A DNA stretch of 64,000 bases, taken from NCBI GenBank assembly GCA_037443605.1, contig JBBIOA010000017.1, forward strand, positions 20,739 through 84,738, in the 5' to 3' direction. The translations under genes were made by a program, and so were the position numbers. This DNA is from Terriglobales bacterium. GTDB lineage: Bacteria > Acidobacteriota > Terriglobia > Terriglobales > Acidobacteriaceae. Shown one piece after another: positions 1 through 64,000 of the stretch (positions are counted from its first letter, which is position 1; every line of letters begins with the position of its first letter). A model generated the notes under the pieces. It made no database searches and was not told the DNA's origin. It worked only from the letters and a program-made list of their open reading frames with translations.

Positions 1-755
1 GCGAGGTCGGCGAAGAACAGATGGTGATTGACGATGATGATGTCGCTCTCCATCGCCTTGCGCCGCATTTCGGTGATGAAGCAGCGGTCGAACTGGCTGC
101 ATTTCTGCCCGGTGCAGGCGTCGGCGCGCGCGTCGAGCTTGTGCCAGAGCAGGCTCGCTTCCGGGAGTTCTGCGAGTTCGGCGCGGTCGCCCGTGGAAGT
201 GTTCTTTTCCCAGGCGGCGATGGCACGATATTGCTCGATCTCCTCGAGGCCGCTGAGCACCGGCTGATCGGTCAGGTCGTAGAGCTTCTTGCGGCAGAGA
301 TAATTGTTGCGGCCCTTCATGTAGCAGACGGAGAGGCGGCGGTCGCTTGACTCGCCGAAGAGGGCTTTTTCGAGGAATGGGACATCTTTGTAGAAAAGTT
401 GCTCCTGAAGATTCTTGGTTCCGGTAGAGACGATGACGCGCTTGCCGGAGCGGATGGCGGGCACGAGATAGGCGAGCGTTTTGCCGGTTCCGGTGCCGGC
501 TTCCACGATCAGGTGGCGCTTTTCTTCAAGCGCCTGTTCGACGGCCTGGGCCATCTGCAACTGTCCGCGGCGGAATTCGTAGGCAGGATGGTTGCGCGAG
601 AGGACTCCGCCGGGAGCGAAGAATTGGTAAAGGGAGGCAGTGCTGCCGTCCGCAGTCGAGGTGTTCGACGCCGGAAATGAAGCGGGTTTCGAGGGAGGAG
701 GCACGGCAGTCTCTATAATAGCTATTCGCGCAGAGAAGGGCAGGCTCGTCAACAT
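1..755 (-). CDS. DinG/XPD-like Fe-S ATP-dependent DNA helicase, N-terminal part (continues beyond the left window edge)
   Basis: My own translation of the minus strand; it is absent from the ORF track because no stop lies in the window. It reads ...RRGQLQMAQAVEQALEEKRHLIVEAGTGTGKTLAYLVPAI (Walker A), then CYMKGRNNYLC ... CTGQKCSQFDRC (4-Cys Fe-S module), then IIIVNHHLFFADL. An ATG at 755 is the most upstream start; the true start is uncertain. Confidence 0.7.
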   Translation of the reverse strand, partial: MLTSLPFSARIAIIETAVPPPSKPASFPASNTSTADGSTASLYQFFAPGGVLSRNHPAYEFRRGQLQMAQAVEQALEEKRHLIVEAGTGTGKTLAYLVPAIRSGKRVIVSTGTKNLQEQLFYKDVPFLEKALFGESSDRRLSVCYMKGRNNYLCRKKLYDLTDQPVLSGLEEIEQYRAIAAWEKNTSTGDRAELAELPEASLLWHKLDARADACTGQKCSQFDRCFITEMRRKAMESDIIIVNHHLFFADL

Positions 756-776
756 CCGCCGGACCGCGCAAGCCTC

Positions 777-2210
777 ATGTCGACAAGATCCTCAACAACT
801 CCGCTCATCGCCATCGTCGGACGGCCGAACGTGGGCAAGTCCACTCTGTTTAACCGCATTGTGGGATCGCGGAGGGCCATTGTGGGCGACGAGCCCGGCA
901 TCACGCGCGATCGACTGTATGGCGAGGCGGAGTGGCGCGGGCGGAGGTTTCGGATTGTCGATACGGGCGGAATTCTGCCTGAGGACAAGGACCTGATTCC
1001 GTCGGAGATTTTTCGCCAGGCGCGGGTGGCGCTCGACGAAGCGGCAGCGATTGTGATGGTGGTGGACGGGCGCACGGAACTCGCAGGGCCAGATATGGAA
1101 CTGGTGCGGTTGCTGCGCAAGGCCAACCGGCCATTGTTTCTCGCCGTGAACAAGGCGGATAGCGAAAAACAGATCGGCATGGTCGATGACTTTCATCGGC
1201 TGGGTGTGAAGCAGATGTATGCAATTTCCGCGGAGCACGGGCGCGGGGTGGATGATCTGCTGGACGCGGTGATTGCCGAGTTTCCGCAGGAAAGCCTCAC
1301 CACCGGGGACACAGAGGTCACAGAGGAAACCGGCGCAGAGCCAACGACCGACGGCCAACAACCAACGACTGAGGTAAAGGTGGCCATCATCGGGCATCCG
1401 AACGTGGGGAAATCCACGCTGCTGAATTGCCTGACGGGATCGGATCGGGCGATCGTTTCTCCGATTCCGGGCACGACACGAGACGCAGTGGATGAGGTTG
1501 TGGAACGCAATGGGCGAACCTTTCGATTCATCGATACGGCCGGCATCCGCCGCAAGGGCAAGACGCATCTGATGGCCGAGAAGCTATCGGTGGTGATGGC
1601 GCGCAAGCATCTGGAAGATGCCGACGTTGCGCTGCTAGTGATCGACGCGACCGAGGGCGTCAGCCAGCTCGATGCATCGATTGCAGGTTATGCGCATGAG
1701 AGCGGGCGTTCGGTGATCATCGTCGTGAACAAGTGGGATTTGGTGATCAGCGGAAAGCCCAAAACCGGCAGGCCGACCAAAGCGGATCGCATGCGCGAAT
1801 CGAAACGTCCGGGCGACCGCAGCGCGTACGAAGAGCGCCTGCGGTACGAATTGAAGTTCCTGAGCTACGCTCCGGTGGTCTTCATCTCGGCGCAGAACGG
1901 CAAGGGCACAGAGCAAATTCTTCCTTTACTCGAGCAAGTGGCCGACGAACGGCGCAAGCGCATCCCCACGTCGGAGATGAATCGGTTTATTGAGAAAGTG
2001 GATTTCGAGCGCGCTTCGGTGCCCATGCGGCAGCGGGTGAAGATTCTCTACATGACGCAGGCATCAGTGGCCCCGCCCACATTCGTGCTGTTCACCAACC
2101 GGGCAGTGAAGCTGCATTTTTCGTATCAGAGATTTCTGGAAAACCGGATTCGCGACGCGTTTGGGTTTGTGGGGACGCCGATTTGGATTAAGAACAGAGC
2201 GAGGGAGTAG
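777..2210 (+). CDS. der: Ribosome-associated GTPase Der/EngA
   Basis: Two tandem GTPase domains with G1 loops GRPNVGKSTLFN and GHPNVGKSTLLN, G3 DTGG/DTAG and G4 NKAD/NKWD, an acidic linker and a KH-like C-terminus. Confidence 0.95.
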   Translation: MSTRSSTTPLIAIVGRPNVGKSTLFNRIVGSRRAIVGDEPGITRDRLYGEAEWRGRRFRIVDTGGILPEDKDLIPSEIFRQARVALDEAAAIVMVVDGRTELAGPDMELVRLLRKANRPLFLAVNKADSEKQIGMVDDFHRLGVKQMYAISAEHGRGVDDLLDAVIAEFPQESLTTGDTEVTEETGAEPTTDGQQPTTEVKVAIIGHPNVGKSTLLNCLTGSDRAIVSPIPGTTRDAVDEVVERNGRTFRFIDTAGIRRKGKTHLMAEKLSVVMARKHLEDADVALLVIDATEGVSQLDASIAGYAHESGRSVIIVVNKWDLVISGKPKTGRPTKADRMRESKRPGDRSAYEERLRYELKFLSYAPVVFISAQNGKGTEQILPLLEQVADERRKRIPTSEMNRFIEKVDFERASVPMRQRVKILYMTQASVAPPTFVLFTNRAVKLHFSYQRFLENRIRDAFGFVGTPIWIKNRARE

Positions 2211-2213
2211 ACG

Positions 2214-2735
2214 TTAAGGATGAGCAGATACGGTTGCCCTTCGCTGATCCGCGAGGAACGCTACTCTCAAAATGCCCGCCGAGCGTACTCCATCCAGCAC
2301 GGGCTTCACCGCACGCCACTGTGCATCGATGTCAGCCCTGATGTAGACCTTTCGCTCGACGCCGCGATCTTTGAGGCGCTCCGCGATCTTCTCCAGCAAT
2401 GAATTGGGGTCAATTTCATCGGTGCCGAAATAAGTTCGGCCATCGCGAGAGATGACTATGCTCAATGCGTCCTCGCGTGCGGCGCCAGCCATTGAGATTG
2501 GATGAGAGACCTTCGGCAGTTCAGGGCCGCCACAGTGAAAAGGTGGGGTCTGCACCATCGACACAACGAGCGGGACGAGCACTACCATCACCATGACGCT
2601 GGCGAACTGCAGCGTATTGAAGTCGCTGAAGAGCTTCGGCGGTCTGCGCCACGTTCGAAGCATGGCAGTCCCTGGAATCATTTCACCATCTCCTGGCCTC
2701 GCAGGAAGGTGACGATCGTCACCGCTGGGGGTCAC
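2214..2735 (-). CDS. ExbD/TolR-family biopolymer transport protein (paralog 2)
   Basis: One TM helix (FASVMVMVVLVPLVV) followed by a periplasmic ExbD-type domain (VISRDGRTYFG...VYIRADIDAQWRAVKPVLD). A GTGA start/stop overlap with the upstream exbD-like gene suggests translational coupling. Confidence 0.7.
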   Translation of the reverse strand: MTPSGDDRHLPARPGDGEMIPGTAMLRTWRRPPKLFSDFNTLQFASVMVMVVLVPLVVSMVQTPPFHCGGPELPKVSHPISMAGAAREDALSIVISRDGRTYFGTDEIDPNSLLEKIAERLKDRGVERKVYIRADIDAQWRAVKPVLDGVRSAGILRVAFLADQRRATVSAHP

Positions 2736-3178
2736 TCTCCCTCCACCATCCGGTCTTGCGTCAGCAGGCCAATGCGGTCCACGCCTGCATGGTGGGCCAC
2801 GTCGATGACTTCGGCGACGTACTGAAAGTCGACATCCTTGTCGCCGCGGACGAACGCTACTTTCTCGGCGCGCGTCAGGTAGATGCGGGAAAGGCGCTCG
2901 TACAGGTCATCCCATCGGACATCCTCGCGATTGATCTTCACCACTGGCGACTGATCTTTTCCGGTCCAAGCCACCTCGATGACGACAGTACGCACGGGAG
3001 GCGGAGCGTTTGCAGTCTGCTTCTGATCGGGCTGCGGGATTTGCGTCTTTTCTTGATATTCCTTGTCCATGGAGACGACGACCATGAACACGACGATCAG
3101 CGTAAGCAGCACGTCGATCAGCGGGGTGACATTGATTTGAGGCCGGGACGGGCCTCCGCCTGCCATGGAGAACGCCAT
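2732..3178 (-). CDS. ExbD/TolR-family biopolymer transport protein (paralog 1)
   Basis: Has the N-terminal INVTPLIDVLLTLIVVFMVV signature and a C-terminal ...KVAFVRGDKDVDFQYVAEVIDVAHHAGVDRIGL typical of ExbD. Confidence 0.8.
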   Translation of the reverse strand: MAFSMAGGGPSRPQINVTPLIDVLLTLIVVFMVVVSMDKEYQEKTQIPQPDQKQTANAPPPVRTVVIEVAWTGKDQSPVVKINREDVRWDDLYERLSRIYLTRAEKVAFVRGDKDVDFQYVAEVIDVAHHAGVDRIGLLTQDRMVEGE

Positions 3179-3445
3179 AGTGTTTTGCTCCTCTCAGGCA
3201 CGCGTGTCTGGGAGATCAGACACCCGGACGGAGCGCGGAGTTCCCGCGAGCTGCATTTCGGCGAAACGACTTATTTTGTGCAGGCGAGATACTTCCGCGC
3301 GCTGGGGAAACGCGCGCGTTCGGGATGACGCCACATTCGCGGGTTCCTGCGAATTGGCCGCGGTTGCGCGTTTCTGCGAAAACCGTGCATGATGGAACCA
3401 GATGGTCGCGCGTGGTGTCGGGCGGCCAGAGAATGGCCCTTGCCC

Positions 3446-4246
3446 ATGGCGCGTCCAGCACAGATTCTCGCCGTCATCGTCATCACGATTCTTTGCCTGC
3501 TGACTCCCCGTGCGGTCAAGGCGCAGGACAACTACGAAATCCAGGTCTATGGCGTCGATACGGTCGCGCCGCGCTCGACCATGGTGGAGATTCATTCCAA
3601 CTTCACCATCGACGGCAGCAAGACCGTGCAGGACGGCGTGCTGCCCACCAATCACGCCGAACACGAGACGCTGGAAATCACGCAGGGGATCAACGACTGG
3701 GCGGAAGTTGGCTTCTACGTGTTCACCAGCATTCAGCCGGATAGCGGCTGGCAGTGGGTGGGGGATCACATCCGGCCACGGGTGCGGGTTCCGGAGCGCT
3801 GGCACTGGCCGGTGGGCGTGAGTTTGTCGCAGGAGATTGGGTATCAACGGGCTGCATTTTCCCCGGACACCTGGACTTGGGAAATTCGTCCGATCATCGA
3901 CAAGAAGATCGGACCGTGGTATCTCGCGTTCAATCCGGCGCTGGACAGGTCATTTCACGGGCCGAGCGTGAACAAGGGTGTGGAGTTCTCGCCGAACGTG
4001 AAATTCAGCTATGACTTCACCAAGAAGATTGCCGGGGGGCTGGAGTATTACGCGTCCTATGGATCACTCTCCGGGTTCGACGCGCTCCGCGACCAGCAGC
4101 AGCAATTCGTCCCCACCATCGACGTAGATTTTGGACCGGACTGGGAGTTCAACTTCGGCGTCGGCGTGGGGACAACGCACGCCACCGATCATTTGCTGGT
4201 GAAGTGCATTGTTGGGCGGCGCTTTTCCTGGCCTCATAAGAAATAG
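3446..4246 (+). CDS. Putative outer-membrane beta-barrel protein (transporter-like), secreted
   Basis: Signal peptide MARPAQILAVIVITILCLLTPRAVKAQ. The sequence is aromatic and Gly-rich with alternating beta-strand-like patterns and an aromatic residue near the C-terminus (RRFSW). The start was chosen at the internal ATG preceding the signal peptide. Confidence 0.45.
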   Translation: MARPAQILAVIVITILCLLTPRAVKAQDNYEIQVYGVDTVAPRSTMVEIHSNFTIDGSKTVQDGVLPTNHAEHETLEITQGINDWAEVGFYVFTSIQPDSGWQWVGDHIRPRVRVPERWHWPVGVSLSQEIGYQRAAFSPDTWTWEIRPIIDKKIGPWYLAFNPALDRSFHGPSVNKGVEFSPNVKFSYDFTKKIAGGLEYYASYGSLSGFDALRDQQQQFVPTIDVDFGPDWEFNFGVGVGTTHATDHLLVKCIVGRRFSWPHKK

Positions 4247-4252
4247 TCAGGA

Positions 4253-5509
4253 CTACTCGTAGCGCAAAGCTTCGACGGGATCCAGTTTCGACGCGCGCAG
4301 GGCAGGCACCAGGCCACTGATCACGCCCACGACCAGAAGCACGGCGGCGGATAGCGCCACGGTCATGAGCGAAATGCGCAGGTGGATGTCGCCCTGGCCG
4401 GAATCGTCTTCGAATAGCGGCCCCATCATGGGCAGAGTACCGACCGCCCACGAAATTATGTAGGAAAGCAACACTCCGATCGCTCCGCCGATCAGCATGA
4501 TCAGCAGCGTCTCGGCCAGGAATTGCAGCTTGATGTGGCGCTTGCGGGCGCCCAGGGCGCGACGAAGTCCGATCTCGCGAATGCGCTCGTCGACCGAGAC
4601 GAGCATGATGTTCATCACGCCGACGCCGCCGATACCCAGAGTTAATGTCCCGATAAACGTGAGCAGTACCTGCAAGCCGATGGTGAGCGCGTCAATGACC
4701 GGGCGGAATTCGTCGCGGCCGAACATTTGAAATGCCTTGGGATCGGTGGGCGAAAAGTTTTGCCGAGTGGCGACCGCCGCGAGTACCTGCGCCATGGCTT
4801 TCTTTTCGAACTGGGGAGCGATGGGCTCGAAGACCATGACGGCGGCGTAGCGAGTGTTCCACAAGTCGCCGGCAGCGGAGTAAGGGATCCAGGACGATTC
4901 GTCGTCGCTCGAAAAATAGTTGCTGAGCTGGATTTTGCGGGCCATCACGCCAATCACCGTGAAGCGAACGCCCGACACGAGGACCGTTTCGCCAACGGCG
5001 GGGCGGCCGCTGAATAGCTGCTCCTTCAACCGGCCACCGAGAAAGATCACGCGGCGGCGTTCCAGTTCATCTTCGGCATTGATCCATCGGCCTTCCGACG
5101 GGACTTCGTTACGCATCTCGCCATATTCGGGACAGACGCCGCGAACCGGAGCGGTGCCCACCATGCGGTCGCCATAGGCAATGCCGGGACGGCGAACGGT
5201 CTCGCGGCACACATGTTTCACGAGCGGAGCCGTCGCTTTCACCATGTCGATGTCTGCTTGCTCGATGACCACCTTCTTGCCGGCGCGCTGTCCGCCGGGT
5301 TGCTCGCTGGTTTGCTGCGGCCAGCAGATGACGACGCTCTTCCCGAAGGCATCGAAACCGTGGACCAGCACGCTGCGAAAACTGTTGCCGTAGGCGATGA
5401 GCAACGTCACCGTGGCAATGCCCCAGACAATGCCCAGCATGGTCAGCAGGCTGCGTGTGACGTTGCGCCTTAGCGCGATCCAGGCTTCGAAGATGATTTC
5501 AAACAACAT
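4253..5509 (-). CDS. ABC-transporter permease, MacB-like periplasmic core plus FtsX domain
   Basis: 418 aa. N-terminal TM (RSLLTMLGIVWGIATV), a large periplasmic domain, and a C-terminal 3-TM FtsX module with REIGLRRALGARKRHI. Confidence 0.8.
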   Translation of the reverse strand: MLFEIIFEAWIALRRNVTRSLLTMLGIVWGIATVTLLIAYGNSFRSVLVHGFDAFGKSVVICWPQQTSEQPGGQRAGKKVVIEQADIDMVKATAPLVKHVCRETVRRPGIAYGDRMVGTAPVRGVCPEYGEMRNEVPSEGRWINAEDELERRRVIFLGGRLKEQLFSGRPAVGETVLVSGVRFTVIGVMARKIQLSNYFSSDDESSWIPYSAAGDLWNTRYAAVMVFEPIAPQFEKKAMAQVLAAVATRQNFSPTDPKAFQMFGRDEFRPVIDALTIGLQVLLTFIGTLTLGIGGVGVMNIMLVSVDERIREIGLRRALGARKRHIKLQFLAETLLIMLIGGAIGVLLSYIISWAVGTLPMMGPLFEDDSGQGDIHLRISLMTVALSAAVLLVVGVISGLVPALRASKLDPVEALRYE

Positions 5510-5513
5510 GTTT

Positions 5514-5544
5514 CAAGGTTGCAAGGTTGAAAGGTTGCAAAGTT
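5514..5544. repeat. Octamer-like tandem repeat (AAGGTTGN)x4 in the spacer between the two permease genes
   Basis: Direct reading: caaggttgcaaggttgaaaggttgcaaagtt, ending 5 nt from the downstream permease start codon. No obvious Shine-Dalgarno sequence. Confidence 0.7.
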
Positions 5545-5592
5545 ATGGCTCAGGAATTCAACCGGCTCTACGATTACCAAGATGGCTCGACC

Positions 5593-6852
5593 CTATCCTC
5601 CCGCTTCGTAGCGCAATGCTTCGATGGGATCAATCGACGCAGCGCGCCGTGCGGGATACAGGGCTGCTCCCACGGCGATCGCACCCAGCAACCCGGCCGC
5701 GGTCAGGCCGGAAGTCCAACTCGGCAGCAGCCCGGCGAAGAAGTCGGGCATGGGCAACAGGTTCACCAATGCGCATAGCCCGAACGCGACGCCCAGTCCG
5801 ATGCCTCCACTCAGGAAGGCGATGATCAACGCCTCGAAGAAGAACTGACGAAGGATGGTCGGGGCCGGTGCGCCGATCGCCTTGCGGACACCGATTTCGC
5901 GCGTGCGCTCGCGAACGGCCACCAGCATCACATTCATTACACCCAGGCCACCGAGCAGCAACGTCACAATCCCGACGGCCCCAAGGAAGAACTTCATGCC
6001 ATCGGTCATGGTCTTGAAAGCCTGTGCTTCCTGCACCGTATCCCAGATAGGGCAGGCCTCTTTATCGTTTGGGTCGTAGCGATGCATACGAGCAAGCGCT
6101 GTGCGGACTTCATGCTTGCAGGCATTGTGCTGATCCACCGATCTCGGAGTGACCAGCAACTGATCGAAGGTGGTGTTGGTCCCGGGGGGCTTATCGGGAA
6201 AATCGCGACGCATGGCGGCAAAGGGAACGAAAATTTTGTTGACGTCCCAGCCGTCGTAGCTGGAATCCTGCTTCTTCTTGGCCATCACGCCAATCACGAC
6301 GTAGGGAAAATCATTCAGGTAGACCGTATCGCCAACTGGATTTCGGCCGGGAAACAACTGTTTCGCGGCTTCCGATCCAAGAAACGCCACCCGGCGTGCT
6401 TCCCGCATATCGTTCCAGTCGTAGTAGCGGCCGGTGCCCACGTCGAGACTGCGGACATACGCGAACTCTGGATACGACCCCGTCACCGTGAGGGCTGCGT
6501 TGTTGAAGTTCGAGTGCGTGCGGACGGTGTCCTGCTCCAGTTCTGGAATGGCATATTCGCAGTCCGGAGACTCGGTTTGAACCGCGGGCACGTCGTCGTC
6601 TTCCCAGTGGATGACGCGTCCCGCGTGGGTGCCGCCCGCTTGCAGGCTGGTGCGGCCGTGGAACACGATCATGACGTCTTTGCCAAGGTTGCGCGCCTGC
6701 TCCGCCTGGCCTTTGCGTAATCCCTCCCCGGCGGCGACCATGAGCACGATGGAGACGACGCCCCAGGCGATCCCAAACATGGTCAGGAACGCGCGAAGCT
6801 TGTGCGCCCACAGTGTGCGGAGCACGTCAAGCATGAGGTCGCGCAAAGTCAT
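5593..6852 (-). CDS. ABC-transporter permease, MacB-like periplasmic core plus FtsX domain (paralog)
   Basis: 419 aa with the same architecture as 4253-5509 (RAFLTMFGIAWGVVSI ... REIGVRKAIGAPAPTI). Confidence 0.8.
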   Translation of the reverse strand: MTLRDLMLDVLRTLWAHKLRAFLTMFGIAWGVVSIVLMVAAGEGLRKGQAEQARNLGKDVMIVFHGRTSLQAGGTHAGRVIHWEDDDVPAVQTESPDCEYAIPELEQDTVRTHSNFNNAALTVTGSYPEFAYVRSLDVGTGRYYDWNDMREARRVAFLGSEAAKQLFPGRNPVGDTVYLNDFPYVVIGVMAKKKQDSSYDGWDVNKIFVPFAAMRRDFPDKPPGTNTTFDQLLVTPRSVDQHNACKHEVRTALARMHRYDPNDKEACPIWDTVQEAQAFKTMTDGMKFFLGAVGIVTLLLGGLGVMNVMLVAVRERTREIGVRKAIGAPAPTILRQFFFEALIIAFLSGGIGLGVAFGLCALVNLLPMPDFFAGLLPSWTSGLTAAGLLGAIAVGAALYPARRAASIDPIEALRYEAGG

Positions 6853-6959
6853 GGCAATGGATTGGACGTGGACCGGGCGCGAACGTAACCCAGTCCAGCT
6901 ACGGGTAGATACGCGCGGAACGAGGCCTTTGTTCGGTCAAAGTTTAGGTCGAAATAGGG

Positions 6960-8306
6960 TTAAGTCTGGGTCGGGACGGGCCCGGCCAGTTCCAGCCAGG
7001 CATCGAATTCGCGCAGCGCGGCCTCGCATTGCAGGCGGCGACGCTCTTTCCGGTCGCGGACTTTCTGCTCCAGCGGCGGAAGCAGATCGAAGGTGATGTT
7101 TGCCGGCTGGAAGTTCCGGGCGTCGGCGTGGGTGACGTAGTGCGTGAGTGAACCGAAGGCCGACGCGCGCGGAACCGGGGGAATCTCGGTTCCGAGAGCA
7201 AGGGCGGCGGCATGCATTCCAGCCAGCTGGCCGGTGGCGATGGACTCGACGTATCCCTCGACGCCGCAGATCTGTCCGGCGAAGAAGACGTGCGGGTGCG
7301 CTTTCATCTGCAGCGTTTCGCGCAACAGTGTCGGCGCGTTGATATAGGTGTTGCGATGAATCTGGCCGTAGCGGAGGAAGCGGGCATTCTCTAATCCCGG
7401 AATCAGCCGCAGGACGCGTGCCTGCTCGCCGAACTTGAGGTGATTCTGGAAGCCAACAAGATTGTAGGAATCCGCGCGCAGATTTTCCTGTCGCAACTGC
7501 ACGACGGCATGGGGAGTGCGGCCAGTTTTCGGATCTCGCAGACCAACCGGCTTCATCGGGCCGAAACGCAGCGTGTCGCGTCCGCGGCGGGCGATTTCTT
7601 CGATCGGCAGGCAGCCCTCGAAGTAGTTGAGGTTCTCCCAATCGCGCTCCTCCACAGATTGCGCGGCCAGCAGCGCGTCGTAAAAGCGGTCGTATTCCTG
7701 CGGAGTCATGGGGCAGTTGATGTAGTCTGCCGAGCCCTTGTCGTAACGCGCGGCCATGTAAACACGGGACATGTCGATGGAGTCGGCTTCGACGATGGGG
7801 CTGATGGAGTCGAAGAAATAGAGGTGCGGATTTGCCGAATTCCCGGGATTGGCCGACAGACGGGCGATTTCAGCGGCCAGCGCTTCCGATGTCAGCGGGC
7901 CCGTGGCGATGATGGTCTGCGCCGTGGGATCGATCGAGGTCGCTTCTTCTCGACGAACCGTGATGCGAGTCTCCTGAGAGATGGCCTCGGTAACGCGGGC
8001 AGCGAAGGTCACGCGATCCACGGCCAGGGCATGTCCGGCGGGAACGGAGCACTCGCGGGCCATTCGCAGCAGCCGCGAATCGGCGCGCCGCATTTCTTCT
8101 TTCAGCAACCAGGGCGCAGTATTTTCGCTGTCCGACTTCAGCGAGTTCGAGCAGACCAGTTCGGCGAAGTCCGCAGTTTGATGCGCGGGCGTGTTGCGCA
8201 CCGGGCGCATTTCGAACAACTCCACGTGCACGCCCCGCCGGGCACACTGCCACGCCGCTTCCGATCCAGCGAGTCCTGCTCCGATGATGCGCACATTCTT
8301 TGTCAC
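6960..8306 (-). CDS. trmFO: Methylenetetrahydrofolate--tRNA-(uracil54-C5)-methyltransferase TrmFO
   Basis: 448 aa. N-terminal FAD fold IIGAGLAGSEAAWQ, then NTPAHQTADFAELVCSNSLKS and FFAGQICGVEGYVESIATG, all typical of TrmFO/Gid. Confidence 0.9.
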   Translation of the reverse strand: MTKNVRIIGAGLAGSEAAWQCARRGVHVELFEMRPVRNTPAHQTADFAELVCSNSLKSDSENTAPWLLKEEMRRADSRLLRMARECSVPAGHALAVDRVTFAARVTEAISQETRITVRREEATSIDPTAQTIIATGPLTSEALAAEIARLSANPGNSANPHLYFFDSISPIVEADSIDMSRVYMAARYDKGSADYINCPMTPQEYDRFYDALLAAQSVEERDWENLNYFEGCLPIEEIARRGRDTLRFGPMKPVGLRDPKTGRTPHAVVQLRQENLRADSYNLVGFQNHLKFGEQARVLRLIPGLENARFLRYGQIHRNTYINAPTLLRETLQMKAHPHVFFAGQICGVEGYVESIATGQLAGMHAAALALGTEIPPVPRASAFGSLTHYVTHADARNFQPANITFDLLPPLEQKVRDRKERRRLQCEAALREFDAWLELAGPVPTQT

Positions 8307-8414
8307 TTGGACCTTTTCGGAGTCAACGCCGAGGCATGCTCAGTGTAAAGCAGGAATCACTCGAGGGCGAGTTCAGGCAGGGGCTTCCGAAGGAATGGCC
8401 GAGTCCGGAATCGG

Positions 8415-8873
8415 TCAGTGCACAATCGGGGTGGCCTGGGCGGCGACGCACACCCAGGTAGAGTTCTTGTAGACCCAAGTATCGACAAACCGCCCGCGGC
8501 GCGTGACCAGCCTGGCGTTTTCGAATGAGGTGGCCTGGTAAACTCCGGTCACGATGGCGGTATCCCCATGGATTTGCACAGACATGGATTGCGTGACGAC
8601 TTGCTGCAGATGGGCGCTTCTGGCGTGTTCCAGGAATGCCGCCTTGGTGAAAAGCGACCCATCGGCATCCACATACACCAGGGCATTATCGAAGAGCGAG
8701 TCCAGAGATTTCACGTCATGGAACGCCTCGGCTTGGTTCCAGGCGTGTTCCAGGGCGAGAATCTTCGAACGCGCGGACCCATCAGGGTTATCTTGCGCCC
8801 GCGCAGGCGCCAGAAGTCCGATCGTCCCGAGGATGAAGATGCAAACGGCGAGACGGCAGCCACGACTCCTCAT
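8415..8873 (-). CDS. Secreted SnoaL-like/DUF4440 (NTF2-fold) protein
   Basis: Signal peptide ending APARAQ. Contains ILALEHAWNQAEAFHDVKSLDSLFDNALVYVDADG and C-terminal RFVDTWVYKNSTWVCVAAQATPI. Confidence 0.6.
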   Translation of the reverse strand: MRSRGCRLAVCIFILGTIGLLAPARAQDNPDGSARSKILALEHAWNQAEAFHDVKSLDSLFDNALVYVDADGSLFTKAAFLEHARSAHLQQVVTQSMSVQIHGDTAIVTGVYQATSFENARLVTRRGRFVDTWVYKNSTWVCVAAQATPIVH

Positions 8874-8942
8874 ATGGACTGGTATCGGCAGTTCAGCCCG
8901 ATACTTTAGGGATCGTGCGGCGCGCGGCGGGGCTGGCCGGGC

Positions 8943-9389
8943 CTAGTGGAGAACGGGAGTGGCGTTGGTGGCGATGCAGACCCAATGCCCGGCCTTGTAC
9001 AGCCAGGTGTCGACGAAGCGCTCCGCGCGCGAGTAGGCCTTGCCGTGCTCGGTTCCTTTCACCCGCATCACTCCGCTGGCGATGGCGACCGCGCCATACA
9101 CATGCACGGTGAGCGACTCCGGCGAGACCTGCTGTTGTTGCGCGCTGGCGGGCGGAGCGGCTTTCACGCTGGCCAGAAACTCGGCCTTGGTCTGCACGGA
9201 ACCGTCATCGTTAATCAGCACAATCGCGTCATCCAGAATCGAATCGAGCGCTTTGATGTCGCCCGCCTTGTAGGCTTGATTCCAGAGTTGCTCGAGGGCT
9301 GCCACCTTCGATTTGGCCTCGGACTCGGACTGGGCAAGAACCGAGCAGGGCAGCAGATACAGCAGCAAGAGAGTTCCGGCGAGCCTCAT
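8943..9389 (-). CDS. Secreted SnoaL-like/DUF4440 protein (tandem paralog)
   Basis: Start taken at the internal ATG (MRLAGTLLLLYLLPCSVLAQ signal peptide). Contains VAALEQLWNQAYKAGDIKALDSILDDAIVLINDDG ... RFVDTWLYKAGHWVCIATNATPV, parallel to 8415-8873. Confidence 0.6.
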   Translation of the reverse strand: MRLAGTLLLLYLLPCSVLAQSESEAKSKVAALEQLWNQAYKAGDIKALDSILDDAIVLINDDGSVQTKAEFLASVKAAPPASAQQQQVSPESLTVHVYGAVAIASGVMRVKGTEHGKAYSRAERFVDTWLYKAGHWVCIATNATPVLH

Positions 9390-9480
9390 CCTTCGTTCAC
9401 CCCCGGCAAAACGCCTGACTGGATTATGGAACATGCCAGATGGCTGACAAGTATCGAGTTCTATCCGCGGAGGTAAGTGG

Positions 9481-9500
9481 GCAAGAACCGCAGTTCCTGC
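9481..9500. promoter_or_regulatory. Imperfect 20-bp palindrome containing GAAC-N4-GTTC, candidate operator in a divergent promoter region
   Basis: gcaaGAACcgcaGTTCctgc lies 36 nt upstream of the AhpD-like start, between divergent genes. Confidence 0.3.
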
Positions 9501-9535
9501 GATGATATTTCTATCTTCTTTGTGGGGAGAAACCG

Positions 9536-10063
9536 ATGGCACGTGTCAGTTTGATTGAGATGGATTCGGCTAGCGCGGAAGTGAAAGAAATCTACGAAAA
9601 AACGTTGCGCGGCAAACCGGGCAATGCGCAAAAGGTGCTGGCGCATCGTCCGGAAATGCTAAAGGGCTTTCTTGCCTTCTACGGCACGGTGGGACGGTCT
9701 CTGGATCGCAAGCTCTATGAGCTGATTTACCTGCGCGTCTCGCTGATCAACGGCTGCTTCTACTGTTCGCAGCATCATGTGGCGTCCTCGAAGCGGGCCG
9801 GGCTGACTGCCGAAGATTGGGCGGCGCTGAAGGCTGGCGACTATTCCCGCTACAGCGACAAGGAGAAAGCGGCGCTGGCCTATGTGGAAAAGCTGACGCG
9901 TACGCCCCATGACGCGAGCGACGCGGATTTTGTTTCGCTCAAAGCGCATTTTTCCGAGCCAGAAATCGTTGATCTTCATTTGCTGACGGGACTGGCGAAC
10001 CTAACCAATCGGTTTACCGATCCACTGGGGTTGGAACTGGAATTTCCCGAAGAAAAAATCTAA
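9536..10063 (+). CDS. Carboxymuconolactone decarboxylase/AhpD-family peroxidase-like protein
   Basis: 175 aa with the AhpD-core CxxC-H motif (INGCFYCSQHH) and family-typical C-terminal helices. Confidence 0.75.
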   Translation: MARVSLIEMDSASAEVKEIYEKTLRGKPGNAQKVLAHRPEMLKGFLAFYGTVGRSLDRKLYELIYLRVSLINGCFYCSQHHVASSKRAGLTAEDWAALKAGDYSRYSDKEKAALAYVEKLTRTPHDASDADFVSLKAHFSEPEIVDLHLLTGLANLTNRFTDPLGLELEFPEEKI

Positions 10064-11961
10064 AGGATTTCCCGGGCGTCGCCGACGCGGCGGGTCACGC
10101 GCTCGCGGTCCAGATATTCGAGCAGTGGGATCGCGTATTTGCGGCTGACGCCGGTCATCTCCTTGAATTGCGCGACATCGATTTTCGGGCTTCTTGTTTT
10201 CTGCACGGCCAGCTGCTTGCGCAGAGACTCTAGCGCAGTGCGGTGAAACACGAGCTCGTCGGAAATCTTGACGATCGCGCGTTCGCGCAGCAGCAGGGTG
10301 ACGATCTTCTGGGCGCGCACCTTGTCGACTTTCAGTCCGGCAATGACTTCATGCAGCGCGGGGACTTTCAGTCCGGCGACGGCAAACGCTTCCTCGATCT
10401 TTTTTTTCGATTCGGCCTCTTCGTCCTTCATGACGACGCCGCGGCCCGAGAGACGGACGAGATCGCCGGTGACTTCGATTTTCTTCTCGGTGACGAGCGC
10501 CCGCAGGATGGCCTCGAATACCGCAACGTTGCTGGCGCCGGAGTGGACCTGCAGGTCGGCCTTACTCATCCCAGGCGCGAGCGGATTCTCCCTATGGAAG
10601 CGCTCCAGGATTGGCACGAATTGCCGCGTCAATGCTTCCCATGCTTCGGCAACCAGGAAGACCTCACCGATCCGCACAATTTGGCGCGCCTTGGTCAATT
10701 CCGCCAACTGACTTTCAACCACTTGCCTGAGCCATCCAGTCGCCGCAACGAGATCGGCGAGAGGCGCGCCGTCATGGTGGCAGCGCCCGATCCGATGCCG
10801 GAGAATCGCTGGCCTGTCTTCACTCGCCAGAATCTCCAGCATGTTTTTTTCGGGGCGAGTGCGCGAGATGGGAGCTGCGTCTACGACGACACCGCCACCG
10901 ATCGTCACGACCGGCGAAAACTGGCGGATGATGAAGCGATCCCCGGGAAGGAGGGGCGCCGGTGCGGGAAGCGTTATGCGCGCGAAACCCGCTTCTCCCG
11001 GCCGCAATTGGGACGGTCCGTATAGAGTCATCGCCGCGACTGTCTCCATGGTGTGGCAGTGGAAATGGACTCGCGTGCGCGACTTCAAGGAATGCGGCGC
11101 GGAGGGCAACAGCGTGACGCGCACGTCGCAACGGCGAGTGATTCGAACGGTGTCGAGGGGCGCGAGCATCATGCCGCGCGCCAGCTCTTCTGTGCTCACC
11201 CCCGCCAGGTTCAACGCGGTGCGCTGTCCTGCGATGGCATGGTCGGCGGCGTGTCCGTGGACTTGGATGCCGCGTACCCGAACGCGCTGGCCGCTGGGGA
11301 ATACTTCCAGTTCATCCTCGCGGCGAATTGTGCCGGCGATCAGCGTCCCGGTCACAACCGTGCCGAAGCCCTTCATGGTAAACACGCGGTCAATCGGCAG
11401 GCGAGCGAGCGACTGCGAGTCGCGCGGGCGCAGTTCGGCGGCGGCAGCGATGATGGCCTGTTTGAGTTCGTCGAGTCCTGCGCCCGTCAGCGAACTGACC
11501 GCTACGATGGGTGAGCGCGGAGGCTCGAGGAACGTTCCACGCAGAAAGTCTTCCACCTCGAGGCGAACGACGTCGAGGGTCTCGGCGTCGACGGCGTCGG
11601 ACTTGGTGAGCACGGTGATGCCGCGCTGCACGCCCAGCAGTTGCAGGATGTCGAAGTGCTCACGGGTCTGCGGCTTGATGGACTCGTCGGCGGCGATGAC
11701 CAGCAGGACAAGATCCATGCCGCCCACGCCCGCCAGCATGTTCCGCACGAAGCGCTCGTGTCCAGGGACGTCGACGAAGCCGATACGCAGGGTCTCGCCG
11801 GAAGGCGTCGGCAGGCTCATGTGCGCGAAACCGAGATCAATGGTGATGCCGCGGCGTTTTTCTTCCTCGAGGCGGTCGGCGTCGATGCCGGTCAAAGCCT
11901 TGACCAGCGCGGTTTTCCCGTGATCGATATGGCCGGCGGTGCCGAGGATGAGGGACTTCAT
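10060..11961 (-). CDS. selB: Selenocysteine-specific translation elongation factor SelB
   Basis: Start taken at the internal ATG ([25 protein letters not shown]). EF-Tu-like G domain ([12 protein letters not shown]), beta-barrel domains, and C-terminal winged-helix SECIS-binding tail ([22 protein letters not shown]). The upstream 98 codons of the track ORF look non-coding. Confidence 0.9.
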
Positions 11962-12044
11962 CTGAAGGAATCGTAGCACGCGAGTTTCGAGGCGAGTTGC
12001 GGGGCATTGCGGCAGTCCCGGCGGTGGTCGCTTCGCTGTGGGGT

Positions 12045-12058
12045 GGACGAATGCGTCC
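12045..12058. repeat. Small palindromic hairpin GGACGAATGCGTCC (family F)
   Basis: A perfect 5-bp stem with a 4-nt loop in the selB/purL divergent spacer. The same core recurs at 28181-28194. Confidence 0.45.
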
Positions 12059-12127
12059 GCCGCTGCATTCTGGAGGATGGATTTGTTCCCCTGAAGATGC
12101 GCGGAAATGCGAAAATAGAAGCTCCCC

Positions 12128-14515
12128 ATGGCAACTTCCCTGACTTCCGCATTTTCTCCGGAAACCATCCGGCAGCATGGCTTGACCATCGACGAATACG
12201 AGAAGATCAAGCAACTGCTGGGCGGGCGCGAGCCCACCATCACTGAACTCGGCATTTTCAGTGTGATGTGGAGCGAGCACTGCTCCTACAAATCGTCGCG
12301 CGTCCACTTGAAGCGGCTACCTACGCGCAGCAAGCGGGTTCTGCAGGGCCCGGGAGAAAACGCCGGCATTATCGACATCGGCGATGGATGGGCGTGCGCC
12401 TTCAAGATCGAGTCGCACAATCACCCCAGCTTCATCGAGCCGTTTCAAGGCGCCACCACCGGCGTGGGCGGCATTCTGCGCGATATTTTCACCATGGGCG
12501 CGCGGCCGGTCGCGGTGATGGATTCTCTGCGTTTCGGGCCGATTACCGATCATGTTGGGACAGGCGCCTCGGCTGTCTTGCCAGCCGAGCTTCGCTCGGC
12601 CGGACAGCCGGGGGCGGCTGTCCCCACACAAGCAATTCCTGGCAGAACCGAGATTCACAAGAACCACTCGATCATGGAAGGCGTGGTCAGTGGCGTCGCC
12701 TCGTATGGAAATTGCTTCGGCGTGCCCAACCTCGGCGGCGAGACGAAGTTCGAGCCCTGTTATTCGGGCAACCCGCTGGTCAACGCGTTTGCGCTGGGAC
12801 TGGTGAAGAAGAACGAAATCTTCTACGCGAAGGCCGCGGGCGAAGGAAATCCGGTCATCTACGTGGGCGCTAAGACCGGGCGCGACGGCATTCATGGCGC
12901 CACCATGGCCAGCGAGGAGTTCAGCGAAGCTTCGGAAGCAAAGCGGCCCAATGTGCAGGTGGGCGATCCCTTCCTGGAAAAGCTGCTGCTGGAAGCTTGC
13001 CTCGAGGCCATGCAAACCGGCGCGATCGTGGGTATTCAGGACATGGGCGCGGCGGGGCTGACCTGCTCGACTTGCGAGATGGGAGCGCGCGGCAGCGTGG
13101 GCATCGAGATCGAACTGGATCGCGTGCCGCAGCGCGAGACGGGCATGACTCCCTACGAGATCATGCTCAGCGAGTCGCAGGAGCGCATGCTGCTGGTGGC
13201 GCAGAAGGGCCGTGAGCAGGAAGTGTTCCGCGTGTTCGAGAAATGGGGACTGGACGCCGTTGAAGTCGGCAAGGTAACGCCGGACAATCAACTGCGCGTG
13301 CTGGAGCACGGCAAGATCGTGGCGGAGATTCCGAATCCCGCGCTCACCGATGAAGCGCCGCTGTACAAGCGTCCGCTGGCGCGATGGGAACCGCCGGTAG
13401 CGCGCGAAATGCCAGATCACGTCAAAGTCGGAGCTACGCAGAACTTTGCCGCTCCGCTGAAGCAACTTCTCTCCAGCTCGAACGTCTGCAGCAAGCGCTG
13501 GGTGTGGCAGCAATACGACCACATGGTGCAGACCAACACGGTGGAAGCGCCGGGAGCGGGCGATGCCGGCGTGATTCGCGTCAAGGGCTCGCAGCGTGGG
13601 CTGGCGATGGCGCTCGATGGCAATGGACGGTGGTGCTATCTGGATCCGAAACTGGGCGCGGAACATGCCGTGGCTGAGGCCGCGCGCAAGGTTGCTTGCT
13701 CCGGCGCGACTCCGGTGGGCGCGACGAACTGCTTGAATTTCGGTAATCCCGAAAAGCCGCACATCATGTGGCAGTTCTCGCAGACGATTGACGGCATCAC
13801 CAAAGCTTGCGAGGAACTCGAGATTCCCATCACCGGCGGCAACGTCAGTTTCTACAACGAGACACTCGGCGAAGGAATCTATCCGACTCCAGTGCTAGGC
13901 GTGGTCGGAATCCTCGACGACGTGCACAAATCCGTGCACATGCATTTCGCCGCGGCCGGACGCACGATTGTGCTATTGCGCGGCGGGGAAAGCGGCGATA
14001 TCACCGATGCCGAGAGCGAGTTCGGCTCGTCTGACTACGCCAAGGAAATTCTTGGGACCTTCTGGGGATATCCTCCGGAACTGGATCTGGAAAGAGAGGC
14101 GGCGCTGCAAAAGTGCGTGATTGGCCTGATCACGGACAGACTGGTGGAGTCGGCCCACGATTGTTCCGAGGGCGGCCTGGCGGTGGCGCTAGCCGAGAAG
14201 GCTCTACCGAAAGGCGTGGGAGCACGGGTGAACCTGGCTTCCGGCGAGCTTCCCGCTGAATTCGTACTGTTCGGCGAGGACGCCAGCCGCGTGCTGGTAT
14301 CGTGCGACCCGGAGAGCCTGCCGCGAATCAAACAGGCAGCGGAGAAACATGGCATTTCTGCCGAGGTCGTTGGGGAGACGATTCCCGAGATGTTGGAAAT
14401 TTCGGTCGGTGGCAAGACTGTGGTCTCGGCTCTGGTGACGGATTTAAGCGCGGCCTATGAAGGCGCGCTGGAAGCGGCGCTGCGTACGGATCCGGAACTA
14501 GTAGCGGCAGATTGA
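12128..14515 (+). CDS. purL: Phosphoribosylformylglycinamidine synthase subunit PurL
   Basis: 795 aa. Contains [52 protein letters not shown]. It carries an extra repeat-derived segment (see the repeat at 12551-12630). Confidence 0.95.
12551..12630 (+). repeat. Family-A hairpin repeat element inserted in-frame within purL
   Basis: catgttGGGACAGgCGcctCGgCTGTCttgccaGCCGAGCttcGCTCGGCcGGACAGCCGggggCGGCTGTCCccacaca. This is the same module (GGACAGCCG-loop-CGGCTGTCC plus GTCGAGC-loop-GCTCGAC) as the intergenic copies at 48650, 48799 and 53472. Confidence 0.75.
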
Positions 14516-14576
14516 AGTTTTGTGATTCTCGGCAAAGCGGCGAACCGACGTAGTTTGCCAGTGAGGCAAGATGCAT

Positions 14577-14612
14577 AGGTCGTTCGCGGCACGAACCGCC
14601 GCTCAGGATGAC
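14577..14612 (-). repeat. Family-B repeat (GTCATCCTGAGCG-hairpin-GAAgGACCT type)
   Basis: The reverse complement reads gtcatcctgagcggcggttcgtgccgcgaacgacct, in the purL-purF spacer. It matches copies at 45568, 45649 and 50598. Confidence 0.65.
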
Positions 14613-14678
14613 CGTGTGGGTTTTGAACGAGTGGTTCTCGAGTAGTGGGTGCCGGCACCTCGCAGCAAAAAGGGCTCA

Positions 14679-16100
14679 ATGCATAATTCAGACAAATTTC
14701 ATGATGAATGCGGGGTAGTGGCCATCTTCGCGCACCCGGAAGCGGAGAAACTCGCGTACCTCGGCTTGCACGCGTTGCAGCACCGAGGCCAGGAGTCGTC
14801 GGGGATTGTGACTTCCGACGGGCTCACATCGCGGGTCCACAAGGCTATGGGCTCGGTAGCGGACATTTTCACTGAAGACGTGCTGTCGCGCATCCGCGGC
14901 ACGCTGGCGATTGGGCACACTCGCTATTCGACGGCGGGGGACTCCGCTTTGCTGAATGCGCAGCCGATCCTGGTGCAGTCGAACAAAGGCTCGATCGCAG
15001 TGGCGCATAACGGCAACCTGACGAATGCGGTGCAGATCCGATCGCGGCTGGAGAGCCACGGGTCGATCTTCCAGACCAACAGCGATACGGAAGTCATTGT
15101 GCACCTGATCGCGCTCTCCAAAGAACTCACGCTGCCCGAGGCCATGGCGGATGCGCTGCGGCGAGTGGAGGGCGCATATTCGCTGGTCATGATGACCCAC
15201 GACCGGATTTTTGCGGCGCGCGATCCGCGCGGATTTCGCCCGCTGGCGATGGGGCGCATCCCCGCACTCGAGGACCACAAGCACGACACCATCGTGTTTG
15301 CCTCGGAGACCTGCGCGTTCGATCTGGTTGGCGCCGAATACGTGCGCGATGTGAAGCCGGGGGAATTGCTGGTGGTGAGCCCCGAGGGCATCAGTTCTCG
15401 TTTCTACGCGACCTCCGTACCGCAGTCCAGCTGCATTTTCGAGCACGTATATTTCTCGCGGCCCGATAGTCTGGTGTTTGGGCGTTCGGTGCAGACCAGC
15501 CGCGAGGAACTTGGCCGTCAACTGGCGCGCGAGGCCCCGGTCGAAGCCGACTTGGTCGTGCCGGTTCCGGATTCCGGCGTGACTTCGGCGGTGGGATATG
15601 CGGCGGAGAGCGGCATCCCATTCCGCTTCGGACTCATCCGCAATCACTATGTTGGGCGCACGTTCATCGAACCGAGCCAGAGCGTACGCGACTTTGGGGT
15701 AAAGCTGAAGTTGAATCCGGTGCGCTCGCTGCTCGAAGGCAAGCGCGTAGTGATGATCGACGATTCGATCGTGCGTGGCACCACCAGCCGCAAGATCGTC
15801 CGCATGATCCGCAATGCGGGCGCGCGCGAGGTGCACATGCGCATTTCCTGTCCGCCGACGATCTCGCCGTGTTACTACGGCGTGGACACGCCGTCAAAGA
15901 AGCAGCTCATCGCGGCCAACAAGTCGGTCGACGAAATCCGCGAGTATATTGGCGCGGACTCTCTGGCGTATCTCTCCCTGGAGGGATTGAAAAAAGCTTG
16001 CGGCGAAGGTGGGAACCTTTCGTATTGCTCCGCGTGTTATACGGGGAAATATCCGACAGACATCATCGACGTTGAGGAAATTCAGGCGGCGAGCCGGTAA
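14679..16100 (+). CDS. purF: Amidophosphoribosyltransferase PurF
   Basis: Start taken at MHNSDKFHDECGVVAIF (Ntn Cys after a short propeptide). Contains the PRPP loop VVMIDDSIVRGTTS and C-terminal Cys residues for an Fe-S cluster. Confidence 0.95.
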   Translation: MHNSDKFHDECGVVAIFAHPEAEKLAYLGLHALQHRGQESSGIVTSDGLTSRVHKAMGSVADIFTEDVLSRIRGTLAIGHTRYSTAGDSALLNAQPILVQSNKGSIAVAHNGNLTNAVQIRSRLESHGSIFQTNSDTEVIVHLIALSKELTLPEAMADALRRVEGAYSLVMMTHDRIFAARDPRGFRPLAMGRIPALEDHKHDTIVFASETCAFDLVGAEYVRDVKPGELLVVSPEGISSRFYATSVPQSSCIFEHVYFSRPDSLVFGRSVQTSREELGRQLAREAPVEADLVVPVPDSGVTSAVGYAAESGIPFRFGLIRNHYVGRTFIEPSQSVRDFGVKLKLNPVRSLLEGKRVVMIDDSIVRGTTSRKIVRMIRNAGAREVHMRISCPPTISPCYYGVDTPSKKQLIAANKSVDEIREYIGADSLAYLSLEGLKKACGEGGNLSYCSACYTGKYPTDIIDVEEIQAASR

Positions 16101-16120
16101 GGCATTTTCTTCCTGAGATC

Positions 16121-16156
16121 GCACTTCTCGCAGCGTCGGCGAGACCTGGGGCACCC
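16121..16156 (-). repeat. Family-C repeat copy (CACTTCTCGC...GCGAGA..TGGGGCACC type)
   Basis: gcacttctcgcagcgtcggcgagacctggggcaccc resembles the reverse complement of the 61321-61359 hairpin. Confidence 0.45.
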
Positions 16157-16217
16157 CAATCCACGCCAGACTGCAAGGGCCACTCCGTCGCCTTTGGCGT
16201 ACGTTTGACTGCAAAAG

Positions 16218-16251
16218 AAAACAGCCTGCGAGAAATTCTCGCAGGCTGTTT
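16218..16251. terminator. Bidirectional rho-independent terminator between convergent purF and the BNR-like gene
   Basis: aaACAGCCTGCGAGAaatTCTCGCAGGCTGTtt: a perfect 13-bp stem flanked by an A-run (aaaagaaa) and ttt. Confidence 0.75.
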
Positions 16252-16265
16252 CGGTTGGTACGAAC

Positions 16266-17855
16266 TTACCAGTTGATGGCTTGTCCGTAGATCGCTTGGC
16301 TGACGCCATCGCGCGAGTCAGTCCATGCAGCGTACACGCCGTTCGGACCCGACGAAAGCTGAGTGTAGTCTCCGAAGAAACCGCAGCCCGGGAAGCCCAC
16401 GCAGGGATTGAACGCAACGTCGCTGACCGCCTTCTGGGTCGGGAAGGTCATGCCACCATCCGTTGACTTGGCGACCCGGTACTTCACCTTGGTTAGGAAT
16501 GGGTCGTCCTGATCGTCATAGTACCCGACGTAGACAGAACCATTGGCCGTAGTCGCTGCCCAAGGAAAGATGTGGTCCTTGCTGTCGTTGAACGGATCGT
16601 TGTTGACGCGGGCCGTCATGGACGCACCCGTCTGCGTGTTGACGGCTGCGACATAGGCGCTCAGGTTACCCTCAACCGGGCCGGTACCGACCTGGTTCGC
16701 CGAGAAGGCGCAGTACGCGGTGTCTTTGGAGATGCCGCATCCCGGAGCATAAGTGCCGGACAGGCGGAAGCCCCAGTTCGGCGAAGCGATTGCGAATACC
16801 TGGAACGACGCAACCGGAGTGGAACTGACGACCCAACCCGTAGAGGTTAGAGTGGACATGTACATGTTGATGCCCGTACCCGACGAGAAATCGTCGAAGA
16901 AGGCATGCGGCACTCCATGGCTATCGACCACAACCGAGGAGAACTGCTCGGCGGAGAGGCCGACGCTGACGATCTGCGGAGTGGAGAACGGCTGGCCCGC
17001 GCCGGGCGAATGCGATTCGACGATCGCCGAACCGAACGCCGGAATGCTTCCCGATCCGTAGGCACAGGCCGCGGGACCGCAGAAAACTGTGTAGTACACG
17101 TAGATGGTGCCGTTATTCGGGCTGCCGGCAACGCTGTCGACCGTGATGAGCGGCTTGTCCAGCTGGGCCGGGCAATTGAAGGTTCCGGTGAACAGTCCGT
17201 TGCAGGGCTGGGTGTCGATCGTGATCGGTGCCAGATTCGCGTAGGTGCCGTGATTGAAGCCCTGGGCGACCATAACTTCGGTGTCGACGTTCTCGTACCC
17301 GTTATTGAAGTCGAGAATCAGGTTGCCGGTGATGGTGGACAGGAAGCTGTGGCCACGATCATCAAAGGCCACGCCGGGATCGCTCTGGAAGGTCAGCGGA
17401 ATATATCCGGAGTAAGGATCGGAACCGCCAACCATGGCGTCGTCGGTCCAGGTGGCTCCACCGCTGGTGGAAACGTGGAAGTACATCTTGTCGTAGTTCT
17501 CGCGGAAATCGTTCGTCATCACCACGACGGAGCCAGTGACGGGATCGATGCCCGTGCCGATCTCGGCTTTCGGCCAGGGATCCCGGTCGCGATTGATTTT
17601 CACGTTCGTGCCGCTGGGAGGCAAAGCGGCAGCGCCGGCCAGCCGCAGACTATTGGCCATGATCCTGGCAGCCGCGCCTGGAGGCAGGCGAACGCCGTCA
17701 CGGTCGAACGGGGCTTTGTGTTGGGCGGCGAACCAATTGAAGAATGCGTCCACAGTCTTGAATTTTGGAATTTTGGTAGTCGCGTTCTGTGCGCTGGCGA
17801 ATTGCACCGACAAAGCGAGCAGCATGACGAAGCCTGCGCGCAACATATTCTTCAT
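16266..17855 (-). CDS. Secreted BNR/sialidase-superfamily beta-propeller-like protein (function unknown)
   Basis: Signal peptide MKNMLRAGFVMLLALSVQFASAQ. Has BNR-like S-x-D-G-G-x-T-W/F motifs (STSGGATWTD, STDGGMTFP). Confidence 0.5.
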   Translation of the reverse strand: MKNMLRAGFVMLLALSVQFASAQNATTKIPKFKTVDAFFNWFAAQHKAPFDRDGVRLPPGAAARIMANSLRLAGAAALPPSGTNVKINRDRDPWPKAEIGTGIDPVTGSVVVMTNDFRENYDKMYFHVSTSGGATWTDDAMVGGSDPYSGYIPLTFQSDPGVAFDDRGHSFLSTITGNLILDFNNGYENVDTEVMVAQGFNHGTYANLAPITIDTQPCNGLFTGTFNCPAQLDKPLITVDSVAGSPNNGTIYVYYTVFCGPAACAYGSGSIPAFGSAIVESHSPGAGQPFSTPQIVSVGLSAEQFSSVVVDSHGVPHAFFDDFSSGTGINMYMSTLTSTGWVVSSTPVASFQVFAIASPNWGFRLSGTYAPGCGISKDTAYCAFSANQVGTGPVEGNLSAYVAAVNTQTGASMTARVNNDPFNDSKDHIFPWAATTANGSVYVGYYDDQDDPFLTKVKYRVAKSTDGGMTFPTQKAVSDVAFNPCVGFPGCGFFGDYTQLSSGPNGVYAAWTDSRDGVSQAIYGQAINW

Positions 17856-18096
17856 ACAGTTTTTCTCCTTGAGATTGGGGGTTTAAGATTTGGTGCCGAG
17901 AAGCCCACGGACTAGGGGGGCCAGTGTGACCGCGTCTGAATGCCGCTCTGGAGGCTGACCCCAGCTCAACACTCGTTTCCTCCTAGGGTGAGTAGTAGGC
18001 CATTGGTCATCCTCGCGCGTCAAGGCTAATCGAAGATTTATTTTCCAACGCCGAAGGCGAGTTCTGTTTATGTGCAAACTTCTGCAGCATCGGACT

Positions 18097-18954
18097 TCAC
18101 TGAATCGGACTGGCCACAACCACGCGAGGGATTCCTTGCAGATCGGGGAGAATGCGAAAGGTGCGCCAATCGCAAAAAAGTGGAGACATCCGTGGCGCGA
18201 TGGTGCCGCTGATCTCCATCACGAGCCATCCGCTCGGAGCGAGCAGGGAGCGAGCCTGCGGAACCAAACGAGTAATAACCTCGAGGCCAGTCGCCCCCGC
18301 AAAAACCGCGTGACGCGGCTCGAACTTGCGCACTTCAAGCTGCACCTGATCTTCTTCGGAATCGCCAACATACGGAGGATTCGACACAATGATGTCGAAC
18401 CGCGGCGCCAGGCCCGCCAGCAAATCTCCATGATGAAACTGGATTCTCTGGTCCAACTGAAGTCGATTCGCGTTGGCGCGCGCGATTTCGAGAGCTGCCG
18501 GTGAAATGTCCGTAGCGTGAATTTCGGCGTGCGGCAGCTCTTTTGCGAGTGCGAGCGAAATGCAACCCGATCCGGTGCCGACATCCGCGATGCGGAGAGA
18601 CTGTTGCGCTGTTATGTTATGACGGTCAGGTAGAACCTGCAGCACTGCTTCAATCACGTGCTCTGTTTCCGGACGCGGGATCAAGACCGCCGGAGTAACG
18701 ATCAGATCCATGCCCCAGAATTCCTGGTGCCCTGTGATGTATTGCGCCGGCACGCCGCGGCTGCGCTCGGCGAGAGCGGCATCGTATCGCGCTTGCTCGT
18801 CGCCCTGCAGTTCGCGTTCAGGATGCGCGTAGAGATACGCGCGATCGCGGCTCAGCGTAAACATCAGCAACAACTCGGCATTCAGGCGGGGCGAAGGAAC
18901 CTGATTGGCGGTCAGGCGGGCGATGGCTTGCGCGAGAGATTCCTTCAGTTGCAC
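18097..18954 (-). CDS. prmC: Release-factor glutamine N5-methyltransferase PrmC/HemK
   Basis: SAM motif IADVGTGSGCI and catalytic NPPY (IVSNPPYV). GTG start. Same operon direction as prfA. Confidence 0.9.
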   Translation of the reverse strand: MQLKESLAQAIARLTANQVPSPRLNAELLLMFTLSRDRAYLYAHPERELQGDEQARYDAALAERSRGVPAQYITGHQEFWGMDLIVTPAVLIPRPETEHVIEAVLQVLPDRHNITAQQSLRIADVGTGSGCISLALAKELPHAEIHATDISPAALEIARANANRLQLDQRIQFHHGDLLAGLAPRFDIIVSNPPYVGDSEEDQVQLEVRKFEPRHAVFAGATGLEVITRLVPQARSLLAPSGWLVMEISGTIAPRMSPLFCDWRTFRILPDLQGIPRVVVASPIQ

Positions 18955-18981
18955 GAGGATATTTCAACACACCGGGGGAAG

Positions 18982-19000
18982 AGTTCTCAGTTCTCAGTCA
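18982..19000. repeat. Heptamer tandem repeat (GTTCTCA)x2 in the dinB-like/prmC spacer
   Basis: Direct reading: agttctcagttctcagtca, immediately downstream of the DinB-like stop codon. Confidence 0.5.
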
Positions 19001-19001
19001 A

Positions 19002-19478
19002 TCAGCTCTTCCGCGTTTGCTGTTGCCACTCATAGTTCAGGTAGATCATCTGTCCAACGTGGTGCTGCATGTGGGCGGCACACTGCACGACCATGTCGAG
19101 ACGGCACGAGGCGTTTGCGCCCACGGCCGAATACGTCGCGGCCCAATCGCCCTGAGACTGTGACTTAATCGTCTTCACCACCATGGCGACGGCTTCGTCG
19201 AGCCCGCGCAGAGCTTGCTCTTTGGACGGCGGGTTGGGATCGCTGAACTCGCGCGGACGGTCGCGTACGTAGCCGGTGTTGGCGATCTGCGCGCCGATGT
19301 AGTAGTTCAGGTTGCCCGTCAAGTGCAGCACGAGGTGGCCGAAGCTGTTGCCAAACGAAAATGGCTTGGCCCAGAACTGCTGCTCGGTCAGCGGTCCAGC
19401 CAGCTCGCGGATGCGGGCAAGGTTCCCGGAGTAGCGATCGCCGAGAACCGTGGCCAGCGTGACGTTGAGATCGGACAC
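19002..19478 (-). CDS. DinB-family (DinB_2/DUF1572-like) four-helix metalloprotein
   Basis: 158 aa with the His triad context HLVLHLTGNLNYY ... CAAHMQHHVGQMIYL. Confidence 0.75.
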   Translation of the reverse strand: MSDLNVTLATVLGDRYSGNLARIRELAGPLTEQQFWAKPFSFGNSFGHLVLHLTGNLNYYIGAQIANTGYVRDRPREFSDPNPPSKEQALRGLDEAVAMVVKTIKSQSQGDWAATYSAVGANASCRLDMVVQCAAHMQHHVGQMIYLNYEWQQQTRKS

Positions 19479-19517
19479 TTTCTCCCCCTTCGCAGGCGCG
19501 TGCGCCCACGCTTTCCC

Positions 19518-20597
19518 CTAAACCGCGCTGGCGGCTTCCTGCTTGAGCTTTTCGGCCTGATAGTGCGTGACCAGCGCTTCGATGAGCGGCTGGAGTTTGC
19601 CGTCCATGACGGATTCAAGCTGATGGATCGTGAACCCGATGCGGTGATCGGTGAGCCGGTTCTGCGGGAAATTGTAGGTACGAATCTTCTCGCTGCGGTC
19701 GCCGGAGCCCACCATCGCTTTGCGCTCCTTTGCCAGGGCCTGCTGTTGCTTCTCCATTTCGATTTCGTAGAGGCGGGAGCGCAGCACGCGCATGCCTTTC
19801 TCGCGATTCTTGATCTGCGATTTCTCGTCCTGGCAGCTTACGACCGTGTTGGTCGGAATGTGCGTGATGCGAACCGCGGAGTAGGTGGTGTTGACCGACT
19901 GTCCTCCAGGACCCGAAGAGCAGAAGGTGTCGATGCGCAGGTCTTTGGCTTCAATCTTGATGTCGACGTCTTCGGCTTCGGGCAGCACCGCCACGGTGAC
20001 GGCGGAGGTGTGTACTCGCCCCTGCTGCTCGGTCGCGGGCACGCGCTGCACGCGGTGCACCCCGCTCTCGTACTTCAGTTGCGAGAACACGCGATTGCCT
20101 TCGATGATAGCGATGACTTCCTTCAGCCCGCCGGCCGACGATTCCGAAGACGAGAGCACTTCGACCTTCCAGCGCTGGGTTTCCGCGTACCGCGTATACA
20201 TGCGGAAGACTTCGGCCACAAAAAGCGTGGCCTCGTCCCCGCCAGTGCCGGCACGGATTTCCAGGATGACGTTCTTCTCGTCGTTGGGATCCTTGGGGAT
20301 GAGCAGGACTTTCAATTCCTCCTCAACCTTCAAGAGGCGCGCTTCGAGCTGGTTGAGCTCTTCCTGGGCGTAGGCGCGCATGTCGGGATCTTTTTCTTCG
20401 GCGACCATCGCTTTACTATCGGCGATGCCCTTGGTCAGATCCTTGTGCTCGCGATACTTGTCGACGATATCGGTGAGTTCAGCGTGGGCCTTGGCGGTCT
20501 TCTGGTATTTCGCCGAGTCGTTGATGATCTCCGGCGACGCCAGGGCTTTGGTCAGCTCTTCGTAGCGTGCTTCGATTTGGTCCAGGCGTTCAAACAT
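19518..20597 (-). CDS. prfA: Peptide chain release factor 1
   Basis: GGQ motif ([11 protein letters not shown]) and RF1-type P-x-T anticodon tripeptide ([13 protein letters not shown]). Typical N-terminus [15 protein letters not shown]. Confidence 0.95.
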
Positions 20598-20627
20598 CGT
20601 CGTCGGTCGTTAGTCGTCGGTCGTTGG
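20598..20627. repeat. Left 30-nt inverted-repeat arm of the four-helix-bundle cassette
   Basis: cgtcgtcggtcgttagtcgtcggtcgttgg, itself a tandem of GTCGTCGGTCGTT-like units. It abuts the prfA ATG (20597). Confidence 0.8.
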
Positions 20628-20637
20628 CCGTGCGCTT

Positions 20638-21003
20638 TCAGGCTGCCCTTTCAGCAATCGAGTTCATCAAGCTGTTCAGGCAGCGACCAATGGCGTCTGA
20701 CGACTCTAACAACTGTTTCCCTTCTTCCTGCGTTATGTATTGTAATTCCCGCGCGATCATTAGCTGGGTTTGGACCTCCAGCAGCGACCCTCGTGCGTGT
20801 AACAGAAAGCTTCTGAATTCGCGATCTGAGCGGTGTCCCTTGCCTTCCGCTATGTTGCTTGGTATCGAAACTGCGGCGCGTCGTAGCTGCTGGCTTAAGC
20901 CGTAGAGCTCATGCTTTGGGAAGTTGCCGGTCACGCGATAGACACCTATCGCGAACTTCATTGACTCCTGCCAAACGCGCAGATCCTTAAATGACGATGG
21001 CAT
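20638..21003 (-). CDS. Four-helix-bundle protein (23S rRNA intervening-sequence protein / Avd-like family)
   Basis: Start taken at MPSSFKDLRVWQ, preceded by GGAGGAATAAC. Family signature DLRVWQ...A..VY.....FP..E.YGL..QLRRAAVSIPSNIAEG...S..EF..FL..A.GSL.E..TQL. Confidence 0.85.
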   Translation of the reverse strand: MPSSFKDLRVWQESMKFAIGVYRVTGNFPKHELYGLSQQLRRAAVSIPSNIAEGKGHRSDREFRSFLLHARGSLLEVQTQLMIARELQYITQEEGKQLLESSDAIGRCLNSLMNSIAERAA

Positions 21004-21047
21004 GTTATTCCTCCAGTCATCAACTGTAGGCGTCAAAGGCTGCAAGG

Positions 21048-21077
21048 CCAACGACTAACGACCATCGACGAACGACG
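21048..21077. repeat. Right 30-nt inverted-repeat arm of the four-helix-bundle cassette
   Basis: ccaacgactaacgaccatcgacgaacgacg. By hand alignment 24/30 positions are Watson-Crick complementary to the left arm (27/30 counting G-U in RNA). Confidence 0.8.
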
Positions 21078-21115
21078 CTTTTCCAAGTTGGGAATCGTAT
21101 TCGCGGAGGCACCCG

Positions 21116-22159
21116 CTACGCAATCACCAGTTCGCCACCCTGTTCCTTTTCGAGGGACATGGCTTGGTCGAGGGCTGCGATGGCGCACTGAGCCTGATCG
21201 TCGGTGGGCGCTTTGGTCGTGATGCGCTGCAGCCAAAGCCCGGGGGCGGTCATCAGGGCGAAAAGCGATCCGCGATGTTTGGCGGCAAAGCGGATGATCT
21301 CGTACGAAACTCCGGCGATGACCGGCAGCAGCACAATGCGTGAAGCGAAGCGTGCCCAGAAAGTCGTGTACGGAATCAGCATGTAGAAGCCGATCGAGAT
21401 CAGCATCACCGTCATCAGAAAGCTCGTCCCGCAACGCGGATGGTAGGTGGAATACTTCTGAACCGCGCCCACGTCGAGCGGATCGCCGTTCTCGAAGGCA
21501 AAGACTGTCTTGTGCTCGGCTCCGTGATACTCGTACACCCGGCGAATATCCTTCCACAGCGAAACTCCCCAGATAAAGAACAGGAACAATCCTAGCCGGA
21601 TGGCGCCGTCGACCAGGTTGAACACGATGCGCCCGCCGAGCGCCGGGTCAACCTTCTTAAGTTCCGTTGCCGCCAGCAGGGGAACGTACTTGTACATGAA
21701 AATGAAGAAAGCCAGCGAGATGATCAGATTGAAGATCGCCATCCAGTTGCTGATGGTGGCGGCTTTTTCGCGGCTCTCGGCCGTGGCCGGCTTTGGCTGC
21801 GCAGGTGCGGACTTGGATCCATCCGCCGCCGTTTCGTCCATCATGTCTTCAATGGCCACGTTTGCGGAAAAACGGAGCGCCCGGTAGCCCAGATTCATGG
21901 CGTATCCCAGGGTCATGACGCCGCGCACGATCGGCCACGCCATCCACCTATGCTTCTCGGATGGACGCTCGAGCGGTTCGCTCATGGTGACGACCTCACC
22001 CGAGGGCTTGCGGCACGCGATGGCCCAGGCGTGCGGCGAACGCATCATCACGCCTTCGAGAACGGCCTGGCCGCCGACCAGGGTCTCCTCCCCGCTCTCC
22101 AGCGCAGGCAACAACTGGACCGCAGCGAGAAACTTCAGATAATTCCGCAGGACGCGCAC
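21116..22159 (-). CDS. DUF1385-family membrane protein
   Basis: N-terminal soluble part LVGGQAVLEGVMMRSPHAWAIACRKPSGEVV, followed by multiple TM helices and YHGAEHK / YHPRCGTSF motifs typical of DUF1385. Confidence 0.8.
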   Translation of the reverse strand: MRVLRNYLKFLAAVQLLPALESGEETLVGGQAVLEGVMMRSPHAWAIACRKPSGEVVTMSEPLERPSEKHRWMAWPIVRGVMTLGYAMNLGYRALRFSANVAIEDMMDETAADGSKSAPAQPKPATAESREKAATISNWMAIFNLIISLAFFIFMYKYVPLLAATELKKVDPALGGRIVFNLVDGAIRLGLFLFFIWGVSLWKDIRRVYEYHGAEHKTVFAFENGDPLDVGAVQKYSTYHPRCGTSFLMTVMLISIGFYMLIPYTTFWARFASRIVLLPVIAGVSYEIIRFAAKHRGSLFALMTAPGLWLQRITTKAPTDDQAQCAIAALDQAMSLEKEQGGELVIA

Positions 22160-22302
22160 GTTAATTCGATGATCCTTTCAGGCGACACGATCCACATAGT
22201 AGGGTATCACAGGGAGAAACGAGAATTCCCTGCCCCTCTTCGTGACTTTCGCGATGGAACATTCGATCGGCAACTTCAATCTTGTGAACTAGTTAGGATT
22301 CT

Positions 22303-24024
22303 ATGCAACGCCTGGCCTTGGCCTGCGAACAGGTCGCAGCCACCACAAAAAAGCTCGAGAAAACGGCGACCGTTGCCGGCTACCTGAAGTCGCGCACGGT
22401 GGAAGAGGCTGCGGTGTCGGCGATCTTCCTTTCGGGGCGGGCGTTTCCCGTCTGGGAGGAGACGACGCTGCAGATCGGCGGCCGGTCGCTTTGGCAGATT
22501 GTGGGCGAACTGGCGGGGCAGGACGAGAAGGCCCTCACCGCGGCGTATCGGCGTCTGGGCGATCTGGGGGCGGTTGCAGGGGATGTGCTGCCCGCGCAAT
22601 CGGGGCAGGGCCTGTTGATCCTCGAAGTTGCGGGCGCATTCCGGCAAATCGCGGCGGCTCGTGGGCCAGCAGTGAAAGCAACGCTCGTGCAGGATCTTCT
22701 CTCGCGCGCCACGCCGCTGGAAGCGAAGTACGTCATAAAGATCATGACCGGCGATCTTCGCATCGGATTGAAAGAGAGCCTGGTGGAAGAAGCGATTGCC
22801 AAAGCTTTTGCAGCGACGCTGCCGGAAGTGCAGCGCGCCAACATGCTGCTGGGCGATTTGGGCGAGACGCTGCGTCTGGCCTCGGCGGGCAAGCTCGCTG
22901 AGGCGGGGATGCGGCTGTTCCATCCCCTGGGATTCATGCTGGCAAGCCCGATTGCATCCGCCGAAGAAGGGCTGAGCTACTTTGCCGGCGCTGCCGTCGA
23001 GGACAAGTACGATGGCATTCGCGCGCAGGCGCATGTGAGCGAGGGCGAAGTGCGATTGTTCTCGCGCACCCGCGATGACATCAGCGAGTCGTTCCCGGAA
23101 TTGCTGGATGCGCTGGCTGGAATTCCGCAAGCGGCCATCCTCGATGGAGAGATTGTCGCGTGGGATGCCGCGGCAGGACGCGCCCGTCCTTTTAGCGTGC
23201 TGCAGCAGCGGCTGGGACGGAAGAAAGTCAGCGACAGGATTCTACGCGAGCTTCCGGTCGCGTTTCTGGTGTTTGACGTTTTGTACGCCGCCGGGGAACT
23301 GAGAATTGACCGTCCGTTGCGGGAGCGCGCGCAACTGCTGGACGAGTTGCTCACCTTGCCGCGAAGGGTCATTCACCACGGAGGCACAGAGGCACCGAGA
23401 AGAACCGGGCAAAGAGAATTGTGCTTCGGCGGTGAAAACGAAGTCGACGCGGCCCGCATCATCCGCGCGCCCGTATTCCAGGCTGCGTCCGCGGATGAGC
23501 TAGAAGAACTCTTCGGCGCCGCCCAGGAACGCGGCAACGAAGGGTTGATGATCAAGGACGCGAATTCAACCTACGCTCCCGGCAAGCGCGGCAAGGCGTG
23601 GCTGAAGATGAAGCGCGAACTGGCTACGCTCGACGTTGTCGTGACAGCAGTGGAGTATGGCCACGGCAAGCGGATCGGCGTATTGAGCGACTATACGTTC
23701 GCGGTGTGGGACCGGGATTCAAAGGCAGACGAAGCTCGCCTGGTGAACATCGGCAAAGCGTACTCGGGACTAACCGACGCCGAGATTGCCGAGATGACGC
23801 AGTGGTTCCTGGAGCACACAGTGGAAGATCAGGGATTCCGGCGGGTGGTCGAACCGAAGATCGTGCTGGAAGTAGCCTTCAACAACATGATGCGCTCCGA
23901 CCGCCACGAGAGCGGCTACGCGCTGCGTTTCCCCAGAATCGTCCGACTGCGGCCAGACAAGTCGGCGGAAGAGGCAGATACGATCGAGCGAGCGCGGGAG
24001 ATCTACGCGCGACAAACCCTGTAG
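22303..24024 (+). CDS. ATP-dependent DNA ligase (DBD + adenylation + OB, LigB/Lig1-like)
   Basis: Motif I KYDGIRAQ, EGLMIKD, GKRGKAWLKMKRE, and C-terminal OB with LRFPRIVRLRPDK. Confidence 0.9.
   Translation: MQRLALACEQVAATTKKLEKTATVAGYLKSRTVEEAAVSAIFLSGRAFPVWEETTLQIGGRSLWQIVGELAGQDEKALTAAYRRLGDLGAVAGDVLPAQSGQGLLILEVAGAFRQIAAARGPAVKATLVQDLLSRATPLEAKYVIKIMTGDLRIGLKESLVEEAIAKAFAATLPEVQRANMLLGDLGETLRLASAGKLAEAGMRLFHPLGFMLASPIASAEEGLSYFAGAAVEDKYDGIRAQAHVSEGEVRLFSRTRDDISESFPELLDALAGIPQAAILDGEIVAWDAAAGRARPFSVLQQRLGRKKVSDRILRELPVAFLVFDVLYAAGELRIDRPLRERAQLLDELLTLPRRVIHHGGTEAPRRTGQRELCFGGENEVDAARIIRAPVFQAASADELEELFGAAQERGNEGLMIKDANSTYAPGKRGKAWLKMKRELATLDVVVTAVEYGHGKRIGVLSDYTFAVWDRDSKADEARLVNIGKAYSGLTDAEIAEMTQWFLEHTVEDQGFRRVVEPKIVLEVAFNNMMRSDRHESGYALRFPRIVRLRPDKSAEEADTIERAREIYARQTL
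23374..23399 (+). repeat. Family-E repeat core (CACCACnGAGGnCACAGAGG..ACCGAG) embedded in-frame in the ligase gene
   Basis: caccacggaggcacagaggcaccgag versus the reverse complement of the intergenic copy at 46753-46780, caccacagaggacacagaggaaaccgag. About 24/26 match with small gaps, by hand. Confidence 0.55.
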
Positions 24025-24216
24025 AGCACGGCTTCCGTTTGGGCCATCGCGTTGCGGACTGGAGCGATGGACGCGGTTCAATAATCAGAGCGCAGATACG
24101 ATTCCGGTGGGTGGGGCCTTGCATTCGAGCTACTCCGAAATAAAAATCGAGCAAGCGGGAGGATGTAGCGTTGGCAGCCTATCGGTAGTCTGGGAGCTCG
24201 TCAAGCAAGGCGTCGG

Positions 24217-25143
24217 CTAATGATGATGGTGATGCGCCTCGCCCTCGCTCACCGGCATCACGCAACCATGCGCCACTTCGCAGTTCACGTGCTCGAACTG
24301 GATCGTGGTGTGGTCGATGCGGAAACCGTGGTGCAGGCATTCCTTGACGTCGCGCAGAATGCGCTCGCTCACCGACGGAGGAATGTCGGCAATCGAAATG
24401 TGGCAGGAGAGCGCGTGCGATTCCGATCCGAGGCTCCACACGTGCAGATCATGGACATCATTGACGCCTTCGACCCCACGGATGGCGGACTCAATTTTTT
24501 CCAGTTCCATGCCGCGCGGCGTGCCTTCGAGCAGAATGTTCAACGTCTCGCGCACAATGCCAATCCCGGACCAGAGGATCAAAGCTCCGATCGCGATGGA
24601 AAGCGCGGGATCAATCCAGAACTTGCCGCTGACCCAGATCATCGCGCCGCCGGCGATCACGGCAGCGGTGGAAATAGTATCCCCGACCTCATGCAGCAGG
24701 GCGCTGCGAATGTTGACATCGCCGCCGGAGCGATACAACAGGAGCGCGATCGCGCCGTTCATCACGACGCCCGCGCCCGCAACCCACATCATCAAGTTCG
24801 CCTGCACCGGCTCGGGATGCTGGATGCGATGGAACGCCTCGTAGAAAATGCCGAACGACACGATCACCAAGGAACTGGCATTGACCAGCGCCGCCAGCAC
24901 GCCGGCGCGCTGATATCCGTAGGTCTTGGTGGAACTGGCCGGCCGCCCTTGAAAATACACCGCCACCAGCGACAGCAGAAGCGCGAGAAAATCAGAAAGA
25001 TTGTGTCCCGCCTCGGAAAGCAACGCCAGCGAATGCGCGCGAATGCCGGCCACGACCAGCAGCACGATGTAGGCGAGCGTCACGCCCAGCGAAATCTTCA
25101 GCACTCGCTGCGGCGAGCCCGCGCCATGAACGTGCACGTGCAT
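24217..25143 (-). CDS. Cation diffusion facilitator (CzcD/ZitB-like) divalent-metal efflux transporter
   Basis: Six TM helices with HSLALLSEAGHNLSD (TM2 metal site) and HEVGDT (TM5), a cytoplasmic C-terminal domain, and a His-rich tail (EGEAHHHHH). Confidence 0.9.
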   Translation of the reverse strand: MHVHVHGAGSPQRVLKISLGVTLAYIVLLVVAGIRAHSLALLSEAGHNLSDFLALLLSLVAVYFQGRPASSTKTYGYQRAGVLAALVNASSLVIVSFGIFYEAFHRIQHPEPVQANLMMWVAGAGVVMNGAIALLLYRSGGDVNIRSALLHEVGDTISTAAVIAGGAMIWVSGKFWIDPALSIAIGALILWSGIGIVRETLNILLEGTPRGMELEKIESAIRGVEGVNDVHDLHVWSLGSESHALSCHISIADIPPSVSERILRDVKECLHHGFRIDHTTIQFEHVNCEVAHGCVMPVSEGEAHHHHH

Positions 25144-25190
25144 CGCTTAAGTTTACGGGCTGGCGGGAGGACGCTTCAAGCGGGCCGCGA

Positions 25191-28037
25191 TCAACTCTTG
25201 CTCAGGCTGCTCAGGTAGCGGTTGTTGTGGAATGCCGTCGACTTCTGGACGAACTCCAGCACGCGGAACATGCGCTCGCGGGCCTCGCGATTCATTTCGC
25301 GGAACTGAACCGCAACCCCAGAGCCCGGATCGAGGCGGGCCACCACTCCTTCGGTCGTCAGACTGGGATCGTCCATCGAGAAGAGAATCTTGAGTTTGCT
25401 GCCCGGACCAAGGATGGTGCTGGTTTCGACGAAGCAGCCTCCCATGCTGATATCGGTGAGATTGGCGAACTGCGGCTGCCCGCCTTCTTCGGTCTGCAAT
25501 TCGATGGTCACCCGGCACTTCATGCGCGGGTGCGACCGGCGGTCCTTGTAGGCCAGCTGCTTCTGCTTCTCGATGTACATGCGGCGGTCGGCTTCGGCCA
25601 GCAGCTGCTCGGCATCCTTGCCATCTTCCGGATACATCGCGCGGCCTACGCTAAGCGAAAGGATATCCTCGCCGCACACTTCGTGACCTGCCTGCTTGGC
25701 CAGCGCGCGCATCTGTTCGGCCTTCTTTCCGGCGGCGTCCGCGGCGAGACCGGGCGCCACGACGACGAATTCGTCGCCGCCCATGCGCGCCACGTAGTCA
25801 TACTCGCGGCAGCTGTCTTTCAGCGCCTGGGCGAACAGCCGCAGAACGCGATTGCCTTCCAGGTGGCCGAAGCGGTCGTTGATCTGCTTGAAGCCGTCCA
25901 TGTCGGAAACCATGACGGTCAGGGTGGAGTTGTCGCGTTTGCAGCGCGCCAGTTCGCGATCCAGTTGCAAGAACAGCGAACGCGCATTCGGCAGGCCGGT
26001 CAGATAGTCCGTGGTGGCCGAACTTTCCGCCTGTTGATACTTCAGCGCATTTTCGATCGACAGCGCCATCTTGCTGCTTACCGCCAGCAGAATGCGCAGG
26101 TGGTCGGAAGTGAACGCATCGCGGTCGCCCCTGTAAAGCGCCAGGACGCCGATCACGCCGGCCACGCCTTCCAGCGGCACCGCCAGCGCGGAGCGCAGCG
26201 TGCTGAATTTCGACGGATCGTTCAGGTAGCCGGGCTCAACTGACGGATTGCCGTTGATGATGGGCTTGCGATTCTGCGCCACCCAGCCGGAGAGTCCCTG
26301 CCCAACCGGAATCCGCAGCGACGAGAACAGGCGATAGTTGTCGCCATTTACATACTCGGGAACCAGCTCCTCATCGCGCTTCACGTAGATGGCAATGGCG
26401 TCATACGGCACCATCGGCTTGAGCTTCACCGAGAACACCGACAGCGTTTCTCCGAGACTTAACGACGCACCCAGATCCTGGCTCAACTCGAACAGCGATT
26501 GCGCTTCCTGGCGCGCCGCCGCGATGGACGAGAGGAATGTCGTCTCGCGACCGGCGTAATCCTGCGCAACCGCGTTCTCAAAGCCGGCGGCCGGCTCCAG
26601 CCCACGCTCGATCTTGATGGCAGTCGAGAGAGGCCCGTTCGGATCGGAGCTGGACTTGGCCACCGCCATTTCTTCCAGATCCCGGTAGCGCTTCTGCAGA
26701 ATGTCCACGACTTTCGGATCGAAGGATTTACCGGACTCTGCGGCGAGCTTCTGCATGACCTCCTTGAGCGGCAGCGCACGCCGGTACTGGCGATCGGAAG
26801 CCAGCGCATCGAGGTAGTCGACTGCCGAGAGGATCCGCGCGCCAGTGGGAATCTCCGCCCCTTTCAGGCCCAGCGGATATCCGGAACCGTCCCACTTCTC
26901 GTGGTGGGCGCGTACGATCGGCACCACCGGATACGGGAAGCGTACGCGCTCCAGGATCTCGGCGCCGACCAGCGTGTGAATCTTCATCTTCTCGAACTCT
27001 TCCGGCGTCAGTCTTCCCGGCTTCGAGATGATGTGCTCGGGCACGGCCAATTTCCCGATGTCGTGCAGCAGCGCCGCTGCGTGCAGAGCTTCAAGCTCCG
27101 GGCCGTTCACGCCCAGTTCTTTTGCGACTTCAATGGCATAGACGCGCACGCGTTGCAGGTGCTCGTGCGTCGTATGATCCTTGGCTTCAATCGCCAGCGC
27201 CAGCGCTTCGATGGTGCGCAGGTGCAGGTTCGCCATTTCCTCGACGTGGCGCTTTTCGTCTTCCAGTTTGCCGAGGTAGAGCCGGTACGAGCGGTAGATC
27301 AGGTACACCGCCGGCACCAGCAGCAGGGAGGTTTCCCAGTTGAAACTGTGATTCAGCCAGCCCACCGCTCCGGCAATTCCCGCTCCCACCAGATAGTAGG
27401 GAAACGACCAGAAGTAGCAATCGACCAGAATGCGCGTCAAGGGGCGCCGTTCGGTTAGCGAGATCACGGTGGCGATCGAACCGGCGTTGGCGATGAAGTA
27501 CACCGTCGCCGCCACGCCCAGCAATACAGCCGGGCTTCCGATCAGCGTCATCGCCAGCGGATGGTGGTAGACCCAATAAGCCAGGGCGGTAGACACCGAG
27601 CCGGCGCACACGTTGAAGGTCACCTGCAGTGCCTGCGGACGCTCCGGATACAGGCACTGGGCCAGCATGGAAACCGCACCCAGAATCAGCGTCTCGGTAA
27701 AGCTCAGTTCCAGCACCCCGATCAGAATGAACAGGAAATTGACCGAAAGGGTGCCGGTGATCCCCGGAAGGTTCACTTTCATCCGCGAGGACAGAATGGC
27801 GATGCCCAGGTAGCAGATGAATTCCGCGATGTTCTTGCTGCTCTGATGAATGCCGCCGTAAATCAGCGTCGCCAGGCCGGCCAGCACCGTCACGGTGATG
27901 AACAGACGCGCCGGAATGGACAGACTGCTCCAGGAACGCGAGGGCGTAGGCAGACCGATCGATGCGCTGGAAGCACCAGTCATACGAGTGCGCACACGGC
28001 GGCGCAAGAACCGTCGCGGCTCCTCTATGAATATCAA
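25191..28037 (-). CDS. Multidomain c-di-GMP signalling protein: N-terminal polytopic TM sensor, HD-GYP, GAF, GGDEF, PilZ
   Basis: HD-GYP: HTTHEHL...LLHDIGKLAVP...HHEKWDGSGYP. The GAF region is followed by GGDEF with an intact active site (MGGDEFVV) and an RxxD I-site (REYD, 5 residues upstream). C-terminal PilZ has RRSHPR and DISMGG. An alternative start is at 27983. Confidence 0.85.
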   Translation of the reverse strand: MIFIEEPRRFLRRRVRTRMTGASSASIGLPTPSRSWSSLSIPARLFITVTVLAGLATLIYGGIHQSSKNIAEFICYLGIAILSSRMKVNLPGITGTLSVNFLFILIGVLELSFTETLILGAVSMLAQCLYPERPQALQVTFNVCAGSVSTALAYWVYHHPLAMTLIGSPAVLLGVAATVYFIANAGSIATVISLTERRPLTRILVDCYFWSFPYYLVGAGIAGAVGWLNHSFNWETSLLLVPAVYLIYRSYRLYLGKLEDEKRHVEEMANLHLRTIEALALAIEAKDHTTHEHLQRVRVYAIEVAKELGVNGPELEALHAAALLHDIGKLAVPEHIISKPGRLTPEEFEKMKIHTLVGAEILERVRFPYPVVPIVRAHHEKWDGSGYPLGLKGAEIPTGARILSAVDYLDALASDRQYRRALPLKEVMQKLAAESGKSFDPKVVDILQKRYRDLEEMAVAKSSSDPNGPLSTAIKIERGLEPAAGFENAVAQDYAGRETTFLSSIAAARQEAQSLFELSQDLGASLSLGETLSVFSVKLKPMVPYDAIAIYVKRDEELVPEYVNGDNYRLFSSLRIPVGQGLSGWVAQNRKPIINGNPSVEPGYLNDPSKFSTLRSALAVPLEGVAGVIGVLALYRGDRDAFTSDHLRILLAVSSKMALSIENALKYQQAESSATTDYLTGLPNARSLFLQLDRELARCKRDNSTLTVMVSDMDGFKQINDRFGHLEGNRVLRLFAQALKDSCREYDYVARMGGDEFVVVAPGLAADAAGKKAEQMRALAKQAGHEVCGEDILSLSVGRAMYPEDGKDAEQLLAEADRRMYIEKQKQLAYKDRRSHPRMKCRVTIELQTEEGGQPQFANLTDISMGGCFVETSTILGPGSKLKILFSMDDPSLTTEGVVARLDPGSGVAVQFREMNREARERMFRVLEFVQKSTAFHNNRYLSSLSKS

Positions 28038-28180
28038 GTAACACTTTTAGATACAACGATTTGGCGGCTTTCTGGGAAACTTCGGTAACTTGAAACCGCG
28101 CAAGAGGCCAAGCCACGGAGTTGTCCTCTCGGACAGGCAGGAGTCCCTTAACTCTTTCTGTATCAGTCACGGAGCCAACC

Positions 28181-28194
28181 GGACGCATTCGTCC
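28181..28194. repeat. Small palindromic hairpin GGACGCATTCGTCC (family F)
   Basis: Reverse complement of the 12045-12058 core, located downstream of ilvN. Confidence 0.45.
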
Positions 28195-28255
28195 GGGGGT
28201 GCGGAACGCAGCGATGGCAGACGCCGGGGGCTGGGTCGCCCTCTGCACCAGGCGA

Positions 28256-28804
28256 TTACACCGAGTGCGAAACGTCTTCAGCCGCCAGATCCGAGACCAC
28301 GTCCCCGTTGGTCGACGCCTGGGACACAGTCTTCCCGCGGCGCATGGCAACGATGCCGGTCCGGACCATCTCCAGCACGCCGTACGGACGGAGCACTTCG
28401 AGCAGGCCGTCGATCTTGTCTTCGCCACCCGTGATCTCGATGGTCAGCGAATCGGGCGCCACGTCGACCACTCGCGCGCGAAACACGCTGGCCAACTCCA
28501 GCACGTGCGACCGCGCCTCGTGCGTGGCCGCGACTTTGATCATCGCCAGATCGCGGATAATCGCGGGCGCGTTGGTGATGTTTTCCACCAGCAGCACGTT
28601 GACCAACTTGTAGAGATTGGCTTCGATGCGCCGTGCCTGATCGCGGTCGGCATCGACAGTGATCGTCATGCGCGAGACTTCAGGCTTCTCCGTCCGCCCG
28701 ACCGTCAGCGAATCGATGTTGAAGGCGCGCCGCCGAAACAGCGATGCCACGCGCGTCAGCACGCCCGGCTTATTTTCCACGTACACCACATATGTATTCA
28801 GCAT
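28256..28804 (-). CDS. ilvN: Acetolactate synthase small (regulatory) subunit
   Basis: Start at MLNTYVVYVENKPGVLTRVASLFRRRAFNIDSLTVG (ACT domain), 4 nt after the ilvB stop. Confidence 0.9.
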   Translation of the reverse strand: MLNTYVVYVENKPGVLTRVASLFRRRAFNIDSLTVGRTEKPEVSRMTITVDADRDQARRIEANLYKLVNVLLVENITNAPAIIRDLAMIKVAATHEARSHVLELASVFRARVVDVAPDSLTIEITGGEDKIDGLLEVLRPYGVLEMVRTGIVAMRRGKTVSQASTNGDVVSDLAAEDVSHSV

Positions 28805-28808
28805 GGGT

Positions 28809-30545
28809 TTACTCGTCCGCCGCCGTTTCCACAATCTTGCTGGGCCGCCGGATCATCTCGTGTAAAGACGCACCCGCCGCCACCATGGGGTAAACCGTGT
28901 CCTCCTGCTCCACCCGGAAATTGATGAGCACGGGGCCATCGTGTTTCCGCGCCGCCTGCACCGCGGGCACCACCTGCGACCGCTCGCTGACCGTCATGCT
29001 GCGAATGCCGTACGCCTCGCCCAGCTTGGCGAAATCCGGATTCAGCAGCGGCGTGGCCGCATAGTTGCGATCGTAGAAGAATTCCTGCCACTGCCGCACC
29101 ATGCCCAGGAAGCCATTGTTGATGATGGCGATGTTGACCTTTAACTTCTCTTGCACGATCGTCGCCAGTTCGCACAACGTCATTTGGAAGCCGCCGTCCC
29201 CGACCACCACCCAGACATCCGCCTCCGGCCGCGCCACTTTCGCGCCAATCGCCGCCGGTAACGCGAAGCCCATCGTTCCCAGGCCGCCGGAAGTGATCAG
29301 GCTGCGCGCCTTCTCGTGCTTGTAGTATTGCGCCTCCCACATCTGGTGCTGGCCCACGTCCGTCACCACGACGGTTTCGCCCTCGCGCGTCTCGCGCCAC
29401 AAGTCGTTGATCACGTGTGCCGCGTACAGATGGCCGCTGTCCGGCAGGTTCTGAATGTCGCGCACCGCCGCATCGCCCTTCAGCTTGTCGATGAAGTCCA
29501 GCCATTCGCTGCGGTCGATCGTTTCCACATGCGGCAGCAATTCGTGCAGCACTTCTTTCAGGTCGCCCACCAGCGGCACATCCACTTTCACGTTCTTGTT
29601 GATTTCCGCCGGATCGATCTCGATGTGAATCTTCTTCGCGTTCGACGCGTAGGTCTTGAGATTGCCGGTTACGCGATCGTCGAAGCGCATCCCAAAGGCC
29701 AGCAACAGGTCGGCTTCCTGAATCGTGTGGTTCACCCAGGCTTCGCCGTGCATGCCCATCATGCCGAGATTCAGCGGATGCGCCGCCGGGAATGCGCCAA
29801 TTCCCAGCAGGGTCATGGCTACCGGAATGCCAGCCTTCTCCGCGAACTCGCGCACTTCGTGCATCGCTCCGGAAATGACGATGCCATGCCCTGCCAGAAT
29901 CACCGGCCGCTTCGCCTTATGAATCAGTTCCAGCGCCTGCTCGTACTCCTTGTTCTCCGGCGAAAGGTCGGGACGGTAGCCCGGCAATTGCGGCTTGGCC
30001 GCTTCATAGTCGAACGCGCAGGTGGTCTGCTGTGCGTCTTTGGTGATGTCAATCAGCACCGGCCCCGGCCGCCCCGAGCGCGCCACGTAGAAGGCCTCGC
30101 GCACGGTGCGGGCCACTTCGCTGGCGTGCGTGACCAGGTAGTTGTGCTTGGTGATCGGCAGCGTGACGCCGGTGATGTCGGTTTCCTGAAACGCATCCGA
30201 CCCGATGAGCTTGCTCCCCACCTGCCCCGTGATGCACACGATGGGCGACGAATCGAGCATGGCCGTGGCAATCCCGGTCACCATGTTGGTCGCACCCGGG
30301 CCGGACGTGGCCACCGCAACGCCAACTTTGCCGCTGGCGCGCGCGTAGCCGTCGGCCATGTGCGTGGCGCCCTGCTCATGGCGTACCAGGATGTGATGGA
30401 TCTTGCTGCCCTTCAGCGCGTCGTACGCGGGCAGAATCGCACCGCCAGGATACCCGAAAACTGTCTTGACCCCTTCGCGCTCAATGCATTCCCACAGAAT
30501 GCTGGCGCCGGTCATGTTCTTGCCGGATTTTGTGTCTTCACTCAT
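28809..30545 (-). CDS. ilvB: Acetolactate synthase large (catalytic) subunit
   Basis: ThDP motif GGLGTMGFALPAAIGA...VVGDGGFQM and an FAD-binding middle domain. Start set at the ATG (MSEDTK...) preceded by AAGGAAGGG, rather than the upstream GTG of the track ORF. Confidence 0.9.
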   Translation of the reverse strand: MSEDTKSGKNMTGASILWECIEREGVKTVFGYPGGAILPAYDALKGSKIHHILVRHEQGATHMADGYARASGKVGVAVATSGPGATNMVTGIATAMLDSSPIVCITGQVGSKLIGSDAFQETDITGVTLPITKHNYLVTHASEVARTVREAFYVARSGRPGPVLIDITKDAQQTTCAFDYEAAKPQLPGYRPDLSPENKEYEQALELIHKAKRPVILAGHGIVISGAMHEVREFAEKAGIPVAMTLLGIGAFPAAHPLNLGMMGMHGEAWVNHTIQEADLLLAFGMRFDDRVTGNLKTYASNAKKIHIEIDPAEINKNVKVDVPLVGDLKEVLHELLPHVETIDRSEWLDFIDKLKGDAAVRDIQNLPDSGHLYAAHVINDLWRETREGETVVVTDVGQHQMWEAQYYKHEKARSLITSGGLGTMGFALPAAIGAKVARPEADVWVVVGDGGFQMTLCELATIVQEKLKVNIAIINNGFLGMVRQWQEFFYDRNYAATPLLNPDFAKLGEAYGIRSMTVSERSQVVPAVQAARKHDGPVLINFRVEQEDTVYPMVAAGASLHEMIRRPSKIVETAADE

Positions 30546-30560
30546 GGACCCTTCCTTATT

Positions 30561-30599
30561 AAAAGCAAAACCCACCGGGCCATTCAGTGGCGAGGCGGG
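30561..30599 (-). terminator. Candidate attenuator/terminator hairpin in the ilvB leader
   Basis: On the minus strand, CCCGCCtcGCCactgaatGGCccGGtGGG is followed by TTTTGCTTTT, 16 nt upstream of the ilvB ATG. Confidence 0.4.
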
Positions 30600-30629
30600 A
30601 TTCGGGAGCTTCGACGTTTTGCTTTGCGC

Positions 30630-30719
30630 TCAGCTCGCGGTTTCCCTCCACACCGCAAAAGGTACCGTAACTCGTACCCTGCGGACCACGATGCTAACTC
30701 GATGCAGATATCGATTCAT
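30630..30719 (-). CDS. Candidate 29-aa Val-rich ilvB leader peptide
   Basis: My translation is MNRYLHRVSIVVRRVRVTVPFAVWRETAS (7 Val, 1 Ile, 1 Leu). It lies upstream of the hairpin and T-tract. It is too short for the ORF track. Confidence 0.3.
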   Translation of the reverse strand: MNRYLHRVSIVVRRVRVTVPFAVWRETAS

Positions 30720-30819
30720 AGCTGCCGTCTAGATTGAATGATGGTACCGAAGCTGAGGGATTGCTGCAAGGGAAAAATCGACCGACCGGTCGGATGGTTT
30801 CTCCCTTCCTGCCGAACGC

Positions 30820-31569
30820 CTAAATTTGAACCACTCCCCGCCGTACGTCTTCCTCTGCCTGCGCGATGGTCCCCGGCCGGCCCAGGTCCCGCCAGTAGTA
30901 TCGGTCGGCGGCGAAGCCCAGGATCTTCTCTCCCCGGCCAGCCAGGCGCAGATACGAGGTGATAATCGAGAACGCGCCCTCTTCCGCGAGCATAGGCAGC
31001 AGTCGCGGTGAAATCACATGAATACCGGAAAACGCCCGCGCCTTCTCCCCCCGCGCAGGCCGCACGATTTCCTCACGGTCATGCGAATCCTTGACGCTGG
31101 TTCGACGTCCGAATAAGGCATCCGCTTCGTCAAAAAGGAGCAGGCGCGACGAGGCGCGATCCTGCACCGCCAGGGTCGCCAACGCGCCGCGTTCCTCGTG
31201 AAACTCGACCATGCGCTGAATATCGATGGTGCTGATCACATCGACGTTGTGCAGAATGAAGGGCGACTCCGGCGCTTCCAGAAAAAACCACGCTGCCTTC
31301 TTCAACCCACCGCCGGTGTCGAGTAGAACCTCTTCGCGGGAAATTTCGATCCGCATCCCGAAGTTGCCGTTCTTCTTCAGATACTCGACCACCCGGTCCG
31401 CGAAGTGATGCACATTGACGATGACGTCGCGAATGCCGAAATGCCGCAACCGCGCCAGGGTGACGTCGAGCAGCGTGCGTGCGGCCACTTCGACGAGAGC
31501 CTTGGGACGATCGTTGGTGAGCGGCCGGAGCCGCGTGCCCAGCCCGGCGGCAAGAATCATCGCCCTCAT
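30820..31569 (-). CDS. murU: MurU-like sugar-1-phosphate nucleotidylyltransferase (N-acetylmuramate-1-P uridylyltransferase family)
   Basis: MRAMILAAGLGTRLRPLTNDRPKALV... G-x-G-T-R nucleotidyltransferase fold. Overall similarity, from memory, to Pseudomonas MurU. Sits directly downstream of an AmgK-like kinase gene. Confidence 0.65.
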   Translation of the reverse strand: MRAMILAAGLGTRLRPLTNDRPKALVEVAARTLLDVTLARLRHFGIRDVIVNVHHFADRVVEYLKKNGNFGMRIEISREEVLLDTGGGLKKAAWFFLEAPESPFILHNVDVISTIDIQRMVEFHEERGALATLAVQDRASSRLLLFDEADALFGRRTSVKDSHDREEIVRPARGEKARAFSGIHVISPRLLPMLAEEGAFSIITSYLRLAGRGEKILGFAADRYYWRDLGRPGTIAQAEEDVRRGVVQI

Positions 31570-31593
31570 CGCTGAATTCTCATAGCACGCCCC

Positions 31594-33051
31594 TCACTGG
31601 CCTGCCTTCTGCGGCGTTGCCCTCTCAGCGGCCATGCGCTCCAGTTCGCGATGCGTCACCACAACCTCCACGCCGCTCCGTCCGCACAGATGCTTCGCCA
31701 GTTGCTCCGCCAGATACACCGAGCGATGTTGTCCTCCCGTGCATCCGAACGACACCATCAGGTGCTTGAAGCCGCGCTGTTGATAATTGCTGACGCTGGC
31801 ATCGACCAGTGTCATCACGCTGGCCAGAAACTGATGCACGCTCTCCTGCTGATGCAGATATTCGATCACCGGCGCATCGCGGCCGGTTAGAGGTTTGAAG
31901 CGATCTTCGCGGCCGGGATTGGGCAGGCTGCGCCCGTCAAAAACGAACCCGCCGCCGTTTCCGCTCTCGTCTTTCGGCAAGCCGCGATGGAACGAGAAAC
32001 TCGTGATGCGCACGTTGAGGTTGTCGGCATCGGAGGCAATGCGCTGCAGCGTTTCCGACGCCAGCATGCTGTGGAACGCTTCCAGCAAAGTGGGCAACGC
32101 GATCGGCAGCGTGACGTTGTGTTGCAGCCAGCGCAGATTCTTCAGCGCATACGGCACGCTCTGCAGGAAGTGCGCCTTGCGCTCATAGAAGCCGCGGAAT
32201 CCGTACGCCCCCAGCGCCTGCATAATGCGGATGTACACGTAGGCGTAGTAGTGCTGCAGGAAAGCGTCGCGCTTCACGTCGGCGAAGCGGGAGAGCGAGT
32301 CCAGGTAATGATCGAGCAACTGCTGGCGCAGTTCGGGCGGCAGATCGGCCTTGGCGTCGAACAGCAACGAAGCGACGTCATACTGCAGCGCGCCTTTGCG
32401 TCCGCCCTGATAGTCCAGAAAATACGGCTTGCCGTCGCGCAGCATGATGTTGCGCGACTGGAAATCACGATACAGAAAATAGTCGCGCGGAGCGCTTAGC
32501 AGAAACTTGGTGAGCCGGCTGAAATCATCTTCTAACGCCTGTTCGCTGAACGGAATTCCCGCCAGCCGCAAGAAGTAATACTTGAAATAATTCAGGTCCC
32601 AGGCAATCGACTGGCGATCAAAACTTCCACGCGGATAGCAAACCTTATAGTTCAGATCGCGTCCGGCCTCGATCTGAAATCGCGGCAGAATCGAGATGGC
32701 TTCGCGGTAGGCATCGATCACCGGCTGGGAAATCTGCTCCCCCGAGCGGTTCGTCGACAAGAACTCGAACAACGTGGTGTCGCCGAGATCTTCCTCCAGA
32801 TACGCGCCGTGATTCAAATCCTCGGCGTAAATTTCCGGTACGGGTAATCCGTGCTTGCGGAAATGCCGCGAGAATTCCAGGAACGCGACGTTCTCTTCGC
32901 GCACGTCGTACAAAATCCCGATGGCGCGCGCCTTCTCATTGCTCAGGCGGATGATTTTCCGTCCCGACCCGCCAAGCTGCCCCTGCAGTGGCTGCACCTC
33001 GGTCACCGGCGAGTGAAAATGCTTTTCGAAAAGTTGTTCCAGAACGTCCAT
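31594..33051 (-). CDS. Fusion protein: AmgK-like (APH-fold) anomeric sugar kinase plus RapZ/YvcJ C-terminal domain
   Basis: N-terminal part has APH-fold motifs YRDFQSRNIML and FLDYQGG. The last ~145 aa (nt ~31597-32031) match the RapZ C-domain: ITSFSFHRGLP...FVFDGRSLPNP...LTGRD..V..YL...MVSFGCTGGQHRSVYLAEQLA. Start uncertain (33051 preferred; 33129 possible). Confidence 0.75.
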   Translation of the reverse strand: MDVLEQLFEKHFHSPVTEVQPLQGQLGGSGRKIIRLSNEKARAIGILYDVREENVAFLEFSRHFRKHGLPVPEIYAEDLNHGAYLEEDLGDTTLFEFLSTNRSGEQISQPVIDAYREAISILPRFQIEAGRDLNYKVCYPRGSFDRQSIAWDLNYFKYYFLRLAGIPFSEQALEDDFSRLTKFLLSAPRDYFLYRDFQSRNIMLRDGKPYFLDYQGGRKGALQYDVASLLFDAKADLPPELRQQLLDHYLDSLSRFADVKRDAFLQHYYAYVYIRIMQALGAYGFRGFYERKAHFLQSVPYALKNLRWLQHNVTLPIALPTLLEAFHSMLASETLQRIASDADNLNVRITSFSFHRGLPKDESGNGGGFVFDGRSLPNPGREDRFKPLTGRDAPVIEYLHQQESVHQFLASVMTLVDASVSNYQQRGFKHLMVSFGCTGGQHRSVYLAEQLAKHLCGRSGVEVVVTHRELERMAAERATPQKAGQ

Positions 33052-33154
33052 GCGTGGCGGACGCACATCCGGCGTGGTCCCTTCACCAAGATACACCCGC
33101 ACGCATTCGTGCAACTGCGTAGGCATCATGGAGAGAAACAGAACATGAAATGTA

Positions 33155-33182
33155 GGGACAGCCGCCCTCGGCAGTTCGAAGC
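33155..33182 (+). repeat. Degenerate family-A repeat copy
   Basis: gggacagccgccctcggcagttcgaagc versus the canonical ggggacagccgccctcggctgtccgtcgagc. Lies in the hybD / kinase-fusion spacer. Confidence 0.4.
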
Positions 33183-33187
33183 AGAAG

Positions 33188-33733
33188 CTAGACAGGGCAG
33201 GAATCAGGAACTGGCAACTCGCTCCACCAGATCGCCGGTGAATCGGGCGCAAGCTTCATCTGATAAGTAAACCCGAGCCGGTCGAGTTCAGCCAGCACCG
33301 CCTCAATCGCCTTATCCACCGCTCGTTGCACCGGCTCGCTCAACGTCGCTCCCGGCTCGTAGCACTCACCCGCCACTCCGACGAGCAGCACGTGTTCCGG
33401 GGGCACACCCAACATCTCAGCAGCCATCAGGCATTCCGACAAAGCAGGGGAATGCGGATCGAGCCGCTGCGCCGGAGTCTCGCGCACAATCTCCTCTTTG
33501 CGGAACAGCTGGATCGTGCCCGCAGGCTGTTCACCGGCCACCGAATCCACCAGGATCAGCGCATGCTTGCCCACAATTTGATGAGTCAAATCCAAGGCAG
33601 GCGTGCCAAGATCGGCAATCTGCACACCCTCCGCAAACGAGTATCGCGCTTCGAGCATTCGCACCACGTAGGGCCCGATGCCGTCGTCGCCGAGCAGCAC
33701 GTTGCCAATCCCGCCGATGAGCGCCGCCTTCAC
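33188..33733 (-). CDS. hybD: [NiFe] hydrogenase maturation endopeptidase (HybD/HyaD family)
   Basis: GTG start in a GTGA overlap with the large-subunit stop. Contains LIGGIGNVLLGDDGIGPYV and ILVDSV motifs. Confidence 0.85.
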   Translation of the reverse strand: MKAALIGGIGNVLLGDDGIGPYVVRMLEARYSFAEGVQIADLGTPALDLTHQIVGKHALILVDSVAGEQPAGTIQLFRKEEIVRETPAQRLDPHSPALSECLMAAEMLGVPPEHVLLVGVAGECYEPGATLSEPVQRAVDKAIEAVLAELDRLGFTYQMKLAPDSPAIWWSELPVPDSCPV

Positions 33734-35430
33734 AGAATCTTCACCGCCGCAATCTTCCGTCCCGACGGATCGAAGGTGTGGCAGGCGCAGGCCATGCACG
33801 GATCGAACGAGTGTACTGTGCGCAAGACTTCAAGGGGCTCCTCGGGTCTCGCCAGTGGCGTGTGCAGCAGCGACGCCTCGTACGGACCATGCACTCCCGC
33901 GTGATCGCGCGGGCTCGCGTTCCACGTGGAGGGCACCACCGCCTGATAGTTCTTGATCTTCTCGTCTTTGATGACCACCCAATGCGAGAGCGTGCCACGA
34001 GGCGCTTCGTGCGTACCCACCCCTTCCGCTTCGTGGCTCGGCAACACCGGCTGGTTGTGCACGGTGTAGTCGCCTTTGGCAATGTTGTCGGTCAGCAGTT
34101 GCAGATGCTTCTGTGCAAGTTCCGCCAGCATGCAGGCGCGGATGGCGCGCGCCGCATGGCGTCCCAGCGTAGAATGCAGCGCCGCAGGCGTAGCATGGGG
34201 CCCACCCACCGCGGCAATCTTCTCAATCGCCAGGTTCGTATACTTGCGGGTCAGTTCGTGACCCTGCGCGTACCCGATCAAAACCTGCGCCAGCGGACCA
34301 ACCTGCATCGGCTCGCCGTTGAAGCGCGGCGCTTTCACCCACGAGTATTTCTGCTCGCTATTCCATCCGGTAAATGCAGGCTCCGTTTCGCCCGACCACG
34401 GATGCAGCGGCTTTTCGCCCTGGTAATATGCATGCATCACATCTTCAGTGACCGACTGGCGGAAAATCGGATCAGCGGCCGTTTGGAATGACGTCACTCC
34501 CGCAATATCTCCGCCGCGAATGTACCCGCCGGGCAGATCGTAGGACGATCCCTTGCTGTCGAGCGGCAGGTCAGGAACGGCCATGTAATTCGTCACGCCG
34601 CTGCCGATCTTGAACCATTCGGGATACATCGCCGCCACTGCGCACACATCCACGAAGTACACCTGCTGCACGAACGTCGCAACCTCAGCCAGCAGTCCGC
34701 GGATCATCTCCAGCTTTTCCATGCCGAGCGCCGACTGGCTGTCCAGGTCGATCGCGTTCGAAACTCCGCCCACGGTCAGGTTCTGAATGTGCGGCGTCTT
34801 CGACCCCAGCAGACCGACGACCTGCAATGCCTTGCGCTGATACTCAAGCGCCTGCACATAGTGCGTAAACGCCAGCAGGTTCACCTCGGGCAACAACTTC
34901 ATCGCCGGATGCCCCCAATACCCGTTGGCAAAAATTCCCAGCTGCCCGCTGGCTGCCACCGCATTCACCCGATCCTGCGCGGCTTTCAGTTCGTTGCGCG
35001 AGTTGCGCGTCCAGGGCGAAATGCTCTCCGCCAGCTTCGACGTCGCTGCCGGATCGGCTTTCGGAATGGTGAGCACATCCACCCAGTCCAGCGCCGACAA
35101 CTGATAGAAGTGCACAATGTGATCGTGCAGCGCGTGCGCAATCAGAATCAGATTGCGGATGTACTGCGCATTCGGCGGAATCTCCAGCTTGAGCGCATCT
35201 TCCACCGAGCGCACGCTGGCCATGGCGTGCACCGTGGTGCACACGCCGCAGAAGCGCTGCGTGAACAGCCACGCATCCCGCGGATCGCGCCCGCGCAGAA
35301 TCTTTTCGATGCCGCGCCACATGGTGCAAGACGCCCACGCGTTGCTCACGCTGTTGTTGTCGACCTCCACGTCGATGCGGAGGTGGCCTTCAATTCGGGT
35401 GATGGGATCGATTGTGATTCGTTTCGCCAT
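33730..35430 (-). CDS. hybC: [NiFe] hydrogenase large subunit (group 1, Hyb-type operon)
   Basis: N-terminal ITRIEGHLRI and RFCGVCTTVH (L1). C-terminal HSFDPCMACACH (L2, with Cys not Sec), followed by a cleavable tail. Confidence 0.95.
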   Translation of the reverse strand: MAKRITIDPITRIEGHLRIDVEVDNNSVSNAWASCTMWRGIEKILRGRDPRDAWLFTQRFCGVCTTVHAMASVRSVEDALKLEIPPNAQYIRNLILIAHALHDHIVHFYQLSALDWVDVLTIPKADPAATSKLAESISPWTRNSRNELKAAQDRVNAVAASGQLGIFANGYWGHPAMKLLPEVNLLAFTHYVQALEYQRKALQVVGLLGSKTPHIQNLTVGGVSNAIDLDSQSALGMEKLEMIRGLLAEVATFVQQVYFVDVCAVAAMYPEWFKIGSGVTNYMAVPDLPLDSKGSSYDLPGGYIRGGDIAGVTSFQTAADPIFRQSVTEDVMHAYYQGEKPLHPWSGETEPAFTGWNSEQKYSWVKAPRFNGEPMQVGPLAQVLIGYAQGHELTRKYTNLAIEKIAAVGGPHATPAALHSTLGRHAARAIRACMLAELAQKHLQLLTDNIAKGDYTVHNQPVLPSHEAEGVGTHEAPRGTLSHWVVIKDEKIKNYQAVVPSTWNASPRDHAGVHGPYEASLLHTPLARPEEPLEVLRTVHSFDPCMACACHTFDPSGRKIAAVKIL

Positions 35431-35453
35431 ATGCGCCTGTTGTGATCAGCTTC

Positions 35454-36779
35454 CTAGTCGGCACTCGCCGATTCGGTTTCCTTCTCGTTCTCGCCGAAAT
35501 GCCCGTACTTGAAATAACCCGTCCACCGGATGTAAGGCCGCCGGAAGCGGAAGTAACTCGCCATGTCGTGCCACTCCTGCAGCGGAGCGGGAAGAATTGC
35601 CAGCCGTTTCACCGCGATCAGGAATCCCAGAACGCCCAGCGAGATGAATCCCAGCGACACCAGGATTTCGATCGTCGCCGGAAAGTACAGCGCTTCGGGA
35701 TTCGGGCGGAACGCCAGCGTGGTCGGACTGAAGCGGTAGATCATGCCCCCGGCCGAACTCAGCACATAACCCACGAACATCGGCTGCGGATCATGGAAGC
35801 GCTGCGCCTTCCACAGCAGGTATCCTCCGATGCCGACCAGCAAAATCTCCAGCCAAAACACGCCCGCGAACCGGTCGAAGTGAAACGCAGTGCCCAGAGC
35901 CCCCCGGAACAGGATGTCGAGCAACCGCAGGCCGAGCCATCCGAAAATCAGCCACGCCGTGATGCGCGCTGCTTCGTCGAGCACATCCATGTCCATGCGC
36001 CGTTTCCACACCAGGCAGCACAGCATGGTCGTGCCGGCTACACATCCGAACGACATAAAGCAGGCCGCGCCCAGGTACAGCACCGGAAGCCACGGCGTCT
36101 GCCACAGCGGGTGGACGCGCTCCCCGGCCAGCAGCATCAGCGCACCGAGTGACGACTGATGCATGCCCGGCAGCAGATACGCCGCCGCGATGATCCACGG
36201 AAAGAAGTAGTGCAGGCGGCGTTCCACGTTCTCCACGCCGGGTCGCAACCGCGAATCGAAATACCACAGCCGCTCCAGCAGCGGCGGCAGGTTCTCCACC
36301 GCCAGCGGAATCATGGCGTAAATCGACATGCAGATTGCCACTTCCGCCAGCGGGGAGTGCATGTTCCACTTCCACGGAAACACCATCCAATAAAAATTCC
36401 ACGGCCGGCCTGCATCAATGCCCAGCAGCAACAGTCCGCAGGCATACGCCAGAAAGCTGGTCAGCAACGCCATCCGCATCAGCGAGTGCAGCCGCTTCCG
36501 CCGGAATACCCAGGCCGCAATCCCCACCGCGAACGCGCCCGAACCCAGCGCCGTCAGCACCATCAAGTTGAACGTCTTCCAGATGCCCCATCCATACGCG
36601 TCATTCATGCCGCTGACCGGACCCAGGCCCGCCAACTCCCGGTACCCGCTCAGCACGAATGCCACCAGCACCAGGGCGGCCAGCACCAGAAAAAACTTGT
36701 TGATGACCGGGAAGCCGTATACCGGCACATTCCGTTCCCAACGTGAACTCTGCTCGCGCTCGATCGCCGCCGTGCTCAT
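35454..36779 (-). CDS. hybB: NrfD/HybB-type integral membrane quinone-interacting subunit
   Basis: 441 aa, polytopic (about 10 TM), with an NrfD-like N-terminus (FFLVLAALVLVAFVLSGYRELAGLGPVSGMNDAYGWGIWKTFN). Positioned between the FeS and large subunits as in the E. coli hyb operon. Confidence 0.85.
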   Translation of the reverse strand: MSTAAIEREQSSRWERNVPVYGFPVINKFFLVLAALVLVAFVLSGYRELAGLGPVSGMNDAYGWGIWKTFNLMVLTALGSGAFAVGIAAWVFRRKRLHSLMRMALLTSFLAYACGLLLLGIDAGRPWNFYWMVFPWKWNMHSPLAEVAICMSIYAMIPLAVENLPPLLERLWYFDSRLRPGVENVERRLHYFFPWIIAAAYLLPGMHQSSLGALMLLAGERVHPLWQTPWLPVLYLGAACFMSFGCVAGTTMLCCLVWKRRMDMDVLDEAARITAWLIFGWLGLRLLDILFRGALGTAFHFDRFAGVFWLEILLVGIGGYLLWKAQRFHDPQPMFVGYVLSSAGGMIYRFSPTTLAFRPNPEALYFPATIEILVSLGFISLGVLGFLIAVKRLAILPAPLQEWHDMASYFRFRRPYIRWTGYFKYGHFGENEKETESASAD

Positions 36780-37705
36780 AGTTGCGCCCTCAGTCCGGTT
36801 TCTTTTTCGCGCTCGTGTGCTTCCGCCTCATGGCCGCTCAGGCTCTTGCGGATCACTTGCACCAGCCCCGCATACAGCACAGCGGGCAGCGCGAAGTACT
36901 GATAGAACCGCCGCTGCCAGCGCAGCGTCTTCGCCGGCACCGACTCCGGTCCCAGCTCCGGCAGTCCCAGTTTTTCGAAAGGCACTTTCGACAGATACAG
37001 AGCCTGCGTGCCGCCGTTGTCTTTCTCGCCGTACACGCGATTCTGGTAGTAGCGCCCGGGACTCTTCTGGATGCGCTGCTTCGCTTCGAGCAACAGCACC
37101 GGCCGCGGCCCGAAAATCACCGCACCCGTCGGGCAAACGCTCGTGCATCCGGGCTTCAATCCTTTTTCCAGGCGCGAACTGCACAACTCGCACTTGGTCA
37201 CCCGCGGATTGAATCCTTTCCACTGGAATCGCGGAATGTGGTACGGGCACGTGATCGTGCAATACCGGCAGCCGATGCATTTTTCCTCCGTCCAGCTGAC
37301 AATTCCGGTTTCAGGATCCTTGTGCAGCGCCTGGAACGGGCAACCCGCCGCGCACGCCGGATCCAGGCAGTGCATGCATTGCCGTTTGACGAACGAGAAC
37401 GCTGATCCATCTTCTGCCTTGTAGAGCTTGATGACGTTGCGGGTCAGATCGTTCAGGTCGCTCGGCGCCTGGTGCAGCGCATCGCCACGCGTATCGGGCG
37501 GTGTGTCGTTGGCTTCCGCGCAGGCTGCCACGCACGCCTTGCAACCGATGCAGATGGTCGCATCGTAGAGCAATCCCACCGCTGCGCTCGGAACCGGCAC
37601 CGGCTCCTCGGCGCGGATCACATCCGTGCCCACCGTAACCGCCACAGCCGCCGGCACGCTGGCCTTGGCGAGCCCACTGAAAAGTTGTCGCCGCGTGATG
37701 GCCAC
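36776..37705 (-). CDS. hybA: HybA-type 4x[4Fe-4S] ferredoxin subunit, Tat-exported with C-terminal TM anchor
   Basis: A GTG start 1 nt after the small-subunit stop gives VAITRRQLFSG (twin-Arg). Four Cys clusters: CIGCKACVAAC, CMHCLDPACAAGCP, CIGCRYCTITCP, CELCSSR...CTSVCP. The longer track ORF overlaps hybO and is rejected. Confidence 0.85.
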   Translation of the reverse strand: MAITRRQLFSGLAKASVPAAVAVTVGTDVIRAEEPVPVPSAAVGLLYDATICIGCKACVAACAEANDTPPDTRGDALHQAPSDLNDLTRNVIKLYKAEDGSAFSFVKRQCMHCLDPACAAGCPFQALHKDPETGIVSWTEEKCIGCRYCTITCPYHIPRFQWKGFNPRVTKCELCSSRLEKGLKPGCTSVCPTGAVIFGPRPVLLLEAKQRIQKSPGRYYQNRVYGEKDNGGTQALYLSKVPFEKLGLPELGPESVPAKTLRWQRRFYQYFALPAVLYAGLVQVIRKSLSGHEAEAHEREKETGLRAQL

Positions 37706-37706
37706 C

Positions 37707-38948
37707 TTAGACCTCTTTCTTCTCGTCAGGCTTGTTGGCGGGCGGGTTGCCGTAGATATCGGCAGGCCTCGCTGATTTCGATTTCGCGTTCTCCGCATGC
37801 GCGATGTCAGCCGCGACTCGCGCCACGCCCGCTTCCGTGCTGCTCTGGAAGCGTTGCGACGCGACCCACGCCGAGCCGCCAACCGCGCCGGCAATCGCAC
37901 CGACCAGCGTCGCGGCTCCAACCTTCAACTGTCCTGCCGTGCTGTAAATCGGCGGATACGTATCCGGCGGCGTGGCCAGATGAATCGGAACCGTCTCCAG
38001 CGTGCTCATTTGCCAGACCACGCCTTTTTCCGTGCAACCGACGCACGGCACGCCCAGCCCAATCGGCCACACACCCGGGATTTCGTTGAAGTGCCGCGTA
38101 GAGCAAGCCGCGTGCGTCACCGGCCCCTTGCATCCCAGCTTGTACAGGCACCATCCCTTGCGATGTCCCTCGTCGCCGAAGGCATACGCGAATCGTCCCG
38201 CGTCGAAGTGCGCCCGGCGCGGGCAATTCTCGTGAATTACTCGCTCGTAGGCGAATTTCGGACGATGCAACTCGTCCAATTCCGGCAAGCGGCCCATGGT
38301 CACGTACTCCAGCACCACCGCCAGCAGGTTGTAAGGATTGGGGGGGCAGCCAGGCAGGTTGATGATCGGCTTTCCAGAGACCACCGAATCCACCCCCGCG
38401 GCGCCGGTCGGATTCGGATCCGCCGACGGCACTCCGCCCCACGACGCACAGGAGCCGATCGCGATCACCGCCGCTGCTTTCTCCGCGACCTCCTTCACCA
38501 CCTGCACGCCGGGCCGGCTGCCCAATTCCATGTAAACACCGTCGTCCTTCGACGGAATCGCACCTTCCACGACCAGTACAAACTTGCCCGCGTTCTCCTC
38601 AATCGCCGCTTTCAACGCCGCTTCCGCTTGCGTGCCGGACGCCGCCATCAACGTCTCGTGATAATCGAGTGAAATCACGTCGAGGATGAGATGTGCAACA
38701 TCGGGCGCGGAAGTCCGCAACAGCGTTTCTGTGCATCCCGTGCAATCCTGCAGATGCAGCCAGATCACCGACGGCCGCCGCGCCTTGCCGACAAGTCGTG
38801 CGACTTGCGCTGCTGTGGCTTTATGCGTCAGGGCCAGCCCTACCGGCGCCGCAACGATGATTTTTGAACACAGCTGTAGAAAACTTCGGCGGGAGACTCC
38901 GCACCTCGCAAGGTGAGTCCCAATGGTTTCCTTCTCGACTGTCGTCAT
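37707..38948 (-). CDS. hybO: [NiFe] hydrogenase small subunit, Tat signal, C-terminal membrane anchor
   Basis: Start at MTTVEKETIGTHLARCGVSRRSFLQ (twin-Arg). Contains WLHLQDCTGCTE and distal-cluster Cys motifs (CVGCTEKG). C-terminal hydrophobic helix GAATLVGAIAGAVGGSAWV. Confidence 0.9.
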   Translation of the reverse strand: MTTVEKETIGTHLARCGVSRRSFLQLCSKIIVAAPVGLALTHKATAAQVARLVGKARRPSVIWLHLQDCTGCTETLLRTSAPDVAHLILDVISLDYHETLMAASGTQAEAALKAAIEENAGKFVLVVEGAIPSKDDGVYMELGSRPGVQVVKEVAEKAAAVIAIGSCASWGGVPSADPNPTGAAGVDSVVSGKPIINLPGCPPNPYNLLAVVLEYVTMGRLPELDELHRPKFAYERVIHENCPRRAHFDAGRFAYAFGDEGHRKGWCLYKLGCKGPVTHAACSTRHFNEIPGVWPIGLGVPCVGCTEKGVVWQMSTLETVPIHLATPPDTYPPIYSTAGQLKVGAATLVGAIAGAVGGSAWVASQRFQSSTEAGVARVAADIAHAENAKSKSARPADIYGNPPANKPDEKKEV

Positions 38949-39457
38949 GGACAGCTCCCTGGCCCGCGTGGCCGCGGCAGAATTGCCTCTCCCAGAAGCA
39001 ACACTTATCCCTTTCGGTGCGGGAACAATTCGCGCACCGACAGCAATGCACACTCGCTTCTTGGGATCGTTCTATCCGGCCGGTTGGGTTGGCAGAGAGG
39101 CTTGGCTTGGGAAATTTAGGAATGCGATGAAATGACAGACTATTCTTGGAGTGCGCTTGACCCCGTCCCGATTCGCCGCCGTCTCCCTTCCCTTGGTTGT
39201 GACCGCTGGTCCGTTGGTCAGTCCACCGCTGCCAGACGCATCGTTTATGCTTGATTCGGGAAATCGCGACCGTGACTAAAATCACAGCTGCGCATGATGC
39301 ACGTCACGCGGACCCGCAAGCGACGGCGTAGTAGCCGGACCACACGGTATCCTTGCCGACGAGCCTTCTACCTCGCCCTTCTCCCCCTTCGCCGGTCCGA
39401 AAGCGGTACAATCGTGTCCACTTTCCAGTTCAGTTTCCAGCAGATCGAGGACGCCAT

Positions 39458-40693
39458 ATGGCAACCGTGCAAGCGGACAGTGAGCAGAACGCCGTGCTGA
39501 TCGAGCATTCTGCCGGCGAACCCAAGGCCATCGGCCGCCTCGTCTCGCTCGACGCACTCCGCGGCTTAGTCATGGCGCTCATGCTGGACGAGTATCTCCA
39601 GCTGCCGGAAGTGGCGCGCTCGTTTCCGCACAGCGCCATCTGGAGCTTCATTGCTTTCAATACCGACCACGTCCCGTGGCAAGGCTGCTCTCTGCACGAC
39701 CTCATTCAACCGGCATTTTCCTTCCTGGTCGGTGCGGCCATGCCGTTCTCCATCGCCAGCCGCCGGGCCAAAGGCCAGAGTTTTGGAAACTTGCTGGCTC
39801 ACGCCATCTGGCGCGCGTTTCTGCTGATGGCGATCGGAATCTTCCTTCGTTCTCTCTTCCATCATCAAACCTATTTCACGTTTGAAGACACGCTCACCCA
39901 GATCGGCATGGGCTACGTGTTCCTGTTCCTGATTGCCTTCACCCGCGTGCGAACCCAAGTCATCATCACTCTGCTGATCCTGATCGCGTTCTGGGGCGCG
40001 TTCGTACTCTATCCCGCTCCCGGCCCGAACTTCGACTACGCCCGCGTCGGCGTGCCGCCGCATTGGGACCACCTCTACACCGGCTTCCTCTCGCACTTCA
40101 ACAAGAACGCCAATCTCTCCTGGGCCTTCGACACCTGGTTCCTCAACCTGTTCCCGCGTGAGCAGCCCTTCGTCTACAACGAAGGCGGCTGGTCCACGCT
40201 GAGTTTCATCCCCACGCTGGCCACCATGATTCTCGGCCTCCTCACCGGAGAATGGCTCAAGGGCAACAAGTCGAAAGAACAGAAGCTGCGCGGCATGGTG
40301 ATCGCCGGCGTGGCACTGGTCCCTTCCGGACTCATTTTCCAGTGGCTCGGCATCTGCCCGATCGTCAAACGCGTCTGGACTTCCGCCTATACGCTCTACA
40401 GTGGAGGTCTGGTTATCCTGATGCTCGCCGGCTTCTACGCGCTCATCGACTGGAAAGGCCGGAAACGCTGGGCCTTCCCGCTGATCGTCATCGGAACGAA
40501 CTCCATCGCGATTTACGTGATGAGTTGGACCATGGGCCAGTTCTTTGCCGCCGCCCTGGAAACCCACCTGCCCAGGCTGCTGGCCGCATTCGGCCCAACC
40601 TTTCAACCGGCGGTCGAGGGTTTGGGCGTGGTCCTGATGTTCTGGATCATCCTGTTCTGGATGTATCGCCGCAAGATCTTCCTGCGCATTTGA
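39458..40693 (+). CDS. Polytopic membrane acyltransferase-like protein (DUF1624/DUF5009, HGSNAT-like)
   Basis: RLVSLDALRGLVMALM N-terminal motif and about 10 TM helices. Start at the internal ATG 39458. Confidence 0.55.
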   Translation: MATVQADSEQNAVLIEHSAGEPKAIGRLVSLDALRGLVMALMLDEYLQLPEVARSFPHSAIWSFIAFNTDHVPWQGCSLHDLIQPAFSFLVGAAMPFSIASRRAKGQSFGNLLAHAIWRAFLLMAIGIFLRSLFHHQTYFTFEDTLTQIGMGYVFLFLIAFTRVRTQVIITLLILIAFWGAFVLYPAPGPNFDYARVGVPPHWDHLYTGFLSHFNKNANLSWAFDTWFLNLFPREQPFVYNEGGWSTLSFIPTLATMILGLLTGEWLKGNKSKEQKLRGMVIAGVALVPSGLIFQWLGICPIVKRVWTSAYTLYSGGLVILMLAGFYALIDWKGRKRWAFPLIVIGTNSIAIYVMSWTMGQFFAAALETHLPRLLAAFGPTFQPAVEGLGVVLMFWIILFWMYRRKIFLRI

Positions 40694-40696
40694 ATC

Positions 40697-40773
40697 TGGT
40701 GGCGGCGGCTGGACTCGAACCAGCGACCTACGGATTATGAGACCGTCGCTCTAACCACCTGAGCTACACCGCC
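40697..40773 (-). tRNA. tRNA with CAT anticodon (elongator tRNA-Met, or lysidine-type tRNA-Ile2); CCA encoded
   Basis: The reverse complement GGCGGTGTAGCTCAGGTGGTTAGAGCGACGGTCTCATAATCCGTAGGTCGCTGGTTCGAGTCCAGCCGCCGCCACCA folds as a cloverleaf (7-bp acceptor stem, GCTC/GAGC D-stem, CTCATAA loop, GCTGG/CCAGC T-stem). It is not initiator-like (1-72 are paired, and there is no GGG/CCC anticodon stem). Confidence 0.9.
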
Positions 40774-40977
40774 AATGGTCTACGTTGGAAGGAGTTGCGA
40801 AACGGTCGTGCAGGCTTGGAACCCTCACGCCCGCTGCCCGGAAAGCAGCGGCCCGTCGAAGCATCGCGTCCAGCCTTTCATTCTAGAAGGCGCCTGCCCG
40901 ATAGGTCAATTCATGCCGCCCCGCACCGTCTTGGCTTGCCCACCGACGGATATATACTGGCTATCGCTCGCCCCACG

Positions 40978-41697
40978 ATGAAAGCCACCGCCGTCATCCC
41001 TGCACGCTTGGCCTCCACCCGCCTGCCGCGCAAGATGCTCCGTGAAATCGACGGCAAGCCTCTGATCGGAGTGGTCTACGAAGCGGTGCGTCGTTCGCCG
41101 CTGTTGTCGAAGGTCGTAATCGCCACCGACTCCGAAGAGATCCTGTCCGTCTGCCGCGCCCATGGCTGGGACGTGCAGATGACCTCGCCCTCGCACCGCA
41201 GCGGCACCGAGCGCGTCCATGAAATCTCCAACAGCGAATCCGCCGACGTCTATATCAATGTTCAGGGCGACGAGCCGCTGGTCCGGCCGGAACAACTCGC
41301 CACGCTCTTACGCGTGATGGAGAATCCCGCGGCACAGGTCGGCACCGTGATGACGCCCTGCGCCGACATCGACATTTCCAATCCCAATGCCGTGAAGGTC
41401 GTTACCGATCTCAATGGCCGCGCGCTCTATTTCTCCCGCGCCACCATTCCCCATGATCGCGACCGCACCAATCCGCGCTACTTCAAGCATCTCGGGCTCT
41501 ATGCGTATCGCAAGGCCGCGCTCGACCGTTTCGTCACGCTGCCCGAGTCTTCGCTCGAAAAGGCGGAGCGCCTGGAACAACTGCGTTTTCTGGAAAATGG
41601 AATTGATCTCTACGTCGGCGAGACTCCCTTCGACAGCGTGGGCGTGGATACGGAAGAAGACTTCCAGCGCGTGGTCAGGATTCTGGCGAAACCGTGA
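40978..41697 (+). CDS. kdsB: 3-deoxy-manno-octulosonate cytidylyltransferase (CMP-Kdo synthetase)
   Basis: MKATAVIPARLASTRLPRKML..IDGKPLI ... HRSGTERV ... INVQGDEPL, the hallmark KdsB motifs. Start at the internal ATG. Confidence 0.9.
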   Translation: MKATAVIPARLASTRLPRKMLREIDGKPLIGVVYEAVRRSPLLSKVVIATDSEEILSVCRAHGWDVQMTSPSHRSGTERVHEISNSESADVYINVQGDEPLVRPEQLATLLRVMENPAAQVGTVMTPCADIDISNPNAVKVVTDLNGRALYFSRATIPHDRDRTNPRYFKHLGLYAYRKAALDRFVTLPESSLEKAERLEQLRFLENGIDLYVGETPFDSVGVDTEEDFQRVVRILAKP

Positions 41698-41703
41698 AGA
41701 GGA

Positions 41704-42852
41704 TCAAACCTGCGGGTGCGGCGTCTGGCGATTCCACGCTTCCGCCGCCGCCAGACGCTTGGAGATGGAAGGATCAGAATGGAAAAACCACTCCACGAAT
41801 CCGGAAGGCGTCTTCTCCGCCAGGTTCTGCTCGGCCAGCTTGTTCATCGATGAGATGAATGGATCGACGCTGGCAATGGATTCGAACGCGTATCGGTCCG
41901 CCTGACGCTCGTTGAACCGCGAATACGCATTCAGCGCCGGCATCAGCAGGAACGACAACACCACCGAAACCAGCGCCAGCAGCGGCAAGTTGGCGAAATC
42001 CGAAATGCGCAGGAACATTCCCTGTTCCACCGCCATATGCAGCGTCCAGTTGGCGGCCCAGAATCCGAGCAGCGTAATCGCTGCCTGAACGAAGATGCTC
42101 TTCAGGATATGGCGGTGCACGTGATGCCCCAGTTCGTGCGCCAGCACAGCTTCAATCTCATCGGGCGTGTAGTTGTCGAGCAAAGTATCGGCCAGAATAA
42201 TGCGGCGCGTCGCGCCCAGCCCGGTCAGCGCCGCGTTCGCCTTCTTGGTCTTCTCCGACAGCTTCCAGCGATACACGCCGCGCACCCGCGTTCCGGCACG
42301 CTCGCTCATCACCACCAGGCGGCGGCGCAAGTCCTCGTCTTCGAGCGGCTCGAATTTGTAAAAGATGGGAAACAGCACGATCGGCGCCAGTTGTGCCAGT
42401 ACGATGAACAGCACCATGAACAGCGCCCACGCCAGCAACCACCAGTTCTCCGGCCACTGCCGGATGGTGAAATACAATAACTCCACCACCACCGACCCCA
42501 GCACCAGCGCGACCAGAAACCCTTTCGCCTCATCCCACAGCCACGAGCGAAAACGCTGCGTCGACAAGTGGTACTGCCGCTCGATCCGGAACCCGTAGTA
42601 GTCGAATCCGATGCCCAGCACCTTGCTGATCGACAACAGCAGCAGCATGTACATGAAAACCGACAGCGAATAGTTCTGGAAGCCCATGCGCTCAGCCAGA
42701 TCGCGCAGCCATCCCGACCAGTGCGTCACCAGCAATACCACCAGAAACACGAAGCCCACCGCGAAGTCGGCAATGCCCAGCCAGCGCCGGATGCGGTTGT
42801 AGCGCTGCGTCTCGGGCGAATCGCCCTGCTCGTGGATCGGTTCGTCAGCCAT
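41704..42852 (-). CDS. M48-family (Ste24/HtpX-like) membrane zinc metalloprotease
   Basis: Five N-terminal TM helices followed by an HELGHHVHRH (HExxH) catalytic domain. Confidence 0.85.
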   Translation of the reverse strand: MADEPIHEQGDSPETQRYNRIRRWLGIADFAVGFVFLVVLLVTHWSGWLRDLAERMGFQNYSLSVFMYMLLLLSISKVLGIGFDYYGFRIERQYHLSTQRFRSWLWDEAKGFLVALVLGSVVVELLYFTIRQWPENWWLLAWALFMVLFIVLAQLAPIVLFPIFYKFEPLEDEDLRRRLVVMSERAGTRVRGVYRWKLSEKTKKANAALTGLGATRRIILADTLLDNYTPDEIEAVLAHELGHHVHRHILKSIFVQAAITLLGFWAANWTLHMAVEQGMFLRISDFANLPLLALVSVVLSFLLMPALNAYSRFNERQADRYAFESIASVDPFISSMNKLAEQNLAEKTPSGFVEWFFHSDPSISKRLAAAEAWNRQTPHPQV

Positions 42853-42913
42853 GCTTCTACTTAATCTAGATGCTTTGCCGCCTGCGCGGGAGTCAGGACT
42901 CCCGTACGGTCAC

Positions 42914-44326
42914 TCAACCCTTCACAAAACTCTCGCCCGCTGTCAGGAGTTCTTTCACCAGTTCGGGCGACGAGGCCTCGCTGTAAAGCCGCAACAGCGG
43001 CTCGGTTCCCGAAGCGCGGAACAGAATCCAGGCTTCGGCTCCCTTGCCGTTGGTGGGCGCGTCCAGGAAGAACTTGACGCCGTCGAGGTGTTCCTTCTTC
43101 TGGATGCGATACCCGGCCAGGGCCTGCATGCCCTCCGCCCGCGCGCGCTGAATCGCATTCTGTTTTACGTCGTCAGGAATATGCAGATCGCGGCGGCCAT
43201 AATAATGTGGCCCGAACTCCTTTTGCAGATCGGCCACCAATTGCCCCAGCGGCTTGCCCTCCTCCGCCATCACGTTCGCCAGCAGCAGGCAATTCAACAC
43301 TCCGTCGCGCTCGGGAAGGAAGCGCGAATACCCGATGCCGCCCGACTCTTCGCCGCCAATCAGAATCTCGTGCTCCATCATCAGATCGGCGACGTACTTG
43401 AAGCCGATCGACGTCTCATGCAGCTTCCGCCCATACTTTGCGGAAATGCGGTCCAGCATTCGCGTCGTGTTGAAAGCTCGCACCACATCGCCTGGCCATT
43501 TCTTCCGCTCCAGCAGCCAGTGCAGCAGCACGCAAAAAATCTTGTGTGAATCGACGAACGTGCCGTCCTCGGCAACCGCTCCAATACGGTCAGCGTCGCC
43601 GTCGGTGGCAAGACCCGCATCGCACTTCTCTTTCACCACCGTATCCTGCAAAAGGCGCGTGTGCGGCTCGATCGGCTCCGGATTGATTCCCGGAAACAAG
43701 GGATTCACTTCCTGGCGAATGGCAATATGCTGCACGCCACGCTCGGCGAAAATCCCCCCGAGCACGCCGCGTCCCGAGCCATACATGGCATCGACCGCAA
43801 ACTTGAATTTCGTTTTCGCGATGCGGTCCATATCCGCGAATCCGCAAACTGCGGCCACGTACGCCTTCTTCAAATCGACTTCCTCGACCGCGCCCTTCTG
43901 CCCCTTCGGCATGGCGTTGGCGGCCAACTCCTCTTCGATCCTCTTCATGATCGCCGGCGTCGCCGACCCGCCAAAATTGCCCTTGAACTTCACGCCGTTC
44001 CAGTTCCACGGATTGTGGCTGGAGGTCACCATCACGCCCCCGGCCGCACCCTGCGTTTTCACCGCATAGGAGACCGCAGGGGTCGGCGTGTAGTCGTCGG
44101 CCAACTTGACCCCGATGCCCGCCTCCGCCAGCACTTCGCTGGCGATCTGCGCCGCGCGCCCTGAGGCAAAACGCGTGTCGTAGCCCACGATCACCCCGCG
44201 CTTCGCATCTTCGTATTTCAAAACATACGAAGCGATGGCCCCCGCCACGCGCCGCACATTATCAAACGTAAAGTCGTCGGCGATTACTCCCCGCCAGCCG
44301 TCAGTCCCGAACTTGATTGCGGTCAT
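42914..44326 (-). CDS. Phosphomannomutase/phosphoglucomutase (alpha-D-phosphohexomutase superfamily)
   Basis: KFGTDGWRG N-terminus, active-site loop TSSHNPWNWNG, metal loop ATDGDADR. Confidence 0.85.
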   Translation of the reverse strand: MTAIKFGTDGWRGVIADDFTFDNVRRVAGAIASYVLKYEDAKRGVIVGYDTRFASGRAAQIASEVLAEAGIGVKLADDYTPTPAVSYAVKTQGAAGGVMVTSSHNPWNWNGVKFKGNFGGSATPAIMKRIEEELAANAMPKGQKGAVEEVDLKKAYVAAVCGFADMDRIAKTKFKFAVDAMYGSGRGVLGGIFAERGVQHIAIRQEVNPLFPGINPEPIEPHTRLLQDTVVKEKCDAGLATDGDADRIGAVAEDGTFVDSHKIFCVLLHWLLERKKWPGDVVRAFNTTRMLDRISAKYGRKLHETSIGFKYVADLMMEHEILIGGEESGGIGYSRFLPERDGVLNCLLLANVMAEEGKPLGQLVADLQKEFGPHYYGRRDLHIPDDVKQNAIQRARAEGMQALAGYRIQKKEHLDGVKFFLDAPTNGKGAEAWILFRASGTEPLLRLYSEASSPELVKELLTAGESFVKG

Positions 44327-44330
44327 GAGT

Positions 44331-44415
44331 CTCGAGTTTCCGGTTTCCAGTTTCGAGTGACGAGGACGGAATCAGCAGAAGTGCCTGTCCGAAACCTGAA
44401 ACTCGAAACCTGAAA
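44331..44415. repeat. Family-D composite inverted repeat of GTTTCnnG / CnnGAAAC units
   Basis: Left arm ctcgagtttccggtttccagtttcgag and right arm ccgaaacctgaaactcgaaacctgaaac, about 30 nt apart, filling the manC/PMM spacer. Confidence 0.6.
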
Positions 44416-45525
44416 CTAAGTCAATTTGTGCAGCTTCTTTTCATCCAGATGTTTCACCACTTTGCCCACATCCTGCGCGTGTTGCCGCGTGGTAATCAGC
44501 AGCGCGTCCGGCGTTTCCACCACCACGAGATCGCTTACGCCCACCGCCGCCACAAACTTCCCCGGCGCATGCACGTAGTTCCCGCGCGCGTTCAGTAGAA
44601 ACATTCCCGTCCCCGCGATCAAGTTACCTTCCGGCGGACTGCTCTTGGCCGTGTGGTGCTCGTGCAGCGCGGTCCAGGACCCAAGATCGTTCCAGCCGAA
44701 ATCCGCCGGCAGGCAGAAAATGTTTCCGCGGAACTCGCCCTTCGCCGACCGCGGCTCCAGCACCGCGTAGTCCACGCTGATGTTCTCGCACTTGGGATAC
44801 AGTTTGCGGAAGGTTGCCGCAAACTTGCGTGTGCCGAACGCTGCCGCAATTTCTTCCAGCAACGGCGCGGTCTTCGGCAGATGTTCCTTCAGCGCATTCG
44901 CCAGCGTGCGGGCGCTCCACAGGAACATGCCGCTGTTCCAGAAGTAATTTCCCGCTGCCACGAACTCGGCGGCCTTCGCGGCGTCCGGCTTCTCGGTGAA
45001 CCGCCGTACTCGCAGCACGTCACCTTCAACCGCGCTCCCCGCCTCGATGTATCCGTACCCGGTTTCGGCGCGATTCGGGCGGATGCCGAGCACGACAATG
45101 TTCTCTCCCGCCGCCGCAAGCTCGACTCCCCGCGCAATCGTCTCGCGATAGCGCTTCTCATCGGCGATCACATGATCCGACGGAAACAATCCCAGCACCG
45201 CCTCGGGATCTTCGCGTAGCAACAGGAACGCCGCCAGCCCGATCGCCGGTGCTGTATTCCGCCCCATCGGCTCGGCGAGCACCTGCGCTTTCGGCAGCTT
45301 CGGCAGTTGTTTCGTGATGGCCAGCCGCAGATCGTCGTTGGTGATGATCCAGAACTTCTTCGCCGAAGCCAGCGGCAAGAGCCGCCCCACGGTCTGCTGG
45401 ATCATCGTCTGCTTGCCGTCAAGCGCCAGCAACTGCTTTGCCCGCTTCCTGCGGCTCAGCGGCCAGAAGCGCGTTCCGCGCCCTCCCGCCAGAATTACCG
45501 GATAGAAATTTGTGTTCTTCGCCAC
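44416..45525 (-). CDS. manC: Mannose-1-phosphate guanylyltransferase (no fused PMI domain)
   Basis: YPVILAGGRGTRFWPLSRRKRAKQLL N-terminal NTP-transferase signature. 369 aa. Confidence 0.8.
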   Translation of the reverse strand: MAKNTNFYPVILAGGRGTRFWPLSRRKRAKQLLALDGKQTMIQQTVGRLLPLASAKKFWIITNDDLRLAITKQLPKLPKAQVLAEPMGRNTAPAIGLAAFLLLREDPEAVLGLFPSDHVIADEKRYRETIARGVELAAAGENIVVLGIRPNRAETGYGYIEAGSAVEGDVLRVRRFTEKPDAAKAAEFVAAGNYFWNSGMFLWSARTLANALKEHLPKTAPLLEEIAAAFGTRKFAATFRKLYPKCENISVDYAVLEPRSAKGEFRGNIFCLPADFGWNDLGSWTALHEHHTAKSSPPEGNLIAGTGMFLLNARGNYVHAPGKFVAAVGVSDLVVVETPDALLITTRQHAQDVGKVVKHLDEKKLHKLT

Positions 45526-45567
45526 GGATTCCTTGATATTCGGCCTTTCGTTCTCGCTCGGAACTGT

Positions 45568-45601
45568 GTCATCCTGAGCGCGTTCTCTGCGCGAAGGACC
45601 T
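45568..45601 (+). repeat. Family-B repeat copy
   Basis: gtcatcctgagcgcgttctctgcgcgaaggacct. Confidence 0.7.
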
Positions 45602-45648
45602 ATGAAACTCGCCTTCGCCGCAGATAGCTGCGCTCAAACGAACTACAC

Positions 45649-45674
45649 AGGTCCTTCGCTTCGCTCAGGAAGAC
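45649..45674 (-). repeat. Family-B repeat copy, inverted relative to 45568
   Basis: The reverse complement reads gtcttcctgagcgaagcgaaggacct. With 45568-45601 it forms an inverted pair separated by about 47 nt. Confidence 0.65.
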
Positions 45675-45686
45675 AACCAATCCTGC

Positions 45687-46688
45687 CTACAATCTCGTCT
45701 CCGGCTCCGGCAGCTTCTCCCCCGGCACATACGCTCGTAGAAACTCCAGCGCCCACTGCGGACGCACGCCGAATTTCTCCACCGACGCCGGAACAACCAC
45801 CGCATCGCCCTTCGCCAGCGTCACCGGCTCCGCTCCCGCGGACTCGATCACCCCGCAACCTTCCACCGCCACCAGAATCTGCACCGAGCTTTTTCCGGAC
45901 CGGTCGCGGGTCGATACCTCGAGCGGATCCTTGCCTTCAAACATGTCGACCACAAAATACGGCGCCGAGACCAGAGGCGCATGCCGATTCTTGCCGCCCG
46001 CCATCGTCTGCGGCGCGGGCCGCACCACCTTGCCTGAACCTACTTTCTCTTTTACTGCAGCCATGCCGTTTTTCAGATGCAATTCGCGCGGACGCCCGTA
46101 ATCATACAGGCGATACGTCGTGTCCGACTGCTGCTGCGTCTCGACAATCACCGAACCCGGCCCCAGCGTGTGCACCGTGCCACCCGCCACGTAAATCATG
46201 TCGCCGGTGTAGACGTTGACCCAGTTCAGCGCTTCCTCGGCGCGATTCGCGTGGATCGCCTCTTCCAACGCCGCCGCCGTTACGCCCGGTTTCAGTCCCA
46301 GCCCAATCTGCGCGCCCGGCTTGGCATGCGCCACATACCAGCATTCGGTCTTGCCCCAAGGCTGGCCCACACGCAACGCCTGGGTGTCATCGGGATGCAC
46401 CTGCACCGAAAGTTTTTCGTACGGAAACAAAAACTTCAGGAGCAGAGGAAAACGCTTGGGATCGCGCGCCGCCTCGCCCACCAGAGCCCGCTGATACTGC
46501 TCGCTCAACTGCGCCAGCGTCTGGCCGCCAAACCGTCCACCAGCCACTTTGCAGTCGTCGCCGCTCAGCCACGACTCGCCAATCTTCTCCGAGAACTTAT
46601 GATTCGGATAAATCGGCGACAGATCCGTCGTGCCCCACGGCCGCGGATCAAACCCCGGTTGCATCAACAATGCAGAAAGTTTTTCCAT
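45687..46688 (-). CDS. manA: Class I mannose-6-phosphate isomerase (cupin)
   Basis: PWGTTDL..., LSVQVHPDD and GTVHTLGPG, typical of small type-I PMIs. Confidence 0.8.
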   Translation of the reverse strand: MEKLSALLMQPGFDPRPWGTTDLSPIYPNHKFSEKIGESWLSGDDCKVAGGRFGGQTLAQLSEQYQRALVGEAARDPKRFPLLLKFLFPYEKLSVQVHPDDTQALRVGQPWGKTECWYVAHAKPGAQIGLGLKPGVTAAALEEAIHANRAEEALNWVNVYTGDMIYVAGGTVHTLGPGSVIVETQQQSDTTYRLYDYGRPRELHLKNGMAAVKEKVGSGKVVRPAPQTMAGGKNRHAPLVSAPYFVVDMFEGKDPLEVSTRDRSGKSSVQILVAVEGCGVIESAGAEPVTLAKGDAVVVPASVEKFGVRPQWALEFLRAYVPGEKLPEPETRL

Positions 46689-46715
46689 GCCGATTGACTC
46701 GCACCCCTAAGCTCA

Positions 46716-46746
46716 CAAAAAAGGCCGCTCGTGTTTGAACGGCCTT
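46716..46746 (-). terminator. Rho-independent terminator downstream of the aminotransferase gene
   Basis: On the minus strand, AAAGGCCGttcaaacacgagCGGCCTTTTTT. Confidence 0.7.
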
Positions 46747-46760
46747 TGCCGACTCGGTTT

Positions 46761-46778
46761 CCTCTGTGTCCTCTGTGG
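46761..46778 (-). repeat. Family-E repeat core, tandem (CCTCTGTGT/CCTCTGTGG; reverse complement CACAGAGG x2)
   Basis: cctctgtgtcctctgtgg lies adjacent to the terminator. The same core occurs inside the ligase gene (23374-23399). Confidence 0.6.
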
Positions 46779-46787
46779 TGAAAGGGG

Positions 46788-47984
46788 TTATAGGGTAGCG
46801 AAGAATTTCCGCATGCGCTCCAACCCGCGATCGAGTTCCGCCTTCGACGTCGCATACGAAACTCGAATGTGCTCGCTGGTGCCGAAGCCCTCGCCCGGTA
46901 CCGTCGCCACGTGCGCCTCCCGCAGCAGGCGTCCGGCTACGTCCGACGCCGATTTCAGCCCGCCGCGCCCGAAATACGCCGACACATTCGGAAACGCATA
47001 GAACGCGCCTTCCGGCATGGTGCACGTAATACCCGGAATCGACCGCAGCCCATTTACGATGTGGTCGCGCAGCTCAATGTATTCACGCTTGAAATCGTCC
47101 ACGCACTGCTGCGATCCCTTCAGCGCCGCCACTGCCGCCTTTTGCACAATCGACGTCGGATTCGACGTCGACTGGCTCTGCAGCTTCGCCATCGCGCTGG
47201 TCACCGCCACCGGCGACATCGCGTAGCCCAGGCGCCATCCCGTCATCGAATACGTCTTCGACAGCGAGCCCAGCACAATCATCCGCTCCTTGTACTCGCG
47301 CAGCGACCCAACCGAAAAATTCCGGCCCGTGTAATTCAGATAGACATAGCACTCGTCCGACATCACCCAGATGCCGCGCTCATGGGCAAAACGCACCACC
47401 TCGGTCATATCCGCGGGGCTCATCACCGCGCCCGACGGATTCGACGGCGAATTCAGAATGATCGCCTTGGTCCGCGGCGTGACCAGTCGCGCCACCATCT
47501 CCGCCGTCACCCGGAATCCCTGCGCCTCATCCGACTCCAGCAGCACGCAGTTGCCGCCGGCATAGCGAATGATGTCTTTGAACGACACCCAGTACGGCAC
47601 CGGCAGGATGACTTCGTCGCCGTGATCCACAATGACCTGAATCGCATTGAACAACGCGTGCTTGCCGCCGACCGATGCGATCACTTCTTCGCGCCGGTAG
47701 TCGGAATCGAAATCCACGTTGTGCCGGTGCGCAATCGCGTCGCGCAACTCGGCCGTACCCGCCACTGCCGTGTACTTCGTGAAATTGCCCTGGATGGCTG
47801 CGATCGCCGCTTCCTTGATGTGCTGTGGCGTGGGAAAGTGCGGCTCGCCCGCCGTGCAATCCACCACGTCGATGCCCTGCTGGCGCAGCTTGTCGGCTTC
47901 CGCCACCGCTGCCATCGTGGCTGAGGGTTCAATGCGACTGACTCGTTCCGCCAGTTTTACCGCTTCCGTCGTTGCCGTGGTCAT
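46788..47984 (-). CDS. Class-I PLP-dependent aminotransferase (aspartate aminotransferase-like)
   Basis: 398 aa. PLP-lysine context LGSLSKTYSMTGWRLGY and the C-terminal RVSYATS motif. Confidence 0.85.
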   Translation of the reverse strand: MTTATTEAVKLAERVSRIEPSATMAAVAEADKLRQQGIDVVDCTAGEPHFPTPQHIKEAAIAAIQGNFTKYTAVAGTAELRDAIAHRHNVDFDSDYRREEVIASVGGKHALFNAIQVIVDHGDEVILPVPYWVSFKDIIRYAGGNCVLLESDEAQGFRVTAEMVARLVTPRTKAIILNSPSNPSGAVMSPADMTEVVRFAHERGIWVMSDECYVYLNYTGRNFSVGSLREYKERMIVLGSLSKTYSMTGWRLGYAMSPVAVTSAMAKLQSQSTSNPTSIVQKAAVAALKGSQQCVDDFKREYIELRDHIVNGLRSIPGITCTMPEGAFYAFPNVSAYFGRGGLKSASDVAGRLLREAHVATVPGEGFGTSEHIRVSYATSKAELDRGLERMRKFFATL

Positions 47985-48523
47985 GACTTCTTCTTTCTTT
48001 TGGGGACTTTCACCAAATTCTCGGACGCCAGTTTGTACGCCGGGTCCAGCTTCTCGCGCACTTTCTGCTCTACCGCCTCCGGCACCAACCCCTTCACCGG
48101 GCCGCCGGCCTGCGCCACTTCCCGCACCAGCCGCGAACTCACATAGGAGTACTTATCGGCGGGCATCATGAAGACCGTTTCCAGCGTCGGCTCCAGCTTG
48201 CGGTTCATCAACGCCATCTGCAGCTCGTACTCGTAATCGCTGATGGCGCGAATCCCGCGCAGCACGCACATGGCATCCATCGACTTCGCGTACTCGACCA
48301 TCAACCCGTCGAAGGTGTCGATCCGCACGTTGGGCAGATCGACGGTGAGCGTTCGCAGCATCTCCGCCCGCTCGGCCACGCTGAACATCGGGCTCTTCTC
48401 CGGGTTCCGGAGGATCGCCACCACCAGTTCTTCAAAAATCTTGCTGCCTCGCTGGATCAGGTCGAGGTGCCCATTGGTGGGCGGATCGAACGAACCGGGA
48501 TAGATCGCGAGACCCTTGTTCAA
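47981..48523 (-). CDS. coaD: Pantetheine-phosphate adenylyltransferase
   Basis: AIYPGSFDPPTNGHLDLI (T/HxGH motif) and ISDYEYELQMALMNR. Unusual Lys-rich C-terminal tail (KVPKRKKKS). 4-nt overlap with the downstream aminotransferase gene. Confidence 0.9.
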   Translation of the reverse strand: MNKGLAIYPGSFDPPTNGHLDLIQRGSKIFEELVVAILRNPEKSPMFSVAERAEMLRTLTVDLPNVRIDTFDGLMVEYAKSMDAMCVLRGIRAISDYEYELQMALMNRKLEPTLETVFMMPADKYSYVSSRLVREVAQAGGPVKGLVPEAVEQKVREKLDPAYKLASENLVKVPKRKKKS

Positions 48524-48576
48524 TGTCCCTCTCTGGAACGACGTGGTTCAGCCAAGCGCGGCAAAACAGAAGCAAT

Positions 48577-48864
48577 AGAAGATTTTATGCGGGCAGGAGA
48601 GGGATGGCAATCGAGGATTTGCCGCAAGAGAGCTGGGGACAGCCGTGAACATGTGGGGACAGCCGCCCCCGGCTGTCCAGTCGAGCAAAGCTCGACGGCA
48701 ACTGCGGCGTACGACTACAGCGACAGAAGATTTTATGCGGGCAGGAGAGGGATGGCAATCGAGGATTAGCCGCGAGAGAGCTGGCCACCCGCCGTGAACA
48801 TGTGGGGACAGCCGCCCCCGGCTGTCCAGTCGAGCGAAGCTCGACGGCAAATGCGGCGTACGAC
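48577..48864 (+). repeat. Two tandem copies of a ~148-bp composite unit, each containing a family-A hairpin module
   Basis: The unit starts agaagattttatgcgggcaggagagggatggcaatcgaggatt... at 48577 and again at 48725. Family-A cores lie at 48650-48696 and 48799-48845. The copies differ at a handful of positions and one 1-nt indel. Confidence 0.85.
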
Positions 48865-48890
48865 TTAGAGGAATCGCCGGGCGGAACGCG

Positions 48891-49289
48891 TCATGGGGCA
48901 TTCCCGCACGCCTGCTTCTTCACCGCGTGCCTCGCCAGATCCACCGCATAGCACCGCGCCTTCTCATCCCTGACAAGAAGAGTCTTGTCGTTCAATTTCA
49001 GCTCGTTGATGAACACCCACTGCACATCCTCTTCTTTAAAGGGATCAATCCGGTTGCGAAACACCCGCACTTTCCACAAGACTTTCTCGGACGAAACATC
49101 CTGAGCGACGACGTACTCATCCCGCCCATCGCCATCCACCGAATATCGGACTCCGTTGGAGGTTATCGGTGGGACCGGCCTGGGCGGAATCCGCTTCGCT
49201 GCGGCAACCGCCCCGAGCAGCGCAATCACACCGCAGAGAAGCAGGAAGCAGCTACCCGCTCTGGCCCCAAGCTGAAGCACTCTCTTCAT
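48891..49289 (-). CDS. Hypothetical secreted/anchored protein
   Basis: 132 aa with an N-terminal hydrophobic signal/anchor (CFLLLCGVIALLGAVAAA). No recognisable motifs. Co-directional between recA and coaD. Confidence 0.45.
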   Translation of the reverse strand: MKRVLQLGARAGSCFLLLCGVIALLGAVAAAKRIPPRPVPPITSNGVRYSVDGDGRDEYVVAQDVSSEKVLWKVRVFRNRIDPFKEEDVQWVFINELKLNDKTLLVRDEKARCYAVDLARHAVKKQACGNAP

Positions 49290-49310
49290 GCCGTTCTAAA
49301 TCGAATCCGC

Positions 49311-50420
<1,110 letters not shown>

Positions 50421-50597
50421 GGTTGGCTCCTTTGAAGAATCAAGACGGGCGCTTCGGAAGTGCCCGTGGAAAATAAGTTCGTTCTAACAGCCCGGATTAT
50501 ACATTCAGATCAAAGCGAAGAAAAGGCGAATCAAAAGAATAACTGTGGAAACCGTCCCAATTCGGTCCGACCCGTTACCTCGGATTCCCCGCACATT

Positions 50598-50637
50598 GTC
50601 ATCCTGAGGCCCGCGTTCTGTGCGGGCCGAAGGACCT
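50598..50637 (+). repeat. Family-B repeat copy
   Basis: gtcatcctgagGCCCGCgttctgtGCGGGCcgaaggacct. Confidence 0.7.
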
Positions 50638-50746
50638 CTGCACCTTGCCGCAAGTGTTCCGGCTCGCCGAGACCAAGCCCTAGAATGCTGTTGCATAATA
50701 TGCGATCCCATCGCATATTACGCATGACTCCGCTACCTGGTGAACT

Positions 50747-51664
50747 ATGAGGCTCCAGCATTTTGTCTTTGCCTGCCTAACCTGTTTGGTCTTGTGTGGT
50801 TTTCAAACCCCTCCCAAGCCGACCAAGGCCTCGGGCGCTGGCAGCAAGCGACCTGTCGCCCTTGAAAAGCAAGCGCAAGACTCGCATCAGCCCTCAAACC
50901 TGACCCCAGCGCTCGCGGAACCCAACCATAAGGAAGGGCCTCAAAGAGTCGATGTCGTCTCCCTTCCACAGCCGATGAGAACCCAATCCGAAAGAGATTT
51001 CGTCGACTACATTGCCATCATTTGCACCATCCTGCTGACGATCGTAGGCGGAATCGGCACTTGGGCCGCCGTGCGATCGCTGATTCAAATCAGGCGACAA
51101 GCGGACATCTTGGTCGAGCACAGGGCACACCTGGAACGGCTTGCGGAGGCGGCCAGCAGCAACGCCGCTGCCGCGAAGGCCAGTGCCGATGCCCTAATTA
51201 ATGGCGAGCGGGCATGGATTGTTACGAGGATCACTTGGCAACCTGGAGCGGGCAGAGAACTGGTCAATACTAGCGGCGACGGAGAGAGGAGCACTTGGTT
51301 AAATGTGATCCTGAAGTTCAGGAATGACGGTAGAACGCCTGCCTGGATTACTAATCAACGAGTGTGGTGCAACCTGTGCGACGAGACACCGCCCGCTATG
51401 CCTGACACTTCGTTGCCGCCAAGCTTCAGTCGCCTTGGACCCGATCCCATAAGTATCGGGAGGCGAGTGAAGCAATCGACAAATCTGCAATGCAAAGGCG
51501 TCCGAGAGCCTATGGGACGCGCCTTGATCATCTACGGTGTCGTGAACTATCGCGATGCTTTCGGCGAGCACGAGACTTGGTGCGGTTACATAGTTCGAGG
51601 TGCGGCCGATTCACCGCGCCTTGAGCGCCTCGCAGGATACGAACACTACAACAGGTACACTTAA
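50747..51664 (+). CDS. Hypothetical membrane-anchored protein, no recognised family
   Basis: 305 aa. N-terminal hydrophobic segment, a second TM (YIAIICTILLTIVGGIGTWAAV), an Ala-rich helical stretch, then a beta-rich C-terminal domain. Sits alone on the plus strand among minus-strand genes. Confidence 0.5.
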   Translation: MRLQHFVFACLTCLVLCGFQTPPKPTKASGAGSKRPVALEKQAQDSHQPSNLTPALAEPNHKEGPQRVDVVSLPQPMRTQSERDFVDYIAIICTILLTIVGGIGTWAAVRSLIQIRRQADILVEHRAHLERLAEAASSNAAAAKASADALINGERAWIVTRITWQPGAGRELVNTSGDGERSTWLNVILKFRNDGRTPAWITNQRVWCNLCDETPPAMPDTSLPPSFSRLGPDPISIGRRVKQSTNLQCKGVREPMGRALIIYGVVNYRDAFGEHETWCGYIVRGAADSPRLERLAGYEHYNRYT

Positions 51665-51672
51665 AACTCCCC

Positions 51673-53361
51673 CTACCTCTTCAGCAAATCCACCGGCGCG
51701 GTCACATCGTGCACCCGGAAATACTTCGCCAGCGCTGGATACTTCCGCGCCACGGCCTCATACATCGCATACGCCACGTTGCGATACGAAATGTGCCCCG
51801 CCGGCCCCGTCCGCAGTTCGGTAATGTAGTTCACCTCGGCAAAGTCCATCTTGAACAGCGCGCGCTTCTTGAACGCCAGCGGAATCGCGTACTGCGAATT
51901 CTCCACCGCCTCCGCCGACTTGCGCGACGCCAGATTCTCCACCGTCGTCTCGACCCGCCGCATGGCCGCGTCAAACCGCCCGCGCACGCCCGCATCTTCC
52001 AGGTCGAGCAGCATTTCATATCCATGTTTAGTGGTGGCAGCCTGCATCACCTGAATGCACCGCCGATGCCGATGCATGTCGCGGAACCCGCCCGTATCCA
52101 TCAGAATGTCGAAGCGGAACTGCTGCCCCGCGCGGAACCCGCGCAGCAACTCGTCGTGCTTGCCCCGATGCCGCAGCCCTAAATCGATAATCTCCCTCCG
52201 CCGCCGTTCGCCCGCCACCTGCACCGCCTGCCGAATCTGCCGATAGGAAAAATGCGAATGCTCGTACAACAGCGTGGTCGCAATTTCGATTTCCAGCGGC
52301 TCTTCATCCAGCAAATCGACAATCGCCTTCGACGGCGCCAGTTGCTCGTCTTCCATCAACTCCGCAGCCGCCTGCCGCAACTCGCGCCGCGTCGCCATCT
52401 CATATTCATTCGGATCGGCATACTTCACCAGCGTCGGAGCCACGCGCACCTCGCGCAGCAATTCCTGCTCCGCCCGCGCGCCCAACTCCGCATTCACCCC
52501 GCGAATCTGCTCCACCAGCCCGCGCAGCGAATCCGAATGCACGTTGTACGCCGCGCCGGTCGCAGCTTTCTTCAGCGCCTCACCCAGCGTCCTGACTTCT
52601 TTATGGGTATGACTAAGAAGATGCGCCACCTGGTTCTCCAGCGTGCGCGCGTTCACAATCTCGCCCAGCGACGTGTTCGCCGAAAGCGGCAGCAGATACC
52701 GCGTAATGTCGAACGCCCGCGCCCGCAGCGTGCGCTCATACGCTTCCTGCTTCATGTCCGCCGGCTTCGGCGTGATCGTGATCAGATAGTCCGCCATGTG
52801 CGCCGACAGCGCGTCATACTCGGCAAACAGAAAATCCATCGTCTCGCGATAGATCTTGCGCGCCTCCAGATCCGACCCAAAATCCGGAGTGTAATATCCG
52901 CTCTTCTTAAAATCCTGATACCTCGTCGACCGCTCCTGCCCATCCCAGCGCTGCTCGTCGGCCAACTCAATTGCCGCCAGAATCGACAGCCGCTCCACCG
53001 CCAGCGCAATGTGCGCCAGATCGGCGATCGACCGGTGCCCGTACTGAAAATAAAACGTGTCGAGAAACTTTTCCGCCTTCTGCGTGCTGATTTCCCGCAG
53101 CGACTCCTTCATCGACAGCGCCGACCGCGAATACTTCGCCATCGCATACGCCTGAATCTCCGGCTCCACCCCGAACACCGCAAACACCTCGGTCGACGGT
53201 TCAGCCTGTGTGGCGCGGACACTCCTGTCCGCGTCTGCCTCCTTCGGCACCAGTGCCGGCTTGGCCGCAGCATGCTGTCGCGACCGTCTCCGGCCACTCT
53301 TCTCCGTGGACTTGTCGTGAGGAACCTCAGGCATGGGAATCACATTCGACGCATTCGACAT
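51673..53361 (-). CDS. thyX: Long-form ThyX-like FAD-dependent thymidylate synthase family protein
   Basis: About 560 aa with ThyX-type elements (FRDMHRHRR..., ELRTGPAGHISYRNVAYAMY). Roughly twice the length of canonical ThyX. Start set at ATG 53361 rather than the upstream TTG. Confidence 0.65.
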   Translation of the reverse strand: MSNASNVIPMPEVPHDKSTEKSGRRRSRQHAAAKPALVPKEADADRSVRATQAEPSTEVFAVFGVEPEIQAYAMAKYSRSALSMKESLREISTQKAEKFLDTFYFQYGHRSIADLAHIALAVERLSILAAIELADEQRWDGQERSTRYQDFKKSGYYTPDFGSDLEARKIYRETMDFLFAEYDALSAHMADYLITITPKPADMKQEAYERTLRARAFDITRYLLPLSANTSLGEIVNARTLENQVAHLLSHTHKEVRTLGEALKKAATGAAYNVHSDSLRGLVEQIRGVNAELGARAEQELLREVRVAPTLVKYADPNEYEMATRRELRQAAAELMEDEQLAPSKAIVDLLDEEPLEIEIATTLLYEHSHFSYRQIRQAVQVAGERRRREIIDLGLRHRGKHDELLRGFRAGQQFRFDILMDTGGFRDMHRHRRCIQVMQAATTKHGYEMLLDLEDAGVRGRFDAAMRRVETTVENLASRKSAEAVENSQYAIPLAFKKRALFKMDFAEVNYITELRTGPAGHISYRNVAYAMYEAVARKYPALAKYFRVHDVTAPVDLLKR

Positions 53362-53471
53362 GGGACAAGAATGGTACCCGCCACGCTTGTGGATTAGCAA
53401 CGCGAATTCGAGCGGGGTAGCGTCTCAACTCACACAGGGTTCAGACAGTGCCTCAGTCCATCGAGGCCTCC

Positions 53472-53517
53472 CATGTGGGGACAGCCGCCCTCGGCTGTCC
53501 GTCGAGCGCAGCTCGAC
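53472..53517 (+). repeat. Family-A hairpin repeat copy
   Basis: catgtGGGGACAGCCGccctCGGCTGTCCGTCGAGCgcaGCTCGAC. Confidence 0.8.
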
Positions 53518-53644
53518 CGCTTCCCCTCGGCGTCATCCCGTAGCCCCGAGTCCGGCAGCGCCGCGGAAGGTCGAAAACCTGACCCCGTCCTGGAACACCT
53601 GAAACAGCCCAACCATCCAAAATTCACGCGTAAATGGAACCGCG

Positions 53645-56371
53645 TCATTTAACACTGATCTTCATGCTCACCGGCAACTCCCGCGACGATCCACCCACCA
53701 ACACCTCGCGCGCCCCGGCAGCCCTGATCCATTGATTCCCGCCCTCCGACCATGCCTCCAGCCGCCGCGCCGGAATGTGAACCCTGATCTCTCGCGACTG
53801 CCCCGCCTCCACATGCACCCGCTCGAACCCAGCCAGGGCATGCACCGCATAATCCACTCCCTTCGGCTGCTTCGCCGGCGCTCCCAGATACACCTGCGCC
53901 ACCTCATCGCCGGCTACCATCCCCGTGTTCTTCACCGTGAAGCTCACCTCGAGCCCTCCATTTGTCGCGGCCACCACCTTCAACCCCGAGTACGCGAACT
54001 TCGTATACGACAATCCAAACCCAAACGGAAACAGCGGCGCGATCTTCTCCTTGTCGAACCACCGGTACCCCACCTGCACTCCTTCGCTGAACGTGGTCAC
54101 TCCATTCACGCCCTTGGCCGACCGCTCCGGATGGGCCGGATCCGTCGCCGCATAATCCTCCAGCTTCTTCGCCCAGGTAAACGGCAACCGTCCCGCCGGA
54201 CTCACCTTGCCCAGCAGAATATTCGCCGTCGCCCATCCCCCTTCATCGCCCGGCCACCACATCTGCAGTACCGCCTTGACGCGATCCAGCCATGGCATGG
54301 CAATCGGCTGGCTCACATTGAGCACCACGATCGTATTCGGATTCACCGCCGCAACTTCCTCAATCAGCTTGTCCTGCTCTCCCGGCAGCGCAAAGTCCGG
54401 CTTCCCCCGCGTCCACGCGAACACCACCGCAGTCCGCGCGGCCCTTGCCGCTGCAATCGCCGCCTCGTGATTCGCCTTCCTCTGCTCCGGCGTCGACCAC
54501 GCCAGCCGGATTTGTTCCGGCTCATTCGAAGTGTCCCCCTCAACCGACACCGACAACACGTGCGGCCCCGCCGTCAGGTCGACCGCCGCCCGCAGATTGT
54601 CCAGCCCATCGGTCGTCGGCATCAGCCCGTCTTTGCCCCCGAGCACCGTATCCCCATGCACGCCGCCGCGCATCCCGTTCGCGCCCGCAACTTTCTTCCC
54701 ATCAATGCTCACGCTACCCGCCGCGCCCAGCAGTTGCAGGTTGATCCAATACGTCCCCGCCGCCGGCACCGTCAGCTGGCCAGTCCAGCCCGCTTCGAGA
54801 TTCGCCGCCAACGGACTCCCGCTCTTCTTCGTGAAGTCCAAAGTCTCGTCGACCTGCGTCGCGCCCCGCTTGTCCGTCCTCAGCAATCCCGGCTTGCCGT
54901 CGTGCGAGAACGCCACCGCCGGAATCGCCACGCCGGTCATATCGTTATCGACCGCGAACGTGATCTTTGCATCCGGCGCAAATTTCTTCATCGCCTCATA
55001 CGGCCCAACCTGCCGCCAGGGAAATCCCACCGACCGTTCCCCCGCCGTCCCAATCGCCACCACCTGCCCCGCTCCCGGCCCAATCATCGCCAGCGATCCC
55101 AAATCCCCGGCGCTCAGGGGCAGAATGCCTCCATTATTTTTCAGCAGCACGGCCGCATCTTCCGCCGTCTTCTGAATAATTTGCGCATTCTCCTCGGTCG
55201 CATGCGGACGAATCTGATGGTCCGGCGCATGGTCAAGATACCCGAACTTTTCCATCTCAAAAAGAACGCGCCCCGCCGCCTGCGTGATGGTTTCTTCCTT
55301 CAGCGCTCCCGCTTGCGTCAGGCTCCAGAAGTTGATCCGCGGATCCTTCCCGAAGAATGCCGCAAAGTCCGGCGGCGTCGGTTTCGGCTCCTCCGGAATC
55401 GAGCTGAAGAAGCCCTCGAACATCGAGGTATCGCGTTTTCCCGAGGGCGGTGGTTCCGGCTTCTCCGTGGTGAAGAAGGAAAAGAAAAGTGCGCTCATCG
55501 GATCTTCTTTCCGCCCCGGCCCCGGCATCTCCATATCGAGTCCGCTGTTGATGAACGACGGCGAGTGCGTCGCGCCCCAGTCGCTGGTCACAAATCCCTT
55601 GAATCCCAACTCCTTGCGCAGTATGTCGACCAGGGCTTCCCGATTTCCGCATGCGTAGGTCCCGTTCAGCTTGTTGTACGAACACATAATCGACGACACG
55701 CCCGCATTCACCGCATCCACGAACGGCGCCACATAGATCTCCCGCAACGCCTGCGCATCAACCACTACGCTCCGCGCATCCGTGTCATACGCCACGTAGT
55801 GCTTGGCTTGCGCCATTACGCCCTGCCCCTGAATCCCGCGGATCAGTCCCGCCCCCATCGCGCCGGTCAGCACCGGATCTTCTCCATACGTGTTGTATCC
55901 GCGCCCAAACGTGATGTCGCGATCGATGTTGATGAACGGCTCCAGCACCACATCAATCCCCAGCGACTTCGCCTCGCGCCCGATCACCACGCCGTTCTCT
56001 TCCGCGTCCTTCACGCTGAACGTCGCCGCCAGTCCCATCGTCGCCGTCTCCGCCTGCGACGGCTGCCGCGTCAGCACCCCCGGCGGCCCGTCCGACATGC
56101 GAATCGGCGGAATCCCCAGCCGCGGCACTCCCGCCAGATATCCCGCCTGCCCCTGATCGGTCGCGTGATCCTCCCTCGCCCCGCGAATCAGCGCCATCTT
56201 CTCCTCCAGCGTCATCTGGCTGAGCAGTCTGTCGACCCGGGCATTTCCGGTCACCACCGGAACGGTTTGCGCGCCGCCAGGAATCGCCATCGCGATCATC
56301 ATTGCGAGAAGGACGGCAATTCTGCCGGCTGAGTGAATGAAAGGAATCTGCTTCCATGTCTGGAGTGTCAT
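53645..56371 (-). CDS. Secreted glycoside hydrolase family 3 (beta-glucosidase-like) with PA14-like insert
   Basis: Signal peptide. Contains KHYVAYD and the nucleophile region GFKGFVTSDWGA. A PA14-like segment (GWTGQLTVPAAGTYWINLQ) and a C-terminal Fn3-like domain. Confidence 0.9.
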   Translation of the reverse strand: MTLQTWKQIPFIHSAGRIAVLLAMMIAMAIPGGAQTVPVVTGNARVDRLLSQMTLEEKMALIRGAREDHATDQGQAGYLAGVPRLGIPPIRMSDGPPGVLTRQPSQAETATMGLAATFSVKDAEENGVVIGREAKSLGIDVVLEPFINIDRDITFGRGYNTYGEDPVLTGAMGAGLIRGIQGQGVMAQAKHYVAYDTDARSVVVDAQALREIYVAPFVDAVNAGVSSIMCSYNKLNGTYACGNREALVDILRKELGFKGFVTSDWGATHSPSFINSGLDMEMPGPGRKEDPMSALFFSFFTTEKPEPPPSGKRDTSMFEGFFSSIPEEPKPTPPDFAAFFGKDPRINFWSLTQAGALKEETITQAAGRVLFEMEKFGYLDHAPDHQIRPHATEENAQIIQKTAEDAAVLLKNNGGILPLSAGDLGSLAMIGPGAGQVVAIGTAGERSVGFPWRQVGPYEAMKKFAPDAKITFAVDNDMTGVAIPAVAFSHDGKPGLLRTDKRGATQVDETLDFTKKSGSPLAANLEAGWTGQLTVPAAGTYWINLQLLGAAGSVSIDGKKVAGANGMRGGVHGDTVLGGKDGLMPTTDGLDNLRAAVDLTAGPHVLSVSVEGDTSNEPEQIRLAWSTPEQRKANHEAAIAAARAARTAVVFAWTRGKPDFALPGEQDKLIEEVAAVNPNTIVVLNVSQPIAMPWLDRVKAVLQMWWPGDEGGWATANILLGKVSPAGRLPFTWAKKLEDYAATDPAHPERSAKGVNGVTTFSEGVQVGYRWFDKEKIAPLFPFGFGLSYTKFAYSGLKVVAATNGGLEVSFTVKNTGMVAGDEVAQVYLGAPAKQPKGVDYAVHALAGFERVHVEAGQSREIRVHIPARRLEAWSEGGNQWIRAAGAREVLVGGSSRELPVSMKISVK

Positions 56372-56537
56372 CGTGGGCTCCCGGTCGGCCTGCTGGGTCC
56401 GACGTTCATAGGTTCGCAGCGCGACTCGGCGCCGCCTACTTCGTTGCAGCAGGACATAGTAGTCCCGAAGGCTGCCTTTTACCTACTACCCATCTCATAA
56501 ATTCTTGGGCAAGATCAGGCAGCTTCGACGGCGACCC

Positions 56538-56563
56538 CAAAAATCGGCCCTATCATGAGGGCC
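56538..56563 (-). terminator. Rho-independent terminator after the YciI-like gene
   Basis: On the minus strand, GGCCCTcatgatAGGGCC followed by GATTTTTGG, starting 5 nt after the stop codon. Confidence 0.55.
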
Positions 56564-56567
56564 GCCC

Positions 56568-56969
56568 TCATCGTGAGACATCCTTCCGCCGTCTCCGCTC
56601 GCTCTGCTTCACCATTTCGTTCAAGTCCGCCGCCGGGCGAATCTCGAAAATGCTGCCGTACTTCAGGGCCGGATGCTGTGCCATGAGCTGTACGGCCTGA
56701 TTCAGGTCCCGCGCCTCAAGGACGAGTATGCCGCCAAGTTGTTCCTTGGTTTCTGCATACGGACCGTCCGTGGTTGCGACTTTGCCGTTCTTCCAATACA
56801 GGGTTAAGGCGGTTTCCGCAGGCTGAAGCGCTTCGCCGCCGGCCCAATGCCCGTTGGCGCGAAGGTGGTCGTCGTATTCAAAGCAGGTGTCGAACATCCC
56901 GTGTTGCTCCTCCTCGGTCATGCCTTCGTGTTTGCCTTTGTCGTAGTACCCCAAACAGACGTATTTCAT
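56568..56969 (-). CDS. YciI-family (YCII/DGPF) protein
   Basis: MKYVCLGYYD... DGPYAETKEQLGGILVLEARDLNQAVQLM. Start at the internal ATG. Confidence 0.8.
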   Translation of the reverse strand: MKYVCLGYYDKGKHEGMTEEEQHGMFDTCFEYDDHLRANGHWAGGEALQPAETALTLYWKNGKVATTDGPYAETKEQLGGILVLEARDLNQAVQLMAQHPALKYGSIFEIRPAADLNEMVKQSERRRRKDVSR

Positions 56970-57123
56970 CGTTCTTCTCCTCCCGGTGGAAAACAGCAAC
57001 ACAGCCTTGTGCCTTGGATCGCTCATCTTATAGTCGCCGTACAAAGAAAAAATCGACAGCAGGCGCGGACCATTTTTGGCAAAACCGGAGAACTCCCTCC
57101 GTCCTGCAGATTGTGCTTGCGTT

Positions 57124-57147
57124 ACATTACACCCTATGGTGTAATGT
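57124..57147. promoter_or_regulatory. Perfect 10-4-10 inverted repeat, candidate ArsR/SmtB operator
   Basis: ACATTACACCctatGGTGTAATGT ends 4 nt before the proposed GTG start of the ArsR-family gene. Confidence 0.5.
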
Positions 57148-57151
57148 TGCC

Positions 57152-57484
57152 GTGGATCAATTGACTAATGTATTGACTGCAATTTCCCACCCCACCCGGC
57201 GAGCGATTATTGGACAACTGGCCAGCGGCCCGGCTCGCTTTCTGGATGTCGCAAAGCCGTTCGACACCGCTTTAAATGCGGTGACGAAACACCTGAAGTT
57301 GCTCGAAAGAGCAGGGTTGATCGAACGCAGAAAACAGGGCCGGGAAGTCTTCATCTCTTTTCGCGCGGAACCACTTCGACAGGTGGCGGGATGGGTTCAT
57401 GAGTACGAACGCTTCTGGAATCAGCGCCTCGACAGCTTTGAACAGTACTTTAGGGACAAACGCAAGCAGGAGAAGAAGTCATGA
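57152..57484 (+). CDS. ArsR/SmtB-family winged-helix transcriptional regulator
   Basis: LTAISHPTRRAIIGQLASGPARFLDVAKPF...AVTKHLKLLERAGLIERRKQGREVF. The start (GTG 57152 or TTG 57161) is inferred. The long track ORF upstream is non-coding-looking. Confidence 0.8.
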   Translation: MDQLTNVLTAISHPTRRAIIGQLASGPARFLDVAKPFDTALNAVTKHLKLLERAGLIERRKQGREVFISFRAEPLRQVAGWVHEYERFWNQRLDSFEQYFRDKRKQEKKS

Positions 57485-57951
57485 AGAAATCGGCGAAGAC
57501 CATTGAAGTTAGGGTTGAACGGACAATCCCTGCTGCGCCGGACGAGGCGTTCGATGGGTGGCTCAATCCAAGCATCCCTGGCAATCCCTGGAATGCAGCC
57601 GAAACATTTGTCCTGGACCCAAAAGTCGACGGCCTCTTCTACTGGCTCTTGAAACGAACTGCCCATTACGGGCGATTCATGAAAATAGATCGGCCCGTCA
57701 GAATTCAGCACACCTGGGTATCACCAAATACGTTGGGACAAGAATCGACGGTTACCGTGATCTTCAAGAAACAGGCAGAAGATACCCTGATGACCCTGGT
57801 GCATTCCAACCTTCCGGACACTGACGAAGCGAGAGGCCATGAGCGCGGCTGGAATTATTTTCTGGGAATTTTTCGTGAGCAATTTGGAAGCGGTTCACGC
57901 CAGCCATACCGCTGGGCGGATGCTCATCCAGCGGAGGCAGCGAAAAAATGA
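57481..57951 (+). CDS. SRPBCC-superfamily (AHSA1/START-like) protein
   Basis: 156 aa with IEVRVERTIPAAPDEAFDGWLNP.... ATGA overlap with the ArsR gene, the classic ArsR-SRPBCC pair. Confidence 0.8.
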   Translation: MKKSAKTIEVRVERTIPAAPDEAFDGWLNPSIPGNPWNAAETFVLDPKVDGLFYWLLKRTAHYGRFMKIDRPVRIQHTWVSPNTLGQESTVTVIFKKQAEDTLMTLVHSNLPDTDEARGHERGWNYFLGIFREQFGSGSRQPYRWADAHPAEAAKK

Positions 57952-58904
57952 ACCACCACCTCAACAGACGCGGAATCCGCCCACTTGTTGGCGCAATCCT
58001 GCTGCCGCTCCTCGTGGCCTCCCAAGCGATCGGCGGAAATGGCCTCGATCCGGCACAGACTCAGACCAAAGGAACAGTCATGAACACACGCACCAGCGAT
58101 CCAAAGAAGATCAAAGGGTACGCGCCAGTCAACGGACTGACGATGTATTACGAAATCGAGGGAACCGGAGCGCCCCTCGTTGTGATTCCGCCGGCTTTCG
58201 GATTTGCTGGCCGGGAATCCTTTCCTGCGCTGCTGCAAAATCACTCGGTCATTACGGTCGACCTCCAGGGAAATGGCCGCACCGCAGATATCCCGGATCG
58301 TCCGATCTCCATCGAGCAATATGCCAAAGACGTGGTTGAACTATTGAGATATCTTGGCATCCCTAAGGCCGACTTCCTGGGTGAAAGCTACGGCGGCGAC
58401 ACAGCAGCTCTCATCGCAATTCGCTATCCTGAGTTCGTCAATCGTGTGGTCACTTATTCTGCGACGTTTGCCCCGCCTCCCGGCACCTTAAATCCGCTGA
58501 CCACGCATTATGATCACACGCCTACCGCTGAGACTCGAGACATCCAATTTCAAAGAGAAAGCTACAAGAAAGTGGCGCCCGATCCGAGTTACTGGCCCAG
58601 GATCTATGAGAAGGTTGGCAGCATCCAGTGGAAAGGCTTCTCGAACGAAGAGTTGGCTTCGGTCACAGTGCCATTTCTCATCCTTCAGGGAGATCACGAT
58701 TTTGTCCGCCTCGAGCACTCGGTTGAAACCGTCAAACAGATCCCGCACGCCGAACTTGCGGTGATCCCGGATGCGAGCCACTTCGCCTTATCTTCGGAAC
58801 AGGAGAGGGTCATCCCCATCATCAAACATTTCCTGGAGAAGCCTGACCAGCGACTCCCCTTGGCGACCGCCAACACAGGCTATCGCCCCGGTGAAACCAG
58901 ATAA
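57948..58904 (+). CDS. Alpha/beta-fold hydrolase, probably secreted
   Basis: Nucleophile elbow GESYGG, HG-like region, and C-terminal DASHF (His of the triad). N-terminal hydrophobic signal. 4-nt overlap with the upstream gene. Confidence 0.8.
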   Translation: MNHHLNRRGIRPLVGAILLPLLVASQAIGGNGLDPAQTQTKGTVMNTRTSDPKKIKGYAPVNGLTMYYEIEGTGAPLVVIPPAFGFAGRESFPALLQNHSVITVDLQGNGRTADIPDRPISIEQYAKDVVELLRYLGIPKADFLGESYGGDTAALIAIRYPEFVNRVVTYSATFAPPPGTLNPLTTHYDHTPTAETRDIQFQRESYKKVAPDPSYWPRIYEKVGSIQWKGFSNEELASVTVPFLILQGDHDFVRLEHSVETVKQIPHAELAVIPDASHFALSSEQERVIPIIKHFLEKPDQRLPLATANTGYRPGETR

Positions 58905-58971
58905 GAGCCGTGAGTCGCTCATCGTCTTCCGCCAGAATGGGCCAAGTCCAAGTCTGCCACCGGCGCCTTCA

Positions 58972-59709
58972 TCAGTCATGATGGTTGCCCGCAGGCGTTC
59001 CGTCGGACCAATCGGCCACCCCGACCAGGAACACCAGCATCGGTGGCAGCCCTTTCAGTTGAGACGGTTCCTTCGACCAGAAGAACCAATACGGAGCCGC
59101 CATGACCGGCGAGCCCACCTCTCCAGAACCCCAATCTTTACCGTCCTTGACCAGAGTGTAGAACATGAGATGAGGTAGGTTGTGACCCCCTTCGTCGGTC
59201 AGATACGCGGATTTCGACATCATGTAATCCATGGCGCCGCTCTCGAGCTCCGGCAGTTCCCGGTTCTCGAACGCCGCCTTGAGTGCCGACACCATCTCCG
59301 TCTTGGAACGGCCCGCCATCACCATCCGGGCGCGCAGATAAAAGATGGGCAACATCGAACGCGCAGCCTGCGGGTTCAGACAATCGGCTGCCTTCACCTT
59401 CGGGTTCCAGAATTCCGCCCAGTCGAACGCAGCCATCCAGCCTCGACCCACCATGCAGACAAACCCGTTCTTGCCTTCAACCGCTGTCTCGTAGCCCTGC
59501 CGCCCCAACACTAAGACCGTCGCGTCCTTGGAGACGGCGTCGGGAGCGGCACTTCGCGCCAATTGAATCTCGGCGTCTCTTTCCATCAGGTATTGGGCGA
59601 CTGGCGCCATCTTCGGATATGGATCCGTCTGTGCGGCGGCCTTCGCCATACCCCAGCCCAGTACGATGACCAACGCAACCCCAATCGTGAGTTCACATTT
59701 CCGGCTCAT
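58972..59709 (-). CDS. Hypothetical secreted protein
   Basis: Start at the internal ATG with signal peptide MSRKCELTIGVALVIVLGWGMAKAAAQ, preceded by GGAGGGAGG. No recognised motifs. Confidence 0.5.
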   Translation of the reverse strand: MSRKCELTIGVALVIVLGWGMAKAAAQTDPYPKMAPVAQYLMERDAEIQLARSAAPDAVSKDATVLVLGRQGYETAVEGKNGFVCMVGRGWMAAFDWAEFWNPKVKAADCLNPQAARSMLPIFYLRARMVMAGRSKTEMVSALKAAFENRELPELESGAMDYMMSKSAYLTDEGGHNLPHLMFYTLVKDGKDWGSGEVGSPVMAAPYWFFWSKEPSQLKGLPPMLVFLVGVADWSDGTPAGNHHD

Positions 59710-59810
59710 CTTTCCTCCCTCCGGTTGAGAGCCAGCGGCGTAGCCCTCGCGCTGGCTCGTTCCTCCCACGGCCCAGACGGCCCATCTTTCCGAAGTCCCG
59801 GCGGATGAGA

Positions 59811-60179
59811 TTATTCCGTGGCGTTCTCCGGAGCCGGGAAGAAAAGTAGCTCGCGCACCTCGCCCACCACATCGCAGATGATGGCCGCCTTCTTCGCCCA
59901 GCCCAGCGCCTCGTCCATATTCGCGCATTCCAGGATCCAGAAACCGCCCATATGCTCTTTGGTCTCGGTGTACGGCCCGTCGGTGACCAGCACCTTGCCG
60001 TTGGCCTTGGACCGCAGCGTCTTCGCGGCGGCAGGCGGGGCAATGCCGCAGGCAAACTTCCTCACTCCGGCAGCAATCAATTCGCGGTTCAGCGCGTGGA
60101 TGTGTTCCATCATCGCTTCGGTTACGGTGGACGGGTCGAAGTCGTCGGGCATGTAATTCGCAACCAGATACTGTGGCAT
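59811..60179 (-). CDS. YciI-family (YCII/DGPF) protein
   Basis: MPQYLVANYMPDDFD... VTDGPYTETKEHMGGFWILECANMDEALGWAKK. Confidence 0.8.
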   Translation of the reverse strand: MPQYLVANYMPDDFDPSTVTEAMMEHIHALNRELIAAGVRKFACGIAPPAAAKTLRSKANGKVLVTDGPYTETKEHMGGFWILECANMDEALGWAKKAAIICDVVGEVRELLFFPAPENATE

Positions 60180-60349
60180 GACGTTTTATTCTCCTGTAAA
60201 GGTCTTGATTCTGTGATCTTTGGCCGGGCCACTCGCCCTGCCTTCACGATATAGTCGAACGCCCCCGCCGGAATTCGACAATTCCTCCAAACTTTTTTCC
60301 GCGCTTTCGCTGGGGCGACCGATACCTCAAAGTGGACCAGGGTGGAAGG

Positions 60350-61243
60350 TCAACGTGCAGCAGCGGTCTGCTGCTTGGTCAATGCCTGCTCGAAAGTCTT
60401 CTGAGCGTTAGCGACGAAATCCTTATAGCCTGCCTGGTCGAGGAAGACACGGGGGCCATCCTGCGGATAGTGCTCCAGTTTCGTCAGCATATCGAAGTAC
60501 CCGCCGTGTGCGCCAAGAAATACCTCACAGGGCAAAGCACGTAAAGCCGCAAATGTGTGTTGGAAATCCTCGACAATGCCCGGATAGCTTACAGGGTGGC
60601 TGCGCGTAGCCACAAAGTGGTACTCCGACCAAAAACCCGTCCCTCCGACAATGACGATGTTGCGCGACGTTCCCGCTGGTTCGCCTGGGAGATGAGAGCG
60701 CATGGTCCACGTCGTACATCCGCGCGTGTGGCCGGCCGTCTTATGGGCCGTCAATACGACTGCCCCCAGGGTTACAGTGTCGCCGTCGTGCAGTACTCGG
60801 TCCACGTGCACCGGAGTGTAGCCGGGGACATTGGGTGAAGGCGAAAGGAAATCTGTTCGCGCGCCGGTTTCCACCACGCTCGCGTCGCCTTCCATCACCA
60901 TGTTCTTCGCATGGGTCTCACGCACCACTTCGGCCGCGCCAGCCATGTGATCGTCATGCGCCTGACTATTGAGCAGAATCTTGATATCAGTCCAGCGGAA
61001 GCCTAGTTTCTCCACGCTCGCGCGTATCTGCGGCGGCGAAGTAGCCAGGTTGGCATTGATGAGAATATTCCCGCTCGGAGTGACCACCAGATAGCTGGCA
61101 AGGTCCTTGCTTCCCACGTAGTAAAGGTTGTCGGCAATTCGGAACGGTGCGATCGGTGTAGTCCAGGAGCGATTCGTTTCCGCATGGGCGAGTGTGCATG
61201 CGCAGAACAGAGGCGTCCACACACAGCAAAGAAAAGCGCGCAT
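60350..61243 (-). CDS. Subclass B3 metallo-beta-lactamase-fold enzyme, Gln116 (QxHxDH) variant, secreted
   Basis: Signal peptide. FRIADNLYYVG, LLNSQAHDDHMAG (Q116-H118-D120-H121), HKTAGHTRG (H196), FLGAHGG (H263). Confidence 0.85.
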   Translation of the reverse strand: MRAFLCCVWTPLFCACTLAHAETNRSWTTPIAPFRIADNLYYVGSKDLASYLVVTPSGNILINANLATSPPQIRASVEKLGFRWTDIKILLNSQAHDDHMAGAAEVVRETHAKNMVMEGDASVVETGARTDFLSPSPNVPGYTPVHVDRVLHDGDTVTLGAVVLTAHKTAGHTRGCTTWTMRSHLPGEPAGTSRNIVIVGGTGFWSEYHFVATRSHPVSYPGIVEDFQHTFAALRALPCEVFLGAHGGYFDMLTKLEHYPQDGPRVFLDQAGYKDFVANAQKTFEQALTKQQTAAAR

Positions 61244-61320
61244 TTTTCATGTATAGCACACGAAAAAAACCATATCGCCCGGTGCCCGGACTGGTCCCGA
61301 GGACTGGGCCGGTAGCCGCC

Positions 61321-61450
61321 GGGTGCCCCATTTCTCGCGTTCTTTGCGAGAAGTGGGGCTTTTGATCCATCGGGGGCCGGCCCACCCTTTCATAAATTCC
61401 CCAAGTGAGGGTTGCCCCACCCTTCCCGCGTCTTTTGCGGGAGGGTGGGC
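61321..61450 (+). repeat. Cluster of three family-C GC-rich hairpin repeats
   Basis: GCCCCAtTTCTCGCgttctttGCGAGAAgTGGGGCtttt (61324-61362), a partial copy cccaccctttcataaattccccaagtgagggttg, and GCCCCACCCTTCCCGCgtcttttGCGGGAGGGTGGGC (61414-61450). Confidence 0.75.
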
Positions 61451-61566
61451 CTCTACGCTGACCACAAGCTGCATGAACGCACGTCAAACCAGTCCGCTAT
61501 CAGAAGAATGTGCGGACAGACGGAACGTACCCCGCTTCCCCTGGCGATGCGCCACCGACATCGTTC

Positions 61567-62925
61567 CTATTTCAACTTTTGAATCCGCCCCTGCAGGAAT
61601 TGCCGCTCCGGTTCCTGCTGCGTCAGCGCCAGCGCCTTCTCGTAACACGCCCGAGCCTCCGCCGTCCTTCCCAGCCTGCGGTACAGATCCGCACGGGCGG
61701 AATGCGCCAGATAATAGTTTGCCAAGTCGCCTTGTTTTCCTGAATAACGTTCCAGCACCGCGTCGATCTGCGCCAGGCCCGCCTCTGGACCATCACGCAT
61801 GGCAACGGCCACCGCGCGATTGAGCTCAACCACGGGCGAAGGCTGAATTCGCAGCAACTGATCGTAAAGTGCAACAATCCGCCGCCAGTCCGTCGCACCG
61901 ACCGATTCCGCCTCCGCATGAACGGCCGCAATCGCAGCCTGCAGCGTGTAGGAACCGAAGCGGCGGGACTGCAGCGCCTTCTCCAGCAAGGCCACCCCCT
62001 CCGCGATCTGCTTTTTGTTCCAGAGCGCGCGGTCTTGATTCTCCAGCAAAATCAGCTCTCCGCTCGGAGAGGTTCTCGCGGCGCGACGGGATTCCTGCAG
62101 CAACATCAGGGCCAGCAGCCCCATCACCTCCGGCTCTGGCTGGAGCTCCGTCAGCAACCGGCCCAGTCGAATCGCCTCGCCGGTGAGCTCGGCCCGCGTG
62201 ACCTCCGCTCCCGCCGCCGCCGAATAACCCTCGTTAAAAACCAGATACACGACATGAAGCACCGCGCCCAGCCGCTCCGGCAATTCCTCGGGCGCCGGCA
62301 CTTCGTAGGGAATCCGTTCCTCTCGAATCTTTGCCTTGGCGCGCACAATGCGCTGCGCCAGCGTGCGCGGAGTGGTGAGGAAGGCCTTGGCGATCTCCTC
62401 GGTGGTCAGCCCGCACACCTCACGCAAGGTGAGCGCAACCCGTGCTTCCGGCGCTAGCGATGGATGACAGCAGGTAAAGATGAGACGGAGGCGGTCATCT
62501 TCAAGGCTGTCCTCGTCATTGGATTTTTCCGCTGAACTCGATTGCGCTTCGAGATGTCGCGCGAGTTCGTCTTGCGACCCATCAATTCTTGCCCGCCGGC
62601 GCAGACGATCGATGGCTTTGAATCGGGCCGTCGAAATCAGCCATGGTCGCGGGCTGCCGGGGACTCCACTCGCCGGCCACAGGCTCAGCGCCGCCGCAAA
62701 GGCTTCGTGCATCGCCTCCTCGGCCAGATCAAAATCACCCAGCAGGCGGATCAGAGTAGCCAGGATTCGCCCCGACTCCTCGCGATAAAGCGCGTCGAGC
62801 AAGGTGCGTATCTGGTCATGGTTCTGCTTGCGGCAACCTTCGGACGCGACCCCCTCGGACGTGACCCGCTCGGTCATGACTACGACCTTAGCAAACCCGC
62901 TACCTCGAATCAATTTGGCAAACAC
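61567..62925 (-). CDS. ECF-type sigma-70 family factor with long C-terminal (DUF6596/TPR-like) extension, the class usually paired with YciI genes
   Basis: Region 2 (RPWLISTARFKAIDRLRR), region 4 (ALTLREVCGLTTEEIAKAFLTTPRTLAQRIVRAK), then a ~230-aa helical C-domain. The start may be at MTERV (62877). Confidence 0.85.
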   Translation of the reverse strand: MFAKLIRGSGFAKVVVMTERVTSEGVASEGCRKQNHDQIRTLLDALYREESGRILATLIRLLGDFDLAEEAMHEAFAAALSLWPASGVPGSPRPWLISTARFKAIDRLRRRARIDGSQDELARHLEAQSSSAEKSNDEDSLEDDRLRLIFTCCHPSLAPEARVALTLREVCGLTTEEIAKAFLTTPRTLAQRIVRAKAKIREERIPYEVPAPEELPERLGAVLHVVYLVFNEGYSAAAGAEVTRAELTGEAIRLGRLLTELQPEPEVMGLLALMLLQESRRAARTSPSGELILLENQDRALWNKKQIAEGVALLEKALQSRRFGSYTLQAAIAAVHAEAESVGATDWRRIVALYDQLLRIQPSPVVELNRAVAVAMRDGPEAGLAQIDAVLERYSGKQGDLANYYLAHSARADLYRRLGRTAEARACYEKALALTQQEPERQFLQGRIQKLK

Positions 62926-62968
62926 AAAGCGTCCTTCACGGCTTCTCTTCGCGATGGTTGCGGTTCTC

Positions 62969-63889
62969 TCAGGATGCCTTCGTCATGGCCTGCAGTTCGT
63001 CGCGGAGCACGTCAGCCTTTGCGGGAATCGCCATCTCCGTGCGCTCGCCGCGACGAATCATCACGATCGCCCCCAGAATCGCCACCGACGCCAGTACCAC
63101 CCGCATCGTCAAAGCCTCCGACGCCAGCAGCCAGCCCAGCAGCACCGCCACAATGGGATTCGCATAGGTATGCGTCGCCACCAGCGCCGGCGGACACCGC
63201 TGCAGCAGCCACGTGTACGCCGTGAACGCCACGATCGATCCGAACGTAATCAGATACCCCAGCCCCAGCGCCGACTTCAGCGAAATGCTTGCCCAGTGCG
63301 TCGTCTGCAACTCGCCCGTCAAAGCGGACGCCAGCAGCAGCATCACCGCGCCACACACCAGCGGAACCGCCGTGCGCGCCAGCGCGTCCGTCGGCAGCTT
63401 GAGCTTCCGCGTGATCGCCACTCCTACCGACCATGACAGCGATCCCGTCAGCACCGCCAGCAATCCGATCAGGCTCGATCCCTTCATCGTCAGTTCGCCG
63501 CCCATCAGGACGCCCACGCCCGCCACGCCCAAAGCCAGGCCCACCGCGCTGATGCGGCTGATGCGTTGCTGTCCCATCGCCCACGCCAGCACCAGGATGA
63601 ACATCGGCTCGGTCGCGATCAGCAGCGCCGCCAGCCCTGATCCCACATACTGTTCCGCCCAGTGCAGCGTGCCATGCCCGATCAGAAAGAAGAGCGCGCC
63701 CAGAATGAATCCTGACTTCACATGCTCGCGCGTTGGCCGATAGCCTCGCGCCATGGCCCACAGCAGCAGAGTCGTTCCCGCGGTGGTGTGCCGCAAACCT
63801 GCCGTGACCAGCGGAGGAATGGTTTCGATCGCGAAGCGAATCGCGAGATAGGTTGATCCCCACACAAGAATAGATGGCGGCGAAGGCAA
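62969..63889 (-). CDS. EamA/DMT-family transporter (N-terminus apparently disrupted by a 1-nt frameshift)
   Basis: 10-TM DMT pattern with WGSTYLAIRF near the N-terminus. The expected TM1 plus ATG lie upstream in another frame (ATG at 63940). Confidence 0.75.
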   Translation of the reverse strand: MPSPPSILVWGSTYLAIRFAIETIPPLVTAGLRHTTAGTTLLLWAMARGYRPTREHVKSGFILGALFFLIGHGTLHWAEQYVGSGLAALLIATEPMFILVLAWAMGQQRISRISAVGLALGVAGVGVLMGGELTMKGSSLIGLLAVLTGSLSWSVGVAITRKLKLPTDALARTAVPLVCGAVMLLLASALTGELQTTHWASISLKSALGLGYLITFGSIVAFTAYTWLLQRCPPALVATHTYANPIVAVLLGWLLASEALTMRVVLASVAILGAIVMIRRGERTEMAIPAKADVLRDELQAMTKAS

Positions 63890-64000
63890 GGGCCAGCTTC
63901 AGCGTCTCGGTGCTGCGATGGTTCGGCGTGGGGTTCGTCATGGTCCGGCGTTGCGCCGGTACCACGACCGGCCTCCCTCCAATGTTGACCAGCTTTTCTC

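Follow-up and report, generated by a model that had tools for sequence, protein, structure and literature searches.

The 80-nt segment that is read in-frame within purL, in the 64-kb stretch of DNA analysed here (the window), is probably a doublet of REPs that was mobilised by a RAYT, that is carried as a passenger in a permissive loop of the protein and that later served as a landing site for further repeats. A RAYT, or REP-associated tyrosine transposase, is an HUH/Y1 enzyme of the IS200/IS605 type, which recognises a single-stranded hairpin plus a 5' GT[A/G]G tag. REPs, in the proposed mechanism, are short, non-autonomous, hairpin-forming mobile repeats, and the present family would most likely be copied in trans by a RAYT. 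The doublet would have landed in, or built up in, a length-tolerant loop of the first AIRS domain of PurL, where it would be translated as a passenger peptide. It may have persisted because its length is a multiple of three, practically no stop codon occurs in any frame and the Ala/Gly/Pro/Ser/Thr-rich peptide is harmless. The resident REP would then have become a landing pad, at which REPs of the same or other families were inserted, nested, duplicated and deleted to give a hypervariable loop. The hot-spot behaviour of this loop is the interesting part of the finding; in-frame REP insertion is already known in other bacteria.

The repeat doublet within purL

The host gene was identified from its product, which matched the PDB structures of Thermus (3VIU, E = 4.5e-194) and Thermotoga (1VK3), and from the Pfam domains FGAR-AT_linker, AIRS and AIRS_C in its homologues. 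The segment 12551-12630 is in-frame and stop-free and adds 26 to 27 aa to the PurL loop, and the "empty" orthologues, at 769 aa, are shorter than the query PurL by 26 aa (78 nt). An earlier note on this DNA had claimed that the segment is translated without a stop into 27 residues, and the ORF translation (PurL residues 142-168) bears this out. The same note took the segment for one full copy of a repeat module like those found between genes. The repeat identity and the similarity to the intergenic copies stand, but the element is an inverted doublet rather than one unit, consisting of a decayed forward unit, a 5-nt spacer and an intact reverse unit, and the intact unit is inverted relative to the intergenic copies (Table 1).

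Table 1 Features of the window that bear on the purL repeat
Feature	Position	Strand	Remarks
purL	12128..14515	+	small-type FGAM synthase II, 795 aa; host ORF of the REP doublet
Whole REP doublet (REPIN-like) in purL	12551..12630	.	read in-frame as H142-Q168
Forward REP unit	12551..12578	+	CATGTT tag, stem-loop GGGACAGGCG-CCT-CGGCTGTCT; decayed, second hairpin lost
Reverse REP unit	12584..12630	-	near consensus; hairpin 2 12584-12600, hairpin 1 12602-12623, GTG-tag complement 12625-12627
Rest of clade-specific loop, AIPGRTEI	12632..12655	+	just 5' of the conserved HKNHS... block
purF	14649-16100		downstream of purL
Degenerate family-A unit	33149..33177	+	83% identical to reference; hairpin 2 decayed
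Intergenic REP unit, family A	48650..48696	+	first of two in a 148-nt tandem duplication
Intergenic REP unit, family A	48799..48845	+	second in the 148-nt tandem duplication
Intergenic REP unit, family A	53472..53517	+	between thyX-like and GH3 glycosidase genes

The two stems of the forward unit (at 12558 and 12570) carry one mismatch each; in the purL of a relative (L002), the forward unit is complete and includes a 15-nt small hairpin that is absent from the window (alignment A1). The reverse unit, which could be aligned with 118 other members of the repeat family termed family A (alignment A3), reads GCCGAGC-TTC-GCTCGGC, then GGACAGCCG-GGGG-CGGCTGTCC, then CCACACA. A 111-nt region is predicted to fold into a single long hairpin, both as RNA (-57.5 kcal/mol, z = -4.7) and as DNA (-33.2 kcal/mol, z = -5.0), and an equally good fold was obtained in 0/200 shuffles. 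In the minimum-energy fold, each unit pairs with the other and the small hairpin forms the tip. A scan of 12200-13000 for terminators and promoters found none at 12551-12630, where the combination of a GC-rich hairpin and a T/U run that defines an intrinsic terminator was absent; its sole hit, at 12462-12481, is unrelated and within shuffle expectation. Rfam searches of the whole window at gathering thresholds returned only one tRNA (40700-40773).

The anchors GARPxAxxDSL and GxxxYGN are 19 aa apart in 68 of the 84 PurLs of a diverse set and 54 aa apart in the query, in agreement with the roughly 35 extra residues reported in the earlier note; an "empty" allele of the same clade has 28 aa between these anchors. 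Residues 140-178 of the query PurL interrupt its alignments with the PDB entries. A homologous segment was found neither in unrelated phyla nor in the Thermus and Thermotoga structures, and the insert is also absent from an "empty" allele of the same clade. As far as sequence comparison goes, the purL segment is lineage-specific.

The residues that flank the loop (S133-P138, H177, H180 and S181) are invariant in 36 aligned orthologues. An AlphaFold2 model of the 795-aa PurL, built from a 36-sequence alignment, had a mean pLDDT of 41 and a pTM of 0.38 and was too poor to interpret; the extreme length tolerance of the site suggests that the loop lies on the protein surface. The insert is probably translated and roughly neutral.

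Family A and its association with RAYT genes

Five family-A copies lie within the 64 kb of the window. The pattern GGACAGCCG-N3-12-CGGCTGTCC occurs there four times (12602, 48657, 48806 and 53479), and no occurrence was found in any of 100 dinucleotide-preserving shuffles. In reverse complement, 12586-12628 is identical over 43 nt to 48801-48843 at 95% and to 48652-48694 at 93% of positions, so that the proposed similarity of the purL copy to the intergenic copies is far above background. The purL reverse unit also matches 53474-53501 with 96% identity across 28 nt, and the degenerate copy at 33151-33178 with 86%. The copies at 48650, 48799 and 53472 had been described as lying between genes, and their ORF and Pfam neighbours support this, the first two being situated between a coaD-like gene and an ORF downstream of recA.

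The family-A consensus is YAYGTR-GGGACAGCCGCC(C)N-CGGCTGTCC-N-GNCGAGCGAAGCTCGNC. A GTAG/GTGG tag is present at the 5' foot of the palindrome: in alignment A3, G4 and T5 do not vary, A or G stands at position 6 and G at position 7 (consensus CATGT[G/A]GGGACAG). The 9-bp stem GGACAGCCG/CGGCTGTCC, with its loop of 3-5 nt, is invariant in the 119 aligned units, an invariance fixed by the construction of the search. Hairpin 2 (GAGC-GAA-GCTC) covaries: it is 82% paired and shows 110 double-sided changes, compared with 34 +/- 5 in shuffles; 92.5% of its cells are paired, versus 23-41% when the partners were slid.

Family A was detected in at least 120 genome stretches, nearly all from Terriglobia, Acidobacteriaceae or Sulfotelmatobacter. 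Among the matches listed, the single 47-nt unit is the commonest form and two to three units per 8 kb are frequent. Inverted pairs 60-130 nt apart occur in five loci (L010, L060, L085, L110 and L122) and upstream of every RAYT. The best DNA identity of other purL genes to the window is 78-84% (BLAST against 210 loci). A few hits outside the Acidobacteria, such as that in the Aminicenantes ribosomal protein L2 gene (L005), have neither the GTG tag nor the second hairpin and were discarded as chance stem matches. The comparison sequences are nearly all MAG or metagenome contigs, some of them from long reads, and single-base indels may therefore be assembly errors (e.g. the frameshifted P0044). 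Judged by these sequence features, family A is a classic GT[A/G]G-tagged REP that is widespread in Terriglobia genomes.

A candidate mobilising enzyme was found in the related Terriglobia. The gene at L027:747-1229 matched the NCBIfam model NF047646, "REP-associated tyrosine transposase", with 82.5 bits (cutoff 80), as well as Pfam Y1_Tnp; family-A units lie on both sides of it. In a survey of 80 metagenomic relatives of this RAYT (71-92% identity), a family-A unit was located no more than 300 nt upstream in all 74 evaluable loci and a downstream unit was present in 58/69. The layout is fixed, with a forward unit at about -170, a reverse unit at about -14, the gene, and a reverse unit at about +45. 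These flanked genes belong to related Terriglobia rather than to the window's own genome, in which we assume that a cognate RAYT exists; a HUH-motif scan of the 64-kb window found no RAYT, and Pfam found none among the genes beside the intergenic copies of the window (coaD-like, recA, thyX-like, GH3 and aminotransferase). The association of the units with the gene suggests that the RAYT mobilises family A.

Insertion into coding sequence is not confined to purL. About 12-14 of 140 sampled copies (about 10%) are inserted in-frame with genuine Pfam domains on either side, and about 90% of the sampled sites are outside validated ORFs. The host genes include metH (twice, at the same spot), mutS, class II RNR, ubiD, Mo-oxidoreductases, Lhr, a kinase and a further purL; each of the six reading frames is represented. 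The family-A unit is stop-free in five frames, and the sixth is open in 87/119 units, its stop arising mainly from ATG-TAG in GTAG-tagged variants. Four candidates (L008, L097, L098 and L118) were not counted as intragenic, since the repeat precedes the first Pfam domain and perhaps also the true start codon.

Turnover in the purL loop and competing explanations

The states of the loop were classified by peptide motifs in 121 close orthologues (120 hits plus the query), and the DNA was checked for 11 purL loci. The census comprised 25 reverse-only, 22 forward-only and 19 doublet loops, 15 loops with family B, 11 with family C and 11 that were empty or nearly so, the rest being mixed or other. 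At the DNA level, the loop of L125 holds four tandem 39-nt units of family B, that of L126 holds family C as an inverted doublet, and that of L130 holds a 24-nt piece of family E nested in a family-A stem. Families B, C-like and E also occur scattered through loci other than purL, and shuffled sequences gave 0 hits. Loop state differs between PurLs that share 97.0-97.5% identity in the rest of the protein, and the open frame through the insert is kept in every purL allele examined. Between species, the reverse units in purL are 81-92% identical (5/6 loci), compared with about 60% at the third-codon positions of the flanks. On these sequences, the loop is a hot spot for dispersed repeats in Candidatus Sulfotelmatobacter-like Terriglobia, and existing REPs may attract new ones.

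Comparison of a filled allele (L127) with an empty one (L128) that is 97% identical yielded no callable target-site duplication or exact boundary, because the loop sequence of the empty allele has been replaced and is unlike the filled flanks.

In every filled allele the insert lies at one and the same site, with GPI(T) on one side and E[IL]H[KR]NHS on the other, several of these alleles have the right-hand junction CCCCACACAAGCA in common, and short loops such as those of P0105 (TTHATQTIPTQAE) and P0095 resemble remnants. These features would fit one ancient insertion in the ancestor of the clade, with everything else being decay or deletion in the absence of ongoing REP activity or a hot spot. 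We regard this history as unlikely, since at least three other dispersed families occupy the site, tandem (L125) and nested (L130) additions have occurred, whole units distinguish PurLs that otherwise share 97% identity, and the reverse unit of the window is at the consensus while its forward unit has decayed. The excess of unit identity over third-codon identity is also unlike old neutral decay and points instead to recent insertion, gene conversion or constraint. Greater conservation than at neutral sites would be shared by an insert that has been co-opted, with selection on an mRNA or DNA hairpin (pausing, mRNA stability, or a replication or gyrase site) or on the peptide (e.g. a PurS/PurQ contact), and stem changes within the gene are indeed often compensatory (L002 GAACAGCCG/CGGCTGTTC; GCCGAGC/GCTCGGC in the window versus GCGGAGC/GCTCCGC in L002). 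However, the compensatory variants are also common as genomic subfamilies, and independent insertion or gene conversion therefore explains the stems equally well. Moreover, close relatives with otherwise near-identical enzymes have loops that are empty, single, double or quadruple, or that contain unrelated families or another frame, and the element, which has no terminator-like tail and no Rfam family, is found in numerous proteins that are unrelated to one another and is read there in each of the six frames. Co-option is thus quite improbable.

Repeats can produce misassemblies, and a chimeric MAG join induced by the repeat, or else a native loop that resembles the repeat by chance, would make the insert spurious. 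The frame is intact, however, both flanks are invariant PurL motifs, and repeat units occupy the same codon position in dozens of assemblies made independently of one another (ENA, JGI and NCBI); chance is excluded by the 93-95% identity over 43 nt and the 0/100 shuffles, which leaves this explanation with a negligible probability. Hardly more than a token chance can be given to a MITE derived from a DDE-type insertion sequence, with terminal inverted repeats and a target-site duplication, in place of REP/RAYT. The inverted ends and the MITE-like size (80 nt) of the doublet would suit such an element, but single units prevail in the family, each unit is itself a tagged palindrome, and the gene that such units flank in a constant arrangement encodes a Y1/HUH RAYT; the purL junctions show no target-site duplication, the loop of the empty allele being too diverged for a clean call. 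A RAYT-mobilised REP doublet in a permissive loop is therefore the explanation that we favour.

Likeness to known repeat systems and significance

The purL repeat shares many features with the GTAG-tagged REPs and REPINs (Nunvar 2010; Bertels & Rainey 2011, PMC3116915; PMC3733652): a palindrome of 20-40 nt after a GT[A/G]G tag, dispersed copies that in family A lie mostly outside validated ORFs among the 140 sites sampled, inverted doublets as a frequent form, a RAYT with units of its own family on either side (REPtron), and a minority of copies inside ORFs, often as dimers, that encode about 20-30 aa. It differs from them in that family A is another sequence family in another phylum (Acidobacteriota, Terriglobia) and that its unit has a second, covarying mini-hairpin (GAGC-GAA-GCTC). 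In-frame intragenic REPs have already been catalogued in other phyla, and in Xanthomonas recB distinct REPs occupy nearly the same site (Di Nocera et al. 2013, PMC3733652); compared with this single example, the purL site has undergone far more extensive multi-family turnover. For Koribacter, the literature that we found reports only TIR-flanked tyrosine transposases.

The earlier note likened the insert to the Rickettsia palindromic elements (RPEs). As a description of behaviour this is apt, for RPEs are likewise palindromic mobile repeats placed in-frame in conserved genes, with the extra peptide in a tolerant region and the host protein presumably functional (Ogata et al. 2000; cited in PMC3733652), but GT[A/G]G-tagged REP/REPIN with a RAYT is the more exact label. 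The likeness is one of behaviour; the lineage is unrelated, the length differs from that of the long RPE-1 elements, and the element is carried by a free-living soil acidobacterium whose genome is large, with a cognate RAYT identified in related Terriglobia. Intragenic CGTC-tagged REPs of R. conorii match RPE-4 and RPE-6 (Di Nocera et al., PMC3733652). The BIMEs and REP clusters of Enterobacteria and Pseudomonas are also mosaics of mixed REP subtypes in alternating orientation at one locus, but they are extragenic, whereas the purL mosaic is inside an ORF and constrained to frame. GC-rich, hairpin-forming inserts in coding sequence are further known from the "byp" elements of yeast mitochondria and the hop in T4 gene 60. 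Those need not keep the frame and may hold stops; as all of the examined purL alleles are open, read-through translation is the simpler reading than bypass.

Because intragenic REPs and RPEs are established, the concept itself is unchanged. What the purL loop offers is a natural saturation experiment, in which a single position, seven residues after the invariant MDSLRFG motif, tolerates lengths from 10 to 68 residues, at least four repeat families, and varied frames and copy numbers. For protein engineering, the loop marks a permissive insertion point in PurM-superfamily enzymes. For strain typing, its state separates PurLs that are 97% identical, and in annotation, many unusual low-complexity regions and false ORFs of Terriglobia MAGs are accounted for by repeat-derived peptides such as HGAPDALVRG.

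A broader proposal, which we put forward only tentatively and rather doubt, is that the landing pad is self-perpetuating and that REP/RAYT is a general generator of in-frame hypervariable linkers in Terriglobia housekeeping proteins. If so, a REP hairpin resident in coding sequence would draw in RAYT-dependent insertions, nestings and excisions of several REP families, and linker peptides would have been generated in purL, metH, mutS, RNR, der and others. The "empty" 28-aa loop, which exceeds the canonical 19 aa by 9, would on this view be the footprint of an old excision: L128 reads CAT..GGA followed by TGTC..C.CA, and the REP ends of L127 are CATGTAGGGA...TGTCCCACA. REP/RAYT systems have been studied mainly in Proteobacteria. 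The present findings indicate that they are abundant and apparently active in soil Acidobacteriota, where about one copy in ten survives in conserved genes as coding sequence.

A repeat doublet within the PurL reading frame

The product of purL in the window is homologous to the PurLs of Thermus thermophilus (PDB 3VIU; E = 4.5e-194) and Thermotoga maritima (1VK3; E = 2.7e-109), and its residues H142-Q168 are the in-frame reading of nucleotides 12551-12630. Alignment against PurL orthologues, the check proposed in the earlier note, delimited a break at this segment: the HMMER alignments to both solved small PurLs were interrupted at query residues ~140-178 and resumed 0-4 target residues on, and nearly all of the 150 diverse PurLs retrieved by searching 1.8 billion cluster representatives aligned in two stretches, with the break at the same site. 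Loop length was taken as the number of residues separating two anchors, GARPxAxxDSL and GxxxYGN, and could be measured in 84 representatives. The loop is 54 aa in the query and 28 aa in the shortest alleles of its clade, compared with 19 aa in 68 of the 84, confirming the suspected excess of ~35 residues. No segment of the same length was seen in PurLs of unrelated phyla, as the loop spans 14-31 aa outside Acidobacteria. The closest homologues (84-87% identical to the query, the named ones being Candidatus Sulfotelmatobacter; Acidobacteriota, Terriglobia) are 769-852 aa long and vary much in length between SLRFGPI and E[IL]H[KR]NHS, with invariant residues flanking the variable loop. The query exceeds the 769-aa form (GPIT-ASKDVSQK-ELHKNHS) by 26 aa (78 nt). 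The purL DNA alignment revealed four states: an empty site (L001), one reverse unit (L003), two complete head-to-head units (L002), and the doublet of the window, whose forward unit is missing 15 nt. Judged from these alignments, the purL segment is an insertion and not an ancestral part of PurL. Two acidobacterial representatives that are 69-70% identical to the query (P0122 and P0126) have 46-aa loops of unrelated sequences (e.g. ...ELGAPHLASEMWDQTPPAPDP...), suggesting that the permissiveness of the site, and possibly its invasion by repeats, extends past the Sulfotelmatobacter clade.

Four copies of the core hairpin, GGACAGCCG-loop-CGGCTGTCC, are present in the window, and none in 100 dinucleotide-preserving shuffles. 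Nucleotides 12586-12628 match the reverse complements of 48801-48843 (95% over 43 nt) and 48652-48694 (93% over 43 nt), as well as 53474-53501 (96% over 28 nt). These identities, together with the shuffle controls, indicate that the proposed similarity between the purL insert and the intergenic copies is real, and the three good intergenic copies (48650, 48799 and 53472) are indeed all located between annotated genes. What had been described as one full copy in purL is a real, in-frame repeat, now refined to an inverted doublet in which only the reverse unit is intact. Both units fold jointly into a single long hairpin (RNA, -57.5 kcal/mol, z = -4.7; DNA, -33.2 kcal/mol, z = -5.0). Since no T-run was found after this hairpin and no Rfam family matched it, a terminator or a known RNA role is not supported.

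Features of the window and host genes of family-A units in related loci (L numbers)
Feature	Position	Strand	Remark
purL, small-type PurL (FGAM synthase II), 795 aa	12128-14515	+	ORF and PDB homology
purL forward REP unit	12551-12578		Decayed; small second hairpin lost
purL reverse REP unit	12584-12630		Intact; near family consensus
selB-like translation factor gene	10060-12255	-	Opposite strand, just upstream of purL; neighbourhood kept in relatives
Single tRNA of the window	40700-40773	-	
Methionine synthase (MetH) activation domain	L065:4580-4632, L108:6247-6299		Reverse unit
MutS domain II	L116		
MutS-domain-V protein	L007		
Class II ribonucleotide reductase	L017		
UbiD	L009		
Two molybdopterin oxidoreductases	L045, L073		
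Lhr helicase	L026		
Acyltransferase	L091		
Cu-oxidase_4 protein	L092		
Ser/Thr kinase and OmpR-TPR regulator	L121, L056		
Second purL	L111		

Family A and its probable transposase

A core-hairpin scan of one genome per species returned at least 120 stretches; among the matches listed, almost all were from MAGs of Terriglobia, Acidobacteriaceae or Sulfotelmatobacter. The oriented copies agree closely on the consensus YAYGT[G/A]-GGGACAGCCGCC(C)N-CGGCTGTCC-N-GNCGAGCGAAGCTCGNC, with a 5' GT[A/G]G foot, a palindrome and then a second mini-hairpin. GTAG-tagged REPs are organised in this way (Di Nocera et al. 2013, PMC3733652). Hairpin 2 shows compensatory variants (GTCGAGC/GCTCGAC, GCCGAGC/GCTCGGC, GGCGGAGC/GCTCCGC and GCCGGGC/GCCCGGC), with 110 double-sided changes versus 34 +/- 5 in shuffles, and 92.5% of cells paired versus 23-41% with the partners slid.

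A motif scan of the related loci for a REP-associated tyrosine transposase (RAYT) identified a 161-aa ORF (L027:747-1229) that matches Pfam Y1_Tnp as well as NCBIfam NF047646, 'REP-associated tyrosine transposase' (82.5 bits; cutoff 80). Family-A units lie on both sides of this ORF, 9 nt before the start and ~20 nt after the stop. This protein, used as a query against metagenome contigs, retrieved 80 loci at 71-92% identity. An upstream unit was present within 300 nt of the RAYT in all 74 evaluable loci and a downstream unit in 58 of 69, in a fixed layout: forward unit at ~-170, reverse unit at ~-14, the gene, and a reverse unit at ~+45. Because the units bracket the RAYT in this manner, a clade of Terriglobia RAYTs has family A as its cognate REP, which makes the purL element a REPIN-like family-A doublet.

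Two more RAYT genes (L017:2246-2755, minus strand, and L110:3652-4185, plus strand; NF047646, 113 and 83 bits) are separated by 1.6-2.4 kb from family-A units, which do not bracket them immediately, and may encode transposases that serve other REP families (B, C-like) of those genomes. Positions 48571-48865 of the window are a 148-nt tandem duplication, with copies 94-97% identical that each combine ~100 nt of unique sequence with one family-A unit. An isolated half-stem, GGGGACAGCCG, is found at 48636-48646, between a coaD-like gene and the ORF that follows recA.

Repeat turnover in the purL loop

We assigned the loop states of 121 PurL orthologues (120 hits and the query) from peptide motifs. 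A reverse unit only was present in 25, a forward unit only in 22, a doublet in 19, family B (HGAPDALVRG type) in 15 and family C (VERA(L/P) type) in 11; 11 were empty or near-empty, and the remainder were other or mixed. The non-A families were confirmed on DNA: L125 has four tandem in-frame 39-nt units (CATGG-CCCGGACG-CCCT-CGTCCGGGG), L126 an inverted doublet (GTGGAGCGGGCACTCC...GGAGTGCCCGCTCGAC), and L130 a family-A stem into which 24 nt of a fourth repeat (CTTCGACTTCGCTCAGGGCA type) are nested in-frame, right after GGA. These families are also dispersed at non-purL loci, with 0 matches in shuffled controls. As read from these sequences, the purL loop is a hot spot for repeats.

The window itself contains a single family-B-like hairpin (CCGGACGC-ATT-CGTCCGG, ~28171-28205), of the same family as the tandem units in L125. 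The 'empty' loop of L128 is 9 aa longer than the canonical PurL loop, and its DNA, in which CATCAAAGGA abuts TGTCTCTCAGAAA, resembles the outer REP-doublet ends of L127 (CATGTAGGGA...TGTCCCACAAGCA); it might be an old excision footprint, not a virgin site. GGA likewise directly precedes the nested piece in L130.

Turnover of the loop is fast, as PurLs nearly identical outside it differ in state: P0006 (doublet) and P0051 (empty) at 97.0% identity, P0003 and P0105 at 97.5%, and P0113 and P0118 at 97.2%. Between species, the reverse units resident in purL share 81-92% identity in five of six loci, versus ~60% for the third-codon positions of their 390-nt flanks. Such a contrast is not expected for an old, neutrally decaying insert, and points to insertion that was recent or recurrent, to gene conversion from copies elsewhere in the genome, or to palindrome constraint. 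In P0044 (L124:1501-3897), ~30 codons of the insert are read in the +1 frame (DSRGRLSPH...), whereas P0049, 98.7% identical to it elsewhere (P0029 was also compared), reads the insert in the other frame. This difference could be a tolerated compensated frameshift pair or two indel errors in a long-read assembly.

Other host genes and a probable route of spread

Sites were called genic or intergenic by an ORF and codon-bias heuristic, checked with Pfam. About 12-14 of 140 sampled family-A sites lie inside long ORFs, between genuine Pfam domains and with a codon bias of the coding type to either side. The two MetH units, from different species, occupy one shared position (...SAGQP(G/M)AAVPTQ..LRFTFPRQ), possibly a second hot spot or a shared ancestral insert. 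All six reading frames are used by the in-ORF units (e.g. HVGTAA.., RTAEGGCPH); the unit is stop-free in five, and 87 of 119 units have no stop in the sixth either, where stops come mainly from the ATG-TAG of GTAG-tagged variants. The intragenic share of ~10% is far below the coding density that we assume for such genomes, and fits purifying selection leaving only harmless in-frame copies.

In the window, the interdomain GTPase linker of Der (der/engA ORF 777-2210, plus strand; linker LTTGDTEVTEETGAEPTTDGQQPTTE, 1296-1370) has reverse-complement matches to two other intergenic repeats: 1297-1325 with 46753-46781 (29 nt, 83%, near chance level) and 1333-1369 with 20599-20635 (37 nt, 84%, heptamer-like GTCGTYG repeats). 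The linker of Der may derive from repeats kept in frame, which would make der a second housekeeping gene of this kind in the window.

HUH transposases of the IS200/IS605 type and E. coli TnpA-REP act on single-stranded hairpins with a tetranucleotide foot (PMC6006769). In the account with the best support, RAYT-type HUH transposases would likewise spread family-A units in trans, and a unit or doublet would have inserted within the first AIRS domain of PurL, in a loop that tolerates changes in length; in the purL of L111, the Pfam match stops at profile position 66 of 112. The insert would have persisted because the frame was kept and the encoded peptide is small, flexible and Ala/Gly/Pro/Ser/Thr-rich. 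The resident REPs would then have seeded additional REP events, much as happens in the extragenic BIME clusters. We infer the RAYT mobilisation, the translation of the insert, its neutrality and the surface location of the loop.

A 2013 catalogue of intragenic in-frame REPs, frequently dimers that encode 20-30 aa, covers Opitutus terrae, Thauera, Xanthomonas and Rickettsia and includes one case of different REPs at about the same recB site (PMC3733652), and the Rickettsia RPEs have been known since 2000 (cited in PMC3733652). The principle is therefore not new. Our literature search found no description of the Terriglobia family A, its RAYT or the purL hot spot; the mentions of Acidobacteria were only Koribacter TIR-flanked tyrosine transposases and rare class 3 enzymes (PMC3733652, PMC6006769). 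In our comparison data, mostly MAG and metagenome contigs, the purL site is unusually rich, multi-family and fast in turnover, making it a useful natural experiment.

Follow-up and report, generated by a model that had tools for sequence, protein, structure and literature searches.

How does a small gene enclosed by inverted repeats come to sit inside an operon, directly against the start codon of prfA, and what might those repeats do there? Hairpin-borne ORFs of this kind are known from the intervening sequences (IVSs) of rRNA, which have so far been treated as a curiosity of rRNA genes and whose ORF has had no known function for 30 years. At the prfA locus described here, an ORF-in-hairpin unit is stable inside a protein-coding operon and directly adjoins the start of the gene for an essential translation factor. 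The locus is part of a 64,000-nucleotide (64-kb) stretch from a Terriglobales bacterium, hereafter the window, to which all coordinates refer. Our analysis leans, with slightly better than even confidence, towards the explanation that the 480-bp segment (20598-21077) is an ORF-bearing IVS-type hairpin cassette living in mRNA, with a stem that is probably cut by RNase III.

Architecture of the cassette and its host operon

The segment separates the DUF1385 gene (21116-22159, minus strand, as are all cassette features below; Pfam PF07136, E=6e-79), the upstream cistron, from prfA, the downstream cistron encoding RF1 (19518-20597, minus strand; Pfam PCRF and RF-1), and these two genes are its immediate neighbours here as in 72 relatives. 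Neighbouring DinB_2 and PrmC genes were also identified by Pfam, bearing out the DUF1385-prfA-(dinB-like)-prmC unit that an earlier, sequence-only reading had proposed. The DUF1385 protein ends in ...GGELVIA followed by TAG, and this end and stop are identical in 72 of 72 syntenic loci. The arms enclose only the gene for a 121-aa protein, IVP (20638-21003; ORF 21003-20641, stop TGA at 20640-20638), which has a strong Shine-Dalgarno sequence (SD), GGAGG (21010-21014), as had been described; its stop lies 10 nt upstream of the 3' arm core.

The G/U-rich 5' arm (21042-21082) has the minus-strand core CGTCGTTCGTCGATGGTCGTTAGTCGTTGG (21077-21048), and the A/C-rich 3' arm (20593-20633) has the core CCAACGACCGACGACTAACGACCGACGACG (20627-20598). 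Read directly, these 30-nt cores form 24 Watson-Crick and 3 G-U pairs, in agreement with the earlier hand alignment (24/30, or 27/30 with G-U). A repeat finder extended the complementarity to 41 nt at 78% identity, and an ungapped scan found 36 nt with 29 Watson-Crick and 3 G-U pairs (score 18.5, against maxima of 10.5 in 100 dinucleotide shuffles and 11.5 for the sequence flanking 50 further long ORFs in the window). New here is the tandem heptad make-up of the arms, about four units in each, with GTCGTTN on the 5' side and NAACGAC on the 3' side. The 5' core consists of CGTCGTT, CGTCGAT, GGTCGTT and AGTCGTT followed by GG, to which the CC at 21047-21046 adds to give an inner GGCC, and the 3' core consists of CC followed by AACGACC, GACGACT, AACGACC and GACGACG, its last base immediately preceding the prfA ATG.

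The stem so formed, of about 34-41 bp, joins strands roughly 400 nt apart with the whole gene between them. Isolated arms fold at -53.1 kcal/mol, and the long stem appears in both the MFE and the centroid structure of a 561-nt fold, with pair probabilities of 0.68-0.92 in a 741-nt context; the stem is thus thermodynamically favoured, as the sequence-only reading had expected, while the 561-nt fold as a whole has a z-score of only -1.7. Mismatches at the window locus fall on heptad junctions, and inspection of that locus saw no compensation at them. The arm abuts the prfA ATG at 20597 and prfA has no visible SD, both points having been noted before; the start is fixed by an in-frame TAA five codons upstream, and positions -20 to -1 lie almost wholly within the stem, with an unpaired probability near 0.

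A candidate internal promoter (21023-21051), made up of TTGGCC (21051-21046), a 17-nt spacer and TACAGT (21028-21023), reaches into the inner end of the 5' arm. It agrees with the consensus at 8 of 12 positions, below the 9/12 threshold at which a sigma-70 consensus scan returned 0 promoters, and TTGGCC-N17-TAnAGT is present in 15 of 24 short-leader loci; we keep it, tentatively, as a possible promoter. The intrinsic terminator scan gave one terminator-like site only, inside prfA on the opposite strand. Rfam-type searches yielded nothing credible at E<=10 in 20300-21400 and no family at gathering score across the window, there was no rRNA match anywhere in the 64 kb, and the cassette gene had no PADLOC match to a defence system. 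No direct repeat or target-site duplication was found at the arm ends, no transposase or integrase inside the cassette, and no further copy of the arm or the IVP gene within the window. For these reasons, and because its position is fixed in 72 related loci, a transposon or MITE was rejected as the identity of the segment.

The enclosed gene encodes a conserved PF05635 protein

IVP matches PF05635 over residues 6-111 (profile positions 1-106; E=1.6e-39, 134.8 bits against a cut-off of 33.8) and scores 129.5 bits against TIGR02436 (cut-off 24). Among solved structures it matches PDB 2RLD (E=1.3e-4) and most closely 2GSC, that of XCC0516 (residues 8-120, E=2.9e-25), a four-helix-bundle pentamer. 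Homologues of XCC0516 share the conserved motif (G)xxRxxxSxxxNxxE (PMC3936711), which IVP carries as R42-x3-S46-x3-N50-x2-E53 with Q39 replacing the first G; S46, N50, E53 and G54 do not vary across a 12-sequence cross-phylum alignment, and R42 hardly does. The protein is basic (pI 9.3). Its dN/dS is about 0.09 and its ORF measures 330-375 nt in 71 of 81 loci, and on these two grounds we regard it as functional and kept by purifying selection.

A fold superfamily is shared with Avd, the accessory protein of diversity-generating systems (DGR bAvd; PF22296, E=1e-6; PHROG Avd, E=2.7e-8), and both families are basic pentameric barrels. Identity with DGR Avd was rejected on the NF033474 equivalog, to which the match reaches 24.7 bits where 80 are required, and on the lack of a reverse transcriptase in the two adjoining genes.

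In relatives, the SD of IVP pairs with an anti-SD, CCTCYC, directly 3' of the 5' arm, forming a helix of 6 bp with compensatory changes at one pair (RNAalifold, 19 short-leader sequences); in the window this pairing is weak. The IVP stop codons are TGA in 42, TAA in 21 and TAG in 8 loci (n=71).

Occurrence and history in Terriglobales

With the IVP protein as query, 80 related Terriglobales loci were found (81 with the window), and the best 120 protein homologues are all close relatives, none from another phylum. The order DUF1385-IVP-prfA with the same heptad arms recurs in 72 of the 80. In 78 of 81 loci the IVP ATG is preceded, at a distance of 40-220 nt, by a GTCGT heptad array, and in 76 of 81 an ACGAC heptad array is found at or just past the stop. 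The arrays usually have about 4-5 units; copy number ranges from 3 to 7 among relatives, the position of the arrays relative to the ORF is fixed, and in several loci a TAA stop forms part of the first heptad. The loci so flanked include the 8 non-syntenic paralogues, for which no rRNA context was found. Both Terriglobales paralogues share one heptad sequence, and the arms and leader types of the prfA junction recur at a second locus, lipA; in one case (L062), lipA-IVP is followed by a convergent peptidase gene, leaving no co-directional gene downstream. Gene-less hairpins of the cassette's own heptad occur in four loci (L059, L074-76).

To compare arm pairing across loci we used a scoring-blind ungapped scan in place of RNAduplex, which over-extended the duplex on long flanks. 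A complementary segment joins the flanks in 81 of 81 loci (median 30 bp, 87.6% Watson-Crick), and opposed, complementary arms reach a score of at least 14 in 78 of 81. The non-Watson-Crick positions comprise 61 G-U, 87 A-C and 149 transversion mismatches, and the excess of G-U over A-C that would be a signature of RNA pairing on the sense strand is absent (61 vs 87). Within Terriglobales it is thus the sequence of the arms that is kept and not covarying pairs, and the comparison does not demonstrate RNA-level selection.

The sequence-only reading had left open whether the segment was IVS-like or a mobile cassette interrupting the operon. Its IVS-like architecture stands, whereas a recent or mobile interruption does not agree with 72 of 80 loci sharing junction and arms. 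Among the same-junction loci IVP is 60-79% identical to that of the window, and its divergence tracks that of the host genes (rho about 0.5, compared with 0.585 between prfA and DUF1385). Empty sites, which that reading had proposed to look for, do exist: a scan of JGI metagenomes found no tight empty junction (gap <=31 nt), and gaps of 32-62 nt gave five distinct DUF1385-prfA junctions without an IVP gene, 3 of the 5 with arm remnants (the empty and remnant loci are L095-L098, L100 and L101). These empties sit beside occupied relatives at 85-95% DUF1385 identity, and because they are nested in this way and three carry remnants they look like secondary losses by deletion. The existence of empty and remnant junctions marks the segment as a discrete, dispensable unit, and since its loss is tolerated, it is not needed for prfA to be expressed. 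In two junctions without any cassette trace prfA also lacks an SD, so that, contrary to what had been supposed, the arm is not the cause of its absence. By these comparisons the cassette did not arrive recently; the best explanation would place it at the DUF1385-prfA junction since early Terriglobales evolution, inherited mostly vertically and sometimes deleted leaving remnants.

Repeat arrays around PF05635 genes of other lineages

Inverted 7- or 8-nt repeat arrays flank PF05635 genes in 11 of 14 plasmid loci and 25 of 41 IMG/VR loci, compared with 0 of 50 control ORFs. One homologue (L088) has direct instead of inverted arrays, and a few, such as L093, have none. At an Azospirillum plasmid locus (L083), an IVP ORF with heptad arms lies within LSU rRNA (RF02541, 2529 bits), the arms being CAGAGGA-type heptads with lag-7 periodicity on both flanks. 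Heptads are lineage-specific, and their identity follows protein similarity across cyanobacterial orders: L086 and L090, with proteins 79% identical, both use GGCAGAA, and L087 and L088, 72% identical, both use GCTAAAA. Near-identical cassettes are found in different cyanobacterial orders, and elsewhere PF05635 genes are lodged in cas and RNR operons. For Xanthomonas, one report gives about 186 GGGAATC arrays with 70-75 convergent pairs and, in its supplement, a GGGAATC x4 array at the start codon of XCC0516 (PMC4692102). Judged from these loci, arms built of heptads or octads are characteristic of PF05635 genes as a family and are not peculiar to the prfA locus. The survey unites three puzzles that had been described apart from one another, namely 23S IVS ORFs, scattered "four helix bundle" genes, some of them flagged as CRISPR-linked, and intergenic heptamer repeats.

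A proposed IVS-type cassette in mRNA

The nearest likeness is to the ORF-bearing 23S rRNA IVSs of Leptospira, Coxiella burnetii (S23p IVS), Brucella and Azospirillum, in which a PF05635 ORF is looped out by a stem as it is here; the architecture suggested earlier is thereby upheld, one such IVS with heptad arms being verified in Azospirillum LSU rRNA. IVS stems of about 28-36 bp, formed from terminal inverted repeats, are comparable to that of the cassette, and tandem heptamers in the arms are common to the cassette, the Coxiella IVS and the Azospirillum IVS. In Coxiella the heptamer is GACAGAT, present three times, and RNase III cuts mid-stem (PMC4990558). Both kinds of element lack a terminator of their own and ride on a host transcript, which is the DUF1385-prfA operon for the cassette and 23S rRNA, at helix 45, for the IVS. 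IVSs are defined by their location in the 23S rRNA gene (helix 9, 25 or 45), and the cassette lies outside such a gene. Its ORF is preceded by a strong SD and kept by purifying selection; that of Coxiella is undergoing decay, and cleavage strips it of its SD. By analogy with 23S rRNA IVSs we propose RNase III excision of the cassette.

Long stems between cistrons that occlude a downstream start and carry an RNase III site occur in phage T7 early mRNAs, lambda N and E. coli adhE. Cutting them parts the messages or unmasks ribosome binding sites, and can switch on translation. Each of these stems is a local hairpin, whereas the cassette stem encloses a whole gene between strands about 400 nt apart.

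In its anatomy the cassette consists of two inverted arrays of about four heptads (5' GTCGTTN, 3' NAACGAC), a short leader with a strong SD and an XCC0516-like gene. When transcription reads through DUF1385, IVP and prfA, the arms of the RNA would pair, and the resulting dsRNA stem would bury the SD-less prfA initiation region, a step that folding shows at the level of thermodynamic prediction. RNase III would then probably cut the stem, as it does in rRNA IVSs, which would free a stem-capped IVP message, part the DUF1385 message from that of prfA and expose a prfA start behind a short leader. The near-leaderless prfA message suggested earlier does not fit, as a mid-stem cut would leave a leader of about 12-16 nt. 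More tentatively, transcription starting at the possible internal promoter would leave out the 5' arm, so that both starts stay open. In three lineages (L061, L068 and L080) the IVP ORF extends across the 3' arm to a stop codon 5-8 nt short of the prfA ATG, as expected if stem opening matters for prfA initiation. Should RNase III cut such stems, they would offer a self-insulating means of inserting a gene into any transcript and would make up a new kind of processing site within operons. A periodicity of 7 nt is not required of a plain RNase III substrate, and the IVS-cassette model therefore leaves the heptads unexplained.

Alternative explanations

The heptads might instead be recognition sites, in RNA or DNA, of IVP itself, in the manner of REP and RAYT, with arm complementarity a by-product of their opposed orientation. 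We think this rather unlikely, though several observations are consistent with it. A homopentameric toroid, perhaps taking one repeat per subunit, might autoregulate or act on scattered gene-less pairs, and arrays of about 4-5 units would suit the pentamer that is the closest solved structure (PMC4990558); the protein is basic (pI about 9) and akin to the nucleic-acid-binding DGR Avd. Within Terriglobales arm sequence is conserved and pairing is not, lineage-specific heptads follow protein similarity (L086/L090, L087/L088), gene-less hairpins repeat the same heptad (L059, L074-76), and the direct arrays of L088 suit binding and not a stem. The Xanthomonas arrays point the same way (about 186, 70 of them convergent pairs, one array on XCC0516). 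However, an ORF and arms co-descending as one unit would explain the tracking equally well, both Terriglobales paralogues use one heptad, and for the window's AGTTTCC heptad and CCTTGMAA 8-mer arrays the 64 kb contain no IVP gene that could be their partner. If IVP does bind the repeats, this would be the first functional handle on the PF05635 family.

The REP/BIME-RAYT system likewise has a gene between inverted copies of a short species-specific repeat, and its repeats also form gene-less inverted pairs between operon genes, able to shape mRNA processing and stability. RAYT, however, is a Y1 transposase, whereas PF05635 is a small four-helix bundle without known catalytic activity, and REP is a palindromic 20-40-mer, whereas the cassette repeat is a tandem 7/8-mer array with few window copies. 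Extending this likeness, PF05635 proteins and inverted 7/8-nt arrays might form a cognate, co-inherited pair throughout bacteria, a proposal we likewise hold improbable. Under it, the pentamer would recognise arrays of its own repeat, at about one unit per subunit, the unexplained intergenic heptamers of cyanobacteria (STRR), Xanthomonas, Beggiatoaceae, Bacteroidota and Acidobacteriota would be gene-less members, 23S rRNA IVSs would be cassettes landed in rRNA, and reports of "CRISPR-associated" IVP would reflect cassettes lodged in cas operons.

The cassette arrays do resemble the intergenic tandem heptamers known as cyanobacterial STRR, Xanthomonas GGGAATC, Nostoc GGGGAYT and Beggiatoaceae TAACTGA. 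Arrays of the STRR/GGGAATC/TAACTGA class are lineage-specific, have 2-6 or more heptamers, are often convergent pairs and often lie directly upstream of SD-less starts, as the cassette's 3' array does. With at least three tandem intergenic heptamers and a 3' array abutting the SD-less prfA ATG, the cassette belongs with this class, but its own arrays bracket a PF05635 gene; the passages searched on the known arrays gave no repeat-PF05635 link save the XCC0516 array in the Xanthomonas supplement.

The stem might instead be a purely translational device that masks the SD-less prfA start without RNase III, which we consider quite unlikely. Here prfA would be translated only when ribosomes finishing IVP open the stem or when internal-promoter transcripts omit it, and the A/C-rich array would be an unstructured standby site. 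The pairing of prfA positions -20 to -1, the IVP ORFs ending 5-8 nt before the prfA ATG (L061, L068, L080), the TAA within the first heptad in several loci and the arrays at the ATG of other SD-less window genes (5511-5545; 44335-44417) are compatible with such a device. So are TAACTGA arrays near SD-less starts in Beggiatoaceae, which have been proposed as translational elements (PMC4679880). Yet the same arms flank IVP paralogues with no downstream co-directional gene (L062) and also an IVS within rRNA, so the arms belong to the IVP cassette and not to prfA. Moreover, prfA is SD-less and presumably expressed in the trace-free junctions, and feedback by RF1 through the IVP stop codon is excluded by stops that are mostly RF2-specific TGA (42/71).

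Movement at the DNA level through the terminal inverted repeats, as a recently inserted MITE-, transposon- or integron-like cassette, seems very improbable, and its "recent" part is largely refuted. The same arms and leader types at lipA and the prfA junction, the presence/absence polymorphism, the near-identical copies in different cyanobacterial orders and the gene's occurrence within cas and RNR operons would be expected of it, but they are set against one junction in 72 of 80 related loci at IVP identities of just 60-79% to the window protein, correlated IVP-host gene divergence (rho about 0.5 vs 0.585), deletion-like remnants in 3 of 5 empties, and a single copy in the 64-kb window with no transposase, integrase or target-site duplication. 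That the repeats are functionless, slippage-generated microsatellites flanking the gene by chance is scarcely credible: copy number does vary from 3 to 7 between relatives, and heptamer SSRs are known to be over-represented in bacteria (PMC4692102), but opposed complementary arms score at least 14 in 78 of 81 loci, the design recurs across phyla with unrelated heptads against 0 of 50 control ORFs, and array position is fixed relative to the ORF.

Other repeats in the window

A gene-less hairpin with another heptad lies at 44335-44417 (minus strand; found by TRF, sequence and fold), with a manC-like gene on one side and a PGM/PMM gene on the other, both identified from ORFs and Pfam. It consists of (AGTTTCR)x4, a 31-nt loop and (YGAAACY)x3-4, its 3' arm stopping 9 nt short of the downstream ATG, and folds at -35 kcal/mol (z=-3.7/-3.05). 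By its layout it is a related element of the same design outside the cassette. SD-less genes of the window with repeat arrays abutting their ATG are seen at 5511-5545 as well as at 44335-44417.

Anatomy of the cassette and its stem

The cassette lies on the minus strand between DUF1385 (22159-21116, stop TAG) and prfA (ATG at 20597, end 19518), which DinB_2 (19478-19002) and prmC (18954-18097) follow on the same strand. A 38-nt spacer leads from DUF1385 to the 5' arm (21077-21048), and after it come a leader of 44 nt (GGAGG at 21014-21010), an ORF of 121 aa (21003-20641, stop TGA), a 10-nt spacer and the 3' arm (20627-20598). By sequence, the encoded protein (IVP) belongs to PF05635/TIGR02436, with the PF05635 domain over its full length (E=1.6e-39) and TIGR02436 'four helix bundle protein' at 129.5 bits. 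Its closest solved structure is XCC0516 of Xanthomonas (PDB 2GSC, E=2.9e-25), a crystallised member of the family described in PMC4990558 as a homopentameric toroid.

The arms are Watson-Crick complementary at 24 of 30 positions with three additional G-U pairs, and the complementary stretch grows to 36-41 nt once the palindromic GGCC at the inner end and a few outer pairs are counted. Their ungapped complementarity score was 18.5; dinucleotide shuffling of the flanks (100 rounds) gave at most 10.5, and 50 further long ORFs of the window had at most 11.5 in their flanks. The duplex of the arms alone reached -53.1 kcal/mol. When a 741-nt segment was folded, the stem had pair probabilities of 0.68-0.92 and prfA positions -20 to -1 were almost completely paired. 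In a 561-nt fold (whole-fold z-score modest, at -1.7) the long stem was present in both the MFE and centroid structures, so that it is thermodynamically favoured, and together the complementarity, controls and folds confirm in all details, coordinates and pair counts included, the anatomy described in the sequence-only reading. These models show that the arms can pair into a long, stable stem; it has only the IVP gene inside it and occludes the prfA initiation region. Absent from that reading was the observation that either arm is built of about four tandem heptanucleotides (CGTCGTT, CGTCGAT, GGTCGTT and AGTCGTT in the 5' arm; AACGACC, GACGACT, AACGACC and GACGACG in the 3' arm), with the mismatches of the window stem located at heptad junctions.

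The spacer from DUF1385 to the 5' arm also holds a small conserved hairpin (GGTTCCCAnnCTGGGAAACC), weaker in the window (21081-21094) and with equivalents in the related loci L001-L020. Its 3' half (GGGAAACC) can, in several relatives, instead pair with GGTTCCC directly 5' of the prfA ATG, a pairing that would lengthen the main stem as far as the ATG, as a possible alternative-structure switch.

Age and conservation of the cassette

Searching one genome per GTDB species with the IVP protein as query yielded 80 loci, nearly all of which carry Acidobacteriota or Terriglobales MAG labels. The order DUF1385-IVP-prfA was common to 72 of the 80, a proportion that is not a genome-level carriage rate for the cassette because the loci were retrieved via IVP. 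Identity to the window across these 72 syntenic loci was 60-79% for IVP, 84-92% for prfA and 70-87% for DUF1385, and pairwise IVP identity correlated at a rho of 0.49 with prfA identity and of 0.52 with DUF1385 identity, compared with 0.585 between the two host genes, which indicates mainly vertical descent. The idea of an IVS-like cassette stands, given the arms and enclosed ORF, while that of a recent mobile interruption fails against the 72 of 80 loci and the correlated divergence. ORF length (330-375 nt in 71 of 81 loci, the window included) and a dN/dS of ~0.09, with dS saturated, show that the IVP protein is in use; in the Coxiella IVS, by contrast, the ORF is decaying.

Arrays of the same kind flanked the gene nearly throughout, with 3-5 (GTCGT..) units 40-220 nt 5' of the IVP ATG in 78/81 loci and 3-7 (ACGAC..) units at or just 3' of the stop in 76/81. 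A complementary segment joined the flanks in all 81 (median 30 bp, 87.6% Watson-Crick), and the score was at least 14 in 78 of them. The eight non-syntenic IVP paralogues have the same arms as at the prfA junction, and the arms are therefore a property of the IVP gene, not of prfA; at a second conserved site, for example, IVP comes after lipA and before a convergent M13 peptidase gene. Among Terriglobales, what is conserved in the arms is their sequence (non-Watson-Crick positions comprised 61 G-U, 87 A-C and 149 transversion mismatches), and covariation was seen between phyla only.

Junctions lacking the cassette

In JGI metagenome contigs we searched for the prfA start lying behind the conserved end of DUF1385 (ATTGCNTAG), and because these patterns recovered 46 of 73 occupied junctions (gaps of 485-612 nt) the scan had power. 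Gaps of 1-31 nt gave 0 matches on these contigs and gaps of 32-62 nt gave seven, one of them false with IVP present; the six true matches are five distinct IVP-less junctions, so that empty sites do exist. Gene and heptads are both absent from L095 and L100, two 3'-arm heptads remain directly 5' of the ATG in L096 and L101 (one junction), L097 has a mini-hairpin without the gene (GTTGTCGTTCGCTGG...CCAAACGACCAACGAC), and only the 5' arm remains in L098. Their DUF1385 proteins show 85-95% identity to the proteins of occupied loci (95.5% for L098 vs the occupied locus L025), so that these junctions nest between genomes that carry the cassette. It follows that the cassette is dispensable and forms a discrete unit; its presence/absence polymorphism is best read as deletion. 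At the two trace-free junctions prfA is also without a clear SD; the SD had rightly been reported missing from prfA, but its absence is a clade property of that gene and not an effect of the adjoining arm. 'ATCACAC' strings, which resemble the box of long-leader cassettes described below, persist in some IVP-less junctions (L096/L101, L100).

The same design elsewhere in PF05635

PF05635 genes were found by tblastn against plasmids in Cyanobacteriota, Bacteroidota, Gemmatimonadota and Alphaproteobacteria, and flank complementarity exceeded all 100 shuffles in 11 of the 14 plasmid loci retrieved. The best periodicity was mostly 7 nt (8 nt in three), and the repeat units were mutually unrelated: AGTAGGG in Nostoc edaphicum, GGAGATAA in Picosynechococcus, GGAGGGCA in Gemmatirosa, AAGGTTC in Riemerella, GGTGACA in Anabaena 90, GGCAGAA in Stanieria, AAGGGAA in Geminocystis and a GGGGAGA-like unit in Leptolyngbya. 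The Azospirillum lipoferum locus sits within LSU rRNA (RF02541, 2529 bits), which makes it a genuine 23S IVS, and its arms contain CAGAGGA/CGGAGGA heptads. A second, independent sample of 41 distinct PF05635 loci from IMG/VR had 25 with a score of at least 14, a value reached by 0/50 control ORFs of the window, and nearly all of these 25 were lag-7 periodic on both flanks, yet with other heptads. The inverted-repeat arm design is a hallmark of the PF05635 family, true rRNA IVSs included.

Repeat identity follows protein similarity across cyanobacterial orders, with GGCAGAA shared by Nostoc 7120 and Stanieria (79% protein identity) and GCTAAAA by Calothrix and Pseudanabaena (72%), the remaining protein pairs being 25-45% identical; ORF and arms are therefore passed on as one unit. 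An exception to the hairpin rule is L088, a Pseudanabaena galeata plasmid locus in which the gene region (992-1351) is flanked by direct, not inverted, very long arrays (GCTAAAA x16 on the 5' side, GCCAAAA x10 on the 3' side).

IVP genes have been scored as associated with cas loci (PMC3936711; PMC10910872). Those we found in the orders cas10/cmr2-IVP-cmr3 and cas6-IVP-cas4 (L082 Picosynechococcus, L088 Pseudanabaena, L089 Anabaena 90) are flanked by heptad or octad arrays, direct in L088 (cas6-IVP-cas4), which suggests cassettes lodged in operons, and the published 'CRISPR association' of PF05635 may reflect this and not Cas function.

Similar repeats have been published in three papers: three GACAGAT heptamers 5' of the S23p start in the Coxiella IVS (PMC4990558), ~186 GGGAATC arrays with 70-75 convergent pairs in Xanthomonas (PMC4692102), of which array #15 lies between bccP (XCC0517) and XCC0516 and overlaps the XCC0516 start codon (supplement), and TAACTGA heptamers adjoining SD-less starts in Beggiatoaceae, cyanobacteria and Bacteroidetes (PMC4679880). 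The passages searched in them make no link between repeats and PF05635, nor did the rest of the searched literature, although an unindexed source may do so.

Proposed processing and classification

The unit recurs at transcribed sites, namely rRNA, cas operons and the DUF1385-prfA operon. As in rRNA IVSs, its stem would be cut by RNase III, which in Coxiella cleaves in the middle of a 28-bp stem (PMC4990558), and by this analogy the cassette is a plausible RNase III substrate. Cleavage would free the IVP message with its ends still paired, terminate the DUF1385 message and leave prfA a short, unpaired, SD-less leader of ~12-16 nt, and thus not the near-leaderless message that had been proposed. 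The 7/8-nt periodicity, the single homologue with direct arrays (L088) and the tracking of protein and heptad are unexplained by a plain RNase III substrate, and they keep alive the alternative that IVP, as a pentamer, recognises the repeats belonging to its gene, much as in REP/RAYT. Under RNase III processing, the element would work like an ORF-bearing IVS but without the defining rRNA location, and we therefore file it as a variant of that class and not as an IVS itself.

Features around the ORF bear on its expression. The IVP SD pairs with CCTCYC directly 3' of the 5' arm in 19 short-leader relatives (6 bp, with a compensatory change at one pair). TTGGCC at the inner end of the 5' arm and a TAnAGT box, spaced by 17 nt in 15 of 24 short-leader loci, may be a weak internal promoter giving transcripts without the 5' arm, although no promoter was called here by the consensus scan. 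In three relatives (L061, L068 and L080, about 3001-3420) the IVP ORF continues through the 3' arm (C-terminus ...ADDRRPTTDD*) and stops in the last heptad, 5-8 nt 5' of the prfA ATG, an arrangement that would couple prfA translation to that of IVP and open the stem. Long-leader cassettes (L021-L060 etc.) have a conserved GGTCATCCATCACATACA box between 5' arm and SD, replaced by ATCACAATTTTCATG in another subtype, about 60-90 nt 5' of the IVP ATG, and this box may act as a promoter or as a motif in the RNA.

Other repeats

A gene-less hairpin at 44335-44417 (minus-strand mRNA sense; -35 kcal/mol, z=-3.7) shares the design of the IVP stem but has inverted tandem heptads differing from the IVP arms, AGTTTCR x4 and YGAAACY x3-4 around a 31-nt loop. 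Its neighbours are a manC-like nucleotidyl-transferase gene at 45525-44416 and, on the other side, a PGM/PMM gene at 44326-42914, with the 3' arm of the hairpin 9 nt 5' of the SD-less ATG of the latter. At 5511-5545 lies an 8-nt tandem array (minus strand, CTTTGCAA CCTTTCAA CCTTGCAA CCTTGAAA) with no visible inverted partner; it directly adjoins the start codon (ATG at 5510) of an SD-less minus-strand gene whose N-terminus we take to be that of a membrane permease. This genome therefore has a broader habit of placing repeat arrays 5' of start codons.

GTCGTTN arrays occur 3' of the prfA stop in four relatives (L044, L057, L058 and L072, about 4450-4500), and gene-less GTCGTTN/NAACGAC mini-hairpins follow other genes (L059 620-730; L074-L076, 3' of IVP), so the heptad is a dispersed Terriglobales element not confined to the IVP gene. 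A CAACGAC-like array, its unit as in the IVP 3' arm, lies within a coding region at 1341-1370 (plus strand; CCAACGA, CCGACGG, CCAACAA, CCAACGA, C), just 5' of a GHPNVGKSTLLN P-loop and apparently in the inter-domain linker of what is presumably der/engA. A short tandem CACAGAGG(N) at two of 1313-1330, 23377-23399 and 46760-46777, with its reverse complement (TCCTCTGTG x2) at the third, is possibly another dispersed repeat family. A 149-nt unit including a GC-rich palindrome (GGGGACAGCCGCCCCCGGCTGTCC) is present in 1.9 copies at 48577-48865 (94% identity, TRF score 520), and tandem nadA riboswitches (RF03013, 60.8 and 40.3 bits) lie at 1586-1740 of L078, 5' of its non-syntenic IVP locus.
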